Below, one piece after another: positions 1 through 52,701 of a stretch of 52,701 nt of DNA; position 1 is the stretch's first letter, and the number at the start of each line of letters is the position of its first letter. The translations under genes were made by a program, and so were the position numbers. Source of the stretch: a virus. Lineage: Duplodnaviria; Caudoviricetes. Location: IMG/VR virus record IMGVR_UViG_3300042465_005662, positions 1 through 52,701 of that record. One strand, 5' to 3'. The notes beneath the pieces were generated by a model, which saw only the letters and a program-made list of their open reading frames with translations, was not told the DNA's origin and searched no databases.

Positions 1-200
1 ACTTCGGGGCGCATGGTGAAAATGTAATTCTCGCTGGGGTCTTCGCCGTACCGTTCGCGGTACGCGGTGCAGTTTGCGAGATAAAGCTCCGCGGCCAGGC
101 CCCGGGGGTCCAGGCCATCAATGAATGCGGCGGCATGGTTTGCCACGGCCCAGGAAACCAGGGCGTCAATATGGAAATCAGGGACAACAAAACAGCTCAT
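1..200 (-). CDS. hypothetical early protein, 3' end runs off the window (MSCFVVPDFHIDALVSWAVANH...)
   Basis: Open frame from ATG at 200 to the window edge, preceded by the same AGGATAGAGAA RBS as neighbouring early genes; not in the ORF track. Confidence 0.8.
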   Translation of the reverse strand, partial: MSCFVVPDFHIDALVSWAVANHAAAFIDGLDPRGLAAELYLANCTAYRERYGEDPSENYIFTMRPE

Positions 201-249
201 TTCTCTATCCTTTCAGGTTGCCCGGTGCAGGACCCTGCACCAGTGCCGC

Positions 250-259
250 TATTATAGCA
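250..259 (-). promoter_or_regulatory. extended -10 promoter (TGcTATAAT) for the gene starting at 200
   Basis: Minus strand reads gTGcTATAATagcggcac, followed by hairpin GGTGCAG-ggtc-CTGCACC and the RBS. Confidence 0.65.
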
Positions 260-333
260 CGGCCACCACGGCGCGCGGCCAATTGAATTTTTTAATCGAT
301 TCCCCCGGGGCCATAGCCCCGGGGCCCGGGCCA

Positions 334-349
334 TGTTTCACGTGAAACA
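334..349. promoter_or_regulatory. parS: parS centromere-like site TGTTTCACGTGAAACA, inside a perfect 28-bp palindrome at 328-355
   Basis: Exact match to the widely conserved bacterial chromosomal parS consensus, in a non-coding gap. Confidence 0.8.
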
Positions 350-531
350 TGGCCCACGGACCGCGGCGCGCGACCCGCGCGCCGGGTTTCAAGGGGAAAT
401 TCCCACGTTTCAGGCGGCAAGCGGCAGGGGCCGCGGGCCTGGTTTACCCTTGCCGCAACTAACCGGGCAAAACCATGAGTTTTTCGCATGGTTTCACTCG
501 ATAGCCCGGGACTATCGGCCCCGGGTTTCCA

Positions 532-1494
532 TTAGTTAACAGCTAACAGCTCCAGGGCCTTATTTTTAATGGCCGCACCAGTGCCAAACCAGGCGGACTC
601 CATGCGGGTGTTATTGCTCCGGCCCCGTTCATGGTCGACCATTTCGGTAACCGCGTTAAGCATGGCCCAGCGAGTACCGGACACCCCGGGAATGTCCGCG
701 CCGATAGCCTGGCCGTTAAACAATTCCATGATGCGCTTATAACCGCGGGTTTCATTCAATGGCACTTTGCTGGTGTGATAAGGCTGCAGCAGTGCCTGGA
801 CAAATTTATCGGCGGTAGCTTGTGACATTTCGACCAGTGCCAGCTTGCGGGACTGCACCAGGAAGCGCTCCCAGTTATCGGACACTATGCCCAGCTCCAT
901 GCGGACAGCATCAGGATTAAAGCGCTCCGAATGCAGCACTCGAACAGTGCCAGCACTCTCGCGGCCTAATGCGGCGGTAATTGTGTTATTGCAAACCACG
1001 CGAATGCTAGTAAATTTCGCCACTGTAGCCATAGTGCCATCGTATGACGTGCCCAGCAGCACATAAGGCCGCACGGTATCGCCCTCAACGATATCCGCGC
1101 CCTGGTTGACTTTCGCCAGTGCCCAAACCCGGCGACCATGGCTGAGCACTCCGGCGGTTTCCATTTGAAACCCGCCGATATCCACCAGTTTGCCAAAAAA
1201 GCCCATAACGTCAGCTGGTTGCACTACGCGGTACCCGTCAGACACTACGGCCAGTGCCCCGCCTGTATCTGAGCGGTGCAGTACTTTGCGGCCCTTGAAT
1301 TCCTCCGGCAGTGTTGCCGCGTCAGTCTGAAACAGTACGGGCGACTCTTTCACCGTGTAATCTAACCCGGCTTCGCGGGTCCATGTCTCGATTGATGCGT
1401 CAGGCGTCAACGCCTGGCCCAAGCCATGCCAGGGAGTATTGCCAGCGTAAGCCATAGCGGCCTTGCCTGTAGTGGTGTCAATCATATGTGCCAT
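532..1494 (-). CDS. DUF932 / TIGR03299 phage-plasmid family protein
   Basis: MAH...PWHGLG N-terminus, VVSDGYRVVQP, SYDG, IRVVCNNT and GTRWAMLNAVTE motifs; strong RBS. Confidence 0.85.
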   Translation of the reverse strand: MAHMIDTTTGKAAMAYAGNTPWHGLGQALTPDASIETWTREAGLDYTVKESPVLFQTDAATLPEEFKGRKVLHRSDTGGALAVVSDGYRVVQPADVMGFFGKLVDIGGFQMETAGVLSHGRRVWALAKVNQGADIVEGDTVRPYVLLGTSYDGTMATVAKFTSIRVVCNNTITAALGRESAGTVRVLHSERFNPDAVRMELGIVSDNWERFLVQSRKLALVEMSQATADKFVQALLQPYHTSKVPLNETRGYKRIMELFNGQAIGADIPGVSGTRWAMLNAVTEMVDHERGRSNNTRMESAWFGTGAAIKNKALELLAVN

Positions 1495-1537
1495 TTTCTC
1501 TATCCTTTCAGTGTTGCCGGTTTATTCCGGTGATTGA

Positions 1538-1567
1538 ATTATATACCCAAATTAAACAGCTGTGCTA
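1538..1567 (-). promoter_or_regulatory. sigma70-like promoter for the DUF932 gene
   Basis: TAGCAC-18-TATAAT on the minus strand, then CCGG-aataaa-CCGG hairpin and RBS. Confidence 0.55.
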
Positions 1568-1630
1568 ATCCCCAGTAAACAGGTCGACTATTATCCACAG
1601 CAAGATAAATACAGCCAGGGCGAAGAACAT
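1565..1630 (-). CDS. 21-aa hydrophobic peptide MFFALAVFILLWIIVDLFTGD
   Basis: ATG preceded by AAGGGG just after the upstream stop; one TM-like stretch; fills the gap; below the ORF-track cutoff. Confidence 0.55.
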   Translation of the reverse strand: MFFALAVFILLWIIVDLFTGD

Positions 1631-1641
1631 AGTTTTGCCCC

Positions 1642-2331
1642 TTATGCCTGTTTCATCATGAAAACCTTAGCCATTTTCCGGCCATGCGCGGGATAGCAGA
1701 TAAGATCGATTGATTTATCCCAGCATGCCCTACAGCCTGAACATTTGCCCTCATACTCGTATGCCCTGCAAAGTGATGCGCCAGGACGGTCCTGGAAAGT
1801 GTCCGCACCTGGACCGATAACAGATCCATGCAAGCCCGGGATATATTCCCCGGTGATGCTATCGGCCGAAAATCTAACGCTCACGTTGTCCAGGGATTTC
1901 ATCTGTTCCAGGACCTGGCGAAATTTCGGGAATTTATGCATGCGCGTTGGTAGCCAGTGCTTAACCCAGGGCGTGCGCTGCATAACCTCTAGGACCTTTT
2001 CGGCCAATGCCAGGCTAAACAGATCTCCGCTATCAAGCCACCGAAAATACTCGTCTTGCTGCAGTTCCTGCACCATGTTGTCGCACCAGTCCAGGCGGGT
2101 CCAGTCTGTTCGGTTGTATTCCCTGGGGGCTTTCACATTGGCGAAAACATAATTCCCGGTGGTGGCATAGCAGCCCTTACACGCGTCAACCAATACCCCC
2201 GGGGATTCAATCGAACCAGGGCAAGTGTCTAAAGCTTGCAGGGACCAGGACCGGATACCATCTAGTTTTGACGTAACGCTAATGCGCGGCCAGGCTTGAT
2301 CGATAGCGTTGACAAGTGTCGAATTTCTCAT
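1642..2331 (-). CDS. Gp88-like protein, Cys-rich, possibly Fe-S / radical-SAM-like
   Basis: TSKL...SWSL...TCPGS...CKGCYA, FRWLDSGD, HWLPTR and C-terminal C...CSGCRACW motifs. Confidence 0.75.
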   Translation of the reverse strand: MRNSTLVNAIDQAWPRISVTSKLDGIRSWSLQALDTCPGSIESPGVLVDACKGCYATTGNYVFANVKAPREYNRTDWTRLDWCDNMVQELQQDEYFRWLDSGDLFSLALAEKVLEVMQRTPWVKHWLPTRMHKFPKFRQVLEQMKSLDNVSVRFSADSITGEYIPGLHGSVIGPGADTFQDRPGASLCRAYEYEGKCSGCRACWDKSIDLICYPAHGRKMAKVFMMKQA

Positions 2332-2352
2332 TTCTCTATCCTTTATGCCTGA

Positions 2353-2571
2353 TTAAGCTACATCGGTTCCCAGTTTGATCTCGCGTAGCTCCCCTAGTGC
2401 ATCTGTTAGCGTGACTGTGCCGAACACGGGAACATGTTCAAAGCTCATATCTAAGTCACTATCGCGATTTACAGCCGCGGCAAATTTCACAGCTTCATCA
2501 CGGGTTGCAAATCGATAGACCCACACAATACCGTTTTCATCAGTACCAACTGCCAAATCAATCGTGCTCAT
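2353..2571 (-). CDS. hypothetical early protein, 72 aa
   Basis: ORF with the conserved AGGATAGAGAA RBS and its own promoter. Confidence 0.75.
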   Translation of the reverse strand: MSTIDLAVGTDENGIVWVYRFATRDEAVKFAAAVNRDSDLDMSFEHVPVFGTVTLTDALGELREIKLGTDVA

Positions 2572-2613
2572 TTCTCTATCCTCTATGGTTGCCCGGGGTG
2601 TTCCGGTGCCGCT

Positions 2614-2642
2614 ATCATAGCAGCAAATAAACAGCCGTGCAA
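2614..2642 (-). promoter_or_regulatory. sigma70-like promoter TTGCAC-17-TATGAT with extended TG
   Basis: Canonical spacing, A/T tract upstream, CCGG hairpin and RBS downstream. Confidence 0.7.
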
Positions 2643-2643
2643 A

Positions 2644-3066
2644 TTATTTTATCGGTGATTTCCCGGATAAGATATCGGCCAGGGCTTGCCAGTCCATGCC
2701 CCGGTTAGGCCATGCGGCCAGGGGTTCAAGGCGTAGCCCTTGCTCGGCCAGCTCTATTGCCTGTCGGCCATGGTACAAAACAATGCGGCCAGGGCGAACA
2801 ACAGTGCTCACCTGGTGCACCAGCACGTAGCACGGGCGACCCCGGGCGGCATGGCGGGTTAAAAAGGCAATCTGATGGGGGCGAAGCGCGATCTTCAAGC
2901 CACGCGAAACCGCTTTCAGCTCAATCGAAACAAAGCGATCACCCGCGCCCACCAGCATGTCAGACACGCCCAGGTTAACGCGGTTTTCAATCCGTTCGGT
3001 GTCGATGTCAAAGGGGCGAAGCCCGTCACGAACACGGGCGGCAAAGGCGGCTTCAGGCGTTGTCAT
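2644..3066 (-). CDS. PD-(D/E)XK nuclease, Holliday junction resolvase / VRR-NUC-like
   Basis: E...RIEN..GVSDM...IELK...LRPHQIAF motif set; likely start MTTPEAAF at 3066. Confidence 0.75.
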   Translation of the reverse strand: MTTPEAAFAARVRDGLRPFDIDTERIENRVNLGVSDMLVGAGDRFVSIELKAVSRGLKIALRPHQIAFLTRHAARGRPCYVLVHQVSTVVRPGRIVLYHGRQAIELAEQGLRLEPLAAWPNRGMDWQALADILSGKSPIK

Positions 3067-3727
3067 CGTCGGGTCCCAAATCGTTGTCCCGTTCAAAGAT
3101 ATCCGGGGGAGGTTCCGCCACTGGAGAGACAAAAGCCGGGTCCCGTTCACGCTCGACACTTTCGATCACCTGTCCCGTGCTGGCATCAATGAGCGCGCTC
3201 GGGGGCGGTCCGCCGTACAAAGCGCGCAACTCGTCCAGTTTGCGCTGCACTTCCTCTTTGGACATCGAGTCGATTGTTCCATGCCTGATTTCCTTGCGAT
3301 CAACGTAGATTGTGCCCAGGGCTTGCCCACGGCGATATTCTGCCTGCACGGCAGCAGCATAAGCCCCGGCTTCCAGGGCTTTGTCCCGGATAAGCTGCAG
3401 GTCCTTCATGTGCCGCTCGTATGACGTGTTGTATTTGCTGTTCAGCTCTGCCCGGTATGCTTGGATAGCAGAGACCACGTGAGGGTTGATTTCGGGGTTC
3501 GTCAGCTTCCAGGCCATCACTGAGGCGCTTGTGGGCCTGTACCCAGCCCTGATAGCCGCCTCCTTCATGGTCACCCGGCCATCACCCGTCACTAGCTCCG
3601 AAACAAACTTCCATTCCTTGCCAGACAGGATTTTCTGTTTACGCAGCGGGGCCACCTCGGTGGCCATGCGCGACTGAGCCTTGTCCCTGATCACAGGGGG
3701 CACGTTCCAAACATCCCGCTTGGTCAT
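3053..3727 (-). CDS. terminase small subunit
   Basis: N-terminal HTH (KEWKFV...EAAIRAGY...A), helical region, AAVQAE...G.A.G.Y.DR motif; likely start MTKRDVW. Confidence 0.7.
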   Translation of the reverse strand: MTKRDVWNVPPVIRDKAQSRMATEVAPLRKQKILSGKEWKFVSELVTGDGRVTMKEAAIRAGYRPTSASVMAWKLTNPEINPHVVSAIQAYRAELNSKYNTSYERHMKDLQLIRDKALEAGAYAAAVQAEYRRGQALGTIYVDRKEIRHGTIDSMSKEEVQRKLDELRALYGGPPPSALIDASTGQVIESVERERDPAFVSPVAEPPPDIFERDNDLGPDDDNA

Positions 3728-3939
3728 GCAATTCTCCAGAGACGCCAACCGCTCTCGACCCGGCGCAACTGGAACGACCAGTCAGGGGCATGCGACCGGA
3801 CAAACCGCAGCGCAGACACCCGGGCAGAGTTGGCCTGTTTCTCGTCAACAAAGCGGATTGAATCCCCCGGCAGCATGTCGCCAAAGGGGTACTTCGTACG
3901 CCCCATGGGCATCTCAACGCCCGACTCAATCTGAAACAT
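3724..3939 (-). CDS. small putative DNA-binding protein (KYPFGDM.PGDS...RLWR family)
   Basis: Recognisable small phage protein motif; ATGA coupling to terS; start MFQIESG. Confidence 0.65.
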   Translation of the reverse strand: MFQIESGVEMPMGRTKYPFGDMLPGDSIRFVDEKQANSARVSALRFVRSHAPDWSFQLRRVESGWRLWRIA

Positions 3940-4002
3940 CTGTTCGCTCCTGTAAACCATTGAACCAAGTGTACCAGGGGCATCACCAAAGATCAATCAA
4001 GG

Positions 4003-4295
4003 CCCCCTATAGGGGTCTACGTACTATTTCATGAAAAAGTTTTTTCAAAAAGCATCTCGCGGAACTCCCCTGAAAAAACCTCTATTTCCTTACCTCAAAT
4101 CCTTCCCTGTAATGTACTGTCACACTCACAACCCTGATAAACATTGACTCTTACGTCCATTACGTCCATTACGCTATATCTCACGAAAAAAAATAAAAAA
4201 ACACTTCTCTCTGGAAAAAGTCTATATAGCCTTACTCGTACCTTACAAAACCACCAATCCCTACGGGTTTACCCCTACAAAATAAATCACTTTCT
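4003..4295. other. AT-rich non-coding divergence region, candidate replication origin
   Basis: A-tracts, CCCCTATAGGGG palindrome, TTACGTCCA tandem repeat, G-poor plus strand, switch of coding strand. Confidence 0.45.
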
Positions 4296-4299
4296 GTAC

Positions 4300-4329
4300 T
4301 TGTGCTGTACTACCAGCGCCGCTTATAAT
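4300..4329 (+). promoter_or_regulatory. sigma70-like promoter for the rightward accessory operon
   Basis: TTGTGC-18-TATAAT, then CGGGGCA/TGCCCCG hairpin and AAAGGATAG RBS. Confidence 0.6.
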
Positions 4330-4382
4330 TCCAACCGGGGCACGACAAATGCCCCGCTTTTAACCCAAGAAAGGATAGCGCA

Positions 4383-4616
4383 ATGAACAAAGAAAAACTC
4401 GACATGGAGAAGCTCCTGTCACGGTCCACGGACCGCGCACAGCTCCTCTTGCTCCGACTCATGCAAGACCAGGAACCCTTTGAGGCCATCGTGGTCACCA
4501 TGTTGGCAACTGCTGTCATGGCCAAATGCATTGACATGCCCCGGGAGACCCTCCTGGAGGGCGTTGGCGCGGCTTTTGACTCACTTGTGGAGGCTACCCC
4601 CCATGCAACCCACTAA
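4383..4616 (+). CDS. hypothetical protein
   Basis: First ORF after the promoter, AAGGATAG RBS. Confidence 0.75.
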   Translation: MNKEKLDMEKLLSRSTDRAQLLLLRLMQDQEPFEAIVVTMLATAVMAKCIDMPRETLLEGVGAAFDSLVEATPHATH

Positions 4617-4806
4617 ACCCTCCCTGACCCGTCCTACGCCCCCCTACGACACTGGCAAGGTCAAGATTGGCATGTGTTACATCCAAACCCAGCCCTGGTC
4701 CCCGAGCCGCGATGCGTACAACTTGCAAACCGCTTTGTTGTCCCCTGCCCGTGGCCGCGGTCCAGTGTCCATCCGCCTCTTTGCTTTCCTGAAGGGTTTT
4801 GTATGA
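4603..4806 (+). CDS. hypothetical protein (PPYDTGKVKIG motif)
   Basis: GGAGG RBS upstream, coupled to the next gene. Confidence 0.65.
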   Translation: MQPTKPSLTRPTPPYDTGKVKIGMCYIQTQPWSPSRDAYNLQTALLSPARGRGPVSIRLFAFLKGFV

Positions 4807-5132
4807 CCGACCACACAAAAGAAGGCCTGTTGCTTTTTAACTACACATGCGACGAGTTAGGTGTTGATCTGGCTTGTTGGTTTGAATACGAAGCCGCGAG
4901 CCACGGCGCGAGAAGCCGTTTCGGTGAGCAGTTGGAGCCCGACTACCCGGCCACCTGGTCCCTGTACCACGTCTACCTGCCCAACTCTGACGTGGACATC
5001 GCCCCTGTGTTGTCGTCTGACGTGGCCAAGGAGATTGAGAACTGGGTGGCGGACCAGGCCGAAGAGGAGGCTGCTGATCAGGAATGGGATGACGGGTACG
5101 ACAAGTTTCAAGACTGGAAGGATGCGCAATGA
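4803..5132 (+). CDS. hypothetical acidic protein
   Basis: ATGA overlap; start MTDHTKEG. Confidence 0.7.
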   Translation: MTDHTKEGLLLFNYTCDELGVDLACWFEYEAASHGARSRFGEQLEPDYPATWSLYHVYLPNSDVDIAPVLSSDVAKEIENWVADQAEEEAADQEWDDGYDKFQDWKDAQ

Positions 5133-5374
5133 ACGAAGCAATGAAAAAAGCCTGGCTAGAGATTGACCAGATGTTGGGTGAGCCGACCCGCGAGGAGTTG
5201 GACGTGTTCCTGCGCACGTGGCAAAGGGCCATACAAGCGGAGCGCGAGGAGTGCGCGAAGCTCTGCGATGGCTGGGATTTTGTGCCCGGTGGTCACGAGT
5301 TCACCCCGCAGCAGTTGACCAAGAACCTCACCGATACGATTGCAACCCGCATCCGCGCAAGGGGGCAAGCATGA
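5129..5374 (+). CDS. hypothetical protein (EREECA...IRARG motif)
   Basis: ATGA coupling; C-terminal motif shared with 6215-6466. Confidence 0.7.
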   Translation: MNEAMKKAWLEIDQMLGEPTREELDVFLRTWQRAIQAEREECAKLCDGWDFVPGGHEFTPQQLTKNLTDTIATRIRARGQA

Positions 5375-5511
5375 ACGCGATCCTGGAATTCCTCAAGCGT
5401 TGGTTCGGCCCTGTCCCGCCAGCACAGACTGACGAACATTGCCCCTACTGTCACGGCCTTGGCTATGACAGCAGCGGATGGACTTGCACTTGCTTGAGGG
5501 AGAAGAAATGA
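5371..5511 (+). CDS. small Zn-finger-like protein (CPYCHGLG...CTC)
   Basis: ATGA coupling on both sides; CxxC motif. Confidence 0.65.
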   Translation: MNAILEFLKRWFGPVPPAQTDEHCPYCHGLGYDSSGWTCTCLREKK

Positions 5512-6218
5512 CGACGCAATTGGTTCGAGACTCCATGAAGCTGATGTCTGATGCTGGCGTAGATATTGTGGACATCAAGTGGTTCGACCTGACCGGAGCA
5601 TTTTCAGAACATAAACATGCCAACCTTGAGCCTGTGATGACGCATCGCCCACCATTTGACAAATGTTTTGTCACTTGGAGGGGAAAGACTCGCAGCCACC
5701 CAAGCTACGAGGTCTTGATGTTGGTGTCTGGGACAGAGCCAGACGAGGGAATCACGGTGTCAATGTGGAAGGGTCCGAGTGGTACAAGGTTGCGCCCCAT
5801 CCCCGCGATGTTTTACTTCATAGAGGATGACAATATCCGTTATGGCGCAGTCAGTGATGAAGAGCCTGTAGACAAGGAGTTGGCAGAGATCATGCTGGCG
5901 CAGATTGGGGTTTGGTACAGCGCCATGGATGAGCGTATTGAGGCCTACATTCCATCGGTTCGAGATACCTTCACAAATCGACGCAAGGTACAGCAGGGCA
6001 AGCTGCCGACCTACGACTGGACAACGGTTTGGATTGAGCCAGCCAAGCCCCGCCAAGACCCCAAAGGGGGCACACACGCATCACCCCGCCTGCACGACCG
6101 TAGAGGCCACCTGAGGAGGCTCAAAACCGGCAAAAACGTCTGGGTAAAGTCCTGCAAGGTGGGTGACGCAAGCAAGGGAGCAATATTTCACGACTATGCA
6201 ATCAAGGAGCAGAAATGA
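5508..6218 (+). CDS. conserved phage protein with C-terminal HASPRxHxRRGHxR motif
   Basis: ATGA-coupled ORF with a basic His/Arg C-terminal motif common in phages. Confidence 0.8.
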   Translation: MTTQLVRDSMKLMSDAGVDIVDIKWFDLTGAFSEHKHANLEPVMTHRPPFDKCFVTWRGKTRSHPSYEVLMLVSGTEPDEGITVSMWKGPSGTRLRPIPAMFYFIEDDNIRYGAVSDEEPVDKELAEIMLAQIGVWYSAMDERIEAYIPSVRDTFTNRRKVQQGKLPTYDWTTVWIEPAKPRQDPKGGTHASPRLHDRRGHLRRLKTGKNVWVKSCKVGDASKGAIFHDYAIKEQK

Positions 6219-6466
6219 GAGACACGATAGACATGGCCCGTGAGGCTGGCTGGAAAGACCTGCGTGACTATGACTCAGAAATGCGGCATGACTTTTTTAT
6301 GGGCAATACAGATAGCCTTAAAGCCCTTGTTGCCCTTGCCCGTGCTGATGAGCGCGAGGCGTGTGCCGTGATTGCTGAAACGCCAATTAGCGGTGAGCAG
6401 GACGACATCACTATGCAGGCTAAAGACCGAGTTGCCGCTGCCATTCGAGCAAGGGGAAACACATGA
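6215..6466 (+). CDS. hypothetical protein (MAREAG...EREACA...IRARG)
   Basis: ATGA coupling, AAGGAG RBS. Confidence 0.75.
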   Translation: MRDTIDMAREAGWKDLRDYDSEMRHDFFMGNTDSLKALVALARADEREACAVIAETPISGEQDDITMQAKDRVAAAIRARGNT

Positions 6467-6960
6467 TCTACAAAACCTTTGAGCAGTGGAAAAGCGGCAA
6501 CGTGCTGGAGCATGGCATCTCCCGCACCGAGCATTACAGCGAAGACCAACTCGATTTGGTGGAGATGGGCTGGAATTATGGCTACGATGCTGGCCGCGCA
6601 GTGGAGCAAGCCCTCGACAAGAAAGCAGAGAACGCCAAAGAACTGGGGCTGGACTATGAGCCAGCACCTGTGCAGGAGCCTGTATGCGACAAAGACCCGC
6701 AAGGATGTTGGAGTGTGCGATGCCAGCTTGGAAATAAATGCAAGAACACCACCCCACCCGCAGCACAGCGGGAACCCGCACCCGGTTATTGCAAGCACTG
6801 TAAGCAGTACACGATTGAAGAGCCGCTGCCCGCAGCACAGCGGCAATGGGTTGGGCTGACGGATGAGGAGAAGCAGCAAATATTTGAGCGAGAAGACTAT
6901 CAAGGTTGGCTTGACTATATCAACGCCATTGAAGCCAAACTCAAGGAGAAGAACGCATGA
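6463..6960 (+). CDS. mosaic hypothetical protein (APVQEPV / PPAAQR / WVGLT / LKEKN modules)
   Basis: ATGA coupling; short modules shared with neighbours. Confidence 0.75.
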   Translation: MIYKTFEQWKSGNVLEHGISRTEHYSEDQLDLVEMGWNYGYDAGRAVEQALDKKAENAKELGLDYEPAPVQEPVCDKDPQGCWSVRCQLGNKCKNTTPPAAQREPAPGYCKHCKQYTIEEPLPAAQRQWVGLTDEEKQQIFEREDYQGWLDYINAIEAKLKEKNA

Positions 6961-7205
6961 CACCAAAACAAGAAGAAGCGTTGCGGGATTACTTGCGTGA
7001 GGCTGTCGTGCCGCTGATTGAAGATGTGCTGACCAAGAAACTGGGGCAAGCCATGACATTTGCAAAAGAAGAACTTGCACAGCCAGCACCTGTGCCGATT
7101 AAACCAATTGTCGATCCTGACCTCGATGTAAACCAGCGCCTTGCTTTTAAGCTCGGATGGAAGTCAGCAGAGGAAGCCCACGGCATCACGAAAGGCCAGC
7201 CATGA
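6957..7205 (+). CDS. hypothetical protein
   Basis: ATGA coupling, AAGGAG RBS. Confidence 0.7.
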   Translation: MTPKQEEALRDYLREAVVPLIEDVLTKKLGQAMTFAKEELAQPAPVPIKPIVDPDLDVNQRLAFKLGWKSAEEAHGITKGQP

Positions 7206-7543
7206 CACACACAAAAGACGAAGCACAGCCAGCACCTGTACCTGATTGGAAAGACGGATTTATGGAACAACAAGCAGAAACAATACTTTGGCAAGCCAAG
7301 CGCATTGCAGAATTGTTAGATCAACAAGCCGCACAGCCAGAGCAGGGGCCTGTGGCGTGGGCCAAGTTTTTGCATTACCCAGAATGCTGGGATACGGCAG
7401 CATATCCGACTTTGCATGACGCAATTCACGAAGCATTGGCGTGGGCTGGTTGCAGTGTTTGCACCCCACCCGCAGCACAGCGCACATGGGTTGGGCTATG
7501 TGCTGAATGGGCAAACGACGAACTCAAGGAGAAAAACGCATGA
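7202..7543 (+). CDS. mosaic hypothetical protein (AQPAPV / PPAAQR / WVGL / LKEKN modules)
   Basis: ATGA coupling; start MTHTKDE. Confidence 0.7.
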   Translation: MTHTKDEAQPAPVPDWKDGFMEQQAETILWQAKRIAELLDQQAAQPEQGPVAWAKFLHYPECWDTAAYPTLHDAIHEALAWAGCSVCTPPAAQRTWVGLCAEWANDELKEKNA

Positions 7544-7713
7544 CCTACGACTACCAAGGATCGCTGTCCCAGAAGATGGTGGATGAACTGCTGGAGGTGA
7601 TACACAAGTACGACCACACGATGATGGCGGCAACAGCCATCGGATGCCTTGAGATCGTCAAAGCGCAACTGCTGCAAGAACATATGGAGGTGGAAGATGA
7701 CGATGACCTGTAA
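7540..7713 (+). CDS. hypothetical protein
   Basis: ATGA coupling, AAGGAG RBS; start MTYDYQG. Confidence 0.7.
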   Translation: MTYDYQGSLSQKMVDELLEVIHKYDHTMMAATAIGCLEIVKAQLLQEHMEVEDDDDL

Positions 7714-7831
7714 ACACCGCTGGGAGCCAAGCAACTTTGCCATCAAGTACCGCACACCCAACCACTACATTTTTGAATGCAAGCGATGCGGCAAAAGCAT
7801 CTTCGCAACACTAAAGGAGAAGCAAGCATGA
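7703..7831 (+). CDS. small Zn-ribbon protein (CKH...CKRCG)
   Basis: GGAGG upstream; CxH and CxxC motifs. Confidence 0.6.
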   Translation: MTCKHRWEPSNFAIKYRTPNHYIFECKRCGKSIFATLKEKQA

Positions 7832-7983
7832 CTAAAGTAGAAGCACTGCAAGCAATCAAATTGCTGTCCGCCCTGGAGTCGTGGGCCATGAGCCAGCAAA
7901 AAACTCTTCCTCCCTACTTGGATCAATACCTTGTAGAGACCATGGAAGTGATGGAGCGAATCTTGTTGGAAGAAAAGCCATGA
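7828..7983 (+). CDS. hypothetical protein
   Basis: ATGA coupling, AAGGAG RBS. Confidence 0.65.
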   Translation: MTKVEALQAIKLLSALESWAMSQQKTLPPYLDQYLVETMEVMERILLEEKP

Positions 7984-8219
7984 CCGCCGAAGACGAAGAA
8001 TTCAACCGCATCGAGCGCGAGGCATCCATGCGCAAGGCCGCGGTCCTCGTCGCGATCACCAAGAAGGAGTGGATCAGCCTCCCGGACGAAGAGATAGTTG
8101 CCGCGATCCACGAGGCTGAGGGGTTCGCCTTTGGCCTGGACAACGGCAACGTGTCGGACAGGTCCGTGATCGAGTATGTGCGGATTGTTGAAGAACTGCT
8201 GAGGAAGAAAAACACATGA
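7980..8219 (+). CDS. hypothetical protein (EDEEFNRIERE...W..L.DEEI...LRKKNT)
   Basis: ATGA coupling. Confidence 0.7.
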   Translation: MTAEDEEFNRIEREASMRKAAVLVAITKKEWISLPDEEIVAAIHEAEGFAFGLDNGNVSDRSVIEYVRIVEELLRKKNT

Positions 8220-8845
8220 GCTACATCATTGCATCCCTCCCTCCGCTCAAATGCTTTGTGCGGCGCGAGTTTCTGTACAACCACACCAAGGGCCAGGGCG
8301 AGTTTGAGCCCGCCATCTGGGTCAGCATTAAAGCGCTGCGCGGTCAGGTGTTCAGGATCGAATCGCTCCTGCCCAACTACGGCGCGCTGTACGACAAGCT
8401 GCCCTTGCATGCCTATGTCTGGACACACAGCCACGGCGACTTGCCCATCGACACGCTGCAACTGTGGGACTGCATGGGCTACCGCTTCACGGTCCTCGAG
8501 AAGATCGGTCTGCGCAACCTCGGCGTCAAGTTCCTGGGTAAGGACAAGAAGTGGCACCACGGGCGCTACATGTTCACCGTGGACTTCTGTGCGGACGGTA
8601 TGGACGTTGACACGGGGTTCACGGAGCAGGCTGAGGAGCACAAGAGCTTCAACTTCATCCGCTTGGAGAACGGCCAGTTTGCTTGCCAGCCAAACAACCG
8701 CTGCCTGTGGTACGACCAGAGCTTGATTCCTGCTGAGGTGAAGCTCCCTGATTTCCAGGCGGCGAAGGATTTTTACACTGTTGACGGTTCGCGCAAATGG
8801 GCCGCGGGCGACGATTGGTTTTACGGTATGGAGGAGAGAACATGA
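8216..8845 (+). CDS. conserved uncharacterised phage protein (VRREFLY...QPNNR)
   Basis: Long coupled ORF with strong GC3 bias; motif pattern familiar from aquatic phages. Confidence 0.85.
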   Translation: MSYIIASLPPLKCFVRREFLYNHTKGQGEFEPAIWVSIKALRGQVFRIESLLPNYGALYDKLPLHAYVWTHSHGDLPIDTLQLWDCMGYRFTVLEKIGLRNLGVKFLGKDKKWHHGRYMFTVDFCADGMDVDTGFTEQAEEHKSFNFIRLENGQFACQPNNRCLWYDQSLIPAEVKLPDFQAAKDFYTVDGSRKWAAGDDWFYGMEERT

Positions 8846-9051
8846 AAAAAGACATGAAGGTCTGGGCGATCAAGCTCAGGGGCCGCAGCTTCTACAAAGA
8901 CAGCTACGACATTCCTTTTGTTTATCCAACAAGGATTGCCGCGGTGATGGAAACCGAGAAGATTGCAGACTGGAAGAACAGGAACCCGATGAACAGAAGC
9001 CCATCAACCGAAGTAGTGCGCGTCAGATTGCGCATAGAGGAGATCGCATGA
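8842..9051 (+). CDS. hypothetical protein
   Basis: GGAGG RBS, ATGA coupling. Confidence 0.65.
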   Translation: MKKDMKVWAIKLRGRSFYKDSYDIPFVYPTRIAAVMETEKIADWKNRNPMNRSPSTEVVRVRLRIEEIA

Positions 9052-9284
9052 GAAAACAAACCTGCAACTGCCACCCTGACTCACCTTTTCACTGGGCGCG
9101 CAACCCGCAGCCCAGCATTTTTGTCAATGATGTCGCGTTCCGGCCCAAGAAGGCGCAGGTGTACGAGAACCTGACACAGGAGGAGAACCTAGTGGCCTAC
9201 AAGCAATTCAGCATCCACAGCCGTGCGCATCCCAAGATCAAGCCAAGCCTGAACAAACACGAACTCGGAGGGATTAGAAAATGA
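9048..9284 (+). CDS. hypothetical protein (CNCHPDSPF)
   Basis: AGGAG RBS, ATGA coupling. Confidence 0.65.
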   Translation: MRKQTCNCHPDSPFHWARNPQPSIFVNDVAFRPKKAQVYENLTQEENLVAYKQFSIHSRAHPKIKPSLNKHELGGIRK

Positions 9285-9466
9285 AATGGAAAGAGTGGGG
9301 CGAGAACCATTGGGTGCTGATCGACAGCCGAGGCGAAGTGGTTGACGAAATCAAACGCGACAGCCAATTCTTCTTTGTACTGAAAAGCACCAACAAGAAG
9401 TTTGTCGACATCAACAAAGCCAAGAAATCTAGAATGACAGGAGTAGAAAATGGAAAACGGGATTAA
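9281..9466 (+). CDS. hypothetical protein
   Basis: GGAGG RBS, ATGA coupling. Confidence 0.6.
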   Translation: MKWKEWGENHWVLIDSRGEVVDEIKRDSQFFFVLKSTNKKFVDINKAKKSRMTGVENGKRD

Positions 9467-9740
9467 AAGAATTCGTCTGTGCATGGGCCTGACCCAGCAG
9501 CAGTTTGCTGACATGCTGGAATGCTCCCAGGGCAACATTGGCCACTACGAGCTGCGCGATCAAATGGTCCCGCCCGAGACGGCCAGGAAACTTATTGCTG
9601 AAGCCGCGAAGCGCGGTTCACGAGTCACGTACGAAGACATCTACGGCACCGTGGACGAGCCTGTTGTCAAGATGAGCCCCCGCGCACGCAGGGAGATATT
9701 GGAAATCACCGAAAGGAGAGCACGCCATGCAGAAGATTGA
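9450..9740 (+). CDS. XRE/Cro-family HTH transcriptional regulator
   Basis: IKRIR..MGLTQQQFADML..SQGNIGHYE HTH_3 pattern. Confidence 0.85.
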   Translation: MENGIKRIRLCMGLTQQQFADMLECSQGNIGHYELRDQMVPPETARKLIAEAAKRGSRVTYEDIYGTVDEPVVKMSPRARREILEITERRARHAED

Positions 9741-10125
9741 ACACGACGTCTACGTCATCATCACCGAGTTGGGCGCACAGGCCGAAGTGGTGATCCCTCC
9801 GTTTGAGCTCAACGACATCCGCCGCGAGCGTGACGAGTACCTGTCGCAGACAGCCTCTGACCTCTACGACCGTGTGGTGTACATGGTGCGCAGTGAAGGC
9901 TTGGAATACGACCCTGTGCTGGACGAGGGCGAGGGCCCTGCAGTGGAGCTGGAAGTGCGCATGGGCATGTTCTCTACATCCACTGTGTTTTGGCGCGAGA
10001 CGCGGCGCGAGAGGCAGGACAGGGTAAAAGAGGTCATCAACGAAGCGTTCGCTCGCGTGTTGAACATGCAGAGAAACTTTGACGACTTGGCACGCGAAGA
10101 GGAAGAAGATGAGAAAGCGAAGTAA
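9727..10125 (+). CDS. hypothetical acidic protein
   Basis: AAAGGAG RBS, coupled ORF. Confidence 0.75.
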   Translation: MQKIEHDVYVIITELGAQAEVVIPPFELNDIRRERDEYLSQTASDLYDRVVYMVRSEGLEYDPVLDEGEGPAVELEVRMGMFSTSTVFWRETRRERQDRVKEVINEAFARVLNMQRNFDDLAREEEEDEKAK

Positions 10126-10597
10126 ATACCGGCCACGCGGCGTGATTTACGACACCATGCTGCACGTCACGAGCGGCATGAAGGTGGTAGGTGCAATCAG
10201 CGCTGGGACCACGCTCAAGATCAAGAATCACGCGGCGCTCGAACAGGTGCGCCAGGGCCTCGGTACGCGAGAAGATATTGACGTTCTCATTTGCGCATTC
10301 AACATCACAGAAGCTCTGGCTTTGATGCGCATTGGGGACGACTGGAAGGATGAGATTCGGGCCGCGCAAGACGCGCTCCTGGCGGTGGGACGCCGGGGCG
10401 TGGAGACTGGCAAGTTTATTTTGCGCGGACCCGAGCTCACCTCTTTCAACTTGGCCATGGAGATACATGACGCACAACTCGATGCCTGTACTGTAGCTGA
10501 ATTGGAAAAGGCTATCGACTTTGTCGAGACGATTGTCAAGAACAAACAGGCACGGCCCATCATACGAAAGCAGCATGCAAAAGAAGAACACGCCTGA
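10109..10597 (+). CDS. hypothetical protein (MRKRSKYRP... family)
   Basis: GAGG RBS before ATG at 10109; basic N-terminus then helical domain. Confidence 0.75.
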   Translation: MRKRSKYRPRGVIYDTMLHVTSGMKVVGAISAGTTLKIKNHAALEQVRQGLGTREDIDVLICAFNITEALALMRIGDDWKDEIRAAQDALLAVGRRGVETGKFILRGPELTSFNLAMEIHDAQLDACTVAELEKAIDFVETIVKNKQARPIIRKQHAKEEHA

Positions 10598-10733
10598 GGG
10601 CGCAGCACCCCTATCACAAGAGGAGCTCAAGGCTTGGTGGCCCTTTGAGCGCCTGGACCCGAAGAGGTTCCCCAAGCAACCCAAGGCCACTGAACCCGAT
10701 CCGCTTGCGGACATTGAAGAAGCACTTTTATAG
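10575..10733 (+). CDS. hypothetical protein (WWPFERLD)
   Basis: Fills the gap in the operon; weak RBS. Confidence 0.55.
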   Translation: MQKKNTPEGAAPLSQEELKAWWPFERLDPKRFPKQPKATEPDPLADIEEALL

Positions 10734-10742
10734 GAGAACCCC

Positions 10743-11327
10743 ATGAGCAAAAAATTAAAACCCACCACCCTTGCAATTCTTGCAGCCCTGAAGGCCAAAC
10801 CGGAGGCCAAGCCGCGGGAACTTGCTGCAGAGTACGGCGTCGCTGTCAGCTACATCTACAAGCTGCGCAAGAAGCTGACCGAAGGCAGGCGCAAGATTAC
10901 CCTGACCCGCGACCAAGTGGAGATCGCAAAGAAGTTGGGCGTGTCCCTGGAAGACTATGTCAAAGAAGGCCTGAAGATGGGCGCGCTGCAGTTTGACGGC
11001 GAGCGTCCAATCGTCAATCCAGAGATCACTATGGAGCCCGAGGAGACGAACGTGGACCAGATTCTGGGAGAGCGCGGCAATCGCTACGGCACCTTTGAAA
11101 GCAATGCCAAGACCTGCCAGTTGCTGAAGAACGTGCTGCACTCACAAGAGGGCTGGTACCGCCTTTCTTATGTCCAACGTGAGGCGGTGGAAATGATGAT
11201 GCACAAGATCTCCCGCTTGGTGAATGGTGATGCGACCTATCTTGATACGGTTGTTGACATTGCAGGCTATAATCAGCTCATGTTGGAACACATGAGGGAT
11301 CGAAATGAAGGCAAGAAAGTGGAATAA
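10743..11327 (+). CDS. HTH + scaffold-like motif + DUF6378-like (all-alpha NTP pyrophosphohydrolase-like) domain protein
   Basis: C-terminal L.ERG.RYG.F...EM..HKI.R...GD...D...DIAGY; N-terminal HTH (PRELAAEYGVAVSYIY); AGGAG RBS. Confidence 0.75.
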   Translation: MSKKLKPTTLAILAALKAKPEAKPRELAAEYGVAVSYIYKLRKKLTEGRRKITLTRDQVEIAKKLGVSLEDYVKEGLKMGALQFDGERPIVNPEITMEPEETNVDQILGERGNRYGTFESNAKTCQLLKNVLHSQEGWYRLSYVQREAVEMMMHKISRLVNGDATYLDTVVDIAGYNQLMLEHMRDRNEGKKVE

Positions 11328-11841
11328 CAGCACGCAGCAACGGGCATATTACTCCTGGAGAAACATGCGCAGACGCTGCACCAATCCTAGCGATGACTCC
11401 TATCACCACTACGGGGGTCGTGGCATAACAGTGTGTGAACGCTGGGAAAGCTACGACGCCTTTTTTGAAGACATGGGCAACCCGGCACCGGGCCTGTCAC
11501 TTGATAGGATTGATAACAGCAAGGGCTATTCACCAGAGAATTGCCGATGGGCCACGGTCCGCGAGCAACTTAACAATCAGCGCAGAAATGTGGTGATTGA
11601 ACACAGCGGCATCAAGATGACGATTGGTCAGTGGGCCACGCATCTTGGGCTGCATTACGACACCCTTCACAAACGGCTTGAACGGATGGGGCCCGAAAAG
11701 GCTCTTCAAAAAGGCAGATTGAAAGAGTGGAAGCACGGAACGCGGGCCGGGTATGAAGGCCACGGCTGCCGCTGCGACCTTTGCAAAGAATCAAACAACG
11801 CCCGTCACCGGGCACAAAGAGAGAAACGGAGAAACACATGA
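11305..11841 (+). CDS. free-standing HNH-type homing endonuclease-like protein
   Basis: W..M..RC...Y..YGGRGI.VC.RW...LDRIDN..GYSPENCRWAT; C-terminal HGT..GY..GCRC..C. Confidence 0.8.
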   Translation: MKARKWNNSTQQRAYYSWRNMRRRCTNPSDDSYHHYGGRGITVCERWESYDAFFEDMGNPAPGLSLDRIDNSKGYSPENCRWATVREQLNNQRRNVVIEHSGIKMTIGQWATHLGLHYDTLHKRLERMGPEKALQKGRLKEWKHGTRAGYEGHGCRCDLCKESNNARHRAQREKRRNT

Positions 11842-12005
11842 GCGATACCGTAGGCCTTGTCTTGATGATCTGGGTTGCAGCCGCATGGCTCACCCACGTG
11901 GTGGCTTCTATCCAAACAGCAAAGTGGCTTTTGCTGCTGGTCGGGGCCATTTTCTTTCCTGTTGGCTGCGTGCACGGCACGGGCATTTGGTTTGGGTGGT
12001 TTTGA
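11838..12005 (+). CDS. small membrane protein, 55 aa, two TM-like segments
   Basis: GGAG RBS, ATGA coupling, hydrophobic sequence. Confidence 0.7.
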   Translation: MSDTVGLVLMIWVAAAWLTHVVASIQTAKWLLLLVGAIFFPVGCVHGTGIWFGWF

Positions 12006-12295
12006 TGAACACCACACGCATCAAACCTGAAGAAGCGCGGGCCATGGTCCTCGCTGCCTTACGCGCGCACGACTACAAGGGCAAGACCTCGGAGTTGGCA
12101 CAGTGGACGGGGCTGCCGTCTTCTGTTGTCCGCCGCGCGGGCTTGTACCTGTCGTCGGACCTGCAATTGGACGCACAGCGGGCATCTGGCGCAGCCAAGG
12201 GGGAGTACCTCTTCACCCTGCGCCAGCTTGACCTGTTCGAAGACCAAAAACCTCCGGCCAGCATATGGCAGAAGGTCAAGAACTGGTTTCGTTAA
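12005..12295 (+). CDS. putative winged-HTH protein
   Basis: TGATG coupling; TSELAQWTGLPSSVVRR helix-turn-helix-like segment. Confidence 0.6.
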   Translation: MNTTRIKPEEARAMVLAALRAHDYKGKTSELAQWTGLPSSVVRRAGLYLSSDLQLDAQRASGAAKGEYLFTLRQLDLFEDQKPPASIWQKVKNWFR

Positions 12296-12318
12296 AAAGG
12301 GCCCCGCGGGGCCCTTTT
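12294..12318. terminator. bidirectional intrinsic terminator
   Basis: AAAAGGGCCCC-gcg-GGGCCCTTTT between convergent genes. Confidence 0.85.
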
Positions 12319-14182
12319 ATTTTGCTTCGCCCCAGCTTGGGCCAACTTCTACGTCACACCGGTTGGGCACTTCCATCTTGACGCAGTTTGCCATGATCTG
12401 AGCAGCCTGCAGCGCCTCATCTTTGGTGCGCACGGACAGGGCCAGCTCATCGTGCACTTGGAGGATAGGATCAAAGCCTGCCTTTTTCAGGGCCACCATG
12501 GCCGCTTTGGTCTGGTCTGCGGCAGACCCCTGGATTAAACGATTGAGCCCCTTGTAGGTGCCTGCGCGCTTGATCCTGGAGCCGTATTCAATCACAGCCT
12601 GTTCACGTGGCAGCGCTTTGTTCACGCCCCACTCCATTGGTTCCCAAAGAGGGAACCGACACTTGCGGCCAAGCAGCGTGCGGATCGCGCCGCCTGCAGC
12701 CGGATGGTCAATCCGCTTCATCACCGCGTTGACCGTGCCCTTGAGGAACGGGACGTTGGTATGGAACCGTGTGATCAGCTCCTCCGCTTCGCTCAGGGCC
12801 AAGTCTAGTTGCGCCGCGAGCTTGTTCTTGCCCATGCCGTACATCAGGCCCAGGCCGATCGTCTTGGCTGCCTTGCGTTTGATCCCGGCCATGTCCGCCA
12901 CCATCTGGTGGAAGTCGGTGTTGGGATCGTTGTTGTAGGCGTCGACCATGGTGTCGGCCCCGGGCAGGCCTAGGAGGCTTGCGTAGTGCACCAGCAAGCG
13001 CGGTTCTTGGGACGAGAAGTCATTTGATGCCCACATGTGCCCCTGCTCAGGCAGGAACAGGCCACGCACCATCGGGCCAATGATCTCGTGCCGGGCAGGC
13101 ACCTGCTGGAGGTTGGGGTTGGCCATGGACAAACGGCCAGTGACCGTGCCGCCATCATCAGAGCGCATCTGGTTGACGTGGGGATGGATGCGTCCTGTCT
13201 TGGCACTGAAGTCCATGTAAGGCTGCAGGAATGTGCTGTGCGTCTTGTTGGTCTCGCGCGCCTCAATGATCATCTTGGCCAGCGGGTGATCGTGGTTGTC
13301 CAGGAACTGCTTGGTGAAGCTGGGTGCGCCCTGCTCGGTCTTGGCATACTGAATGCCCAGGCGGTCGAAGGCGTGGGCAATGGACGCCGCACCCCAGATG
13401 TCGATCTTGACGCCTGCCTGCTCTTTCATCTCTTTGAGCAACTGGTGCTCGCGGGTGCGCATGCGGTCAATCATCAGGCCGCACTTCTCCCTGTCAAAGC
13501 GGATGCCCTTGCGGGTCATCTCCAGCAGCACAGGGAACACATCGGTCTCGACACCGAAAATGGATTCGACTTCATCCTGGCGCATCTTGATCTTGAAGTG
13601 CTGCCAGAGCTTGAGGGTCAGCGCCGCGTCTTGCTCCGCGTACTCGCCGACGTACATCGCTGGGAGCTTCCAGAGCTCTTTCTTAGGGTGGACGCCAAAG
13701 TCGGCTGCCGCTTGTTTAAGCCCTTGCTCCGATTTAATCTCTTGGAGGTAGTCGAAGCCAAGCGCATTAAGGCTGAACGAGAAACGGTTTTCGTCAAGAA
13801 GGGGGGCCGCAAGCATAGTGTCCATGATTCGGCCATTGATTGTGAATCCACTGGCACCCAGCCACCCGGCGTCGTAGGCCGCGTTGTGCATGATCTTGTC
13901 GGCGGGGGTGGCCAGAACGTCTTTGATCCATCGTTCCACCATCCTTTTATCGAGATTACCTCCTCCAGCATGAGCAACAGGATAGTACCCAGACCACCCA
14001 TCCACAGCGATGGCATATCCAACAATAAACCCGTCAGCACGAGGCCAGCCGGGACCAAAAGACTCCAGGTTCGGATCGCATGTTTCGAGGTCAATTGCTA
14101 TCTCCTTGGCTGTGGATAAGTTGGGGAAAGTTTCCGGAGCAACCCACTCTGTGGGGGTCGGGAAAAGTGGCATGGTTCTCAT
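12317..14182 (-). CDS. polA: DNA polymerase family A with 3'-5' exonuclease domain
   Basis: Exo DLET and HNAAYD; TGRLS..PNLQQ; motif A DFSSQEPR; motif B KTIGLGLMYG; motif C QVHDEL. Confidence 0.95.
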   Translation of the reverse strand: MRTMPLFPTPTEWVAPETFPNLSTAKEIAIDLETCDPNLESFGPGWPRADGFIVGYAIAVDGWSGYYPVAHAGGGNLDKRMVERWIKDVLATPADKIMHNAAYDAGWLGASGFTINGRIMDTMLAAPLLDENRFSFSLNALGFDYLQEIKSEQGLKQAAADFGVHPKKELWKLPAMYVGEYAEQDAALTLKLWQHFKIKMRQDEVESIFGVETDVFPVLLEMTRKGIRFDREKCGLMIDRMRTREHQLLKEMKEQAGVKIDIWGAASIAHAFDRLGIQYAKTEQGAPSFTKQFLDNHDHPLAKMIIEARETNKTHSTFLQPYMDFSAKTGRIHPHVNQMRSDDGGTVTGRLSMANPNLQQVPARHEIIGPMVRGLFLPEQGHMWASNDFSSQEPRLLVHYASLLGLPGADTMVDAYNNDPNTDFHQMVADMAGIKRKAAKTIGLGLMYGMGKNKLAAQLDLALSEAEELITRFHTNVPFLKGTVNAVMKRIDHPAAGGAIRTLLGRKCRFPLWEPMEWGVNKALPREQAVIEYGSRIKRAGTYKGLNRLIQGSAADQTKAAMVALKKAGFDPILQVHDELALSVRTKDEALQAAQIMANCVKMEVPNRCDVEVGPSWGEAK

Positions 14183-15681
14183 AGCATGAAGCCTTTATCT
14201 TGAAACTTGGGAAGCACTAAGTGCAATGATTTCTTCGCGCGGGTAATGCCCACATAGAACAGGCGGTTCACGTTGTCCCCGTTCTTCTGGTATTCCTTGG
14301 CGAACTTTGTGGAGATGTCCATGAGCAACAAGACGTTGTCCGCCTCCCCGCCCTTGGCTCCATGGATTGTGGATAACTTGACCCGGCTGCCGTCCCCGAG
14401 CTTGCCGCCGCGGCGCAGCACAGAGATCAGGTACTCGCGCTTGTCGTTGGCGATCTTGCCCAGGGCCTCGTGCCAGATGGGTGTGGACAGCAGCCCGTAA
14501 CTGGCCTGCAGCTGCTCCATGGCATAGAGCTCGTTGCGATCGCCTTTGAAGCTCCGATGTCCGCGGGCCACGTAATCCGAATCGAGATACCTGTAGATGT
14601 TGGCCACTTCCTCGCCGCCGACCAGTTGGTTCTTGCGCAGGCGCTCCCAGGCCACCACGGCCTTGAGGATGGTGGGTCCCACGCTGGGGACACCGCTGCG
14701 GTCAAACAACACGCCCTTACCCTTGAGCCATTCGCCTACCGGGTTGAGCAGGTAGTTGGTGCTGGCCAGGATGAGCCATTCGCCGTTGTCTATGGGCACG
14801 TCCTCGAAGCGGTAGTAGGTCATCACGTGGCCCTCGAAGTCGCGAGGCTTCCACACCTTTGGTTGGCGCTCACGGATGCGGTGCACCACTTGGTTGGCCA
14901 AGCGGTGCACGGTGCTCGGAACGCGGTAGGACTGCTGCAGCACTTTGATCGTGCCGGTGAAGGACAGGAAGCTCTTGACATCTGCCCCGGCCCAGGTGAA
15001 CACAGCCTGATCGTCGTCGCCTGCAAGGTAGACCCGCTTGGCTTTGGAGGCCAATGCTTCGACCAGTTGCCACTGCAGCCGGGATAGATCCTGCGCTTCG
15101 TCAACAATCAGAACCTCCAGTGAAGGCAGCTGCTCTGCGTCGCTGACCACCATCTCCAAGAGGTCGGTGAAGTCCAGCAGGTCTTTGCTGCGTTTGTAGT
15201 GACGGTAGGTCCGCTCGACAAACTCAAAGTGATGCCACTCGATGTCCAGCCCTGACTCGTTGTAGTGCTGGCGCAGGTCAATGCCGCGGATGCGGGCCAG
15301 ATTGATCTCGTTGAGGATGGGGTTGTCTGGCTTGGACAGGTCGGTGTCGTCGTCAGCGTTGATTTTGATCTCGATGCCTGCTTGCGCTGCAAACTCGCGG
15401 TAGTTCTCCGCCTGCATGATCAGGTCCGGCTTGACGGACAGCACCCGGTAGGCGAGGCTGTGCAGTGTGCGAAAGAACGGGAAGTCTGTCTTGGGGTGCA
15501 GTTGCGGGAATTTGGTGAGAGCCCTGTCGCGCGCTTCGTTGGCAGCCTTTCTGGTGAAAGAAAAGTAGCCAATCCTTGCAGAGGAAACCCCTGACTCGAG
15601 CTCGCGGTCGACGACGTTGAGCAGGTAAGTGGTCTTGCCAGAGCCTGGGGGCCCGAACACCTTTTCAATGTTCGGTGTCAT
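14179..15681 (-). CDS. SF1 UvrD/Rep-like helicase
   Basis: GPPGSGKT, DEAQD, GDDDQA, QSYR, STIHGAKGGEAD and YVGITRAK motifs. Confidence 0.9.
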   Translation of the reverse strand: MTPNIEKVFGPPGSGKTTYLLNVVDRELESGVSSARIGYFSFTRKAANEARDRALTKFPQLHPKTDFPFFRTLHSLAYRVLSVKPDLIMQAENYREFAAQAGIEIKINADDDTDLSKPDNPILNEINLARIRGIDLRQHYNESGLDIEWHHFEFVERTYRHYKRSKDLLDFTDLLEMVVSDAEQLPSLEVLIVDEAQDLSRLQWQLVEALASKAKRVYLAGDDDQAVFTWAGADVKSFLSFTGTIKVLQQSYRVPSTVHRLANQVVHRIRERQPKVWKPRDFEGHVMTYYRFEDVPIDNGEWLILASTNYLLNPVGEWLKGKGVLFDRSGVPSVGPTILKAVVAWERLRKNQLVGGEEVANIYRYLDSDYVARGHRSFKGDRNELYAMEQLQASYGLLSTPIWHEALGKIANDKREYLISVLRRGGKLGDGSRVKLSTIHGAKGGEADNVLLLMDISTKFAKEYQKNGDNVNRLFYVGITRAKKSLHLVLPKFQDKGFML

Positions 15682-15922
15682 GGTCCGTCACTCTATACAT
15701 GTCGTTGGGCCAGACAAGGACCGGCGTGTCAGGACCAATGTACGCGCCCTCGATGTTGAACTCGATGAACTCGCGTGCGTCCTCAAACGTCATGCCATCG
15801 CGCGACATCAAGATGTTGCGGATCACCTCGGCGTTATAGACCAGCACTTCGATCTGGCCCTTCTTGTTCCAGACCATGGCTGGGCCAATAATGGCCTCGT
15901 CTAAATCGTCCCACTTTTTCAA
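15665..15922 (-). CDS. conserved phage protein (LDEAIIG...EFNIEGAYIG..TP)
   Basis: TTGA coupling to the primase stop; family motif recognised. Confidence 0.75.
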   Translation of the reverse strand: MKKWDDLDEAIIGPAMVWNKKGQIEVLVYNAEVIRNILMSRDGMTFEDAREFIEFNIEGAYIGPDTPVLVWPNDMYRVTDHDTEH

Positions 15923-17451
15923 AATGGACTCCCTTCGGTGCGTTGGGTTTGTGTGTCGAACGGCGCTTCTTGTTTGCCGAAGCGCGGGATGCGCCAGCAG
16001 CGCACAGCGCGGCCCTTGAGGAACAGGCTGATGGGCTCGCCGCCGATGTCGCGCAGGCGCTGGGCCATCTTAGGCGCTGTCAGGGCTTTGAAGTTGTTGC
16101 GCAGCAGGTGCGCGTCCATGTCCTTCATGCGGAAGTAGGTCTTGCCCTCGTCCTCGTCTGTCCATGGTCGGCCCATGAGCATCTCTTCGCGGGCCAGGGC
16201 CTGTTGCATGTGGGTCGTGAATTCTTCCAACAGGTCCATGAACCGACCAATGACGCTGGTGTCTTCGGAGGCCACGGTGATCTGCTCGGTCTCCACCATC
16301 TCTTTGAGCAAAGCGTTGAGCAGGTTTTCCCAGTCAACCTTGCGCAGCGTAGGCGGCACGGTGTTGATCTTTTCGAGGCATGCCTTTTGGAAGGCCGCTT
16401 GGTTGTAAAGCATCTCTGTCTCGAGCTCTACACGCTTGCCATTGACGTCCAGGAACCACAGTGGTGGGTCGCTGGCGTACTTGGACAGGCTGGCTATCTG
16501 AGCCGCATCAGGGGCGTGAGCTCCGATTCCGAATTTGCGAGAACGGCACAGGCCTGAGTTGCAAAAACTGTTGAGAGGCGCGTCCTTGCATTTGTATTGA
16601 TAATCCTTTTTGCCCGCCTGTTTGATGATGAGTTGGACCTCATTGTTAGGTAGCGGGGGAGCAACGTACTTGAGGTTGTACTCGACCATCTTGTCTTCCC
16701 ATCCACCTGGGTGGGCACGTTTAAGATAGACACCAATGTTGAATAGGCCATTATTGCGGGTGCCTTCCGGAAAGCCCTGCGCACACAGTGCCTGTAGACA
16801 AGGCGGGCCATCTTTGATGGGGCTCTCCGCTTGCTTCGGTGGCTCTGGGAAATTAAGCGGCGTGTCCTGGACATTTGCAGCGTGGAGCTCATAAAACTCT
16901 TCAAGGGTCGCCGCAGAACCGTCGGCATTGAATGCATACCTTGTACCCGAATCCCCGCCAAAGTACGGAAGGTTGAGGAAGTTGCCGGTGTCTCCTCGGT
17001 CCACGAGGATCTCTGCTTGCTTGGGGAATATCTCCCGGCCTGCCTCGCCAAGGAGAGCAGCAGCGTTCTTGAGATACGTCTGGTAGTCACGAGCAGGCGC
17101 AGGCGTTTTTGTAAATAGGAATACATGTGCACCTCCTGATTTGCTGCGGCACACGACGAGCGGCAGCTTCAATTGATGAATTTTTTCAACCAAGCCTTTG
17201 TGGTCGAGCGGGTACTGATCAATATCGATGCAGCCCCAGATGCAAGTGTTGTCAGCACGAATTGGGATAATGCCCAGGGACGGGTCAACCCCCGCAAAAT
17301 GCTGGACCCATAAATCGTCAGTAGGTGGCTTGCGAACCACCGTAGCTTGTCCCGCCTGCTTACCATCGCCTCGCTCCGATTTAATTCTGTAGGTGCCATA
17401 AGCGATGTCGAGGCCGCTGAATATGGCTTTGAATCTGGTGATGTCGGTCAT
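15919..17451 (-). CDS. AEP-superfamily primase with PriCT-like / Cys-rich central domain
   Basis: IDID, RSKSGGAH, EIFPKQ, GNFLNLPY; then PPCL...EGTRNN...C...C...C; likely start MTDITRF. Confidence 0.8.
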   Translation of the reverse strand: MTDITRFKAIFSGLDIAYGTYRIKSERGDGKQAGQATVVRKPPTDDLWVQHFAGVDPSLGIIPIRADNTCIWGCIDIDQYPLDHKGLVEKIHQLKLPLVVCRSKSGGAHVFLFTKTPAPARDYQTYLKNAAALLGEAGREIFPKQAEILVDRGDTGNFLNLPYFGGDSGTRYAFNADGSAATLEEFYELHAANVQDTPLNFPEPPKQAESPIKDGPPCLQALCAQGFPEGTRNNGLFNIGVYLKRAHPGGWEDKMVEYNLKYVAPPLPNNEVQLIIKQAGKKDYQYKCKDAPLNSFCNSGLCRSRKFGIGAHAPDAAQIASLSKYASDPPLWFLDVNGKRVELETEMLYNQAAFQKACLEKINTVPPTLRKVDWENLLNALLKEMVETEQITVASEDTSVIGRFMDLLEEFTTHMQQALAREEMLMGRPWTDEDEGKTYFRMKDMDAHLLRNNFKALTAPKMAQRLRDIGGEPISLFLKGRAVRCWRIPRFGKQEAPFDTQTQRTEGSPF

Positions 17452-17470
17452 ACAACTCTCTATAGAAGGC

Positions 17471-17494
17471 GGGGCCGCTGCGAACAACGGCCCC
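17471..17494 (-). promoter_or_regulatory. GC hairpin between the SSB-like gene and primase (weak terminator, attenuator or stabiliser)
   Basis: GGGGCCG...CGGCCCC stem with only a short U tail. Confidence 0.45.
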
Positions 17495-17499
17495 TAAAC

Positions 17500-18276
17500 T
17501 CAAAATGGTGCAGCGTTCGAGCTTGCAGCGCCTTCAGCGTGCTCGTGCTTGACCTTGACGTCACCAGCATTGATCTGCTGTGCGAAAGACTTGGCAGCCG
17601 TATAGGCGTTCATGTCTTCAACAGGGCCGACCTTCTCCACTTCCCAACCAAACCACTTGCCCTTGTCATTCGACTCGGCCTGTGTCGTCAAGCGATACAG
17701 GTGGCTGTACATAGGAGGCGTGAACGGACCGTTCTTGCCCATCATCTTGGTGGACATCAACATGCTGTTCCACTTGCGTGACTTCTTCAGTTGTGTCGAC
17801 TTCATCGTGATCAACGCTGGCTCTGGGATGCCGCTGTCGTTGATGACCATCACGTAGTGGTTGGCCGTGTTCTCGATGTAGTTGCCGTTGTCCAGATAGT
17901 CCTTGCTGTCGCCCGGTTCGCGGTGCGTGCGCGTGAGGATATCGGACGTTGCGGGGTAGACAGCGATTGGAGCACCGCTGCCCGAGCCGCGTGGGGCCCA
18001 CTCGATGTACTGGCGAACGTAGGTCACGGGGATGACTATGATGCCTGCCTTGCCGTCATGCAGTTCACCTGTAACAGTGTTCATGATCATGCCGGGCAGA
18101 GCGCCGTCCACTTCACCCACTTCTGGGCTGGTGTTGGTCAACAGGCGCAGGAACGGGAGCGCAAAGTCTTCCTGGCCCATGCCGTCAAAGCCACTGTTGG
18201 CATCGTCTTCAAACACGTTGCCCAATGCAACTGCGTACTCTTTGTTCTCTGGAACTGCGACTTGATTCTTGCTCAT
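17500..18276 (-). CDS. putative single-stranded DNA-binding protein
   Basis: Position in the replication module, OB-like aromatic motifs (YIEW, SRKWN, NDKGKWFGW), flexible tail ending in PF. Confidence 0.6.
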   Translation of the reverse strand: MSKNQVAVPENKEYAVALGNVFEDDANSGFDGMGQEDFALPFLRLLTNTSPEVGEVDGALPGMIMNTVTGELHDGKAGIIVIPVTYVRQYIEWAPRGSGSGAPIAVYPATSDILTRTHREPGDSKDYLDNGNYIENTANHYVMVINDSGIPEPALITMKSTQLKKSRKWNSMLMSTKMMGKNGPFTPPMYSHLYRLTTQAESNDKGKWFGWEVEKVGPVEDMNAYTAAKSFAQQINAGDVKVKHEHAEGAASSNAAPF

Positions 18277-18288
18277 GATTGATTTCCT

Positions 18289-18846
18289 TTAGGCTGATTT
18301 AATGGTCGCTTTTTGGCCGATGAATACGCCAAAAAGGTCTGTCGGGAACGCGGTGCCGCGTTCCGTTTGCTCACGAACCCAGGCCTTGAGGGTCTGGGGT
18401 TCGATCTTCTGCGCTTGCTCCACAGGGTAGCTTTGCTCACGCAGCAGATTCAGTAGGCTCTCGCACAGTTGGTCTTCTCCTCGACCGAACCGCACGGAGA
18501 CCGTGTTTTTGATGATGTCGTCGTAGCCGTTGTCACGCAGCCATTCGTAGGCCTGGGCCCGGTTCTCTTCCTTAATGGAGGCAGAGTAGAAAGGCTTGAC
18601 AGTGATCTTGCTGCCGTCCGACATGGTGAATTCCTTCATGCCAAGCTCAGTTAGCATGTTGGGCAGTGTCTCTTCTTGCATTTTGCGCAGTTGCTCCGCG
18701 CGCTCTTTAAGAACAGACTCCATTTCTTCAATTTCTTTTTCCAGCATCTTGGCGCGCTTGGCCAATGCTGCAACAGAAGACAGGTCCTCATCCTTTACGG
18801 TGAGAGCGCCTGCGTCCTCTTCAAACATGGAATTTAAATTACTCAT
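18289..18846 (-). CDS. conserved replication-module protein (coiled coil + WLRDNG..DIIK...TLKAWVRE)
   Basis: AAAGGAG RBS before MSNLNSM; family motifs. Confidence 0.75.
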   Translation of the reverse strand: MSNLNSMFEEDAGALTVKDEDLSSVAALAKRAKMLEKEIEEMESVLKERAEQLRKMQEETLPNMLTELGMKEFTMSDGSKITVKPFYSASIKEENRAQAYEWLRDNGYDDIIKNTVSVRFGRGEDQLCESLLNLLREQSYPVEQAQKIEPQTLKAWVREQTERGTAFPTDLFGVFIGQKATIKSA

Positions 18847-19168
18847 CGATTTCTCCTTTCTGGGTGACGTCAATTCTGACAGGTAGATACAAGTGCTCGC
18901 GGCGATCCCACTTCAGCGCTGTGTAACGGCCATTGTTGAAAAATGCAGCAATCGAGCAGGCCAAGCCAATCGCTACGGGGTCCCCTGCCAAAAGCAGAAA
19001 GTCCTCGTCAGTGTAATTGCGCAGTTTATTACGCAATGTGCGGATCGTGGGTGCAGTGCTGAACGCAATCTGGTTGTATGTAGGCAGCAAGATCTTCATC
19101 TCACCAAACTTCATAGCAGGTGTCAAATTGTGATTTGGCATCTCTTGCACAACAAATACGGTTGTCAT
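18839..19168 (-). CDS. conserved phage protein (VFVVQE...LLLAGDP...LKWDR)
   Basis: AAAGGATAG RBS; first gene of the leftward replication operon. Confidence 0.8.
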   Translation of the reverse strand: MTTVFVVQEMPNHNLTPAMKFGEMKILLPTYNQIAFSTAPTIRTLRNKLRNYTDEDFLLLAGDPVAIGLACSIAAFFNNGRYTALKWDRREHLYLPVRIDVTQKGEIDE

Positions 19169-19199
19169 GTTTACGCTATCCTTTCTTTAAACGTGCATT

Positions 19200-19233
19200 T
19201 AGTGTACACTACTTTCCAGGTTGTCAACAACCT
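19200..19233. promoter_or_regulatory. divergent promoter region with two palindromes, candidate operators
   Basis: TAGTGTACACTA (19200-19211) and AGGTTGT-ca-ACAACCT (19218-19233); TTGACA on the minus strand. Confidence 0.45.
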
Positions 19234-19255
19234 TTTTTTAGAAAGACAGAAAGCA

Positions 19256-20710
19256 ATGGACTATTTTTTGAACAGCTACCCCTTCAAGAACCAACCGTTC
19301 ACCCATCAGGCCGCATTTCTGCAGCGTTTTTGGGAGGAGCCGGAGGTTGCGGTACTCGCAGAGATGGGCACTGGCAAGAGCTTTATGCTCATCAACAATG
19401 CTGCGATGCTCTATGACAAGGGCAGGATCAATGCGATGCTTATCGTAGCACCCAAGGGTGTGTATCGCAACTGGTACACCTCCGAAATACCCAAGCACAT
19501 GCCAGAGCACATCCCTCTGGCCATGGCCTGTTGGTCGCCGACCCCGCGTAAGGCCGAGAAGATAGAGATGGAGAAGATGCTGGCCAGCGTGGACAGCCTG
19601 AGGGTGCTGGTGATGAACATCGAGGCCTTCAGCACAGACAAGGGCATGCTGTTTGCACGCACGTTTTTGCGTGTAACCAACTCCTTCATGGCGATTGATG
19701 AAAGCACTACGATCAAGACGCCCGGGGCCAAGCGCACCAAGAGCATCATCAAGGTCGGCAAGGAAGCGAAGTACCGCCGCATCGCCACGGGCTCTCCTGT
19801 CACCAAGAGCCCTCTGGACCTGTACAGCCAGTGCGAGTTCCTGGGCAACGACTGCCTGGGTTACCACAGCTTCTACGCCTTCCAAGCCCGGTACGCGGTC
19901 CTCATTGAACGCAAAATGCCGACCCACACATTCAAACAGATCGTTGGCTACCGGCACTTGGATGAGCTGCAAAAGAAGCTCAACAAGTTTGCCTTCCGTG
20001 TGACCAAGGACGAGTGCTTGGACCTGCCTGACAAGGTGTTCGTGCGCCGCGAGATTGACCTCACGCCAGAGCAGAAGAAATACTACGAGCAGATGAAGCT
20101 CATGGCCCTGTCCATGATGGACGATGGCTCGATGATGACCACCAACAACGCGCTCACGCAGATCATGCGGCTGCAGCAGATTTGCTGTGGCCACGTGAAG
20201 CTGGACGATGGCAGGCAAGAGGACATCCCCAGCAATCGCGTCAACGAACTGCTGGCGCAGATCGAAGAGGTCGAGGGCAAGGTGATCATCTGGGCCAACT
20301 ACCGCCGCGACATTGAAAACATCAAGCTGGCGTTGCAGGAGAAGCACGGGATGACGTCGGTGGCCACGTACTTTGGCGACACAGAGGCCGAGGTCAGGCA
20401 AGAGATCGTGACCAACTTCCAGGACCCTCAGCATGATCTGCGGTTCTTCGTCGGCAACCCCCGCACCGGGGGCTACGGTCTCACGCTCACAGCAGCGCGC
20501 ACCGTGATCTATTACAGCAACAACTTTGACCTCGAGGTACGCTTGCAGTCCGAGGACCGCGCTCACCGCATCGGCCAGACCAACAAGGTAACCTACGTCG
20601 ACTTCATCAGCCCGGGGACCGTGGACGAGCACATCGTCAAGGCCCTGCGCAGCAAGATCAATATCGCCAACGCAGTGCTCGGAGAAGAGCTCAAGGAATG
20701 GATCAAGTAA
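19256..20710 (+). CDS. SNF2-family SF2 helicase
   Basis: EMGTGKS, IDES, TGSP, GGYGLTLT and QSEDRAHRIGQ motifs; likely start MDYFLNSY. Confidence 0.9.
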   Translation: MDYFLNSYPFKNQPFTHQAAFLQRFWEEPEVAVLAEMGTGKSFMLINNAAMLYDKGRINAMLIVAPKGVYRNWYTSEIPKHMPEHIPLAMACWSPTPRKAEKIEMEKMLASVDSLRVLVMNIEAFSTDKGMLFARTFLRVTNSFMAIDESTTIKTPGAKRTKSIIKVGKEAKYRRIATGSPVTKSPLDLYSQCEFLGNDCLGYHSFYAFQARYAVLIERKMPTHTFKQIVGYRHLDELQKKLNKFAFRVTKDECLDLPDKVFVRREIDLTPEQKKYYEQMKLMALSMMDDGSMMTTNNALTQIMRLQQICCGHVKLDDGRQEDIPSNRVNELLAQIEEVEGKVIIWANYRRDIENIKLALQEKHGMTSVATYFGDTEAEVRQEIVTNFQDPQHDLRFFVGNPRTGGYGLTLTAARTVIYYSNNFDLEVRLQSEDRAHRIGQTNKVTYVDFISPGTVDEHIVKALRSKINIANAVLGEELKEWIK

Positions 20711-21447
20711 TGCAGCTCGTCCCGATCAGAAACAAGTTCGTCTACCCCACGCTCAAGCGCCTGGACCTGCCCACGGGCCGCGTTTACAGCCTCGACGGCA
20801 ATCCTCCAGTGCCGAGCGTCACCACCATCCTGTCAAGCACCAAGGACAAGGCGCACTTGGACGAGTGGGCCAACAGGGTTGGCCAGGAGGAAGCGGAGCG
20901 CATCAAGAACGAAGCGGCCACCGTGGGCACACACATGCACAACTGCGTGGAGCGCCTGCTCTTGAACAGGCCCCTGGAGACGCCGCGCACGTGGCTACAG
21001 GTCAAGGGCTACCGCATGGGCTACACGCTGATCGAGAAGTTCTTTCCGTATGTCGACGAGGCGTGGGGCACGGAAATTCCTCTGATCTACCCGGGCCGCT
21101 ATGCGGGGACCTCGGATTTCATTGGTGTGTACAAGGGCAAGCCCTGCATTGTTGACTTCAAGCAAACCAACAAAATGAAGCGCCGCTCGTGGATCGAGGA
21201 CTACTTCATCCAGCTTGCTGCGTATGCTGTCGCACACAACCATCAGCACGGCACTGAGATCAACCAGGGTGTGATTCTGATGGTGGCGCAGGACGGAGAA
21301 GTGCAGGAATTTGTCTCCGTTGGCCGCGAGTTTGATGGCTACTGTGACCAGTGGTGGCGCAAGGTTGTGGCGCACGAGAAAAAGGGCCCAGACCTGAGCC
21401 TGGGCCAAAGTACCGTCGAGAGCGGAGAACCCCTGCCTGAGGCGTAG
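20698..21447 (+). CDS. PD-(D/E)XK exonuclease (MGME1 / Cas4-like fold)
   Basis: PSVTTIL, GT.MH, E..L...YAGTSD...IVDFKQ...Y..QL.AY; start may be 20710. Confidence 0.85.
   Translation: MDQVMQLVPIRNKFVYPTLKRLDLPTGRVYSLDGNPPVPSVTTILSSTKDKAHLDEWANRVGQEEAERIKNEAATVGTHMHNCVERLLLNRPLETPRTWLQVKGYRMGYTLIEKFFPYVDEAWGTEIPLIYPGRYAGTSDFIGVYKGKPCIVDFKQTNKMKRRSWIEDYFIQLAAYAVAHNHQHGTEINQGVILMVAQDGEVQEFVSVGREFDGYCDQWWRKVVAHEKKGPDLSLGQSTVESGEPLPEA
21379..21406 (-). terminator. intrinsic terminator for the leftward late operon, embedded in the 3' end of the exonuclease gene
   Basis: Minus strand GGCCCAGG-ctcagg-TCTGGGCC followed by cTTTTT. Confidence 0.6.
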
Positions 21448-21461
21448 ACGGCAACTGCAAT

Positions 21462-21629
21462 TTATTTCTTCTTGGCCGCGCGCATGTTGTCGACCAAGTT
21501 GGGATAAGGACGGCCAGCAGCTTTGGCGGCAGCTTTGGCAGACGATTTCTTTGCGGGGCTGAGCTTCTTAGGTGCGCCCAGGTCCTTGGGACGAGCTTTG
21601 TCCCACACGGGTTTCTTTGAGGTAGCCAT
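21462..21629 (-). CDS. small Lys/Ala-rich basic protein, 55 aa (MATSKKPVWDK...GRPYPNLVDNMRAAKKK)
   Basis: ATG at 21629 directly after the upstream stop; PYPNLVDNM motif familiar from related phages. Confidence 0.7.
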   Translation of the reverse strand: MATSKKPVWDKARPKDLGAPKKLSPAKKSSAKAAAKAAGRPYPNLVDNMRAAKKK

Positions 21630-21632
21630 GGC

Positions 21633-21866
21633 TTAGTTGCACCCACGCTTAGCGATGCCCTTGCCCTTCATGGCCATGCCACCAGAAGCCATCTTGCCCT
21701 TGCCATCGGCTGCAAAGGCAGGCACTTTCTTGCCGTCCTTCATGGCCATAGGCATGCCACCCTTGGCCAGCTTGGTGGGAGTTGCGCCCTTGTGCAGGCG
21801 ACCCTCGTGTTTGTTGACAGCCTTTTGCATCATGGCTTTGTCTTTTTTCACGTCGGCGTGTTTCAT
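21633..21866 (-). CDS. small basic protein with two AxGG motifs, 77 aa
   Basis: AAAGGAG RBS before MKHADVKK. Confidence 0.75.
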   Translation of the reverse strand: MKHADVKKDKAMMQKAVNKHEGRLHKGATPTKLAKGGMPMAMKDGKKVPAFAADGKGKMASGGMAMKGKGIAKRGCN

Positions 21867-21876
21867 GGGAGCTCCT

Positions 21877-24800
21877 TTAAGGTTGGGGGCGTTGGCCAAG
21901 TTGTTGCTGACGCTGCTGCAGCATTTGGCTGATTGGGTCATTTGGGAACAGCGTAGGGTACATCAGGTTTGATGACTGAGCAGGCGCGGGAGCCGCGGGC
22001 GGCGGACCCATGCGCAGGTTTGGCATGCCACGTGTCTGCGGTGCTGGAGGCAGCTGGCGCAGCATTGATGCTGCGCTCTCGCGAACAGGGGGCTGCGCAG
22101 CTGCTGTGCCGTCTTCCCGGGCCAAGTCAGACGCTTCGAGGGCCGTGATCCGGGCAGGGCCAGGGACGTACGTCGTTGGGGAGATGCCGATGTTTTGCAG
22201 CATGCCTGCCAGCTTCTTGGCTTCCGCAGGGGTGCCCACCTTAGTGATGGACTTGGCGAACTCTGGGTCCTCCAAAGCCTTGGTGAAGATGCGCTGATAC
22301 AGCTGGTCTTCGATACTGCCTGTCAGGCGCAGCATGATGGCCAGTGCACCAGTGCTTGGGTTGATACGGCCCACGGCTGCTTCACGCATGGTGGTCGTCA
22401 GGAACTGGATGCCGGAGCCAAACAGCTTTTTCATCGACTGATCCAGCGAATCAAACGCAGGAATCTGTCCAGTGACGTCAGCAAAAGCATTGACCCGACG
22501 CTGCAGGTCAGCAAGCGTCTTGAGGTCGTTCAAGTGCGCAGTGTTCTTGAACAGCACGCCCAACGACTTCTCGTTGTTCTTGAGGAACGACTCCAGTGCA
22601 CCACCGCCCTGTGCGCCACCTGTGGCCAAGTCCCAGACCTGACGGCGCAGGGCAGCCAGACTCTCGGGGTCTTTGCCTACTTGGTCCACCAGCACACGCA
22701 TAGTGCCTGGATCGCGCAGCGCGGTAGTCAGAATTTGCTGTGGATCGGCATCGGGGCGGCTGGCCCTGGCCAGCAAGCTGTCGAGCTCGTTGTTGGTAGC
22801 GTCCACACGGCGGCGATCGATCTCGCCCATCCGCTTAGCAAAGTCATCGGCGTTGGCCACTTCGTCGCGCAGGCGCTGCTGTATGGGCGCGGGCAGATTC
22901 TCAACAATGTTCTTGTTGTTGTCCAAGATGCTTTTGATCTTCTTGGGGTCCACCAAGCCATCCTGGCCGACAGCACCCTTGGATCGCAGCCAGTCGATTG
23001 AGCCCTTGGTGAGCAGGTCCTCTGCGGCAGGGTTGTTGCCCAAGGTAACGCTGAGCTGGCGCAAGTTGTCCGCTGTCTTGAACGCAGTGCGCATCAGGTC
23101 TTCGTTGGGCAGCAGGAACTCACGGCCCCCGGCCTTTTGCGAAGTCATGAGCAGCGGCAGGCGCTTCTCGTAGCCAGCGTTGTAGTCGTCCAGCGCCATC
23201 TTCATGGCGTCGTATTCCTGACTGACCTTGGGCACCGATCCGAGAACAAGGTCCTCGATGTCTTTGTACCCGGCATTGCCGCGATCGAGCTTGAGCTGCG
23301 CGTCCGCGACCCGCGTTCCGCGGCCCGACATCATGGAGCTGTTGAACGAGTTGACTGCGTCGTGGCGCGCGCGTTGACCAGCGGCCAGCAAGTCCAGTGC
23401 TTCGGGGACGTTGATATCGATGTTCGTGCCTTCGCGGGCAATCATCTCGGCATCAAGCCTGATCTGCTCAGGGTTGACGTAGATTGGGCGGCCAGGGATA
23501 CCGGTGGCCACAGCCACCTCGCCTTTGGTGCCGCCTTTGCCTGTGATACCTGCGGCCTTTTGCAGGGTCATCTGGCGAGCCAGTTCATCTGCAGCCTTCT
23601 TGCCCTTGGTGCCGGAAGGCGCGATCAGGGCGCGCACGTTGGCCACGGTCTGCTCACGCAGTGCTTCGTCTAAGGGGTAGCCAGACAGCTGCTCGTTCAC
23701 GCGCTGGTTGATCAGGGATTCGGTGGCCTGCTTCAGTGCCTCTTGGCGTGCCCGGTCAGTGGCCTGCACCATGTTCTGCAGCATCTTGATCGGCTCAGGC
23801 ATGGGCCCACCCTTGGCTCCCGTTGCGCGGGCCGGGGTGTACTTGGCAACCAGTGCACGGGCAGCCTCTTCGATGTCGTAGGCAGGGTACTGGGGCAGAG
23901 ATTTCCCTGCGTCGGGGCCCTCGCGGAAGCGGGTGTCGGCCAGCGTGCCATCAGGGTTGGTTGCGCGCTTCATGCCGAGGCGAGACAGAACCTTCTGGCG
24001 CATGCCAAAGTCGGCTTCCATGTCGGCCATGAGCACGCCGCGCAGCTCGTTGTTGAGCATGTCGAGGTTCTGTGGGCCGAGGCGCTCGGACAGCGCAGCA
24101 ACTTCCGCGTCACTCACGTCTTTCTTCTGGCGCAGCAGGCCTTCAAAGAAGTTCTGGCGCTCCTGCTGAGCGGCCATGAATGCTTCTTCAATCGGCTGGC
24201 GGGCCTCAGGAGAGAACGAATCAAACAGCGTGGACAAGCGCTTCTGGTTTTCGTTGATGCGGGCCTTGACGGATTCCAGCTCTTTGGGGCCCAGTTGCTC
24301 CAACAACTCCGCCTTACGGCTGAGCAGGGGGCTGTACATGGTGCGCTCGGACACATCGAACATAAAGCCTGCGTCCGCGATCCGTGGATCGGCCAGCGCG
24401 GCCTCCAACTGACGAAGAGCCTGCTGAGCTTCGGGGCTCTCATTGATGGGGCCGAACACCTGTGCCAGCTTGCCTTCGGCGCGCTTAACCAAGACGTTGG
24501 GGATGATGTTGATCAGGGGCAGACGGTAGCCCTTGGGCAAAGAAGCGATGGCTTCCTTTTCGACTTGGCCTAGACCGCCCTGTGCGCCCTTGATCTTGTC
24601 CATGGTCCAGCCAGCAGCTTTGACGCTGGGCAGGCTTGCAGCAGCCAAGGGCAGGCCCATAAAAGCGGCGGCGGGCAGGAGGTCTTTATACAAGTCCTTG
24701 TATGGGTTGGACTCGTCCATGTTCTCTTCGACGGCCTGACGCAGGCCCTCGTATCCCGCACCAAAAGCAATGTCGGTGGCCGCAGCAGCCATGGGGCTTT

Positions 24801-25281
24801 TCTGCGCGTACTGCACAGCGCTGTTGGCGATCGACTTGAGCACACCTGCACCGGGCTCAGCAGCCTTGACCATGGGAGCAGTCCGGGCAGCGTAGGCCAA
24901 GATACCTGTAAATGGCAGCGTGCCGCCAACACCTTCGCCCACGGCACGGGCATAGCGCTCTGTTGCGTTGACAGGCGTGCGCTCGCCTCTGTTGAAGAAC
25001 TTGGCCAACGTGGCCACTTGGTCCTCTTGCATGCCCAGGCCCTGGCCAATCTTCTTGGCTGCGAAGTCAGGCAGAGCAAACAGAGCGCTGTTGAATCCCC
25101 AGGAGAAGTTGTTGATCAGGCCTTGCGCTGTCTTGCCGTCAGGGGCAGGCATATCGGGGCCCGTGGCCCGCGGATCGACAGACATGGGCGCTGCCTGTGC
25201 AGGAGCGCCCTCTGCCCTGCCGACAACCTCACCGGTTGCCATGTCAATGACTTCTCCACGGGTATTGGTCAGCGTAGGCAT
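21877..25281 (-). CDS. large internal virion / DNA ejection protein, 1134 aa
   Basis: Large helical ORF in the podophage ejection-protein position. Confidence 0.7.
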   Translation of the reverse strand: MPTLTNTRGEVIDMATGEVVGRAEGAPAQAAPMSVDPRATGPDMPAPDGKTAQGLINNFSWGFNSALFALPDFAAKKIGQGLGMQEDQVATLAKFFNRGERTPVNATERYARAVGEGVGGTLPFTGILAYAARTAPMVKAAEPGAGVLKSIANSAVQYAQKSPMAAAATDIAFGAGYEGLRQAVEENMDESNPYKDLYKDLLPAAAFMGLPLAAASLPSVKAAGWTMDKIKGAQGGLGQVEKEAIASLPKGYRLPLINIIPNVLVKRAEGKLAQVFGPINESPEAQQALRQLEAALADPRIADAGFMFDVSERTMYSPLLSRKAELLEQLGPKELESVKARINENQKRLSTLFDSFSPEARQPIEEAFMAAQQERQNFFEGLLRQKKDVSDAEVAALSERLGPQNLDMLNNELRGVLMADMEADFGMRQKVLSRLGMKRATNPDGTLADTRFREGPDAGKSLPQYPAYDIEEAARALVAKYTPARATGAKGGPMPEPIKMLQNMVQATDRARQEALKQATESLINQRVNEQLSGYPLDEALREQTVANVRALIAPSGTKGKKAADELARQMTLQKAAGITGKGGTKGEVAVATGIPGRPIYVNPEQIRLDAEMIAREGTNIDINVPEALDLLAAGQRARHDAVNSFNSSMMSGRGTRVADAQLKLDRGNAGYKDIEDLVLGSVPKVSQEYDAMKMALDDYNAGYEKRLPLLMTSQKAGGREFLLPNEDLMRTAFKTADNLRQLSVTLGNNPAAEDLLTKGSIDWLRSKGAVGQDGLVDPKKIKSILDNNKNIVENLPAPIQQRLRDEVANADDFAKRMGEIDRRRVDATNNELDSLLARASRPDADPQQILTTALRDPGTMRVLVDQVGKDPESLAALRRQVWDLATGGAQGGGALESFLKNNEKSLGVLFKNTAHLNDLKTLADLQRRVNAFADVTGQIPAFDSLDQSMKKLFGSGIQFLTTTMREAAVGRINPSTGALAIMLRLTGSIEDQLYQRIFTKALEDPEFAKSITKVGTPAEAKKLAGMLQNIGISPTTYVPGPARITALEASDLAREDGTAAAQPPVRESAASMLRQLPPAPQTRGMPNLRMGPPPAAPAPAQSSNLMYPTLFPNDPISQMLQQRQQQLGQRPQP

Positions 25282-27725
25282 TATTGGTTCAGAGCTCGCA
25301 GTTGAGTTGGATTGAATTGCTGAACTGTACCATTGGGCATGCGTACGTGGACCACGGCCCGCGGGTCTTGCGTTTTGCCAATTGTGCTTCCCAAGAACGT
25401 GAACATGATGCGTTGCTGATCGGGATTTGATGGGACGACAAATGGGTCATTTTTGGTCCCTGTGTTAGGGGTGCGCATGACGTAGTCATCCTTCTCGTAA
25501 CCCAGCTGTGTCAGCACCTGCTGACGTCCATTACGCAAGCTAGTCTCGATCGCGTTCAATGTTTTTGCGGCCAGTTCTTTGTTCTGGAAGAAGCCTACGG
25601 GATTGTTAATTGCTTCGGCCAGCTCCCGAGCCCATTCCTGCTCTTGAACAGCTACGCGACCGCTTTCATTTGCAGAGGCGATGCTTTTTGTGAGGGTATT
25701 CAGCATGGTTTTCATGCGAATCTTTGCATCCTCTTGATCGAGGTTAGGCTTGATTGCCCCGGTCGGGTCCAGAGGGACAAACAAGTTATTGACCTTGTCC
25801 ACGAAGAAGGCACCGGGAGAGTACAGTTGTTGGAACAGGCCTCTAACATCATCCACGCCCCGCAGCGAATTGTCAAAAGATCGCAAGGTGCCTCCCAGCT
25901 TGACGCGCTCGGACTTGTCTGTCTCGATGGTGGTCGGGGCTTCGCCTCGGTTTTCAACATACGGGTTGTCCGTATTGCGCAACGTGAAGCGGCTGCTGAC
26001 CGCGGACTTGACGGCAGGATCGTTGGCGTCAATGCCCGAGCCCACAAACGAGCCGCTCTTAGTCTTGGTGACACGCAAACCCATGCCTGCGTCTTCAACA
26101 ATGCCGCCACCGGCCTGCTTGGCCTGCTCTTGCAATATTTTGTAGTCGCCTTCGAGCATCTTCAGCTTGACAGCCTGGGCATACTTGTCCTGTGCGTCCA
26201 CATCGCCAATGGCTTGTTGGAGTGCAGCCATCTTGCCCTTGACACCGAGCTCGCGCTCTTGTGCAGCGATTGCGGCAAAGCCGCGTGGCAGGCCAGAGGC
26301 GGCATCTGCCAAGGCCATGGCAAACGTAGGCTTGCGGGTCCCGGCCAGCTTCAGGCCCGCCTCCGACAATAAGAGCAGTGCGTTGATCTTAGCTGACTCC
26401 TTGTCGTCGCCCAGGATCTCTGCAAACAAGGGCTCGTACTCTGCCCGCGCGTCGCGAATGCGGTCGACCTTGCTCTTTTCCTTGACGGCTTCCTTAATGG
26501 CCCCGGCCACGCCAGTGTCCTTTTGACGCTTGTCAAAAGCACTCAGCTTGTCAGTAATAAATGCGCCCAAGTCATCTTCTGCGGGGGCCTCGACAGGCGT
26601 CTCTTGGCCAGCTGCAGCCGCAGAGGCAGCCATTGCAGGAGGTGCTGCCATGGGGATGGGCGTAGCTGCTTCACCGGGACGCTGCTGCGTCATGGTGTTC
26701 ATGTCCATTCGCATGGTGACCGGGCGCTGGCCTGCTGCAATCAATTCTTCACGGGTATCTGTGGGAATTTGACTGGCCATGCTGCTGCCCATACCGCCGT
26801 CGCCAGGGCCACCCCTGCCTGACACATAAGCTGATCCCGAGCCTACGCCCAGTGCGGGACCAACAAGGGCCGCGGCGCGCGGGAACTGTTCCGAGAGACG
26901 CGACACGCCTTGCTGGATGCCCTGCGTAAAGGTGGGCGTCAACAGGTCGCCGCCACGTTGAATCTGTTCAGCCGTGAACTTGCCGCCCGGGCCGCGCAGG
27001 TTTTCCAGGTAGGGCTGGGAAATGCCTTGAGGCGTCATGAACATTCGACCGAGCGCCGCGTTGGCCGACGAGCCCAGCTGACTGGCCTTGCTGCCCACGA
27101 ACTGAGCGGCGCGCATGGCAGGGTTGATGAATGCACCAGCGGCGGCATACATCGGAGGCATACCGTCGGGCGTAAGCGGCGCTACTTCGCCGCCGTAAGC
27201 GTAGCCCTGTGGGGCCTCAGCCCCCTGGGAAAAAGGGGGAGCACTCTCCATGCCCTGAGGCATGGGAATACCACCCTGAGGCATGGCCGGAGCAGATTGA
27301 GGGGCACCCATCTGGTCAGGGGCAGGCATGCCTGCGCCAGGGGCCTGACCGGCAGGAGCTTGCGCGCCGGGAGGAGCCATGGCTTGACCCTGGGGCAGTG
27401 CGCCAATACCCGCCTGCTGGGCACCCATCTGGCCCATCAACATGGCCAGCACCTCTGGAGGCGTTTCCATGGCGGCTTCTTCGCCCACCATTTGCGCCAG
27501 TTCCATGTAGCGAGCGTCCACCGAGCGCATGTCACCGCGCAGGTTGTTCATCAGGATTTCTGGATTCTGAGGCGTGCGCGCCATTGGAGGCATGTCCTCC
27601 ATGTCGGCGTTCTCGTCTTGGTCGGCCATCTCTTCCATGTCAAAGCCCGACATGATGCCAGTGCCCTGTGCTTCCTTGGACAGAGGCATTGCGAACATGG
27701 CTCGCTTGAGGATTTCTTCTTTCAT
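25281..27725 (-). CDS. internal virion / ejection protein, 814 aa
   Basis: ILKRAMF N-terminus, M/P/Q/A-rich linker, YAYGG motif, helical C-terminal half. Confidence 0.7.
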   Translation of the reverse strand: MKEEILKRAMFAMPLSKEAQGTGIMSGFDMEEMADQDENADMEDMPPMARTPQNPEILMNNLRGDMRSVDARYMELAQMVGEEAAMETPPEVLAMLMGQMGAQQAGIGALPQGQAMAPPGAQAPAGQAPGAGMPAPDQMGAPQSAPAMPQGGIPMPQGMESAPPFSQGAEAPQGYAYGGEVAPLTPDGMPPMYAAAGAFINPAMRAAQFVGSKASQLGSSANAALGRMFMTPQGISQPYLENLRGPGGKFTAEQIQRGGDLLTPTFTQGIQQGVSRLSEQFPRAAALVGPALGVGSGSAYVSGRGGPGDGGMGSSMASQIPTDTREELIAAGQRPVTMRMDMNTMTQQRPGEAATPIPMAAPPAMAASAAAAGQETPVEAPAEDDLGAFITDKLSAFDKRQKDTGVAGAIKEAVKEKSKVDRIRDARAEYEPLFAEILGDDKESAKINALLLLSEAGLKLAGTRKPTFAMALADAASGLPRGFAAIAAQERELGVKGKMAALQQAIGDVDAQDKYAQAVKLKMLEGDYKILQEQAKQAGGGIVEDAGMGLRVTKTKSGSFVGSGIDANDPAVKSAVSSRFTLRNTDNPYVENRGEAPTTIETDKSERVKLGGTLRSFDNSLRGVDDVRGLFQQLYSPGAFFVDKVNNLFVPLDPTGAIKPNLDQEDAKIRMKTMLNTLTKSIASANESGRVAVQEQEWARELAEAINNPVGFFQNKELAAKTLNAIETSLRNGRQQVLTQLGYEKDDYVMRTPNTGTKNDPFVVPSNPDQQRIMFTFLGSTIGKTQDPRAVVHVRMPNGTVQQFNPTQLRALNQ

Positions 27726-27734
27726 GTTTCTTCC

Positions 27735-29597
27735 TTAAATAACGCCTGCTGTGCGCGCAGCACCTGTAGCGCCTAGCGCCGCAATGCCCAAGCCCGCAGC
27801 CTGCTGGAAAGGGCTTGGAGCGGCCTGTGTCTGTTGCATGCTGGACATCTGCGACGACGGGGCGCCCCTGTAAATATCCGACAGGAATGCTGCCTGCTGG
27901 TACGGCTGCATGTTTTGCTGCAAAGTGTTTTGGCGCTGTGCGTCCAGCTCGGACTGGGCCTGCTTTTGCTGCGACGAGCCCAGGTTGTACAGGAAGTTGG
28001 TGTCCTGTTGGCCAAGGGCCTGAGCTTGTTGGCCAAGAGCCGCGTTCTGCATGCCGATGTTGGCTTGCTGCGTGCCAAGAGAACCGAGGCCCTGGGCTAT
28101 GTTCTGGCCAATGCCAAACTGCTGGCTGGCCAAGTTGCCAATGCCCTGGGCCATGGATTGGCCAAGCTGGGACTGCTGGCCATAGATGTTGGCCTGCTGG
28201 CCAGCAATGTTGCCGTACAGGCCCGAGAGGCCTGCCAGTTGGCCAGAAAGGTTGCCCTGCAAACCTGCTGCGGCTTGGCCAATTTGTGCTTGTTGAAGCT
28301 CCTGCTGGCCCATCGTCTGGCCCACATTTGCCTTCAACCCTGCTGCTGCCTGCCCGAATTGTGCCTGCTGCGCTGCTTGTTGGCCCACGGTCTGGCCGAT
28401 GTTGCTTGTCAGCCCTGCTGCGCCCTGACCGAGCTGTGCCTGCTGCAAAGACTGCTGCCCGTACAAGCCACCAATACCCTGAAGGGCTTGCGCCTGCTGA
28501 AGAGCCTGCTGTTGTTGTGTCTGACCAAACTGGCCTTGCATGCCTGCAGCGCCCTGCAGCCCTTGTGCTTGCGCCAGCTGGCGACCCTGCTGCTGCTCAA
28601 ACGCTTGTTGTGCCTGGGTAGAGGCCTGGTTGTAGCCCTGCGACAAACCGCCTACGATCGCCGCGTTGCGCTGCTCAGAGATAGCGCGCTCCAGCTCTGC
28701 CCGTTGCACGCCCTCGCGGCTGCCACCAAAGGCCCCGGCGCGCGTGGCTTGTGCCTGGAGATTTTGGCGAGAGATGTCACCTTGGCGATTGATCTGACGA
28801 ATAGACTCGTCAATCACCTGCTGCTGGTACGGATTCATGAATGCCTGAGCACGGCTCGGGTCATACATTTGGGCAGCGCCTTGCAGCGCTCCAATGCCCT
28901 GGCCCAGAGTGCCTTGAGCTTGACTGAAGTCAGTAGGGGCCGCGCCTCCTGCGATCCGCTCTGCTTGGCCAAGCGTGGACAGGGACTGACCCATGTTGGC
29001 TTGGGAGTACTGGTTGGCCATGTCAGCGGCACTGCCAAGGTAGCCTTGGGACCTCCCAAAGTCAGCCTGGGAGTACTGGTCCGCCATGTTCGCAGCACTG
29101 CCAAGGTAGCCTTGGGACTGGCCAAGGCCAGCCTGCTGATACTGCTGAGCCATGCCCTGGGCACCTTGAATGCCTTGTGCGCCCATGCCGATCAACGGAA
29201 CGCCTGCGCCAGCCAATTGAGCGCTTTGACCCATCTGGCCAATAGGGATGGCCGCTTGATTCATCGCGGCCTGCGCAGCGCCAAACTGGCCACGGGTATC
29301 TGCTCCACGCAACACGTCGGCGGCTTCGCCAAGCATGCTGCTGCCTGCGGTGACGTCGCGAGCCCCAGCGGTCAGGAACGGCTGATAAGCACCAATGCCC
29401 TGACGACCCATTTGCAGGGCGGTCAACTGATCGGGGCTCATGCCCGCGACTTCGTAGTCAGGGGTCAGGTATTCGCCGCTGAGGGCGTTCAGGTTGGCGG
29501 CATCGGTCAGCACCTTGGCCGAGTCCATGAGGCCGACTTTGCGCTCCTCAATATCCGGCGCTTCGCGCGATATGGTTTCTTGAACTTGATTCGCCAT
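27735..29597 (-). CDS. Gln/Gly/Ala-rich DNA pilot / ejection protein, 620 aa
   Basis: FMNPYQQQVI, AGAFGGSR, 22- and 25-aa repeats, hydrophobic C-terminus. Confidence 0.7.
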   Translation of the reverse strand: MANQVQETISREAPDIEERKVGLMDSAKVLTDAANLNALSGEYLTPDYEVAGMSPDQLTALQMGRQGIGAYQPFLTAGARDVTAGSSMLGEAADVLRGADTRGQFGAAQAAMNQAAIPIGQMGQSAQLAGAGVPLIGMGAQGIQGAQGMAQQYQQAGLGQSQGYLGSAANMADQYSQADFGRSQGYLGSAADMANQYSQANMGQSLSTLGQAERIAGGAAPTDFSQAQGTLGQGIGALQGAAQMYDPSRAQAFMNPYQQQVIDESIRQINRQGDISRQNLQAQATRAGAFGGSREGVQRAELERAISEQRNAAIVGGLSQGYNQASTQAQQAFEQQQGRQLAQAQGLQGAAGMQGQFGQTQQQQALQQAQALQGIGGLYGQQSLQQAQLGQGAAGLTSNIGQTVGQQAAQQAQFGQAAAGLKANVGQTMGQQELQQAQIGQAAAGLQGNLSGQLAGLSGLYGNIAGQQANIYGQQSQLGQSMAQGIGNLASQQFGIGQNIAQGLGSLGTQQANIGMQNAALGQQAQALGQQDTNFLYNLGSSQQKQAQSELDAQRQNTLQQNMQPYQQAAFLSDIYRGAPSSQMSSMQQTQAAPSPFQQAAGLGIAALGATGAARTAGVI

Positions 29598-29600
29598 AGA

Positions 29601-32600
29601 TCAGCCCCGTTCTGAGTTCTTTTCAAGCTGATGCATCAGCTTGTACATCTGTTTTGCGCCTGCACGGCGGTTGCCTTTGCCCGCGCCGCGGACCGCTTTC
29701 GCCGTCATGACGAACTCTCCGTCAGAGAGCATGGCAGGGATTGAATCGGATTTCTCGGTCCCCGGACCGCTGATTTGACCATTGCGTCGAGGATAACCGC
29801 CCTGAGCCAAAGCTGCAATACCGCCCATGTTCATAAACCGGGCAGCGCCCCCTGACAAAGCGTTCCAATTTGCATTGGATTGCGGACCAAACATGGTCTC
29901 AGCCGCATTCCTAATCTGCGGGTCCGTTGCCCCTTGCTGGGTCAGGCGCTGGTATGCCGCCATCTTGTCTTCGCCCGTAGGCAGCAGGCCAGCAGCCAAG
30001 GTCTGCGAGTAAAGATTGGGACCGGTGTAGCCTGCTCCGGGGTTTGTGATATTGGAATACATCCCGCCAGTGGAACCTGGGGGAGGCGTCATGGGCTTAA
30101 AAGTGACGGGATCGTAGTCACGCCCTGGTCTGTATTCCATGTCCCTCATTTCGCCGGGAGGCGTCATGGGCTTAAAAGTGACGGGATCGTAGTCACGCCC
30201 TGGTCTGTATTCCATGTCCCTGACCATCGACATACCCGGTCCCACGCGAGCACCGGGATCATCACTAAAATCCGGAGGAGGGGGGTTTATTCTTATAGTC
30301 TCGGTGTCCCCAGGGGGCGCTATCGGCGAAGGCGTGATTGGGCCGACCACATTCACTGGAGGCTGAGTGACTGGAGGCGCTATCGGCATCGTAGTAATTG
30401 GACCGCCCGGAGGTTGGGCGACTGGAGGCGTCACGATATTTTGCAGTCCTCTCCAATCAGCATCTGTTTGCATACCGTAGCGGTTTTCTGCGGCGGCGCG
30501 AATCTGAGCATCCGTCAAACCTTGTCGGGCCAGACCGCGATAAAGCTCTGCTTTGTCTTGACCGCTGTAGCCGCTAACATTACGGGGCAACTGGCCGCTG
30601 GCCGCGATACCCGCTTGCTGGTCCATGGCAAAGCGCTGGCCCTGCAACATTGGGGCGTAGGCAGCCTGCCGTTGAGCCACGGCAGCCGTGCGGTTACGAG
30701 CACCAAAACCGGTGTCTGCCGAATCCATAGGATTGGTCTCAGGCGCGAGGGCCGAGATTCCCGCATTGATGTTGCCGTACATATTCCCGCTGCCCGCGGC
30801 CCGGCGCATGGCTTTTTCTTGGGCAACCTTGTTCCGCGCAGCCTCCTGCTTGGCCAGTGTTGCTGCTCTGGACTCTGAGGTTCTTACGTTGTATGCCTTT
30901 TGCTCCTCAGCAATGGTTGGGTCTTCTGTAAACGCAGTCCATTTCTTGACGTCCATGCCGTCTTTAAATGTGTCTTGCCATTTAGCAAATTCCGCGGACG
31001 TAGGGTCTCGGCCCAGTACTCTTTTAAAAATGTCAGTGGTCTCTGCTACTCCGCCCTCGGCATAGTGCTGAACGTCTCCGCCCCCTGCGTACCGCTGTGG
31101 GCCCATCAGGTTGGTGTACATGGACGAGGTGTTGTAGGGCTGAGCCACTTGACGGCTGCCGATTGAGCCCGAAGGCGTGTTGTATACCGGAGGCAGGCTC
31201 ATGCCGCCCTGGCCCCCTGTCGCCGCACCGGACATGTTGAAGCCACCGTAGTCGTAGTCAGGGACGTCGTAGGTAGGCAGGCGCGTGCTTTGGCCAAAGA
31301 CCGGTGCGCCGAATTCGTCGTATACGACGCCCGGCAGGCCCTGCATATACATCTGGCGCTGCGTACCGCCCTCGCGGATGCGCTGGGTAACGGGTTTCAT
31401 CAAGGATTGGGTGATAGGTCCGCCTTGGACAGGCTTGGACTCAAAGCCTCCGGCCAAGCCCATGATGCCTAGACCTGCTCCCACGGCGGGGCCATACGTG
31501 CCCAAAACACCGGGCATCACGGACTTAAATGCGGTCTGGTACGCGGCTTCCTGCATAGCTGGAGTGGCAGTTGGGACACGCGCCAACAGGTCCGATACCG
31601 CCTTTGATCCCGCCTCTTGGGCAGCAGGGGTCGCGGCCTCCTTGATGCCGGAGGGAGAGATATTTTCGCTGACAAACTTTTTGGCGGAGTCAAACATCCC
31701 AGGCTGAGTGCCTCCGAGGGGCTTGGCCAAGCTGCCCTGTGAGGCGGTAGCATCAAATGCGCTGCCTGCAGGAGCTGGAGCCCCTGCAGCGGCAGAGGCC
31801 TGATCCCCAAAGAACTCTGGGAACGGTTTTACCGGAGCCCCGGTCATCTTCAGTTCGCTGTACGGCGCTGCATCGGGCACAGGCATCTGGTTTGAGCCAA
31901 GGCCTGCAGTGGGAGCCCCTGCTTCAGGAACCGGGGCCTGCACGGATGCACCAGGGGTAAACGCCCCGGTAAATTTGTCTATTTGCCCCTGGAACGCTTG
32001 GCCAGGGGTAAGGCCTGCGGTTGAAGCGCTGCCGGAAGCAAAGGCGTCTGCTCCGCCCATAAGCCCTGCGCCAGCACCTGCGGTAATCCCGCCGACGGCC
32101 CCCGCCCTAAGGGCATCCTTCAGGTTCCCGCCCGCCAAAAGCGTGGAGCCCGCAGAGCCTACAAAACCGCTGACCGCGGCCACGCCTGCAACGGAGCTTG
32201 CGCCCAAGAAGCTGGCTGCCGCTGGGCCGAGGAAAAAGCCCAGGGCCACGGTCGTTACAAGACGGCCCACGGTGCTGCTGGCAAACTTCTTGACCGCCTT
32301 GCCAATGGACTTGAAAGCCTTCTTCAAGAAGAACTCTGGCAGGCCTGTGGCGGGGTTGATCGTGCCCGAGCCGCCGCGGCGCTTGAGCATCCGGGCTTCG
32401 GCTGGGGTGATGTGAGCCAGCATGGTGTCGCCATTGCGACCGTAGCTGGCGATCGCCTTGGCAATGGGTTTCAGCTCCGCGATGCCGCCTTGAGCAAATG
32501 CCTGAACGCCCGTGGGGGCGGCAATCATCTGGTCCACTGCCATGTTCAGGGCAGCAAAGAAGTAGGGGTCAAACTGCTCAGGCAGGATGTCGTCGGGCAT

Positions 32601-32894
32601 GCCCTGGGCCAGGAACTGCTGACGCAACTGGTCATACTGCTCTGGGTTGGCCAGAATCTGATCGACCAGATCGTTCAGGGCATCGAGCTCCTCGGGAGAA
32701 ACATCCAGGCCTCGGAGTTCTTCTGTGAACTCGGCCACGGCCTGGGGATCAACCTGGGAAGCGCCTGCCAGCATCTCGTTGGAAAATTCCTGAGGAGAAA
32801 TCTGCTGGCGCATCTGTTCATAGATCGCCATTTCTTCAGGATTTGGGCCCTGTGGTGCCATCTCGGCAGGCATGCCCATTTGTGGGTTTTCCAT
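29601..32894 (-). CDS. modular internal virion protein, 1097 aa, with several AxGG motifs and a C-terminal GPGT..SDSIPAMLSDGEFV domain
   Basis: TAAGGAAG RBS; motifs typical of ejection and tape-measure proteins; Gly/Ala-rich TM-like segment. Confidence 0.75.
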   Translation of the reverse strand: MENPQMGMPAEMAPQGPNPEEMAIYEQMRQQISPQEFSNEMLAGASQVDPQAVAEFTEELRGLDVSPEELDALNDLVDQILANPEQYDQLRQQFLAQGMPDDILPEQFDPYFFAALNMAVDQMIAAPTGVQAFAQGGIAELKPIAKAIASYGRNGDTMLAHITPAEARMLKRRGGSGTINPATGLPEFFLKKAFKSIGKAVKKFASSTVGRLVTTVALGFFLGPAAASFLGASSVAGVAAVSGFVGSAGSTLLAGGNLKDALRAGAVGGITAGAGAGLMGGADAFASGSASTAGLTPGQAFQGQIDKFTGAFTPGASVQAPVPEAGAPTAGLGSNQMPVPDAAPYSELKMTGAPVKPFPEFFGDQASAAAGAPAPAGSAFDATASQGSLAKPLGGTQPGMFDSAKKFVSENISPSGIKEAATPAAQEAGSKAVSDLLARVPTATPAMQEAAYQTAFKSVMPGVLGTYGPAVGAGLGIMGLAGGFESKPVQGGPITQSLMKPVTQRIREGGTQRQMYMQGLPGVVYDEFGAPVFGQSTRLPTYDVPDYDYGGFNMSGAATGGQGGMSLPPVYNTPSGSIGSRQVAQPYNTSSMYTNLMGPQRYAGGGDVQHYAEGGVAETTDIFKRVLGRDPTSAEFAKWQDTFKDGMDVKKWTAFTEDPTIAEEQKAYNVRTSESRAATLAKQEAARNKVAQEKAMRRAAGSGNMYGNINAGISALAPETNPMDSADTGFGARNRTAAVAQRQAAYAPMLQGQRFAMDQQAGIAASGQLPRNVSGYSGQDKAELYRGLARQGLTDAQIRAAAENRYGMQTDADWRGLQNIVTPPVAQPPGGPITTMPIAPPVTQPPVNVVGPITPSPIAPPGDTETIRINPPPPDFSDDPGARVGPGMSMVRDMEYRPGRDYDPVTFKPMTPPGEMRDMEYRPGRDYDPVTFKPMTPPPGSTGGMYSNITNPGAGYTGPNLYSQTLAAGLLPTGEDKMAAYQRLTQQGATDPQIRNAAETMFGPQSNANWNALSGGAARFMNMGGIAALAQGGYPRRNGQISGPGTEKSDSIPAMLSDGEFVMTAKAVRGAGKGNRRAGAKQMYKLMHQLEKNSERG
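30081..30221. repeat. in-frame tandem duplication, 66 identical nt with a 75-nt period (RDMEYRPGRDYDPVTFKPMTPP x2)
   Basis: 30081-30146 equals 30156-30221. Confidence 0.9.
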
Positions 32895-32936
32895 AGTATC
32901 TTCCTTACGCCGTGGCAGGCAGGTAAAAGTGTTGAA

Positions 32937-32945
32937 ATCGTATCA
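32937..32945 (-). promoter_or_regulatory. possible extended -10 promoter (TGaTACGAT) upstream of the ejection-protein genes
   Basis: Motif lies in the 53-nt intergenic gap. Confidence 0.35.
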
Positions 32946-32947
32946 TG

Positions 32948-33610
32948 TTAGGGGGCTACCGGTCTAGGGCTGGGCAGCGGTGCGATGAAGTTCACCGCTA
33001 TCACCGCAGAAGGCATCCCGGGATGCGGAGCGGTCGGTGCAACAGCTTCCAACGTCATGTCCGTATCGTCCGATGCCCACCGCAACTCGACATACTCGTT
33101 CACTGCCAAATCGATGTTGAAGTTCCACGAAATGTTCAGGTGCACGTTGTTGCCGGAGACCGTGTATTGGTGAGTGGAGTAGCCGATGTCTGTGCCGTTT
33201 CGGGCAATCCAGATGTACACCTGCTTGGCGCTGGAGGACTTACTTCGCAACTGTCCGGAGAACTGAAAGTTGTACACGCCGCCAATCCCGACATATATCC
33301 GGCTGTCCGTGCCAGAGTTCACGAACACCGCGTTGTTCAGGTACTCAAGCGGAAAGTCGATAGGCTGGCCGACGTTCGCCGCCACGATGGGCTGGTCAGT
33401 AGTGCTGAAGAAAAGCCCGTTTGGACAGTCAATGTACTGCCCGCCGTTGGGCCCGATCAGGTTGTTGACGCTGCCGTTGAGGCGGTTGAAGTACAGGCGC
33501 AAAATGTTGTTGAGCTGGTCCTGGTAATACCGTGAGTAGCCCTCTTCCGCCAAAGGCAGGTTGGGGTTTGCAACCGATGCAAGCTGCTCGTTTCTGGCGA
33601 CGGCCATCAA
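32948..33610 (-). CDS. virion protein: short coiled coil + C1q/BclA-like jelly-roll domain (tail needle or plug-like)
   Basis: NILRLYFNRL helix; GVYNFQFS.Q...VYIW...NGTD...YVEL.W pattern. Confidence 0.65.
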   Translation of the reverse strand: MMAVARNEQLASVANPNLPLAEEGYSRYYQDQLNNILRLYFNRLNGSVNNLIGPNGGQYIDCPNGLFFSTTDQPIVAANVGQPIDFPLEYLNNAVFVNSGTDSRIYVGIGGVYNFQFSGQLRSKSSSAKQVYIWIARNGTDIGYSTHQYTVSGNNVHLNISWNFNIDLAVNEYVELRWASDDTDMTLEAVAPTAPHPGMPSAVIAVNFIAPLPSPRPVAP

Positions 33611-35706
33611 CGTCTCCCGTCTTTACGGATGTCCAAACGCGGCGCGCCAAGCTGCCATGTCGTGCCCAGTTTGGTGGACTCGCCTTTCAGGATCATCTGT
33701 CGACCGCGCACGCGGGTGTAAATCTGCCCGGTGAACTCTTCAGTGATGACGTAGGAAGAACCCTTGACCACGTCCCGGCTCTTGCCGCTTGTGACGCCTG
33801 AACCGGAGTTGGTCAGGCCATACAGCGTCATCGTGAGTTCAGGAGACGAGCCCTCTGTCGAACCCTCAAAGGTCAGGTCGGGCAGCATGCGCCACACCTG
33901 GGCCACGTTGTGCCCGTCTTCAATGTCAAACTCTGACGAGGAAATATAGGCTGCAATTGGAGCCGGGGTCCCCGTTTCGTTGTCGTCCACGCCCACTTCG
34001 TGCGACACGACCCTGTAGCCGTACGTGGCTGCGATCGGGCTTCTCAGAAGGCCCGTATCAAGCCACGCGGTTCGTGCCATCGTGCCGTAGTACCAAGCAT
34101 TTTCCGCATAGTTGTAGATGACGTACTTGTCGACGACCAGACTGTCTTTAGAACAGTAGAACCACCAGACCTCGTTGAAGCCCTCGTTGGTTCCCGCAAA
34201 CACCTGTTGGTTTTGTGAAATGTTCAAGTCGTTGAACACGTGCCGACGCAAATCGCAATTCAATGTCTGCACGCGACCGTCGTAGATGTAGAACTTGTCC
34301 ACGCCCATCCAATACACGACGCCTGATGCCAGTATCGCAGCATTGGGGCCCATGATGGAAATGTTGTCGCCCAACGGCTGAGCGCCCCAAACGAACGGCG
34401 GTCCGAGGTACTGCATAGAGTACACAGCCTGATCGGTGATAACCACGATTTCCTGTCGTGTCTGAACAGCGGTGACGATCTCTGAGCCCAGCGACAAACG
34501 CAGGCTACCTGCTTGGTTCGTGGCCAGCGGCTCCCAAACAAAGGGGCTCTCCTGATCGCTCCAACGAATGAGTAGCGGATCGAGGACCGTGCTCTGAAAC
34601 TCATTTGTTCCAAACAGGATCACGAACCGCGAATCGGACACCAACAGGTAGTTGTGCACGATCGGGGCATTAGGGTCTTCGACACCATAAATGTTGACGC
34701 CGCGTTGCGAGATAAACTGCAGGCCGGACTGGGTTCCACTGGTGGTGATGGCCGCGCCGCTGATCGTGGCAGCCACACTGAAGTTTGTGCCCACAGAGTC
34801 GCGGACAAAGTAGGTGACGCCAACAGCAAGGCCCGTGGGCAAGGCCCCGCTGGACTCGAACTGGATCAACGTGCCGTCAGGAAAATTAAATCCCGCAGGC
34901 AGGGAAATTACGCCGGGAGCGGCAATTGAGATGGTGACCTGGATCGGCGTCAATTCCTTGTTCGCGTTCCAGTAGTACACGCCCTGGCCCCGCGCGCCGT
35001 AGATCAAATCCTGGCCAAAGTTCTTGGCATTCCACAGCTGCAAAGCGTTGGTATCAGCCAAGCCATTGCCCCAAGTGCCGAGGCCCCAAGGACCTGCGCC
35101 CCATCCGTTAAATGGGATTTGGAAAGACGGGCCCGCGTTGACTTGGTACTGCGTGACCACCGTGCCGCCGCCGGGGGAGCCGGAGACGTCTGTGGCATTG
35201 CTTACCGCGTCAACGGTGATGGTGTAGTTGTCGTCATCGACTAAAGCGATCTGGAAACTGCCTGTTAGTTTGGCAGCGGTAATGTTTCCGCCAAGGCCCG
35301 TGATCCCCGCACCGCTGAACGTGACCGTGCTTTCATTGGCACATCCGTGATCGACATCAAGCACGTTGACCGTGGAAGTTCCAGCGGCTGCTACGCTGAA
35401 AGGGTTGGTCAATGTGACCGTGCTGCGGATGGGTGTGATGTCGTAGAAAAACCCGCCCCGGTTGACGTAGTACTTGAGGTTGGTGCCCACGCCCAACAGA
35501 TCGGCGTTATCCAGGGTAACCCAATTCCACAGCGAACGGCAGATGCCTGTAAAGGTGTTTGAAGAGTACTGAACCCAGCCTCCAATTTTCTCTGGCGTGC
35601 CTTGGCGAAAACGGATCTTGTCGCACTCGTACCAACCGCCTTCGGTCGTGTAGCGTGTGTTTTCTTTGTTGACACCCGGTTTGAACAGTATCTTGGAAAG
35701 TGGCAT
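33607..35706 (-). CDS. tail nozzle / packaged-DNA stabilisation protein (P22 gp10-like beta-propeller)
   Basis: KPG.NK..T.Y, RFR.G.PEKIGGW, IRWSDQE, AGSLRL, FNEVWWFY motifs and DGRR C-terminus. Confidence 0.7.
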   Translation of the reverse strand: MPLSKILFKPGVNKENTRYTTEGGWYECDKIRFRQGTPEKIGGWVQYSSNTFTGICRSLWNWVTLDNADLLGVGTNLKYYVNRGGFFYDITPIRSTVTLTNPFSVAAAGTSTVNVLDVDHGCANESTVTFSGAGITGLGGNITAAKLTGSFQIALVDDDNYTITVDAVSNATDVSGSPGGGTVVTQYQVNAGPSFQIPFNGWGAGPWGLGTWGNGLADTNALQLWNAKNFGQDLIYGARGQGVYYWNANKELTPIQVTISIAAPGVISLPAGFNFPDGTLIQFESSGALPTGLAVGVTYFVRDSVGTNFSVAATISGAAITTSGTQSGLQFISQRGVNIYGVEDPNAPIVHNYLLVSDSRFVILFGTNEFQSTVLDPLLIRWSDQESPFVWEPLATNQAGSLRLSLGSEIVTAVQTRQEIVVITDQAVYSMQYLGPPFVWGAQPLGDNISIMGPNAAILASGVVYWMGVDKFYIYDGRVQTLNCDLRRHVFNDLNISQNQQVFAGTNEGFNEVWWFYCSKDSLVVDKYVIYNYAENAWYYGTMARTAWLDTGLLRSPIAATYGYRVVSHEVGVDDNETGTPAPIAAYISSSEFDIEDGHNVAQVWRMLPDLTFEGSTEGSSPELTMTLYGLTNSGSGVTSGKSRDVVKGSSYVITEEFTGQIYTRVRGRQMILKGESTKLGTTWQLGAPRLDIRKDGRR

Positions 35707-35737
35707 GGGTTACCTCAGCGTTGCGATATTTTCGCAC

Positions 35738-36244
35738 TTAACTCAGGAACAGCGCAATCTCAGCTTCGCGGCGCTTGACAAGGCCGGGCAGGATTTTGCC
35801 ACCCCCCTTGTTCCAAACACGGAATGCCTCTGCTGCGCTATCCCAGTCACCCCGGTTGGCACGCATGCGGATGGTACTGCGCTGGAGATTGCCTAGTCCA
35901 AAATTGTAGGAAATAGAGACAAGAGCGTCGAAAGAGCCTTGACGCCCAACCACGCCGGGCACAAGACGAAGAACACCCCGTTCAAAAGTTCCGACATCAG
36001 TGCGGAATAGTTCGTCGATCTCCGTTTTCGTCCAGACACGGTTGTCCTCCGGTTTCAGTGGGTACTCTTTGCGGATCATGGGCATCTCTTTGCCCTCTAC
36101 CCGCACCACGGGAAGCCTGATCTGTTCTTGGTACAGGACGTGGCCGTAGCCAATGGTCCAGATGTGCGCTGGGCAAAGGTAGGGTCGAGAGCGAAAGCCC
36201 TCGTACTTGTGCATCAAGTCTTCCCCGGCCTTGGACAGCTTCAC
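35738..36244 (-). CDS. endolysin, GH24 lysozyme
   Basis: E-8x-C-5x-T triad (YEG...YLCP...WTIGYGH), FDALVS..YN.G.G and GLVKRREAE; start at the GTGA overlap (track start 36256). Confidence 0.9.
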   Translation of the reverse strand: MKLSKAGEDLMHKYEGFRSRPYLCPAHIWTIGYGHVLYQEQIRLPVVRVEGKEMPMIRKEYPLKPEDNRVWTKTEIDELFRTDVGTFERGVLRLVPGVVGRQGSFDALVSISYNFGLGNLQRSTIRMRANRGDWDSAAEAFRVWNKGGGKILPGLVKRREAEIALFLS

Positions 36245-36744
36245 TTCTTGCTCCACTGGCGGCTACCAAACCAGAACCCGATGATGCCGCCCAGCATAGC
36301 CATCTCGTCGCTGGAGAAGATCAGATCAGAGTAACGAATTACGTCATCAACACTGGTGACCAAGCCCGGGTGCTGGTACAGATACCAAGCCATGAAGGCG
36401 TTGATTGCCACCAGCTCAAAGACAAAAATGTAGGTGACTGTGGGGCGCACAGTGCCCACATAGTTGGACACCCACCTGCTGGCCTTCTCAAGCACCTTGG
36501 CATCGTGTGCCAGCGCTGCTTCGGTCATCCGTGCATCGGTCTCCATTGCCACCTGCTCGGTGCGGATTTCCTCGACCTTAGCTTGAGCGGCAAATCCAGC
36601 AGCAGCCAACGCCAGTTCACGCTCCGTTTGAACAGCAGCCAAAGCCAGCTCATGTTTCTGGTCGGCTTTATTCTGGAAGTACTCCAGCAGCTTGGGCAGG
36701 CCGGAGATCAGCAGACCCCCAAGTGTTGAAAATAGTGAAAGCAT
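36241..36744 (-). CDS. holin-like membrane protein (3TM / GTA-holin-like)
   Basis: N-terminal amphipathic helix, D.KHEL, VRP.VTY, II.FWFGSR; adjacent to the lysozyme. Confidence 0.7.
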   Translation of the reverse strand: MLSLFSTLGGLLISGLPKLLEYFQNKADQKHELALAAVQTERELALAAAGFAAQAKVEEIRTEQVAMETDARMTEAALAHDAKVLEKASRWVSNYVGTVRPTVTYIFVFELVAINAFMAWYLYQHPGLVTSVDDVIRYSDLIFSSDEMAMLGGIIGFWFGSRQWSKK

Positions 36745-37352
36745 TAATGTCCCCTTTTGGTTAGCATGGCACTGGCAATTTCCAGCATAAATTTTACTTG
36801 CTCGATGTCCGCAGGCTGCTGTGCCCAGCCCACCGTGACTTGTCCGACAAACCTGTGGCTATCGGGGGGCACGCTCACCCGGCAGGTGTATCCCACACCT
36901 TTCTCCAAGTACCACAGCCCAACCTCAGACTGCGCGTAGCGGTACTCCCCACAAGGAATCTCGTTGGTCATCAGCCTGACCACATCGGCATTGTTGGCCG
37001 AGTTCTGGCTAAAAAGCCCTACGTCGATGTCTTCAATAGCTTTGTCCCTGCCGTCCTTCGTGTAGGCCCGGTACAGCACCCGGCTGTTGAACAAAGGGTT
37101 GACCTTGAATACCGCCACCACCGTAGCTCCCGTCTTCTTGAGCAGCATGGAGCTTGCGTCATCAGCCCTTGAGGTGTTGATCTCCGGCAGCTTCTTGGAC
37201 TCCTTGTAGGCATCGCGCATGAACTCTTGGTTCTGCCAGAGGAAGTAACCGGCGAAAGCCACCACGCCCATGACAAGGATGGCGAACAGCTTAAACGGGC
37301 TGTCTACGTAGGTCAACACCCTATCAACAACGGACGCTGGTTTGTCGCTCAT
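36744..37352 (-). CDS. single-TM protein with GAF-like domain, T4 holin T-like
   Basis: One N-terminal TM followed by an alpha/beta domain whose pattern parallels T4 gpT as I recall it. Confidence 0.5.
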   Translation of the reverse strand: MSDKPASVVDRVLTYVDSPFKLFAILVMGVVAFAGYFLWQNQEFMRDAYKESKKLPEINTSRADDASSMLLKKTGATVVAVFKVNPLFNSRVLYRAYTKDGRDKAIEDIDVGLFSQNSANNADVVRLMTNEIPCGEYRYAQSEVGLWYLEKGVGYTCRVSVPPDSHRFVGQVTVGWAQQPADIEQVKFMLEIASAMLTKRGH

Positions 37353-37795
37353 CTCAGGTGATTCATGTATATGATGAAGCCGCCAACCAGAAGGCCAGCA
37401 AGCACGATTACGGCCAAGCCGATGGCAATGTACTCTGCTAGGTCTTCAAGCTCTTGCTGCCGCCTTTTGGCTTCTTTGGCGGCTGCTTCCTTGGCCTCCC
37501 TGCGCTTACGCGCCGCTGCCGCTTGAAACTTTACCCAGTCATTCCACATGCCCGGACGGCCAGCGTAGACCATGCGCTCGCGCAGCTCCTCTTCTTGCTG
37601 CTTGAGTTGCTCAAGCGCCATGAACTCCTCAAGGTCTGACCCGCCGCCCTTCTTGGTGGCTGACTCCTGAATCTTGGCTTTGTTGTCAAAGTAGTCAAAG
37701 ACCCGTGAGCCGAGTTGATGCAGCTCCTTGCCGTTTGCCAGTGCGCCCTTTATTACTGCGAAGGCCGCATTCGCCGCTGCAATCTCTGCCAACAT
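37349..37795 (-). CDS. helical protein with C-terminal TM anchor (lysis region)
   Basis: Start MLAEIAAANA; coiled coil then hydrophobic C-terminus. Confidence 0.7.
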   Translation of the reverse strand: MLAEIAAANAAFAVIKGALANGKELHQLGSRVFDYFDNKAKIQESATKKGGGSDLEEFMALEQLKQQEEELRERMVYAGRPGMWNDWVKFQAAAARKRREAKEAAAKEAKRRQQELEDLAEYIAIGLAVIVLAGLLVGGFIIYMNHLR

Positions 37796-37800
37796 ACCTA

Positions 37801-37893
37801 TCACCTAAACAACGGGATGACAATGTAGGCGCACCAGATGACGAGCCCAATCAAAAGGGCCGCAGCGATAAAGCTAACGGCCCAGTCTTTCAT
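37801..37893 (-). CDS. 30-aa single-TM peptide MKDWAVSFIAAALLIGLVIWCAYIVIPLFR
   Basis: Fills the gap between two genes; its 3' end supplies AGGTGA as RBS for the next gene. Confidence 0.55.
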   Translation of the reverse strand: MKDWAVSFIAAALLIGLVIWCAYIVIPLFR

Positions 37894-37908
37894 GGCTGTT
37901 TAGGCGGA

Positions 37909-38301
37909 TTAGGCCAAAACCTTGTCCATCGAGGCTTGTGAGATCACAGCCGCATCGACAAGCATTTGCAGCACCTCAGTGGTGTGCTCAAGCTCTTGCG
38001 CGGATGCCATCTCTTGCTTCGCGGTCACGGCCTCGGGCGCACTGTCGTTGTCCCACTTGACCCGCTCGGAAAGAGTCAGACCAGCGCGAATGTTTTCAGC
38101 GGTCCATGTGCGTGGTGCAGGTAGTGCAGGTGGCGCAGGCTCTGGTTTGACCAGTTGGCCATTAACCCAGCCGTCACCATTGGTCGCATCATCTGGCACT
38201 TCTGTGCTGTAGAACACCGCGATGTCTGGGTGGTAGCACTCATCAGGAATGCCGTGGCAGACATCGCGCACTTTGCCGTTTTCAATCCATGCGTATTTCA
38301 T
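37909..38301 (-). CDS. tail fibre assembly / chaperone-like protein
   Basis: MKYAWIENGKV N-terminus typical of genes after Gly-rich fibres. Confidence 0.6.
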   Translation of the reverse strand: MKYAWIENGKVRDVCHGIPDECYHPDIAVFYSTEVPDDATNGDGWVNGQLVKPEPAPPALPAPRTWTAENIRAGLTLSERVKWDNDSAPEAVTAKQEMASAQELEHTTEVLQMLVDAAVISQASMDKVLA

Positions 38302-38302
38302 A

Positions 38303-39430
38303 TTAATACCCCTCAGTCCAGAACAGAATTACTGCGCCTTTTCCGCCAGCGCCCACACCAGACGTGCCTCCTCCGCCGCCACCGCCGTTCCCGCCTAATT
38401 TTCCACCCGAGCCAGTCGTGCCGCCACCACCACCGCCGAACCCACCGTTACCACCAGCCTCGGTATTTGAACCGCCGCCACCTCCCCCAAATCCGCCACT
38501 GCCTCCGGGCGTAGATCGACTACCCCCACCGCCTGCACCAGCCGCGCCTCCTCCTCCGTTAGTGGAGTTAGTACCGCCGCCACCGCCGCCACCGCACAAT
38601 CTTTGGTTTGCATAGTCAATAAAAGAATTGTTTAACGAACCGCTGCTTCCAGAAGTGGCGCTAAACAAGAAAGTCCCGCCACCCGCAGCGCACCCGCCCA
38701 TTCCGCCGCCCGGTCCACCGCCCGACCCCCCTGCGCCATTACTGCTACTTACGGAACTTCCAACACCCCCCGACGCGCTGCCCGCGCCACCACCACAAAA
38801 AGTTGCGCTTGAAGTCAAAGAGCCGCCCTGACCGCCAAGACCGCCACCTCCCGCTCCAGCGGCAGAAGAATCAGCACAATTTCCACCTGCCCCCAAAAAT
38901 CCGCCCCCACCCGCGCCCGAGGCGGTGCTGGATGTGTTACCGCCGCCTGCGCCACCGTTACCATAGGAACTGCCTGCTCCACCGCCCCCGGCTGGTTGTG
39001 AACTGCCTGTCCCGCCCGCCCCACCTGATGCTGTAAAAGCGCCACGCAGTGCATTCGCAGCCGTTCCGGTACCGCCTGCTCCACCAGTACTTCCACTACC
39101 GTTAGCCCCACCTGTAGCAGTGAGAAGCGTGCCGAAGGATGAGGTACCGGCTGGGTTGTTGCCTACGGTAATGGTTGGCAACAATTGACCGGGAATCACA
39201 TCAATAATTGCTTCCGCATAACCGCCACCACCACCGCCGCCGTTGCTACCTGATGCACCGTTACCACCACTTCCAAAAACACAAACTTTCATTTGAAAAA
39301 CATTGAGCGGGACTGTTTCGTTTGAAAAAGTTCCGTTCGTGAGAAAAGTTTTGCACGACCTCCACTCTGGAGGGGCTACGCGAGTTGCCATATTGGGCGG
39401 CAAACCAAGCCCGTACATACCTTTGTTCAT
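38303..39430 (-). CDS. glycine-rich tail / receptor-binding protein
   Basis: GGGGG repeats, GG.GG.G.VI..W C-terminus. Confidence 0.75.
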   Translation of the reverse strand: MNKGMYGLGLPPNMATRVAPPEWRSCKTFLTNGTFSNETVPLNVFQMKVCVFGSGGNGASGSNGGGGGGGYAEAIIDVIPGQLLPTITVGNNPAGTSSFGTLLTATGGANGSGSTGGAGGTGTAANALRGAFTASGGAGGTGSSQPAGGGGAGSSYGNGGAGGGNTSSTASGAGGGGFLGAGGNCADSSAAGAGGGGLGGQGGSLTSSATFCGGGAGSASGGVGSSVSSSNGAGGSGGGPGGGMGGCAAGGGTFLFSATSGSSGSLNNSFIDYANQRLCGGGGGGGTNSTNGGGGAAGAGGGGSRSTPGGSGGFGGGGGGSNTEAGGNGGFGGGGGGTTGSGGKLGGNGGGGGGGTSGVGAGGKGAVILFWTEGY

Positions 39431-39831
39431 TAGAAGTCACCTCCGTAAGCGATCACGCGAACACCTGTTTGCGCGGTTGTTGTGGTTGCACGCAAAGAAT
39501 ATCCCGTTGGGATATTCAGCGGCATGATGTTTGCATTTGAATTACTTGACAGAATCGCAGTAAACGCCGGGGCAGTAGTGCTGGATGTAACTGCCTGAAC
39601 CGGGATTTGCTGCCACAAAAAGTAGGTTGTTCCGTCATAAATGAACAAGTTGATCAGGCCCGCAATTGTGGTTGCCACACCTTGAATGGCAATGTAGTCA
39701 ATGCGAGAGCCGGAAGAGCCAGCGGTGAACACTGTACCCACGGTTGATGGTGCTGTCAGCGATGTGTCCGCTGTGGTTAAAAGCGCCGACCCTACTTTGG
39801 GGATCGAGGCATACTGAGCCGAGGTTGTCAT
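39430..39831 (-). CDS. virion structural protein (beta-sandwich, ends GGDF)
   Basis: AAGGAG RBS; tail-fibre cluster. Confidence 0.7.
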   Translation of the reverse strand: MTTSAQYASIPKVGSALLTTADTSLTAPSTVGTVFTAGSSGSRIDYIAIQGVATTIAGLINLFIYDGTTYFLWQQIPVQAVTSSTTAPAFTAILSSNSNANIMPLNIPTGYSLRATTTTAQTGVRVIAYGGDF

Positions 39832-39840
39832 GTTTTCTCC

Positions 39841-40068
39841 TTAAATGAGAGCAAAAGAATCGGAAGGGTTGAAAGTGCCGGGAGGTTGGTTGCTGCCGGT
39901 TGCTTGGGTAACAAATGCTTGTGCGCCACCACCCCCCGCAGCAGCGCTTGTCCAAGTCGTGCCGTTGGATGTCAAGACGTTACCTGCGGTACTGGGTGCG
40001 GGTAACGCCACAGTCTGAATTGAGTTATCGGGAAATTGTACGCCCGTTGATACAAGTGAGGTTGGCAT
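39841..40068 (-). CDS. short tail-fibre-associated protein (GVQFPD.S.QT; GNVLTSNGTTW)
   Basis: AAGGAG RBS; common fibre motifs. Confidence 0.7.
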   Translation of the reverse strand: MPTSLVSTGVQFPDNSIQTVALPAPSTAGNVLTSNGTTWTSAAAGGGGAQAFVTQATGSNQPPGTFNPSDSFALI

Positions 40069-40080
40069 TTAAAAGACTCC

Positions 40081-41163
40081 TTATGGTGTTCCGTTGCCGG
40101 TGATGTCGCTCAGTGTTGTAAATACACCGGCACTTGTCATGCTGGCAATCGTGGTTGCGCCGTATTTAAACACCAATACGCCGCCAGATTCTTCGACCGA
40201 AAAGTTGGTAGTCGCCAATTTTGCCACTGTGCCGTTTGCATTACCAGTACCGCCGTTAGCAGTGCCAAGTGTTCCTGCAAGAGTAACCGCGCCGTTAGTG
40301 GCCGTGGAAGGCGTCAGTCCAGTTGTTCCCGCACTAAACGTAGATACGCCCGCAGTAATTGCCCCGATTGAGTTGATTACAAACGCTGTGCTGGCTGCTT
40401 GGGTTGTGTTGGTTCCATTAGATGCAGTTGGAACAGTTGGGATACCAGTCAAGGCGGGGCTTGCGGAAAGAACTGTAGAGCCTGTCCCTGTTGAGGTTGT
40501 GACGCCTGTACCGCCGTTTACGACAGCTACTACGCCTGTGACGTTCGCCGCAGTGCCGGTGGTGTTTTGGTTTAGCGTTGGAACGTCTGCAACTTGGATA
40601 GCCGACATGACTACGTTTGTGCCGTTGCCCCGTAAATACTGACCTGACGTGACCGCCTGTGCAACACGGTTCATCTCTGCTTGAGCGGTGGTATTTCCTG
40701 TGCCGCCGTTGGCCACTGGCAGTACGCCGGTAACCTCGGTAGTCAAGTCAATTACGCTAGATGAAACTATTACAAAGTCAGAGCCGTTCCACGCAATCAG
40801 GGCTTTTTCACCGTTGGCAATCGTCACGCCTGTTGTTGGGCCAGCGCCGACTACCTTGACGCCAAACCCACCAGTGGTATCGTTGATAACAATATAGGCT
40901 TTGGACTGCGCGGGAGCAGTGATTGTTTTCAGTGTGGTCCGAGCACCTGTGCAGCGCAGCACTGCATTACGTGCCTGGTTGGCCGCGCCGTTGGTCGTGC
41001 TCAAAGTGACATCAGTGTCAGCAGACAACGTAGTAGTGCCAGCTACCGCAGAGTCAATCAACTGCGTGATCGAGTCGTTGACCGTCGTGCCCCATGTGCC
41101 GGACAGGTCGCCCGTGGTTGGCAGAGCCAGTCCGAGCAGCGGCGAGAAATTGGTTACAGCCAT
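40081..41163 (-). CDS. tail fibre protein, 360 aa
   Basis: SGTWG..VN N-terminus, LPVANGGTG repeats. Confidence 0.75.
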   Translation of the reverse strand: MAVTNFSPLLGLALPTTGDLSGTWGTTVNDSITQLIDSAVAGTTTLSADTDVTLSTTNGAANQARNAVLRCTGARTTLKTITAPAQSKAYIVINDTTGGFGVKVVGAGPTTGVTIANGEKALIAWNGSDFVIVSSSVIDLTTEVTGVLPVANGGTGNTTAQAEMNRVAQAVTSGQYLRGNGTNVVMSAIQVADVPTLNQNTTGTAANVTGVVAVVNGGTGVTTSTGTGSTVLSASPALTGIPTVPTASNGTNTTQAASTAFVINSIGAITAGVSTFSAGTTGLTPSTATNGAVTLAGTLGTANGGTGNANGTVAKLATTNFSVEESGGVLVFKYGATTIASMTSAGVFTTLSDITGNGTP

Positions 41164-41166
41164 GAC

Positions 41167-44079
41167 TTATCCTTTTGCCTCAAGGGCTTCTACACGCTTG
41201 GTCAGTTCCGACAATGCGGCCAGAGCCAATGCGCTGAGTTTTTCGTAGTCTACCGCGAGAGAGCCATCGGGTCGAGTGCGGACTGCAATCGGGAACACCT
41301 TTTGAACGTCCTGAGCAATGACACCAAAGTCCTGTTTCTGAACGAAATAATCGTCCGGTCCGCCGTGGTCTGCGATGTATGCGTCTGTCCAGTCAAACAA
41401 CTTGCCGCCAATCGCTTTGGCGGTAGCCGCTGCGTTGGGGATGTCCCGCACATTTTCTTTGAACTTGATGTCAGAGGAGAAGAACGCTATGACGTTGTTG
41501 GTGGCGCGGATTTCGCCCGCAGTGCCCGATGCTGCTACGCCCACGCCCAGAGAGTTGACTTGGTAGTTGTTGCCTGTTGCCAAGGCGTTGGCCGTGGTGG
41601 CTGTTGTAGCGGTGGTTGCGTTTCCGTTCAAAGCCCCTGTAAAAGATGTCGCCGCTAAATCGCCCGTTGTTTTTGTGAACGTGAACCGGGTTGTTCCGTT
41701 GTCTGTGATGATGAAGCTGACCGCCGCTGCCTCAAGTTCCATCTCCATCGTGTTGTTCGTTCCGTCGTAGAAGAACTGCGTATCGTCACTGGTGCCAAAG
41801 CGAAGTATGTCACTGTCAGCCAAATCAATGGCGGAGCGCACATTCAACGTGCTGTCCACCGTCAAGTTGGTGAACTGGCCGTTTGACCATGTGTTTGCGG
41901 CATCTCCTATTACGCCCGTATTGTCTGCGGCAGGATAGATACTGGTGGAGGCAACAATGGTAGTAGCGTTGACAGTCCCGCCCGATTGGTTGGTGGCGGT
42001 GGTGGCTGTCGCAGCGTTACCTGTGGTGTTTTGATTCAGCGTGGGAATGTCCGCAGCAACAACAGCCCGGAATGTGGGAACGCCTGCTGTGCCGTTTGGC
42101 GCAGCCAATACAAAGTTGGCTGTTTTGGAAGCGTAGGGGTTCTGTGTGTCGCCGTACCCCGATGCAAGGCTGATCGCTGGAGTTGCGCCGCCGCTTGAAA
42201 CTACGGGAGATGTGCCAGAAACAGAAGTAACGGGAGCAGTTCCGCTGGACACCGCAGTAACAAGACCCTTACCGTTTACCGTGACGCTTGCGTTTGTAAA
42301 AGACCCGACGTTTGAGTTGACGGTCGCCAGAGTGCCTGCTGCTGTTACGTTACCCGAACCGTTGAACGATGGGCTTGTGTACGCCAAATCGCCAGTGATT
42401 GCAATGGTTCGTCCTGTCTGCAAAGCCGTGGCTGTAGCGGCATTGCCTGAAGTCGAGCTAGATGTTGTGGCGTTCCCGTTTAAGGCGGCGGTGATTGTGC
42501 CCGCAGCAAAGTTACCGGAGGCATCTCGTGCCACCACTTTGGAGGCGGTGTTTGTGGTCGTGGCGTCCACGGTCCATGTCTGTGCACCAGAGCCGTTGTA
42601 GGCCGTGCCGGTCAGGTATGTACCTGCGGTCAAGCTGTTCAGGTTGGAGCCCAAAGCCACACCAGAGATCGTGCCTGCCACGTAAGCAAACGCAGAGCCG
42701 TTCCAGCTCAAAACCTGCCCAGAGGCTGACGGGGCCACAATAAACGCAGTGGTTGCAGCGCCGGTGTTGTACACGATACGGTTGGCCGCGCCGCCCGCCA
42801 CGTTGGTAGCCGAAGTAGCATTGCCGGAAAGAGCCGCTGTAATGGTGCCCGCAGAGAAGTTGCCCGAGGCATCCCGCGCTACGACCTTGGAGGCGGTGTT
42901 GGCATCTGTGGCGTCCACAGCAAACGTACGAGCAGCAGAGCCGTTGTACGTGCCGCCGCTGGTCAGGAAAGTGCCCGCAGTTAGTGCGTTGGCCACAGAA
43001 CCAGCTTGGCCTGTGATGTTGCCCGACACAGCGGAGCCGTTGATGGCAATGGCCGTGTTGGTAACGCTTGTGACTTGCCCCTGCGCGTTCGTGACAAACA
43101 CCGGAACCTGTGAGGCCGAGCCGTATGTGCCCGCAGTGCCGGTGTTGGTGATGCTGAACTGAGTGCCCGAAAGCGTCAGGCCGGTGCCCGCACTGTAAAT
43201 CTGCGCAGAAGAGACTTGTGCAAACGTGATGTTGGTTGTGCCAAACGTAATCGTTCCGACGGTGTTGCAGGTATATGTCTCGCCCGCGCCTGTTGTGCCT
43301 TCTTGAACGAAAAAGGTTGAGCCTTCGCTCAGTGTGTCAGGGCCAGCAAACCCAAAGGTGTCAGCATCATCTGAACGGGTCAAGACCCAGTTGGTCGAGC
43401 CAGAGCCAATGCTGGTAACGACATACACGCCGTTTTGCGTTTGGTTGGTCTGCTCGTACACCAGCACACGGTCGGCCACCACCATCGTGATGCCGTCGAT
43501 CACCAAGGCAGCCTGCGTGCCTGCATTTGTCAGTGTGGCTCCAACCCCAGACGTGCCGTTGTTGTACGTTGCATTCAGGTTGATTGGAGACTCAACTCGG
43601 ACAGGCTCATGGAAGTGAATGCCGCTTGCTACCAACGTGTCCACGTAGGTCTTGTTGACGATGTCAGTTGCCGCTGAAGGTGTAGTGGAGACTGTGCCCG
43701 TCGTCAGCGCAGCGGAAGTGGCTGTGATGGCCCCAAACGATAACTGCGCCACAATGCCAGCGGCGTCCAAGTAGACCGACTTGCTTGACGGGTAGGTACA
43801 GAACACGTCCTTGCTGCCTGCAGCAAACGAAACCGCCGCGCCGCCAGTACTGGAAGACAAAATCGTGGTGCGGGACAGCGTGGTGCCCGAGGTGGTGTAT
43901 GTACCAATGCCAACTTCCCAGTCCCCCGTGGTGTTGTCAACGATGGCGTAATACGTGGTGTTGCTGTCACCCACGACGGAAAAAGACTGAAAGCCCGCAG
44001 CCGCACCGGCCAGTGTTACTGTGCCCGTGCCTGTCGTGGTGGTGGTTTCCTTAACCCGGTCTTTGAGTACTAAAGCCAT
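41167..44079 (-). CDS. long tail fibre with C-terminal peptidase S74 intramolecular chaperone domain
   Basis: [13 protein letters not shown]-terminus, NKTYVD, Q..QNGVY; C-terminal SD.KFKEN...GVIAQDVQ...VDY. Confidence 0.85.
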
Positions 44080-44088
44080 TTTTGATCC

Positions 44089-45045
44089 TTACGACGGCAG
44101 GTTGTTCCAACCGGGGTTTTGCGTGTCATTGACGACCTGCCAGTTTGTAACCTGTGCGTTATCGACATTTTGCCAGTTCGGGTTCTGGGTGTCATCCACA
44201 ACAGCCCAGACCAGCGCCCCGCCGATAGAGATAAAGAGTTGCACGCCAGTCACAGGGACGTTGGCAGTGCGAATTACAGACAAAAGGTCAGCGGCGGTAG
44301 CACTCTCCGACATGACACCAATGACCTGAACCTGCGCAGTCTGTGCGTCAGTTGCCGTAGCAGACTCAGCAACCGTCACAAAGAATCCACGGGCAGCATC
44401 CACAGCATCCGAAGCGGTTGCAAGTTCTGCAATTGCGGCAAGTACAGCGGAAGAGGCGGTAGCCGCATCATTACCTTGAGCCGCTTCGGAGATTGCCGCA
44501 AGAGCCGCCAATTGGCTGGAGAACACTGCTGTAGCATTTGCCTGCTCCGCAAGAGCCGCCAAAAAACTAGCAGCGGCGGAGGGTGCGTCAGTGGCTGTCG
44601 CGGTCTCAGAGATTGCAGCGTTGTAAATTGTGGCCCCGGCAAATTCTTCGGAGAAAACAAACGCCGTTTCACTGATGGACGCAATTGCTGCTATCAGGGC
44701 AGAAACCACATCACTGGAAGATGCGCCTTCGGCTATTGCGGCAAACACCGCCGACAAGGCGCTTGGGGCATCAAGAGCTATGGCGGACTCCGAAATACTT
44801 GAGAGCACATCGGCCCGTGCTACTACCGTCTCAGTACCCGTTGATGTTTCACTCTGCGTTGCCAGCAGGGCGGCAATAACCGCCTGTGTTTCTGCGGCTG
44901 CTGCCGCTTCATCTAAAAGCCCGCCGCGAACGCTAAGGGCATCCGACGAGTCTGCTGCTGTTGCTGAGTCCGCCAGATCGGCGAACACCACTTTGCCTCC
45001 TAGAGAAGCAAAGGGGGCTTGAGCAAAAGTGACATCACCGAACAC
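44089..45045 (-). CDS. Ala/Ser-rich virion protein with about twelve 20-aa repeats and Trp-repeat C-terminus
   Basis: MFG..TFAQAPFASL N-terminus; I(S/A)E.A.A.D periodicity. Confidence 0.7.
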   Translation of the reverse strand: MFGDVTFAQAPFASLGGKVVFADLADSATAADSSDALSVRGGLLDEAAAAAETQAVIAALLATQSETSTGTETVVARADVLSSISESAIALDAPSALSAVFAAIAEGASSSDVVSALIAAIASISETAFVFSEEFAGATIYNAAISETATATDAPSAAASFLAALAEQANATAVFSSQLAALAAISEAAQGNDAATASSAVLAAIAELATASDAVDAARGFFVTVAESATATDAQTAQVQVIGVMSESATAADLLSVIRTANVPVTGVQLFISIGGALVWAVVDDTQNPNWQNVDNAQVTNWQVVNDTQNPGWNNLPS

Positions 45046-45057
45046 CGCACGACCTTA

Positions 45058-45630
45058 TCAGGCTGCGTCGAGCGAGAACTGATAGGTAACGCTCAGGGTG
45101 TCGCCGCTGTCCACGATCTTGTCGCCGCCAGTGAAGTCACCTGCAGAGAACAAGATGCCCGAAGTGCCAGAGTCCACGCTGCACAGAAACGCACCAGCGA
45201 TGGTCTGAGCATTGGCGTTCATGGTAAACGTCGAAGGCGAAGCGGAGTTGGTGATTACCGATGGGTCGGCTGTTGTGGCCGTACCGAACGTCACAGCCTT
45301 GCGGTTGCCTGTGTAGTTGGTGTTCTCAGTCCATGCCTTGGAAGCCAGCGTGTCGGCTGCGGCAAAGGTAGTGCCAGAGCCGGGGCCGGTAACCAGACCC
45401 AAGAACCAAGCTGCCGTGTAACCAGAGCCAGAGAAGTACTTGGAGTTCATGTCCTGCAAGCCTTGATTGACCACCAAGTTGTGGAACGTATCGGACCACT
45501 TCAGGTTGCCAGCAGCATCGCGGCATTCCACGGAGTAAACGCCACCAGCACGAGCACTGTCGGCTCCGGTGGGGCGCATGATTGACGAGGCTGTTACAAC
45601 GTCCTGGGCTTTGCTTTGTTCGGTGCTCAT
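45058..45630 (-). CDS. virion structural protein (NLVVNQG...GDTLSVTY)
   Basis: TAAGGA RBS; tail-associated beta protein motifs. Confidence 0.75.
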   Translation of the reverse strand: MSTEQSKAQDVVTASSIMRPTGADSARAGGVYSVECRDAAGNLKWSDTFHNLVVNQGLQDMNSKYFSGSGYTAAWFLGLVTGPGSGTTFAAADTLASKAWTENTNYTGNRKAVTFGTATTADPSVITNSASPSTFTMNANAQTIAGAFLCSVDSGTSGILFSAGDFTGGDKIVDSGDTLSVTYQFSLDAA

Positions 45631-45639
45631 GATGGGTCC

Positions 45640-46086
45640 TTACGAAATACGCACAATGGCGCTGTTGGCATCGGGGGTTGGGAAAATGATCTGGAAGGTG
45701 TCGTTGTTCACGGTTTTGTCCGAGCCAAAATCCAGCACCGCAACAGACTTGTTGCCTTTGGACAAATTGTAGATCAGTGCACCGCGTGCAGTAAAGGTCG
45801 AACTAACCCACGACGTATTGGCAAAAGACCAAAAGGCAGTAGGCACGCCGCTCAGGTTGTTCCCGGTCGTCGGGGAAACACTCACGGTGAGCGTATTGCC
45901 TCCTGCGATATAGCCTGCGCCCACGACCTCACCTGCTGTCGTATAGGCCGAAGTGGCCTCGCCAATCGACGCGGCAGAGGTGTACAGGGCAACTTTGTAC
46001 GTGTCTGGGGAAACAGGTCCAAAGTTGTGGATGCCTTGCGGCAGCTCTACTTTGAACGATGTGGTCGCAGTTTGAAAGATGGCCAT
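45640..46086 (-). CDS. virion structural protein (SFK.EL..G.HNF...KVALYT...ARGALIYN), paralogue A
   Basis: Family motifs; paralogue of 46102-46524. Confidence 0.8.
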   Translation of the reverse strand: MAIFQTATTSFKVELPQGIHNFGPVSPDTYKVALYTSAASIGEATSAYTTAGEVVGAGYIAGGNTLTVSVSPTTGNNLSGVPTAFWSFANTSWVSSTFTARGALIYNLSKGNKSVAVLDFGSDKTVNNDTFQIIFPTPDANSAIVRIS

Positions 46087-46101
46087 TACCTTCTTCCTGC
46101 T

Positions 46102-46524
46102 TTAATTGACGCGAATGAGCGCGCTTTCCGCGTCATTCGTAGGCAACTGGATTTGGAACTGCTGGCTTAGCACCGTCTGGTTCAAGCCAAAGTTGAGGAC
46201 AGCGATTGACTTGCCTGCTTTGGTCGAGTTGTAGATCAATGCCCCACGGGTGGTAAACGTCGCCGCATTCCAGGTCGGATTGTTGAACGAGACAAAGGCA
46301 ATGCCCAGGCTTTCTGACAACGACACGGTGACACCTGTCAGTATCTCGCCCGTAGCGGTGTACGCCGTGCCCACCACTTCGTTGCTGGAGGTGTACTCAG
46401 GCGTGAGCGGGCCCAGCTCTGCATCGGCGGTGTACAGCGCAATTTTTAGCACGTCTGTGCTGAAGTCGTGCACACCCAGGAGGAGCTGTTCCTTGAAGGT
46501 ATTGGTGAGGCCTGCTGTGATCAT
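46102..46524 (-). CDS. virion structural protein (TFK.QLL.G.HDF...KIALYT...RGALIYN), paralogue B
   Basis: Family motifs; GAGG RBS. Confidence 0.8.
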   Translation of the reverse strand: MITAGLTNTFKEQLLLGVHDFSTDVLKIALYTADAELGPLTPEYTSSNEVVGTAYTATGEILTGVTVSLSESLGIAFVSFNNPTWNAATFTTRGALIYNSTKAGKSIAVLNFGLNQTVLSQQFQIQLPTNDAESALIRVN

Positions 46525-46527
46525 TGA

Positions 46528-47373
46528 TTACCTCACTGGGACCTTGACCTGACCATCCAGGTAAGCATCGCCGCGTTGTTTGCCATCGCCCAAGTTCTTG
46601 AGCAGCAAGACAGCTTCCTTGAACTTGGTGTCGTAGACAGCCATCATGTCCTGCTCGCCCTTCATCCAGGTGTATGCCTCGACAAGAGAGCCGTACAGAA
46701 GGGTGCTGTCAAAGTTGTCCCCCAGCCACGAAGTGCCTGCGGTAACGATTGATTCGGGGTAGTAGTAGAAGTGCAGCTCGGCCTTGTAGCCCAAGTCAGG
46801 TGTTGGCCCCACGATGAAGGTAAGCTCGTTCTCATCATTCGTGGTCGGCCCAAAAATGGCATAGTACTTCGGACGTGACTGGAACCCGGGGTTGGGGTAC
46901 ACCTCGCGGATAAAATTAACGTCTCTGTTTAAAAGGTACGTGTAGTCCCCCTGAAAGCCCACAGCGCCTGACACGGCCCCTGTGTTGGCCAAAGACAGCG
47001 TGACAGTAGTTCCTACGATCAGTGCGACCTGTGCCCCGGTGGCAATTCCTGTCCCGGTGGCGTACATGCCCAGAACCATCCCTGCCGTGCTTGCAACGAT
47101 GATGGTGAACGCTCCTGAGCTACCGGTAGCGGTCGTGCTTGCCTGTGCGTAAATGGCCAAAGAATATGCCGAAAGAAAGTCGTCAGGGCAGGCCAAATAC
47201 TTGTTGCCCGCCGTCAGCGCCCCTGTCACGTTCTTGCGCAAGTTGGCAATCTGCACCGTGTTGTAGATGCGCTGCTCTGCCTGACGCACGAACACCGGTA
47301 TCTCGGCAATAAAGTCGACGTCGGTGTTGTTGGTGTACGCCTGGATGGCGTCGCTTAGGGCGGCGTAGTTCAT
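46528..47373 (-). CDS. head-tail adaptor-like protein with an inserted beta domain
   Basis: MNY..L..AIQ.Y...QAEQRI, PKYYA, PTPD..Y..ELHFYY.P, LLYGSLVEAY. Confidence 0.7.
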   Translation of the reverse strand: MNYAALSDAIQAYTNNTDVDFIAEIPVFVRQAEQRIYNTVQIANLRKNVTGALTAGNKYLACPDDFLSAYSLAIYAQASTTATGSSGAFTIIVASTAGMVLGMYATGTGIATGAQVALIVGTTVTLSLANTGAVSGAVGFQGDYTYLLNRDVNFIREVYPNPGFQSRPKYYAIFGPTTNDENELTFIVGPTPDLGYKAELHFYYYPESIVTAGTSWLGDNFDSTLLYGSLVEAYTWMKGEQDMMAVYDTKFKEAVLLLKNLGDGKQRGDAYLDGQVKVPVR

Positions 47374-47705
47374 GTGATGCTCGTTCTGATTGTTCCCAGC
47401 GAGGTACCTGCCACCAGCTGTCTTGAAGGAGGCATCGGCTGCATACCGATACTAGCAAAGGACGTGTCCGCCGTGAAGCCCACATACACTGTGACGCCCA
47501 TCCGAGCCTCAGGACGGGGCTGATTCAGCGCCTGGGGCTCGTTGATGTTGCGCTTAGGCTCGAGCTGCGGGTGCTTGGGTTCGTAGCACTCATCGCAGAC
47601 CTTAAACCCCGTCCACTCCTTCTTTAAGGAATTGAGCTTGAACCGCTGCCCACACTGGTCGCACAGCGCAATCGCAAACTTGCCTGATGCGTACCCTGCA
47701 GTCAT
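47370..47705 (-). CDS. Zn-finger virion-associated protein (CDQCG...CDEC.EPKHPQ)
   Basis: Two CxxC motifs; coupled ORF. Confidence 0.75.
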   Translation of the reverse strand: MTAGYASGKFAIALCDQCGQRFKLNSLKKEWTGFKVCDECYEPKHPQLEPKRNINEPQALNQPRPEARMGVTVYVGFTADTSFASIGMQPMPPSRQLVAGTSLGTIRTSIT

Positions 47706-48385
47706 CAGTATCCTTCTCTGTACGTGGGCACAGCAAAGTAACTGGAACGCTCGCGGTCTTCTGCTGCCGCCCGGGCAAACTCTTCCTCGTAGTACTGCTT
47801 GAGGATTTGAATCCTGTCAGGAGCCTTCTTGATGGCCAGATAGTAGGCAAGGCCTGCAATCAGGCAAGGCAAGAAGCGGAAGGAGATGTCCGCCGTGTTC
47901 GTAAATGCTCCAGTCTCCTGGATGCGACGAATGGCGTAGTAGCGGAAAATGTATTCTTGCGTGGCGTCCGGAGCAGGGTACAAGAACAGCTTGGCGGGGA
48001 CCGTGCGCTGAACGTAGAACTGTGCAGGGCGCGACGGGGTGTATTTGTTGGGCACATGCAGGTACTCGGCACTGCCAATTCGGTCGATCGTGATGTCCTG
48101 CTGGTTGGAGGTTCCAGCATTGGTACGGATAACCGCGGACAGCGCGTCCACAGTGTCCGCGGGCAGGTCGTACTCGTGCACGTTGGCCGTCAGGATCACT
48201 TGGCGCTGCTCGATCGTCCACAGATTCAGGCCACGGTTGGCCCACTCTGCAAACATCAAATTCAGCGATCGCTGTGCTGTCCGAGCGTCGTAGCCGTCAC
48301 GAACCTGGAGACCGCAGCGCTCATACGCTTCGAGGATGATCTCATCGAAGTCCAGGTTGTAAGCGGAGACGCCGGAAGTGGTCAT
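47705..48385 (-). CDS. head-tail connector / adaptor protein
   Basis: EAYERCG...RSLNL...WANRGLNLW...RFLPCL.AGLAYY. Confidence 0.75.
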   Translation of the reverse strand: MTTSGVSAYNLDFDEIILEAYERCGLQVRDGYDARTAQRSLNLMFAEWANRGLNLWTIEQRQVILTANVHEYDLPADTVDALSAVIRTNAGTSNQQDITIDRIGSAEYLHVPNKYTPSRPAQFYVQRTVPAKLFLYPAPDATQEYIFRYYAIRRIQETGAFTNTADISFRFLPCLIAGLAYYLAIKKAPDRIQILKQYYEEEFARAAAEDRERSSYFAVPTYREGY

Positions 48386-48388
48386 GGC

Positions 48389-48604
48389 TTAGTAGATTCG
48401 GGCAGAACGGGCGCGCGCAGCACCTACACCGCGAACTTGCACACGGTCACCAGTGACCGACTTCTTGACGTTTTGCGTCAGGGTCGTGGCTGTGGGGCCT
48501 GCTGCATCGGAGCCCGAAGCGCTGATCTGGCCACCCTTAGGTACATTCTTCATTGCCACATTGCCCTTGGCTTTGCTTGATTTCATAGCGTTACCGCCTT
48601 TCAT
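48389..48604 (-). CDS. small basic protein (KGG...RGVGAARARSARIY)
   Basis: Fills the operon; start may be 48586. Confidence 0.7.
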   Translation of the reverse strand: MKGGNAMKSSKAKGNVAMKNVPKGGQISASGSDAAGPTATTLTQNVKKSVTGDRVQVRGVGAARARSARIY

Positions 48605-48609
48605 GGTTG

Positions 48610-48855
48610 TTACTTGCCAGCGGCGTCATACGCCCGGATGGCATCAATCTTACGCTCGATCCTGTCAAAACGATCCAACAATTGCTGCATATCGGCGCGA
48701 AATTCTGAGCGGGTGATGTGGTCGCGTGCCACTTCCTCTCGAGTCTTGTTCAGCAAGATGCTGATGCGACCAAGCTCGGCAAACTTTTCCCTAATCACGA
48801 ACCCCAGCAATGCAACGATTGCCGTGAGAACGATGTTCCAGACCATCATCTCCAT
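48610..48855 (-). CDS. small TM + coiled-coil protein (LLNKTREEVA...RIERKID)
   Basis: N-terminal hydrophobic helix, conserved-looking motif. Confidence 0.7.
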   Translation of the reverse strand: MEMMVWNIVLTAIVALLGFVIREKFAELGRISILLNKTREEVARDHITRSEFRADMQQLLDRFDRIERKIDAIRAYDAAGK

Positions 48856-48858
48856 GAC

Positions 48859-49119
48859 TCAGCACTTCCATGCCCGCAGGCTCTTGTTAATACGGCTGTC
48901 CGGATCTTTGGCTGTCTTCTCGCTTGTCAGCTTGCTTTTCATGCCCTCCATCCGAGCACAAAAGGACGCCTTGCGTCCTTTTGCTTCTTTGCTCTTGGGG
49001 GCTGGCGCAGGCGGCTTCAGGTTCATGCCCTGAGCCTTTGCGGAGGCCCGGCCCTTGGCGTTCAAGCCGCCTTTAGGGTTCTTGCCTTCCTTGCGTTGCC
49101 AAGCAGGAGAAGTCGCCAT
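48859..49119 (-). CDS. DUF6321-like small basic protein
   Basis: AWQRKEGKNPKGGLN.KGR...SFCARM...DP.SRIN..LR.W.C. Confidence 0.75.
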   Translation of the reverse strand: MATSPAWQRKEGKNPKGGLNAKGRASAKAQGMNLKPPAPAPKSKEAKGRKASFCARMEGMKSKLTSEKTAKDPDSRINKSLRAWKC

Positions 49120-49121
49120 GA

Positions 49122-49307
49122 TCAGTACATCTTGCAGGGCTTGTTACGGGCTTCACCCACGCCACGCGGGGACGGAGAAGCGTAGGGCTTCTGGTAGTCC
49201 TTGCGTGCGGTTTGCTTAGGACCGCCCTTGGACATGTCCTGCTTTTGAGCACCGGGCTGAACTTCGCCTTGGTACTGGTCGTCTGCCATTTTTGCTGCTC
49301 GTCCCAT
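49122..49307 (-). CDS. small basic protein (KGG...RGVGEARNKPCKMY)
   Basis: TAAGGAG RBS before MGRAAKM. Confidence 0.7.
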   Translation of the reverse strand: MGRAAKMADDQYQGEVQPGAQKQDMSKGGPKQTARKDYQKPYASPSPRGVGEARNKPCKMY

Positions 49308-49317
49308 GATGGACTCC

Positions 49318-49794
49318 TTATCCGTAGAAGATGGTTGTGTGCATGTCGGCAGGGAGAAACACGCGAATGCCGTTGCGCGCAACGATGCCGTCCGCAGGGA
49401 CAACAATGGTGTAGGCGGTTGCATTGGAAGCATCTGCTTGCATCAGCACGCTGTACCATACCGTCACGTTACCGCTTGCCGCGCCACTGTTTGCCACAGT
49501 GACCGTAAATGTGTCAGTGCCTGTGACAGTCACCTGATAGGGATTGTCTGCCAAGTCCCAATCCAAGTACGCCCAGTCCCCTGTTTTTAGACCGTGATTT
49601 GCGGAAGTGATCGTAGCGGTAGTGGTGGTACGAGCATAAGTGCCCGCGGCAGAAACGTCATCCACAAACGTGGTGTACCCTGTGGCACCGGTAAACGGGA
49701 AAATTACCGCGCCTTTTAGTCGCACGCGCCCGCCGATTATCAAACCGGAAACGGAGGCGTGCTTCGATCGTACGTCAAACTGAAACATAATCAA
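49318..49794 (-). CDS. virion structural protein with an inserted HG..TGD beta domain
   Basis: AAAGGAG RBS; DV.S.H...R.RLKG...GI...NGI...TIFYG frame. Confidence 0.75.
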   Translation of the reverse strand: MIMFQFDVRSKHASVSGLIIGGRVRLKGAVIFPFTGATGYTTFVDDVSAAGTYARTTTTATITSANHGLKTGDWAYLDWDLADNPYQVTVTGTDTFTVTVANSGAASGNVTVWYSVLMQADASNATAYTIVVPADGIVARNGIRVFLPADMHTTIFYG

Positions 49795-49802
49795 TCTCCT
49801 TT

Positions 49803-49823
49803 AAAACAGGGGCCGAAGCCCCC
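49803..49823 (-). terminator. intrinsic terminator with UUCG tetraloop
   Basis: GGGGC-TTCG-GCCCC-TGTTTT on the minus strand. Confidence 0.75.
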
Positions 49824-49831
49824 GAGATCAA

Positions 49832-50350
49832 TTAGGCAGTGCGTGTGAACACGTATGCGGTGGCGCTGGAGAACATGATGGTGAATCGTGCCAGACCGGT
49901 TACACCGGAGGCGACGGTCAAGTCACCAAAACTACCAGCAGTGTCCACGGCAGCGGACGACAAGACGCCGTTGACTGCAACAGCAATCGTCACGGTGTTT
50001 GCACCAGCGGTGTTGTCCACGTACAGGTCCAGCACGGTGCCTTGAGTTGCACCCAGGGCTGCGCCCAGCAAAGTGCCTGTAGGCAAAGTGATGGTGGTGG
50101 CGGCTGCCGAAGTGGAAGTGATGTAGCCGGTGGCAACCTGTGCAGCAGTCGCTGTAGCAGTAGCGTTGATCGCAGCTTTTGTGGGGTGGTTCTGGTCAGT
50201 AAAAACCAGGTTGGTGGTTGTCAGGTCAGTGACACTGGTGGCTGTGCCAAAAGTAGCGTCAACAGTGACAGCGCCTGTGGTAGGGCTGACGGTGACAGAT
50301 TGAAAACCGTTCTGCGAACGAACTGGGCCATTGAACGTGGTGCTTGCCAT
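49832..50350 (-). CDS. capsid decoration / minor structural protein (MASTTFNGPVRSQNGF)
   Basis: Directly downstream of the capsid gene; Thr/Ala-rich beta protein. Confidence 0.75.
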   Translation of the reverse strand: MASTTFNGPVRSQNGFQSVTVSPTTGAVTVDATFGTATSVTDLTTTNLVFTDQNHPTKAAINATATATAAQVATGYITSTSAAATTITLPTGTLLGAALGATQGTVLDLYVDNTAGANTVTIAVAVNGVLSSAAVDTAGSFGDLTVASGVTGLARFTIMFSSATAYVFTRTA

Positions 50351-50358
50351 GATGATTT

Positions 50359-50437
50359 CCTCACATGCGATAAGGCGTATCTGTCTGCATGTCGTCAGCC
50401 GGGACTGTCAGATACACCGGAAAACCCCGGAATGAGG
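50359..50437 (-). ncRNA. structured cis-regulatory RNA downstream of the capsid gene, probably Mu-gpT-DE-like motif
   Basis: Four mutually compatible pairings including two pseudoknots, ending at the RBS; position matches the described motif. Confidence 0.55.
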
Positions 50438-50439
50438 CC

Positions 50440-50468
50440 AATATACACCAAAAGAAAAGGGCCCACAA
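50440..50468 (-). promoter_or_regulatory. sigma70-like promoter TTGTGG-17-TATATT overlapping the capsid terminator
   Basis: Canonical spacing; predicted start sits at the 5' end of the structured RNA. Confidence 0.45.
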
Positions 50469-50480
50469 GGGGCCCTTTTC
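50450..50480 (-). terminator. intrinsic terminator after the major capsid gene
   Basis: GAAAAGGGCCC-cttgt-GGGCCCTTTTCTTTT. Confidence 0.85.
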
Positions 50481-50495
50481 ATGTTTTCCGACCGC

Positions 50496-51410
50496 TTACG
50501 CAGCGCCAGGAGAACCGTAGATACCACGTGGGTCAGACCAGCCGAAGCTGTAACGCTCACGGGCCTTGTAACGCACGTTACCGGTGTCGAAGTCGCCTTC
50601 GAAAGCGGTCTTGATGGGCGAACGGTTGAACATCTTCAGGCCGTTAGGCGCGTCGGTGATCAGGAACCATGCATCCACGTCGGTCAGGTAGTGGTTGACA
50701 GCGTAACCTTCGGGAATCAAGCCCATGGACTTGATCGCGTTGATATCGTTGTCAGCAGTGCCAGTGCGCAAAGTGCTCTTCATCAGGCGCTCTGCAGTGA
50801 ACTGCAGTTCCTTAGGAACGATCATCTTGCGTGCTGTCAAGGCAACCTTCAGGCCACGTTCGTCCGTGAACGCCGCGATGTCGATGATGCCTTGCTCGAG
50901 GGATGTCTCGTTCAAGTCAGCAGCAACCAAGGGGCGGTTCGCGAAGTTAGGACCCAAGGCAGTGGGGTGAGCAGTAGACATCAAAGCCACGCCGTCACCA
51001 CCAGCGTATTGACCGCCGGTGAAGCCATTGTTCAACACGGAAGCAGCTTTAACTTGCTTGGTGTTGGCCATGGAACGAGCCAGAGCCTTGGTGTAACGAG
51101 CAGACAGACGGTCGTAGAGGTTGTCCTCGACGGCTTCTTCTGTCAGCGCGAACGCCATAGCGATGGTTTCGTGGGTGTAGCGAGCAGTGAACGATTCCAA
51201 AGCGGTGTCGTATGCCAAGCCAGCACCTTCGGTCTTCACCGGAGCGGAGCCGAAGCCAGTCAACATCACCTCTTCTTCGAACGCACGATCAGATGTCTCG
51301 GTAGAGAAAATCTCTTCGTGTTCGTTCTCGTAGCGCTTGTACTCAATACCGAACAGGGCGTTCAGGCCCGGCTCAAGTTCTTTAACGAGTTGGGAACGGG
51401 TAATAGCCAT
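50496..51410 (-). CDS. major capsid protein (Mu gpT-like annotation family, HK97 fold)
   Basis: MAITRSQLVKELEPGLNALFG...DNLYDRLS.RYTKALARSM...KARERYSFGWSDPRG; highly biased codons; followed by a terminator. Confidence 0.9.
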   Translation of the reverse strand: MAITRSQLVKELEPGLNALFGIEYKRYENEHEEIFSTETSDRAFEEEVMLTGFGSAPVKTEGAGLAYDTALESFTARYTHETIAMAFALTEEAVEDNLYDRLSARYTKALARSMANTKQVKAASVLNNGFTGGQYAGGDGVALMSTAHPTALGPNFANRPLVAADLNETSLEQGIIDIAAFTDERGLKVALTARKMIVPKELQFTAERLMKSTLRTGTADNDINAIKSMGLIPEGYAVNHYLTDVDAWFLITDAPNGLKMFNRSPIKTAFEGDFDTGNVRYKARERYSFGWSDPRGIYGSPGAA

Positions 51411-51412
51411 GA

Positions 51413-52000
51413 TTATGCTCCGTCAGCTGCAACACCGACGCTACCGTACTGGTGTTGATTGAGTTTAACAACGACCACTGCATAGTTGCCCAACTCATTG
51501 TCAGGAACAGCATAGAGGCCAACGATCTTGAAAGTCAGGGCCTGGGTCTTGGCAATTGTGGACGAGTCCAAAGTGCCATTAGAGATGCCGTTGACTGTGC
51601 TACCAGTAGTAGAAGCGGTTGGGTCAGCGTTCTTGCCGATGTCGGCCTGAACAATGTCCTCATCAGCTTGAACCAGGAACAACTGGGAAGGATCGTCCAA
51701 AACTTCGCAATAGATTGCGCCGATTTCGACGTTGATGCTACCGGGGTAGTAGTTCTTCCAAGTCGGCTTGTTGGCACGAGTTGGGTCGTTGTACTGGCAG
51801 CCGTTGAACACGCCGGTGGGGGCAGTGTGCGTGGATGCATCGTACTTAATGATGTAACCATCAAACAGAACGACGAGGTCGCCCTGGAAAATGGCTCCGG
51901 CCTGGTTGTCGGCGATCTCGTAACCGTATTGCTTTTGTGCACCGGTAGCAGAGAGGTTACCCGACGGACGCAGACCAAAAGGCTTGTTGATGTTTGCCAT
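51413..52000 (-). CDS. capsid-associated (cement / stabilising) protein
   Basis: MAN...PFGLRP...IFQGDLV...GVF.GC.Y.DP; directly upstream of the capsid gene. Confidence 0.7.
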   Translation of the reverse strand: MANINKPFGLRPSGNLSATGAQKQYGYEIADNQAGAIFQGDLVVLFDGYIIKYDASTHTAPTGVFNGCQYNDPTRANKPTWKNYYPGSINVEIGAIYCEVLDDPSQLFLVQADEDIVQADIGKNADPTASTTGSTVNGISNGTLDSSTIAKTQALTFKIVGLYAVPDNELGNYAVVVVKLNQHQYGSVGVAADGA

Positions 52001-52026
52001 TTGAATCTCCTACAGGATTGAAGTTA

Positions 52027-52506
52027 TCAGCCTTGCGGCTGACGGAATGTTGTGCGCGAGCTCCGGTCAGGTGACTGGATTCGCATTGAAGAGTGAGCGT
52101 TCTCACGCATCATCTCGTTGTCCACAGCATGCAACTGTTCCTGTGCCCTCTGGCGGAAATAGGCGTTCCGTTCCTCAACAGTCTCGTCGGGAATCTTGGC
52201 AAGCAAGAGTCCACCAACAGAGATCACGCCAGCATGTTTGCCGTCGTCCATCGTGGGCAGTGTCGCGCGGTATTCCTCAGGAATATTTTCGGGGCGAACG
52301 AGTTCGTATCCCTCACGCAGCTTGCTGTACACGTTCTGGTTGTCGAGAGTGCCGTTGATTTCGGAACGAATCCAACGGTACTTGAATCCTTCGGGGGCAG
52401 GTGGTGCATCCAAGCGCGAAGGTGGACGCCATGGCTTGCGACGAGATTCTTTGTCCCGGCTTTCGGCGGAACGGCTGGCTCGATCGATAGTTAGTTTTTC
52501 GCTCAT
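52027..52506 (-). CDS. conserved head-assembly protein (W.PPS.LDAP...YRWIR...REGYELVR...GGLLLAKIP)
   Basis: Between scaffold and capsid genes; AAGGAG RBS. Confidence 0.75.
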   Translation of the reverse strand: MSEKLTIDRASRSAESRDKESRRKPWRPPSRLDAPPAPEGFKYRWIRSEINGTLDNQNVYSKLREGYELVRPENIPEEYRATLPTMDDGKHAGVISVGGLLLAKIPDETVEERNAYFRQRAQEQLHAVDNEMMRENAHSSMRIQSPDRSSRTTFRQPQG

Positions 52507-52509
52507 GAC

Positions 52510-52701
52510 TTACTCCTTTACGTACTTGGCATACTCTTCGAGAGGTACACCCAGCTTCTTTGCAATAGCAACCTGACTCGGCGATAACCGGACAGTTCGG
52601 CGCGCACTATTTATTCCGGAACTCCGGGATGCAGGGGCAACAGCAGGCGCGGAACGCTGTTGTCTGGAGGATTGGTTAGACGATTGCTCGCCCGCGAACT
52701 T
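52510..52701 (-). CDS. capsid scaffolding protein, C-terminal 63 aa (5' part outside the window)
   Basis: Open frame ending ...RRTVRLSPSQVAIAKKLGVPLEEYAKYVKE-stop, upstream of the head genes. Confidence 0.7.
   Translation of the reverse strand, partial: KFAGEQSSNQSSRQQRSAPAVAPASRSSGINSARRTVRLSPSQVAIAKKLGVPLEEYAKYVKE

Follow-up and report, generated by a model that had tools for sequence, protein, structure and literature searches.

Why should a phage that encodes no partition proteins carry an exact copy of a bacterial chromosomal centromere? No bacterial system for chromosome segregation is more widespread than ParB-parS, and the recognition sequence of this system, parS, occurs in exact form in the virus genome analysed here (a stretch of 52,701 nucleotides, hereafter the window), in a short gap between two genes. 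We consider below whether this sequence is a protein-binding site, an RNA hairpin or an accident of genome history, how it has fared among related phages, and what the phage might gain from it. Our answer is that it is probably a genuine parS, maintained by selection, on which the chromosomal ParB of the host would be loaded.

The phage and its relatives

The window is a linear IMG/VR virus record with a CheckV completeness estimate of 85%, and it is a truncated record of an HTVC023P-like phage of ~61 kb. A complete relative of 61.5 kb (G001) aligns to both of its ends, so that some 11 kb are missing from the window. In G001 the absent stretch comprises small genes, terL (Terminase_6C/6N), a following gene for a 1043-aa protein with SLT and DUF6973 domains, a gene for an 804-aa protein in the place where Phage DSL-LC04 has its annotated portal, and a GroES-like gene; in relatives this stretch holds a second and more widely conserved parS. 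The phage encodes its own DNA polymerase, primase and helicases, the window carrying a family A polymerase (12317-14182) with a helicase, a primase and a second helicase, as well as a major head protein (50496-51410), tail-fibre-like proteins and large virion proteins.

The nearest GenBank record is Phage DSL-LC04, with 75% identity in the polymerase and 64% in TerL, which also has the same annotated gene order around the terS-like gene; the Pelagibacter podoviruses HTVC023P and HTVC027P come next at 46-54% identity. A megablast of window positions 1-3000 against GenBank phages gave no match, a distant search with the structural genes gave trivial matches alone, and no tRNA genes were found in the window, so that they offer no hint of the host. 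Phages of the HTVC023P type are described, in the part of their genome report that is available, as probably strictly lytic (bioRxiv 2019.12.14.876532). Two possible auxiliary metabolic genes lie within the plus-strand block from 5.5 to 12.3 kb, one at 8216-8845 (+; phrog_3704, labelled ferredoxin, E 6.5e-74) and one at 10743-11327 (+; phrog_474, labelled phosphofructokinase, E 9e-21).

An exact parS site in a hairpin-rich gap

Positions 334-349 read TGTTTCACGTGAAACA (site A). This 16-mer is centred in a perfect 28-bp palindrome, GGGCCATGTTTCACGTGAAACATGGCCC (328-355), which extends it with the GC-rich flanks GGGCCA and TGGCCC; no strand is assigned to either. Both features had been picked out in an earlier, sequence-only reading of this DNA and were confirmed when the sequence was re-read, and the identification of the 16-mer as a parS of the chromosomal type was borne out, since it fits exactly the consensus TGTTNCACGTGAAACA given in the available text of a ParB review (PMC7022226). 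A scan of the 52.7-kb window finds no other parS match at up to three mismatches, shuffled windows contain a mean of 0.24 such matches, and by simple arithmetic the exact 16-mer is expected about 1e-5 times per 52.7 kb. Enrichment of half-parS motifs across the window was considered and dropped, as 12 were observed and 16.1 expected. A lone half-site, GTTTCAC, lies at 491-497 in the same gap, 142 bp from site A.

The gap itself (201-531, 331 bp, minus strand) is non-coding, as the sequence-only reading had stated, and separates two minus-strand genes. Upstream of site A is a DUF932 gene (532-1494, minus strand; PF06067, E 4e-58; phrog_1221, E 6.5e-66), and on the other side begins the next operon, whose first gene (3-200, minus strand, ATG at 200) is partial, runs off the window end and matches neither Pfam nor PHROG. 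The same reading had assigned the site to an early region between early genes, which was wrong: a weak terS-like gene at 3053-3748 (minus strand; phrog_51, E 1.4e-7; phrog_641, E 1.1e-4), taken with the annotated synteny of DSL-LC04, places site A within the terS-to-terL interval and so in the packaging/late module.

The gap is rich in GC inverted repeats. Folded as RNA it reaches -177.2 kcal/mol (z = -6.35), a stability equalled by none of 100 shuffles; the 28-bp palindrome would form a 13-pair hairpin, and a second GC hairpin, CCCCGGGGC-CATA-GCCCCGGGG (303-324, likewise given no strand), adjoins site A and is kept in several relatives. An Rfam scan of positions 1-1600 returned nothing relevant, its sole match being a sub-threshold c-di-GMP-II at 1204-1249, and a promoter/terminator scan called neither feature in the gap by the rules of the tool. 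From our own reading of the sequence and of the relatives' alignment we recognise a putative extended -10 promoter element, TGCTATAAT, at 251-259 on the minus strand, with site A lying 78 nt upstream of it in the minus-strand reading. Past this element the minus strand has a small 5'-UTR hairpin, a Shine-Dalgarno-like GAAAGGA and then the ATG. When the gap of the window is aligned with that of 20 relatives, every one of the 21 rows has TATAAT, and all but one also have the TG before it. The element would, judging by these features, be the promoter of the operon that in relatives extends to terL, and because the genes past it differ among close relatives, a mosaic boundary falls right at the promoter. 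An A/T-rich near-palindrome (the AATTGAATTTTTTAAT region; window 240-300, minus strand) precedes the -10 element.

Such a setting raises the question of whether site A is anything more than one of several GC stem-loops following DUF932, acting as a terminator or in RNA stability or processing, with a likeness to parS that has no function. The unusually stable fold of the gap is what this explanation predicts, and a comparison of site A across 80 viral loci, whose DUF932 proteins are 71-95% identical to that of the window, gives it some further support. The expectation that parS would recur at the syntenic position in relatives was borne out in part: the exact 16-mer lies 165-186 bp past the DUF932 stop in 6 of the 80 loci (L121, L123, L124, L128, L137 and L181), but other relatives have other GC hairpins there. 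In the 21-row alignment, where the architecture of the gap is conserved throughout, the slot is filled by parS in five rows and by unrelated GC palindromes in the others, and the copy in the window could on this account be mainly a hairpin. The flanks, too, lengthen the palindrome in the window and G001 and, with different bases that are again complementary (GGGCAT / ATGCCC), in L223; in L221 and L232 they are imperfectly complementary.

It is in the centre that the explanation fails. Where present at site A, the 16-mer is exact or differs by one change (L223), and it is held through four versions of the flanks, whereas hairpins tolerate compensated change. The sequence-only reading had named conserved flanks around a freely varying centre as the sign of a plain hairpin or terminator, and the relatives display the opposite, a central 16-mer that is kept and flanks that vary. 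Moreover, no U-tract follows the stem, no terminator was called, composition-matched palindromes yield no matches in the loci described below, and the 16-mer recurs at two further sites with flanks that are not palindromic, one of these inside a coding frame. We therefore think it very improbable that the resemblance to parS is functionless. The GC stem with U-tract and compensated variation that would mark a terminator or plain hairpin is not what is seen, but the hairpin potential is real: site A is a parS that sits within a stem-loop, and its palindrome may serve as an RNA hairpin as well, at the point where transcription of the DUF932 unit ends.

A second site within a structural gene

Evidence for selection on the DNA comes from the stretch that the window lacks. 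In G001 and G002 a second exact parS (site B) stands 3.8 kb further on, within the SLT-domain gene that follows terL. An exact parS is present in all ten loci found with that SLT-domain protein; nine have it at the same gene position with differing flanks, and the tenth (L215) has an exact and a one-mismatch site ~1.1-1.2 kb upstream of its partial match. A wider set was assembled from 80 loci with TerL proteins 79-100% identical to that of G001 (684,056 nt in total). Among the 72 having at least 750 nt after terL, a parS with at most one mismatch occurs at +350 to +750 after terL in 44 and is absent from 28.

These copies provide 36 distinct contexts of 106 nt. Fourteen positions of the 16-mer show no variation at all (100% identity), a single sequence departs at position 7 (97% identity), and position 5 is divided between T (23 contexts) and C (13 contexts); the flank columns are 27-91% identical. 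In G001 the gene starts at 5115 and the site at 5645, in a reading frame that encodes Val-Ser-Arg-Glu-Thr, so that the change from T to C at position 5 turns TCA (Ser) into CCA (Pro). Position 5 is the sole degenerate base (N) of the published consensus TGTTNCACGTGAAACA, as the available text of the review gives it (PMC7022226). Third-codon positions within the site are all fixed. Since third positions are fixed while an amino-acid change is tolerated precisely at the consensus N, and since the flanks are less conserved than the near-invariant 16-mer, selection acts on the DNA and not on the peptide. The variation among the 36 contexts, at position 5 and in the one sequence that departs at position 7, stays within the limits that ParB tolerates. 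The complete genome G004 has a decayed version, TGTCTCACGTGAACCA, at the same codon position, with two mismatches that comprise one synonymous and one non-synonymous change.

Other copies are more restricted. A third position (site C), ~20 bp before the terL start, is occupied in L228, L245, L247, L254 and L258, and L277 and L280 have an extra parS copy 90 bp past site B. The flanks of sites B and C are not palindromic. Relative to terL, site A lies 1.8-2.4 kb upstream and site B 0.44-0.55 kb past the stop. The complete clade II genome G100 (C1) has sites at 13304-13319 and 14033-14048, 730 bp apart, one of which is a doubly substituted perfect palindrome, TGTTCCACGTGGAACA.

All sites of the family thus fall within ~4 kb around terL, in the interval from terS to the gene after terL, and this location invites another explanation: that the binder is a phage protein and not a detectable ParB homologue, perhaps a small terminase acting at a pac-like site or a late-gene regulator, and that identity with parS is convergent or irrelevant. 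The conserved -10 element that follows site A at a distance of 78 nt would suit a regulator, many of the small phage ORFs match no Pfam or PHROG family, and an unrelated complete record also carries parS ~2 kb upstream of its terL. However, a binder other than ParB would need to agree with the consensus at each of its 16 positions and to allow variation at the same single degenerate one, as set out in the available text of the review (PMC7022226). Relatives that lack parS also have terS-like and terL genes, no terminase adjoins parS in two other unrelated records that we examined, and a ParB-family domain was detected in none of eight genomes of the lineage. For these reasons we regard recognition by such a phage protein as unlikely, and recognition by a chromosomal ParB remains our preferred reading.

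Distribution and loss among relatives

Enrichment over shuffled expectation, a check proposed with the sequence-only reading, is clear: the 80 TerL loci contain 58 parS matches at up to one mismatch, against none for each of 20 half-site-shuffled, composition-matched palindromes. On a TerL tree, made as a quick maximum-likelihood version, loci with parS occupy two supported clades: 15 of 16 rows in one and 32 of 33 in the other have a site, and the single exception in each is too short to score. One isolated row also has a site. The minimum number of changes in parS presence on this tree is 3, compared with a mean of 22.2 when presence is shuffled, and none of 500 shuffles was as low.

Absence is equally well defined. 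Within ~4.5 kb of terL, which is how absence was scored on the tree, 27 of 75 scorable relatives have no parS. A diverged site or other palindrome taking its place at the site B position was looked for and rejected, for the 28 loci without site B have nothing at up to three mismatches, save site C in L228. Among the complete genomes, G001, G003, G005, G099, G100 and G101 carry parS. G102, G104 and G106 have no parS genome-wide at up to two mismatches, and DSL-LC04 has none at up to three; the best match of the isolate HTVC023P is at three mismatches only, and G105 has a one-mismatch site elsewhere in its genome. HTVC027P has a one-mismatch site, CGTTTCACGTGAAACA, between terS and terL, to which we give little weight because it perhaps lies inside an unannotated ORF. 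The region in question (L218 1716-1998; MN698241 ~16216-16498) separates gp31 from gp32 and is called intergenic in the annotation, yet it can be read as an open frame. This frame has a PD-(D/E)xK-like motif, 'PDLLG...LELK', and contains the one-mismatch parS, read as F-H-V-K. On an evolutionary timescale, parS is dispensable.

The sites might alternatively be neutral passengers, whether chance matches or remnants of captured host DNA, and phage genomes are mosaic, with a module boundary right past the promoter beside site A. Against this stand a chance expectation of ~1e-5 per genome and the persistence of site B in 44 of 72 loci, where it is part of the reading frame of a phage structural gene and its flanks have diverged. 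The copy in G004 exemplifies such a sequence in decay. In IMG/VR, at least 119 records contain the exact 16-mer and 2 contain the same letters reversed, and the gap and site B alignments do not show the flanks of the sites to be host-derived. Neutral persistence appears to us barely credible.

Partition genes and the candidate host

The phage does not seem to supply a ParB of its own. Six-frame profile searches, in each of which control genomes matched and which a novel fold would escape, found ParB_N in neither the window nor its relatives, HTH_ParB in none of 5 genomes and the full-length ParB model TIGR00180 in none of 8 genomes, of which all but one are 90% complete or more. For ParA, AAA_31 was absent from the window and the CbiA-type from all 8 genomes, and the tyrosine integrase profile (Phage_integrase) likewise matched none of the 8. 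The absence of phage-encoded ParA, ParB and integrase that had been noticed in the window therefore extends, by these profiles, to the complete relatives.

The binder of the phage parS would, from the sequences compared here, most likely be the chromosomal ParB of the host. A weak hint of the host comes from related terL genes on contigs binned into three metagenome-assembled genomes (MAGs), assigned to Burkholderiaceae, Rhodoferax and Crocinitomicaceae (L299, L300 and L301), one of the three thus being a Bacteroidota bin. In the family of the Rhodoferax MAG, 35 of 41 sampled genomes have 1-4 clustered sites, which read exactly TGTTTCACGTGAAACA and TGTTCCACGTGAAACA, the two variants found in the phages, and four of these genomes have a parB gene at a distance of 2-7 kb from the cluster. 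The match between the phage variant and the parS of the predicted host, which the sequence-only reading had asked for, thus exists for this candidate. With two sites per genome, a phage would carry about as many parS as a whole candidate-host chromosome. Since phage contigs of this family occur in MAG bins, their parS could also cause them to pass for chromosomal origin regions, and parS scans of metagenomic bins should be read with the caution that they can catch phage contigs.

A proposed role for the phage sites

Identity with the consensus, purifying selection at the level of the DNA, retention across clades, the lack of phage par genes and the occurrence of the same variants beside parB in a candidate host family have all been established here. 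Taken together, these sequence comparisons lead us to conclude that the 16-mer probably functions in cis and is under selection, as an orphan parS of the chromosomal type on which the chromosomal ParB of the host would be loaded. In the model that we propose, which takes its loading and clamp-sliding steps from established ParB biology, ParB dimers would first assemble on the phage parS, where they would turn into closed, CTP-dependent clamps that then slide along the adjoining phage DNA, and each phage genome would thereby acquire a centromere-like partition complex.

The sequence-only reading had put forward segregation, coating of the incoming DNA and titration of ParB as candidate roles. 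Three consequences might follow, and we give them in our order of preference. First, ParA could position the phage genomes and so ensure that both daughter cells inherit them during long infections of slow-growing aquatic hosts. Second, phage sites could compete with the host origin for ParB, with an effect resembling incompatibility; as the candidate host family has just 1-4 sites per chromosome, replicating phage DNA would soon outnumber them. Third, ParB-dependent loading of SMC might organise concatemeric phage DNA near the packaging genes. These consequences we infer from ParB biology and the precedent of SGI1 discussed below. The packaging/late module that houses the sites is probably silent early in infection, and a location near terS and terL is compatible both with positioning and inheritance and with SMC loading, favouring neither.

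That strong selection on the DNA has preserved the chromosomal centromere in genomes without par genes, and has done so even within a structural gene, implies some direct contact of phage DNA with the ParB, ParA and SMC of the host. If host ParB does bind, three matters become testable: where replicating phage DNA is placed within the cell, whether lytic phages are inherited through the divisions of slow-growing aquatic bacteria, and whether titration of ParB disables host segregation. Hosts would also have to possess canonical ParB, which makes parS a signal for host prediction. Enterobacteriaceae and Pasteurellaceae have no par genes (PMC7022226).

Comparison with known systems

The phage sites share with the parS of chromosomal ParABS systems an identical 16-bp palindrome, whose common variant differs only at the consensus N, and a number of 1-3 copies per replicon, like many chromosomes. 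They differ in belonging to a replicon of lytic type without cognate parB or parA, and in lying beside packaging genes and not at an origin or parAB operon. Neither the window nor its complete relatives is, accordingly, a replicon that encodes cognate ParAB and bears parS near its origin.

The plasmid-prophages of P1 type offer a second comparison, for there too a phage genome has a centromere-like site for a ParB-type protein (P1 ParB is mentioned in the available text of PMC12704722). Their cassettes are self-encoded, however, with ParA and ParB beside element-specific sites, while the lineage of the window has no par genes and carries the chromosomal sequence itself, so that it does not belong to this type. 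P7 and N15 are further plasmid-prophages with partition cassettes.

A closer precedent is SGI1, whose parS mimics bind the ParB of an IncC plasmid, stabilise SGI1 and destabilise or displace the plasmid, according to the available text of that study (PMC10954446). As in SGI1, we find no ParAB but another replicon's parS sequence, the owner in our case apparently being the host chromosome. The differences, judged from the same partial text, are that SGI1 is an integrative mobilisable element exploiting a plasmid, whereas in our case the exploiting element would be a virus, one that lacks integrase, and the system exploited would be that of the chromosome, through candidate sites known from sequence. 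Lambdoid phages rich in Chi are analogous only in that a short host motif is kept to engage a host machine; motif, machine (RecBCD) and logic all differ, as far as the part of that work available to us goes (PMC12315714). Co-resident replicons such as SCP1, by contrast, are reported in the available portion of a recent study to keep their parS distinct from that of the chromosome and so to avoid cross-reaction (10.64898/2025.12.10.693275), which makes the opposite choice in this phage lineage notable.

Our literature search, with supplementary files and subscription journals outside its scope, returned no account of host-type parS kept by phages lacking ParB. The genome paper on the HTVC023P type mentions neither parS nor ParB, the word 'phage' does not occur in the available text of the ParB review (PMC7022226), and a survey of ParB-fold proteins treats, in its available text, phage-encoded ParB proteins and not orphan sites (PMC12704722). 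Judged on sequence grounds, these lytic-type aquatic phages without par genes most likely keep parS in order to capture host ParB, and this would be an undescribed route by which viruses enter the chromosome-segregation machinery of their hosts.

parS in other viral genomes

Records with parS extend beyond the family of the window. Among 100 of the at least 119 IMG/VR records with the exact 16-mer, 3 had a ParB_N match, as did 1 of the 25 that were at least 90% complete. We suggest, tentatively and with rather less conviction than for the site itself, that orphan host-type parS may be a widespread strategy of phages without ParB, strictly lytic ones included, in which mimicry of the centromere would bring host ParB, and by way of ParB also ParA or SMC, onto the phage DNA. 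Were this so, phage genomes would be positioned, inherited or compacted by the host while out-competing its origin for ParB, and the clustering of sites beside the terminase would suggest that ParB/SMC loading is connected with the way in which concatemers are prepared for packaging.

Several individual records may be described separately. L046 (IMG/VR G050), a complete and apparently unrelated genome of 54.5 kb without a ParB_N match, has an exact parS at 11566-11581, ~2 kb upstream of its terL (7954-9561, phrog_38), a placement that resembles that in the family of the window. Five small viral records (L007, L021, L022, L061 and L073), none of them with a ParB_N match, have 3-5 exact parS clustered within a few hundred bases to ~3 kb. 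Several IMG/VR records of 15-16 kb with inverted terminal repeats also carry parS.

What the first reader, a model, noticed from the sequence alone, without database searches (positions are those of the whole stretch)
10887..10964. Copy of the scaffold's C-terminal motif inside an unrelated DUF6378-like protein: possible capsid-loading tag or assembly modulator
Seen: residues 49-74 of ORF 10743-11327 (RRKITLTRDQVEIAKKLGVSLEDYVK) match the C-terminus of the putative scaffold about 42 kb away (RRTVRLSPSQVAIAKKLGVPLEEYAK, about 52525-52602) at 16 of 26 positions, while the codons are diverged. Known: scaffold C-terminal helix-turn-helix segments bind the inner capsid surface (P22 gp8), and short targeting peptides load cargo into HK97-fold encapsulins. 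Inference: this HTH + nucleotide-hydrolase-like protein may be packaged into proheads via a scaffold-mimic tag and delivered at infection, for example against nucleotide-signal defences. Alternatively it competes with scaffold to time assembly or interfere with co-infecting relatives.
Basis: partly seen in the sequence, partly recalled or inferred. Interest (0 to 1): 0.8.

Follow-up and report, generated by a model that had tools for sequence, protein, structure and literature searches.

The report
Scaffold tail copied into early protein
An early, regulator-like phage protein carries a well-conserved copy of the short tail piece of the phage's own capsid-scaffolding protein, which may tether it to assembling capsids, but this has not been tested at the bench.

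Summary
Residues 49-74 of ORF 10743-11327 match the C-terminus of the truncated scaffold-like ORF (52525-52602, minus strand) at 16 of 26 positions (BLASTP E 4e-9). Eleven of the 16 shared residues use different codons.

- **The carrier.** It has an Lrp/AsnC-type winged helix, then the motif, a disordered linker and DUF6378. It sits in an early-looking plus-strand operon.
- **The motif in the scaffold.** It is the near-invariant last ~30 residues of a ~311-aa coiled-coil scaffold, in an abundant phage group related to Phage DSL-LC04 and Pelagibacter phage HTVC023P.
- **The motif in the carrier.** It is an optional cassette, present in 78 of 120 homologs. It is the best-conserved segment where present, and recombination swaps it in and out.
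- **Specificity.** Among the 150 best of 1.84 billion representatives, only scaffold tails (148) and this family (2) carry it. It does not score against generic HTH families.
- **Fold.** The model is strand-helix-turn-helix, with weak likeness to ribbon-helix-helix proteins.
- **Docking.** A fold with the capsid protein gave only weak support (0.37; best control 0.00).

Scaffold-derived binding is my best reading (about 0.4). A dimerisation or DNA-binding module is a serious rival. "Nucleotide-hydrolase-like" is unsupported.

The parts
10743..11327 (+). Carrier gene: 194-aa protein, winged helix + scaffold-like motif + disordered linker + DUF6378. AGGAG lies at 10732-10736, six bases before the ATG.
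   Evidence: ORF listing. Pfam HTH_24 23.7 bits (cut-off 21.9) and DUF6378 32.1 bits (cut-off 27.1). Upstream sequence. The exact protein is seen on 5 contigs in 4 sources.
10761..10883 (+). N-terminal winged helix-turn-helix, residues 7-47 (helices 7-18, 24-31, 35-47).
   Evidence: AF2 model, mean pLDDT 74.6. VIA-align matches Lrp/AsnC regulators, for example 9w4v_A Z 6.5, rmsd 1.7, 44 aligned. Foldseek's top rows are Lrp/AsnC/MarR, E 0.2 or more.
10887..10964 (+). Scaffold-like motif as reported, residues 49-74. The structured unit runs to about residue 79 (10979): a basic extended segment 48-55, helix 56-64, turn, helix 69-79.
10752..11003 (+). Swappable cassette (winged helix + motif + start of linker). 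A 91-95% identical, collinear relative carries unrelated sequence here.
   Evidence: blastn of window 8000-14000 against L005: aligned 8214-10751 (90.9%) and 11004-12008 (95.1%), nothing between. The L005 protein has a different winged helix and no motif.
11052..11303 (+). DUF6378 helical domain, residues 104-187. Function unknown.
   Evidence: Pfam. PHROGs 17775/474/16943. Helices 104-187 in the model. No convincing solved fold, best Z 7.1 among generic bundles.
52510..52701 (-). Last 63 codons plus stop of the scaffold-like gene. The N-terminal ~250 codons lie beyond the contig end.
   Evidence: PHROG 28737 E 5e-14. Full-length homologs are 301-320 aa.
52525..52602 (-). Scaffold copy of the motif, ending 4 residues before the stop.
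   Evidence: The same tail sits 4 or 5 residues from the end in 80 of 80 related IMG/VR loci.
50496..51410 (-). Major capsid protein (304 aa), the presumed partner of the scaffold tail.
   Evidence: Pfam Phage_capsid_4 E 2.6e-13 and Mu-like_gpT E 4.6e-6. PHROG 371 major head protein. 74-95% identical in 16 of 17 related records searched. Complex fold.

Best explanation
What it is (confidence about 0.9). The segment is a true, selected homolog of the conserved C-terminal module of this phage group's scaffolding protein. An early, regulator-like protein (winged helix + DUF6378) acquired it as an optional cassette in its flexible linker.

How it most likely works (inferred). The cassette gives the carrier the binding specificity of the scaffold tail. 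The partner would be the inner face of the capsid protein, or scaffold tails paired through a strand-helix-helix dimer. Once capsid and scaffold proteins accumulate, part of the carrier pool would be tethered to, or built into, assembling procapsids.

What is not known. The consequence of tethering is undecided: delivery with the virion, late sequestration of an early regulator, or mild modulation of assembly.
For: Homology and selection:
- BLASTP E 4e-9.
- PHROG 28737 hit by the peptide at E 9.8e-6.
- A scaffold-only HMM hits 78 of 120 homologs.
- 11 of 16 shared residues use different codons.
- Among 75 carriers the motif columns are the best conserved: mean pairwise identity 0.70, against 0.50 for the winged helix and 0.65 for DUF6378.

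Specificity:
- The motif profile found 594 of 1.84 billion representatives at E 0.001 or better.
- Of the 150 best, 148 carry it within 37 residues of the C-terminus (scaffold type) and 2 are this DUF6378 family.
- No Pfam HTH or RHH family is hit by the peptides at E up to 10.

The scaffold tail looks like a binding element:
- It is near-invariant in 80 of 80 loci, while the whole scaffolds are 46-85% identical.
- The capsid protein is also highly conserved, 74-95%.
- From established knowledge, scaffold C-termini bind the capsid protein in P22, 80alpha and others. For 80alpha I read passages of PMC5644958.

Accessibility: the motif lies between a low-confidence segment (residues 41-50, mean pLDDT 66) and a disordered linker (88-102, pLDDT under 50).

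Complex fold of the capsid protein with ORF residues 44-86: weak support.
- ipSAE 0.37 (runs 0.40, 0.34, 0.37); best of 3 controls 0.00.
- The mark was reached by 58 of 80 solved complexes and 2 of 110 mismatched pairs.
- At 0.60 or under it was reached by only 7 of those 80 solved complexes, and by both mismatches that passed.
- The runs agree in at least 96% of contacts, and partner pLDDT is at least 76.
- By the tool's own wording, such a pass is more often wrong than right unless the guess was likely beforehand.
Against: - The cassette is dispensable. 42 of 120 homologs lack it, although 2 of these are truncated fragments. Identical 92-aa DUF6378 domains occur with and without it.
- None of the other 21 records searched with the motif profile has a second copy. 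Two of them are 100% complete.
- The gene sits in an early-looking plus-strand operon with a Cro-like HTH and an HNH endonuclease, not among the structural genes.
- In the carrier the motif is internal, whereas in scaffolds it is always terminal.
- The model resembles ribbon-helix-helix DNA-binding proteins, which suits a regulator without any capsid link.
- The residues that would face outward on the strand differ between the two families (alignment).
- The complex score is weak, no interface was reported, and no positive control (scaffold tail with capsid protein) could be run.
- Scaffolds normally leave the capsid, so a scaffold-type tag does not by itself predict retention in virions.
- No proteomic or expression data exist.
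Confidence: 0.4

Rival explanations
1. The cassette is a small ribbon-helix-helix-like module that dimerises the carrier, binds DNA, or both, alongside the winged helix. It shares ancestry with the scaffold tail but has no functional link to capsids.
For: - The motif-only model (pLDDT 82.7) is an extended segment plus helices 13-22 and 26-36.
- Foldseek's best small-protein rows are CopG, AmrZ, ORF56, CdbA and TacA1. For CopG 1ea4_E: TM 0.54, rmsd 3.2, 38 columns, E 4.4.
- VIA-align gave Z of 2 or more for 46 of 48,161 chains. Two say ribbon-helix-helix in their titles (2rbf_A Z 2.7, rmsd 2.9, 34 aligned; 2bnw_A Z 2.1). About 20 are proteins I recall as having that fold: Arc, omega, NikR, ParD, DinJ, TacA, MazE N-domains, NikA, SvtR, PcfF and TraM.
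- The carrier has a DNA-binding-type winged helix and lies next to a Cro-like gene.
- The motif is optional, as an accessory dimeriser could be.
Against: - All structural scores are far below significance: E of 3 or more, Z of 2.9 or less.
- No Pfam RHH family is hit at E up to 10, and no RHH or HTH chain is found by profile search of PDB sequences.
- Surface-type residues (Q, KK, E, K) stay conserved between the scaffold and carrier copies despite 58% nucleotide identity. Shared fold alone does not require that.
- Among the 150 best of 1.84 billion representatives the module occurs only in scaffolds and this family, not in regulators at large.
Confidence: 0.3
2. The carrier is an assembly modulator or competitor. 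It occupies scaffold docking sites, as SaPI1 CpmB does on 80alpha capsid protein, to time assembly or to interfere with co-infecting relatives.
For: - Same homology evidence as above.
- Weak support from the complex fold (score 0.37 against 0.00, with the caveats given under the best explanation).
- Precedent: the CpmB C-terminus is homologous to the 80alpha scaffold C-terminus and competes for the same capsid-protein site (PMC5644958, abstract and passages).
- The presence/absence polymorphism between near-identical genomes is the pattern expected of conflict or accessory genes.
Against: - The gene is part of the phage's own collinear backbone, not a satellite.
- The scaffold tail is invariant across the group, so a competitor would hit self and relatives alike.
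- Nothing suggests a capsid-size or lattice-altering domain.
- The winged helix and DUF6378 have no known assembly role.
Confidence: 0.15
3. It is a neutral by-product of illegitimate recombination that happened to insert a scaffold fragment, and has no function of its own.
For: The carrier gene is highly mosaic. There are at least 16 changes of motif state on the DUF6378-domain tree of 116 homologs, and the cassette occupies different linker positions in different homologs.
Against: - It is the best-conserved segment among 75 carriers.
- It is maintained with synonymous divergence.
- It is found with at least three winged-helix types and at different linker positions.
Confidence: 0.03

Closest known systems
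SaPI1 CpmB, a scaffold C-terminus mimic that competes with the 80alpha scaffolding protein
   Same: A non-scaffold protein carries a short segment homologous to the C-terminal capsid-binding piece of the scaffold. In CpmB that piece binds the same capsid-protein site (PMC5644958, abstract and passages read).
   Different: CpmB is encoded by a satellite, its mimic segment is C-terminal, and it redirects capsid size. Here the carrier belongs to the phage itself (collinear relatives). The segment is internal, the rest of the protein is a winged helix plus DUF6378, and binding is only weakly predicted.
P22 gp8 C-terminal helix-turn-helix coat-binding domain, and its engineered use as a cargo-loading tag in P22 virus-like particles
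   Same: A short basic two-helix element at the scaffold C-terminus. Fusing it to cargo loads capsids. I saw only search listings and abstracts of PMC9962691 and 10.1101/2022.12.13.520362; the rest is recalled.
   Different: A profile search of PDB sequences with the motif found no scaffolding protein. The model here has an added N-terminal extended segment and looks ribbon-helix-helix-like. The P22 tag use is man-made, whereas this would be natural.
Capsid-targeting signals of phage-encoded cargo: the HK97 protease C-terminus, the T4 internal-protein targeting sequence and encapsulin cargo-loading peptides (all recalled; only search listings were seen for T4)
   Same: A short peptide is enough to place a protein inside an HK97-fold shell.
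   Different: Those signals are terminal, unrelated in sequence, and mark dedicated structural or cargo proteins. This one is an internal, optional, recombining cassette in an early-region protein.
Phage Mu gpI/gpZ protease-scaffold C-terminus (Pfam Mu-like_Pro)
   Same: Mu gpZ ends in a similar pattern. By eye, 9 of 21 positions are identical to the scaffold core without gaps (sequence). The window's capsid protein also hits Mu-like_gpT. The carrier peptide hits the last 28 positions of Mu-like_Pro at E 0.032.
   Different: That hit is below Pfam's cut-off (14.2 against 25.2 bits). The scaffold-only HMM does not detect Mu gpZ (-3.3 bits). Full-length scaffolds do not hit Mu-like_Pro at E up to 10. 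The link is only suggestive.
Ribbon-helix-helix repressors (CopG, Arc, omega and similar)
   Same: Predicted strand, helix, G-x-S/P turn, helix. These proteins fill much of the short list of structural neighbours.
   Different: No sequence-family hit. The scores are not significant. Dimer formation and DNA binding were not tested. The parent copy sits at the end of a scaffold, not in a repressor.

Membership tests
Phage scaffolding protein (for ORF 52510-52701 and its ~311-aa homologs) | Gene lies in the head module, between the portal and major capsid protein genes | tested here: met
   In Phage DSL-LC04 and Pelagibacter phage HTVC023P the order is portal, small ORFs, GroES-like, this protein, two small ORFs, capsid protein. 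In the window the order scaffold tail, 159 aa, 195 aa, capsid protein is the same.
Phage scaffolding protein (for ORF 52510-52701 and its ~311-aa homologs) | Elongated helical or coiled-coil protein without an enzyme domain | tested here: inconclusive
   Only weak coiled-coil-type hits (Fib_alpha E 0.004-0.018; SMC E 0.07) and no other domain. The composition is acidic and glutamine-rich. No structure was predicted for it.
Phage scaffolding protein (for ORF 52510-52701 and its ~311-aa homologs) | Present in procapsids, absent from mature virions; C-terminus binds the capsid protein | not testable with these tools
   Needs procapsid and virion proteomics or binding assays.
P22 gp8-type C-terminal helix-turn-helix coat-binding domain | Two short amphipathic helices joined by a turn at the extreme C-terminus of the scaffold | tested here: met
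   Helices 56-64 and 69-79 in the carrier model, and 13-22 and 26-36 in the motif-only model, where blocks 11-40 have pLDDT 87-92. The scaffold copy ends 4-5 residues before the stop in 80 of 80 loci.
P22 gp8-type C-terminal helix-turn-helix coat-binding domain | Sequence relationship to P22 gp8 | tested here: not met
   The profile of the motif against all PDB chain sequences at E up to 10 found 19 sequences, none a scaffolding protein. This concerns membership only, not mode of action.
Ribbon-helix-helix superfamily | Strand-helix-helix topology | tested here: inconclusive
   RHH proteins dominate the neighbour lists, but at Foldseek E of 3.3 or more and VIA Z of 2.9 or less. In the monomer model the N-terminal segment is extended, with a single bridge residue.
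Ribbon-helix-helix superfamily | Match to an RHH sequence family | tested here: not met
   No Pfam RHH family at E up to 10 for either peptide. HMMER's filters drop many weak matches.
Ribbon-helix-helix superfamily | Obligate intertwined dimer with a two-stranded ribbon | not tested
Pfam Mu-like_Pro (Mu gpI/gpZ) C-terminal end | Score above the family's gathering cut-off | tested here: not met
   The carrier peptide scores 14.2 bits against a cut-off of 25.2. Full-length scaffolds give no hit. The scaffold-only HMM against Mu gpZ gives -3.3 bits.
Pfam DUF6378 (PF19905) | Score above the gathering cut-off | tested here: met
   32.1 bits against 27.1, residues 106-180.
Winged helix-turn-helix, Lrp/AsnC-like (Pfam HTH_24) | Score above the gathering cut-off, plus fold match | tested here: met
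   23.7 bits against 21.9, residues 7-47. VIA Z 6.2-6.6, rmsd 1.7-2.5 over 44-47 residues to Lrp/AsnC regulators.
   None appears in Pfam at E up to 1, NCBIfam, PADLOC, Foldseek PDB or the VIA wide list. Two PHROGs are labelled 'phosphofructokinase', a label I could not verify.
CpmB-type scaffold mimic | Segment homologous to the cognate scaffold's C-terminus | tested here: met
CpmB-type scaffold mimic | Encoded by a satellite that parasitises the phage | tested here: not met
   The gene lies in the phage backbone, with flanks 91-95% identical to a related phage contig.
CpmB-type scaffold mimic | Binds the capsid protein at the scaffold site | tested here: inconclusive
   Weak support only: ipSAE 0.37, best control 0.00, and no interface reported.

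The most novel reading that the evidence does not exclude
A phage has turned the docking tail of its own scaffold into a portable cargo tag. The optional, recombining cassette loads an early DNA-binding/DUF6378 protein into procapsids. The protein then either travels with the virion into the next host, or is withdrawn from the cytoplasm as capsids assemble, which would couple gene regulation to assembly. This would be a natural counterpart of the engineered P22 scaffold-fusion loading system. It would be polymorphic in wild populations of a very abundant aquatic phage group.
Probability: 0.2. Interest if true: 0.8.

Novelty: new variant of a known kind. Interest (0 to 1): 0.55.

Why it matters
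How phages choose which non-structural proteins enter the capsid is known for only a few models: the T4 targeting sequence, the HK97 protease tail and the P22 ejection proteins.

A scaffold-derived, self-encoded tag would be a simple and evolvable route. It could be read from sequence alone in uncultured phages. Natural tagged and untagged alleles of the same gene would serve as ready-made controls.

A defined 30-residue docking module with a near-invariant sequence would also be a practical handle for building cargo-loading capsids from this lineage.

If the module instead proves to be a ribbon-helix-helix dimeriser, the interest moves to the scaffold. A scaffold ending in such a domain has not turned up in print in my searches (3 papers hold 'scaffolding protein', 'ribbon-helix-helix' and 'procapsid', none in title or abstract; I did not read them).

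Tried and rejected
- A sequence search of PDB with the whole protein and with the motif profile found only designed helical-repeat proteins and chance rows.
- Foldseek with the whole model matched only the winged helix at E 0.2 or more. The VIA wide list gave only generic helical bundles for DUF6378.
- The ESM Atlas, queried with residues 46-82, gave no usable feature hit among named clusters. By structure it gave three unnamed viral clusters.
- NCBIfam and PADLOC gave nothing above their cut-offs.
- The Mu link was tested and found weak.
- The Shigella phage Sf11 protein seemed to cover the motif region. It aligns there only through a gapped, dissimilar linker and has no motif.
- Other carriers: 49 of the 149 listed representatives analysed have scaffold-type tails on unrelated N-termini. 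The four I looked up are singletons on contigs of 583-2,448 bases. I treat them as fragments or chimeras, not as further carrier families. The 444 weaker hits were not shown to me and may hold others.
- No sigma-70-like promoter was found in 9200-12400.
- Literature on DUF6378: 3 papers hold the term, and I saw the search listing only. For DSL-LC04, one paper, listing only. In PMC9599517 on HTVC023P-type phages the word 'scaffold' does not occur. Its Data Set S1 lists the core genes and may bear on the scaffold's annotation; I did not request the supplements.
- Sequencing-run tools were not used.
Full report
**1.
ORF 10743-11327 (+) encodes 194 residues, and residues 49-74 map to 10887-10964. 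The minus-strand ORF 52510-52701 runs off the contig end, and its residues 34-59 map to 52525-52602.
- The two 26-residue strings share 16 identities. Eleven of those 16 use different codons, and nucleotide identity is 45 of 78.
- BLASTP gives E 4e-9 for the pair, and E 4e-6 in an all-against-all of 445 frames of the window.
- Two independent profiles see the same thing. PHROG 28737, the family of the distant ORF, is hit by the 39-aa peptide of ORF 10743 at E 9.8e-6. An HMM built only from 107 scaffold-type tails hits 78 of 120 homologs of ORF 10743 at 16.8-48.4 bits.
- The window is a complete IMG/VR record, linear and about 85% complete. The N-terminal part of the distant gene is therefore simply missing.

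**2. The two genes.**
The distant gene:
- It is the tail of a protein of about 311 residues.
- In Phage DSL-LC04 and Pelagibacter phage HTVC023P the full-length homologs (313 and 353 aa) lie in this order: portal, small ORFs, GroES-like, this protein, two small conserved ORFs, capsid protein, cement protein.
- They are acidic at the N-terminus, rich in charged heptad-like sequence and glutamine, and have no enzyme domain.
- 'Scaffold' is therefore a sound label by position and composition, though it is unproven.

The capsid protein (50496-51410, minus strand) hits Phage_capsid_4 and Mu-like_gpT.

The carrier:
- It has a good ribosome-binding site, AGGAG six bases before the ATG.
- It lies in a plus-strand block with a Cro-like HTH_3 protein and an HNH endonuclease. 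A strong hairpin terminator at 12295-12318 closes the block opposite the DNA polymerase gene.
- Its AF2 model (mean pLDDT 74.6) shows these parts:
  - an Lrp/AsnC-type winged helix (residues 7-47; VIA Z about 6.5, rmsd 1.7-2.5);
  - the motif, as an extended basic segment 48-55, helix 56-64, turn, helix 69-79;
  - a disordered linker (88-102, pLDDT under 50);
  - a helical DUF6378 domain.
- Nothing I ran links DUF6378 to nucleotide hydrolysis.

**3. Distribution of the motif.**
In scaffolds:
- It is the near-invariant tail. In 80 of 80 related IMG/VR loci it ends 4 or 5 residues before the stop.
- The whole proteins in those loci are only 46-85% identical to the query.

In the carrier family (128 proteins at E 0.001 or better, of which the 120 best were examined):
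- It is optional: 78 of 120 have it and 42 lack it. Two of the 42 are truncated fragments.
- Where present, it is the best-conserved part. Mean pairwise identity among 75 carriers is 0.70, against 0.50 for the winged helix and 0.65 for DUF6378.
- It occurs with several winged-helix types and at different places relative to other linker elements.
- I built a tree of the DUF6378 domain from 116 homologs of 150 aa or more, dropping 4 shorter ones; 77 are carriers. Motif state changes at least 16 times on it. In 200 label shuffles the mean was 30.3 and the minimum 23.
- Identical 92-aa DUF6378 domains occur with and without the motif.

At DNA level the window and a related contig (L005) are collinear at 91-95% identity, except that window 10752-11003 is replaced. 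That stretch holds the winged helix, the motif and the start of the linker.

In 22 records of the group searched with the motif profile, only the window has two copies. Nineteen of the other 21 records have the scaffold copy alone, among them two 100%-complete IMG/VR genomes, DSL-LC04 and HTVC023P. Two fragmentary records have no match. Five of ten records have a DUF6378 protein without the motif.

**4. Specificity.**
- A 33-position profile of the motif against 1.84 billion representatives found 594 proteins at E 0.001 or better and 174 at 1e-10 or better.
- Of the 150 listed, 148 carry the motif within 37 residues of the C-terminus (141 of them within 10). Two (P0004, P0391) are the winged-helix/DUF6378 family.
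- 99 of the 149 analysed match scaffold N-terminal parts. The other scaffold-type rows are short ORFs. The four I checked are singletons on short contigs, so they are probably fragments or chimeras.
- I did not see the remaining 444 hits.
- The peptides hit no Pfam HTH or RHH family at E up to 10. The only Pfam row is the C-terminal end of Mu-like_Pro, at E 0.032 and below its cut-off.
- Mu gpZ ends in a look-alike pattern. My scaffold HMM does not detect it, and the scaffolds do not hit Mu-like_Pro. That link stays suggestive only.

**5. Fold.**
- Modelled alone, with a 7-row alignment, the motif has pLDDT 82.7 and is an extended segment followed by two helices.
- Its structural neighbours are weak: Foldseek E of 3.3 or more, and VIA Z of 2.9 or less, with 46 of 48,161 chains at Z 2 or more.
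- The neighbours are nevertheless strikingly one-sided: CopG, AmrZ, PutA's ribbon-helix-helix domain, omega, Arc, NikR and several antitoxin N-domains. Only two entry titles say ribbon-helix-helix; the rest is my recollection of those folds.
- This is a lead, not a result. It matters because such domains are obligate dimers and usually bind DNA.

**6. Does it dock on the capsid protein?**
- Verdict: weak support. ipSAE was 0.37 (runs 0.40, 0.34, 0.37), and the best of 3 controls was 0.00.
- The runs agreed in at least 96% of contacts, and partner pLDDT was at least 76.
- The tool's calibration: the mark was reached by 58 of 80 solved complexes and 2 of 110 mismatched pairs. At 0.60 or under it was reached by only 7 of the 80, and by both mismatches that passed.
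- No interface was reported, so I cannot say whether it sits at a scaffold site. I could not run the scaffold tail as a positive control.

**7. Reading.**
Shown:
- a genuine, selected, scaffold-specific module copied into an early regulator-like protein;
- it behaves as a recombining accessory cassette.

Inferred:
- The module brings the scaffold tail's binding specificity, so the carrier would be tethered to capsid protein or to scaffold tails during assembly (about 0.4).
- This rests on the general rule that scaffold C-termini bind the capsid protein (for 80alpha, passages of PMC5644958), on the extreme conservation of the tail, on conserved surface-type residues in both copies, and on the weak complex pass.

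Rivals:
- The chief rival (about 0.3) is that the module merely dimerises the carrier or helps it bind DNA.
- A CpmB-like competitor role (about 0.15) is a variant of the binding reading.
- A neutral remnant (about 0.03) is contradicted by the conservation.

**8. Against what is known.**
- The nearest precedent is SaPI1 CpmB, whose C-terminus mimics the 80alpha scaffold tail and competes for its site.
- The nearest use is the man-made P22 scaffold-fusion cargo system (abstracts only).
- The differences here: the carrier is the phage's own gene, the tag is internal and optional, and the passenger is a winged-helix/DUF6378 protein.
- I rate it a new variant of a known kind and moderately interesting. 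It needs one simple co-expression experiment to decide.

**9. Limits.**
- Everything here is computational.
- The window lacks the scaffold's N-terminus.
- I did not request the supplement of PMC9599517, which lists the core genes of the group.

Noticed in passing
window 45640-46086 (-) and 46102-46524 (-): Two adjacent minus-strand ORFs (148 and 140 aa) in the structural region are paralogs: 47% identity over 144 residues, E 2.5e-37.
   Followed up: no
window 42146-42601 and 42749-43162 (+ frames, antisense to ORF 41167-44079): Two plus-strand frames match each other (60% over 62 residues, E 3e-13). This points to an internal repeat in the DNA of the 970-aa minus-strand ORF.
   Followed up: no
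window 52027-52506 (-) and 51413-52000 (-): Two conserved ORFs of unknown function (159 aa, PHROG 36003; 195 aa, PHROG 37556) sit between scaffold and capsid genes here and in DSL-LC04 and HTVC023P. Pfam and NCBIfam gave no match above their cut-offs (only chance-level Pfam rows at E 0.09 and 0.21).
   Followed up: partly
L002:4705-5157 and L003:4582-5022 (relatives; beyond the window's end): A GroES-like co-chaperonin gene (Cpn10, E 3.6e-11) lies just upstream of the scaffold gene in the relatives. It is reported as a core gene of HTVC023P-type phages (PMC9599517, passage).
   Followed up: partly
window 11305-11841 (+): An HNH endonuclease gene overlaps the carrier's stop by 23 bases (PHROG 3377, E 1.6e-51). 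The stretch 11092-11837 has no counterpart in the related locus L006, so it may be a mobile insertion.
   Followed up: partly
window 12295-12318: A strong GC-rich hairpin (10 pairs) with T-runs lies between the end of the plus-strand block and the convergent DNA polymerase gene. It is a likely bidirectional terminator.
   Followed up: no
protein P0252 (146 aa): Its N-terminus looks (by eye) like the 159-aa protein of window 52027-52506, joined to a scaffold-type tail. It is a singleton on a 583-base contig, so it is probably an assembly chimera. If real, it would be a third carrier of the tail.
   Followed up: partly
proteins P0099 and P0107: After the motif, these carrier homologs have a second short stretch resembling its first helix and turn. 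The scaffold-only HMM did not score it as a second copy.
   Followed up: partly
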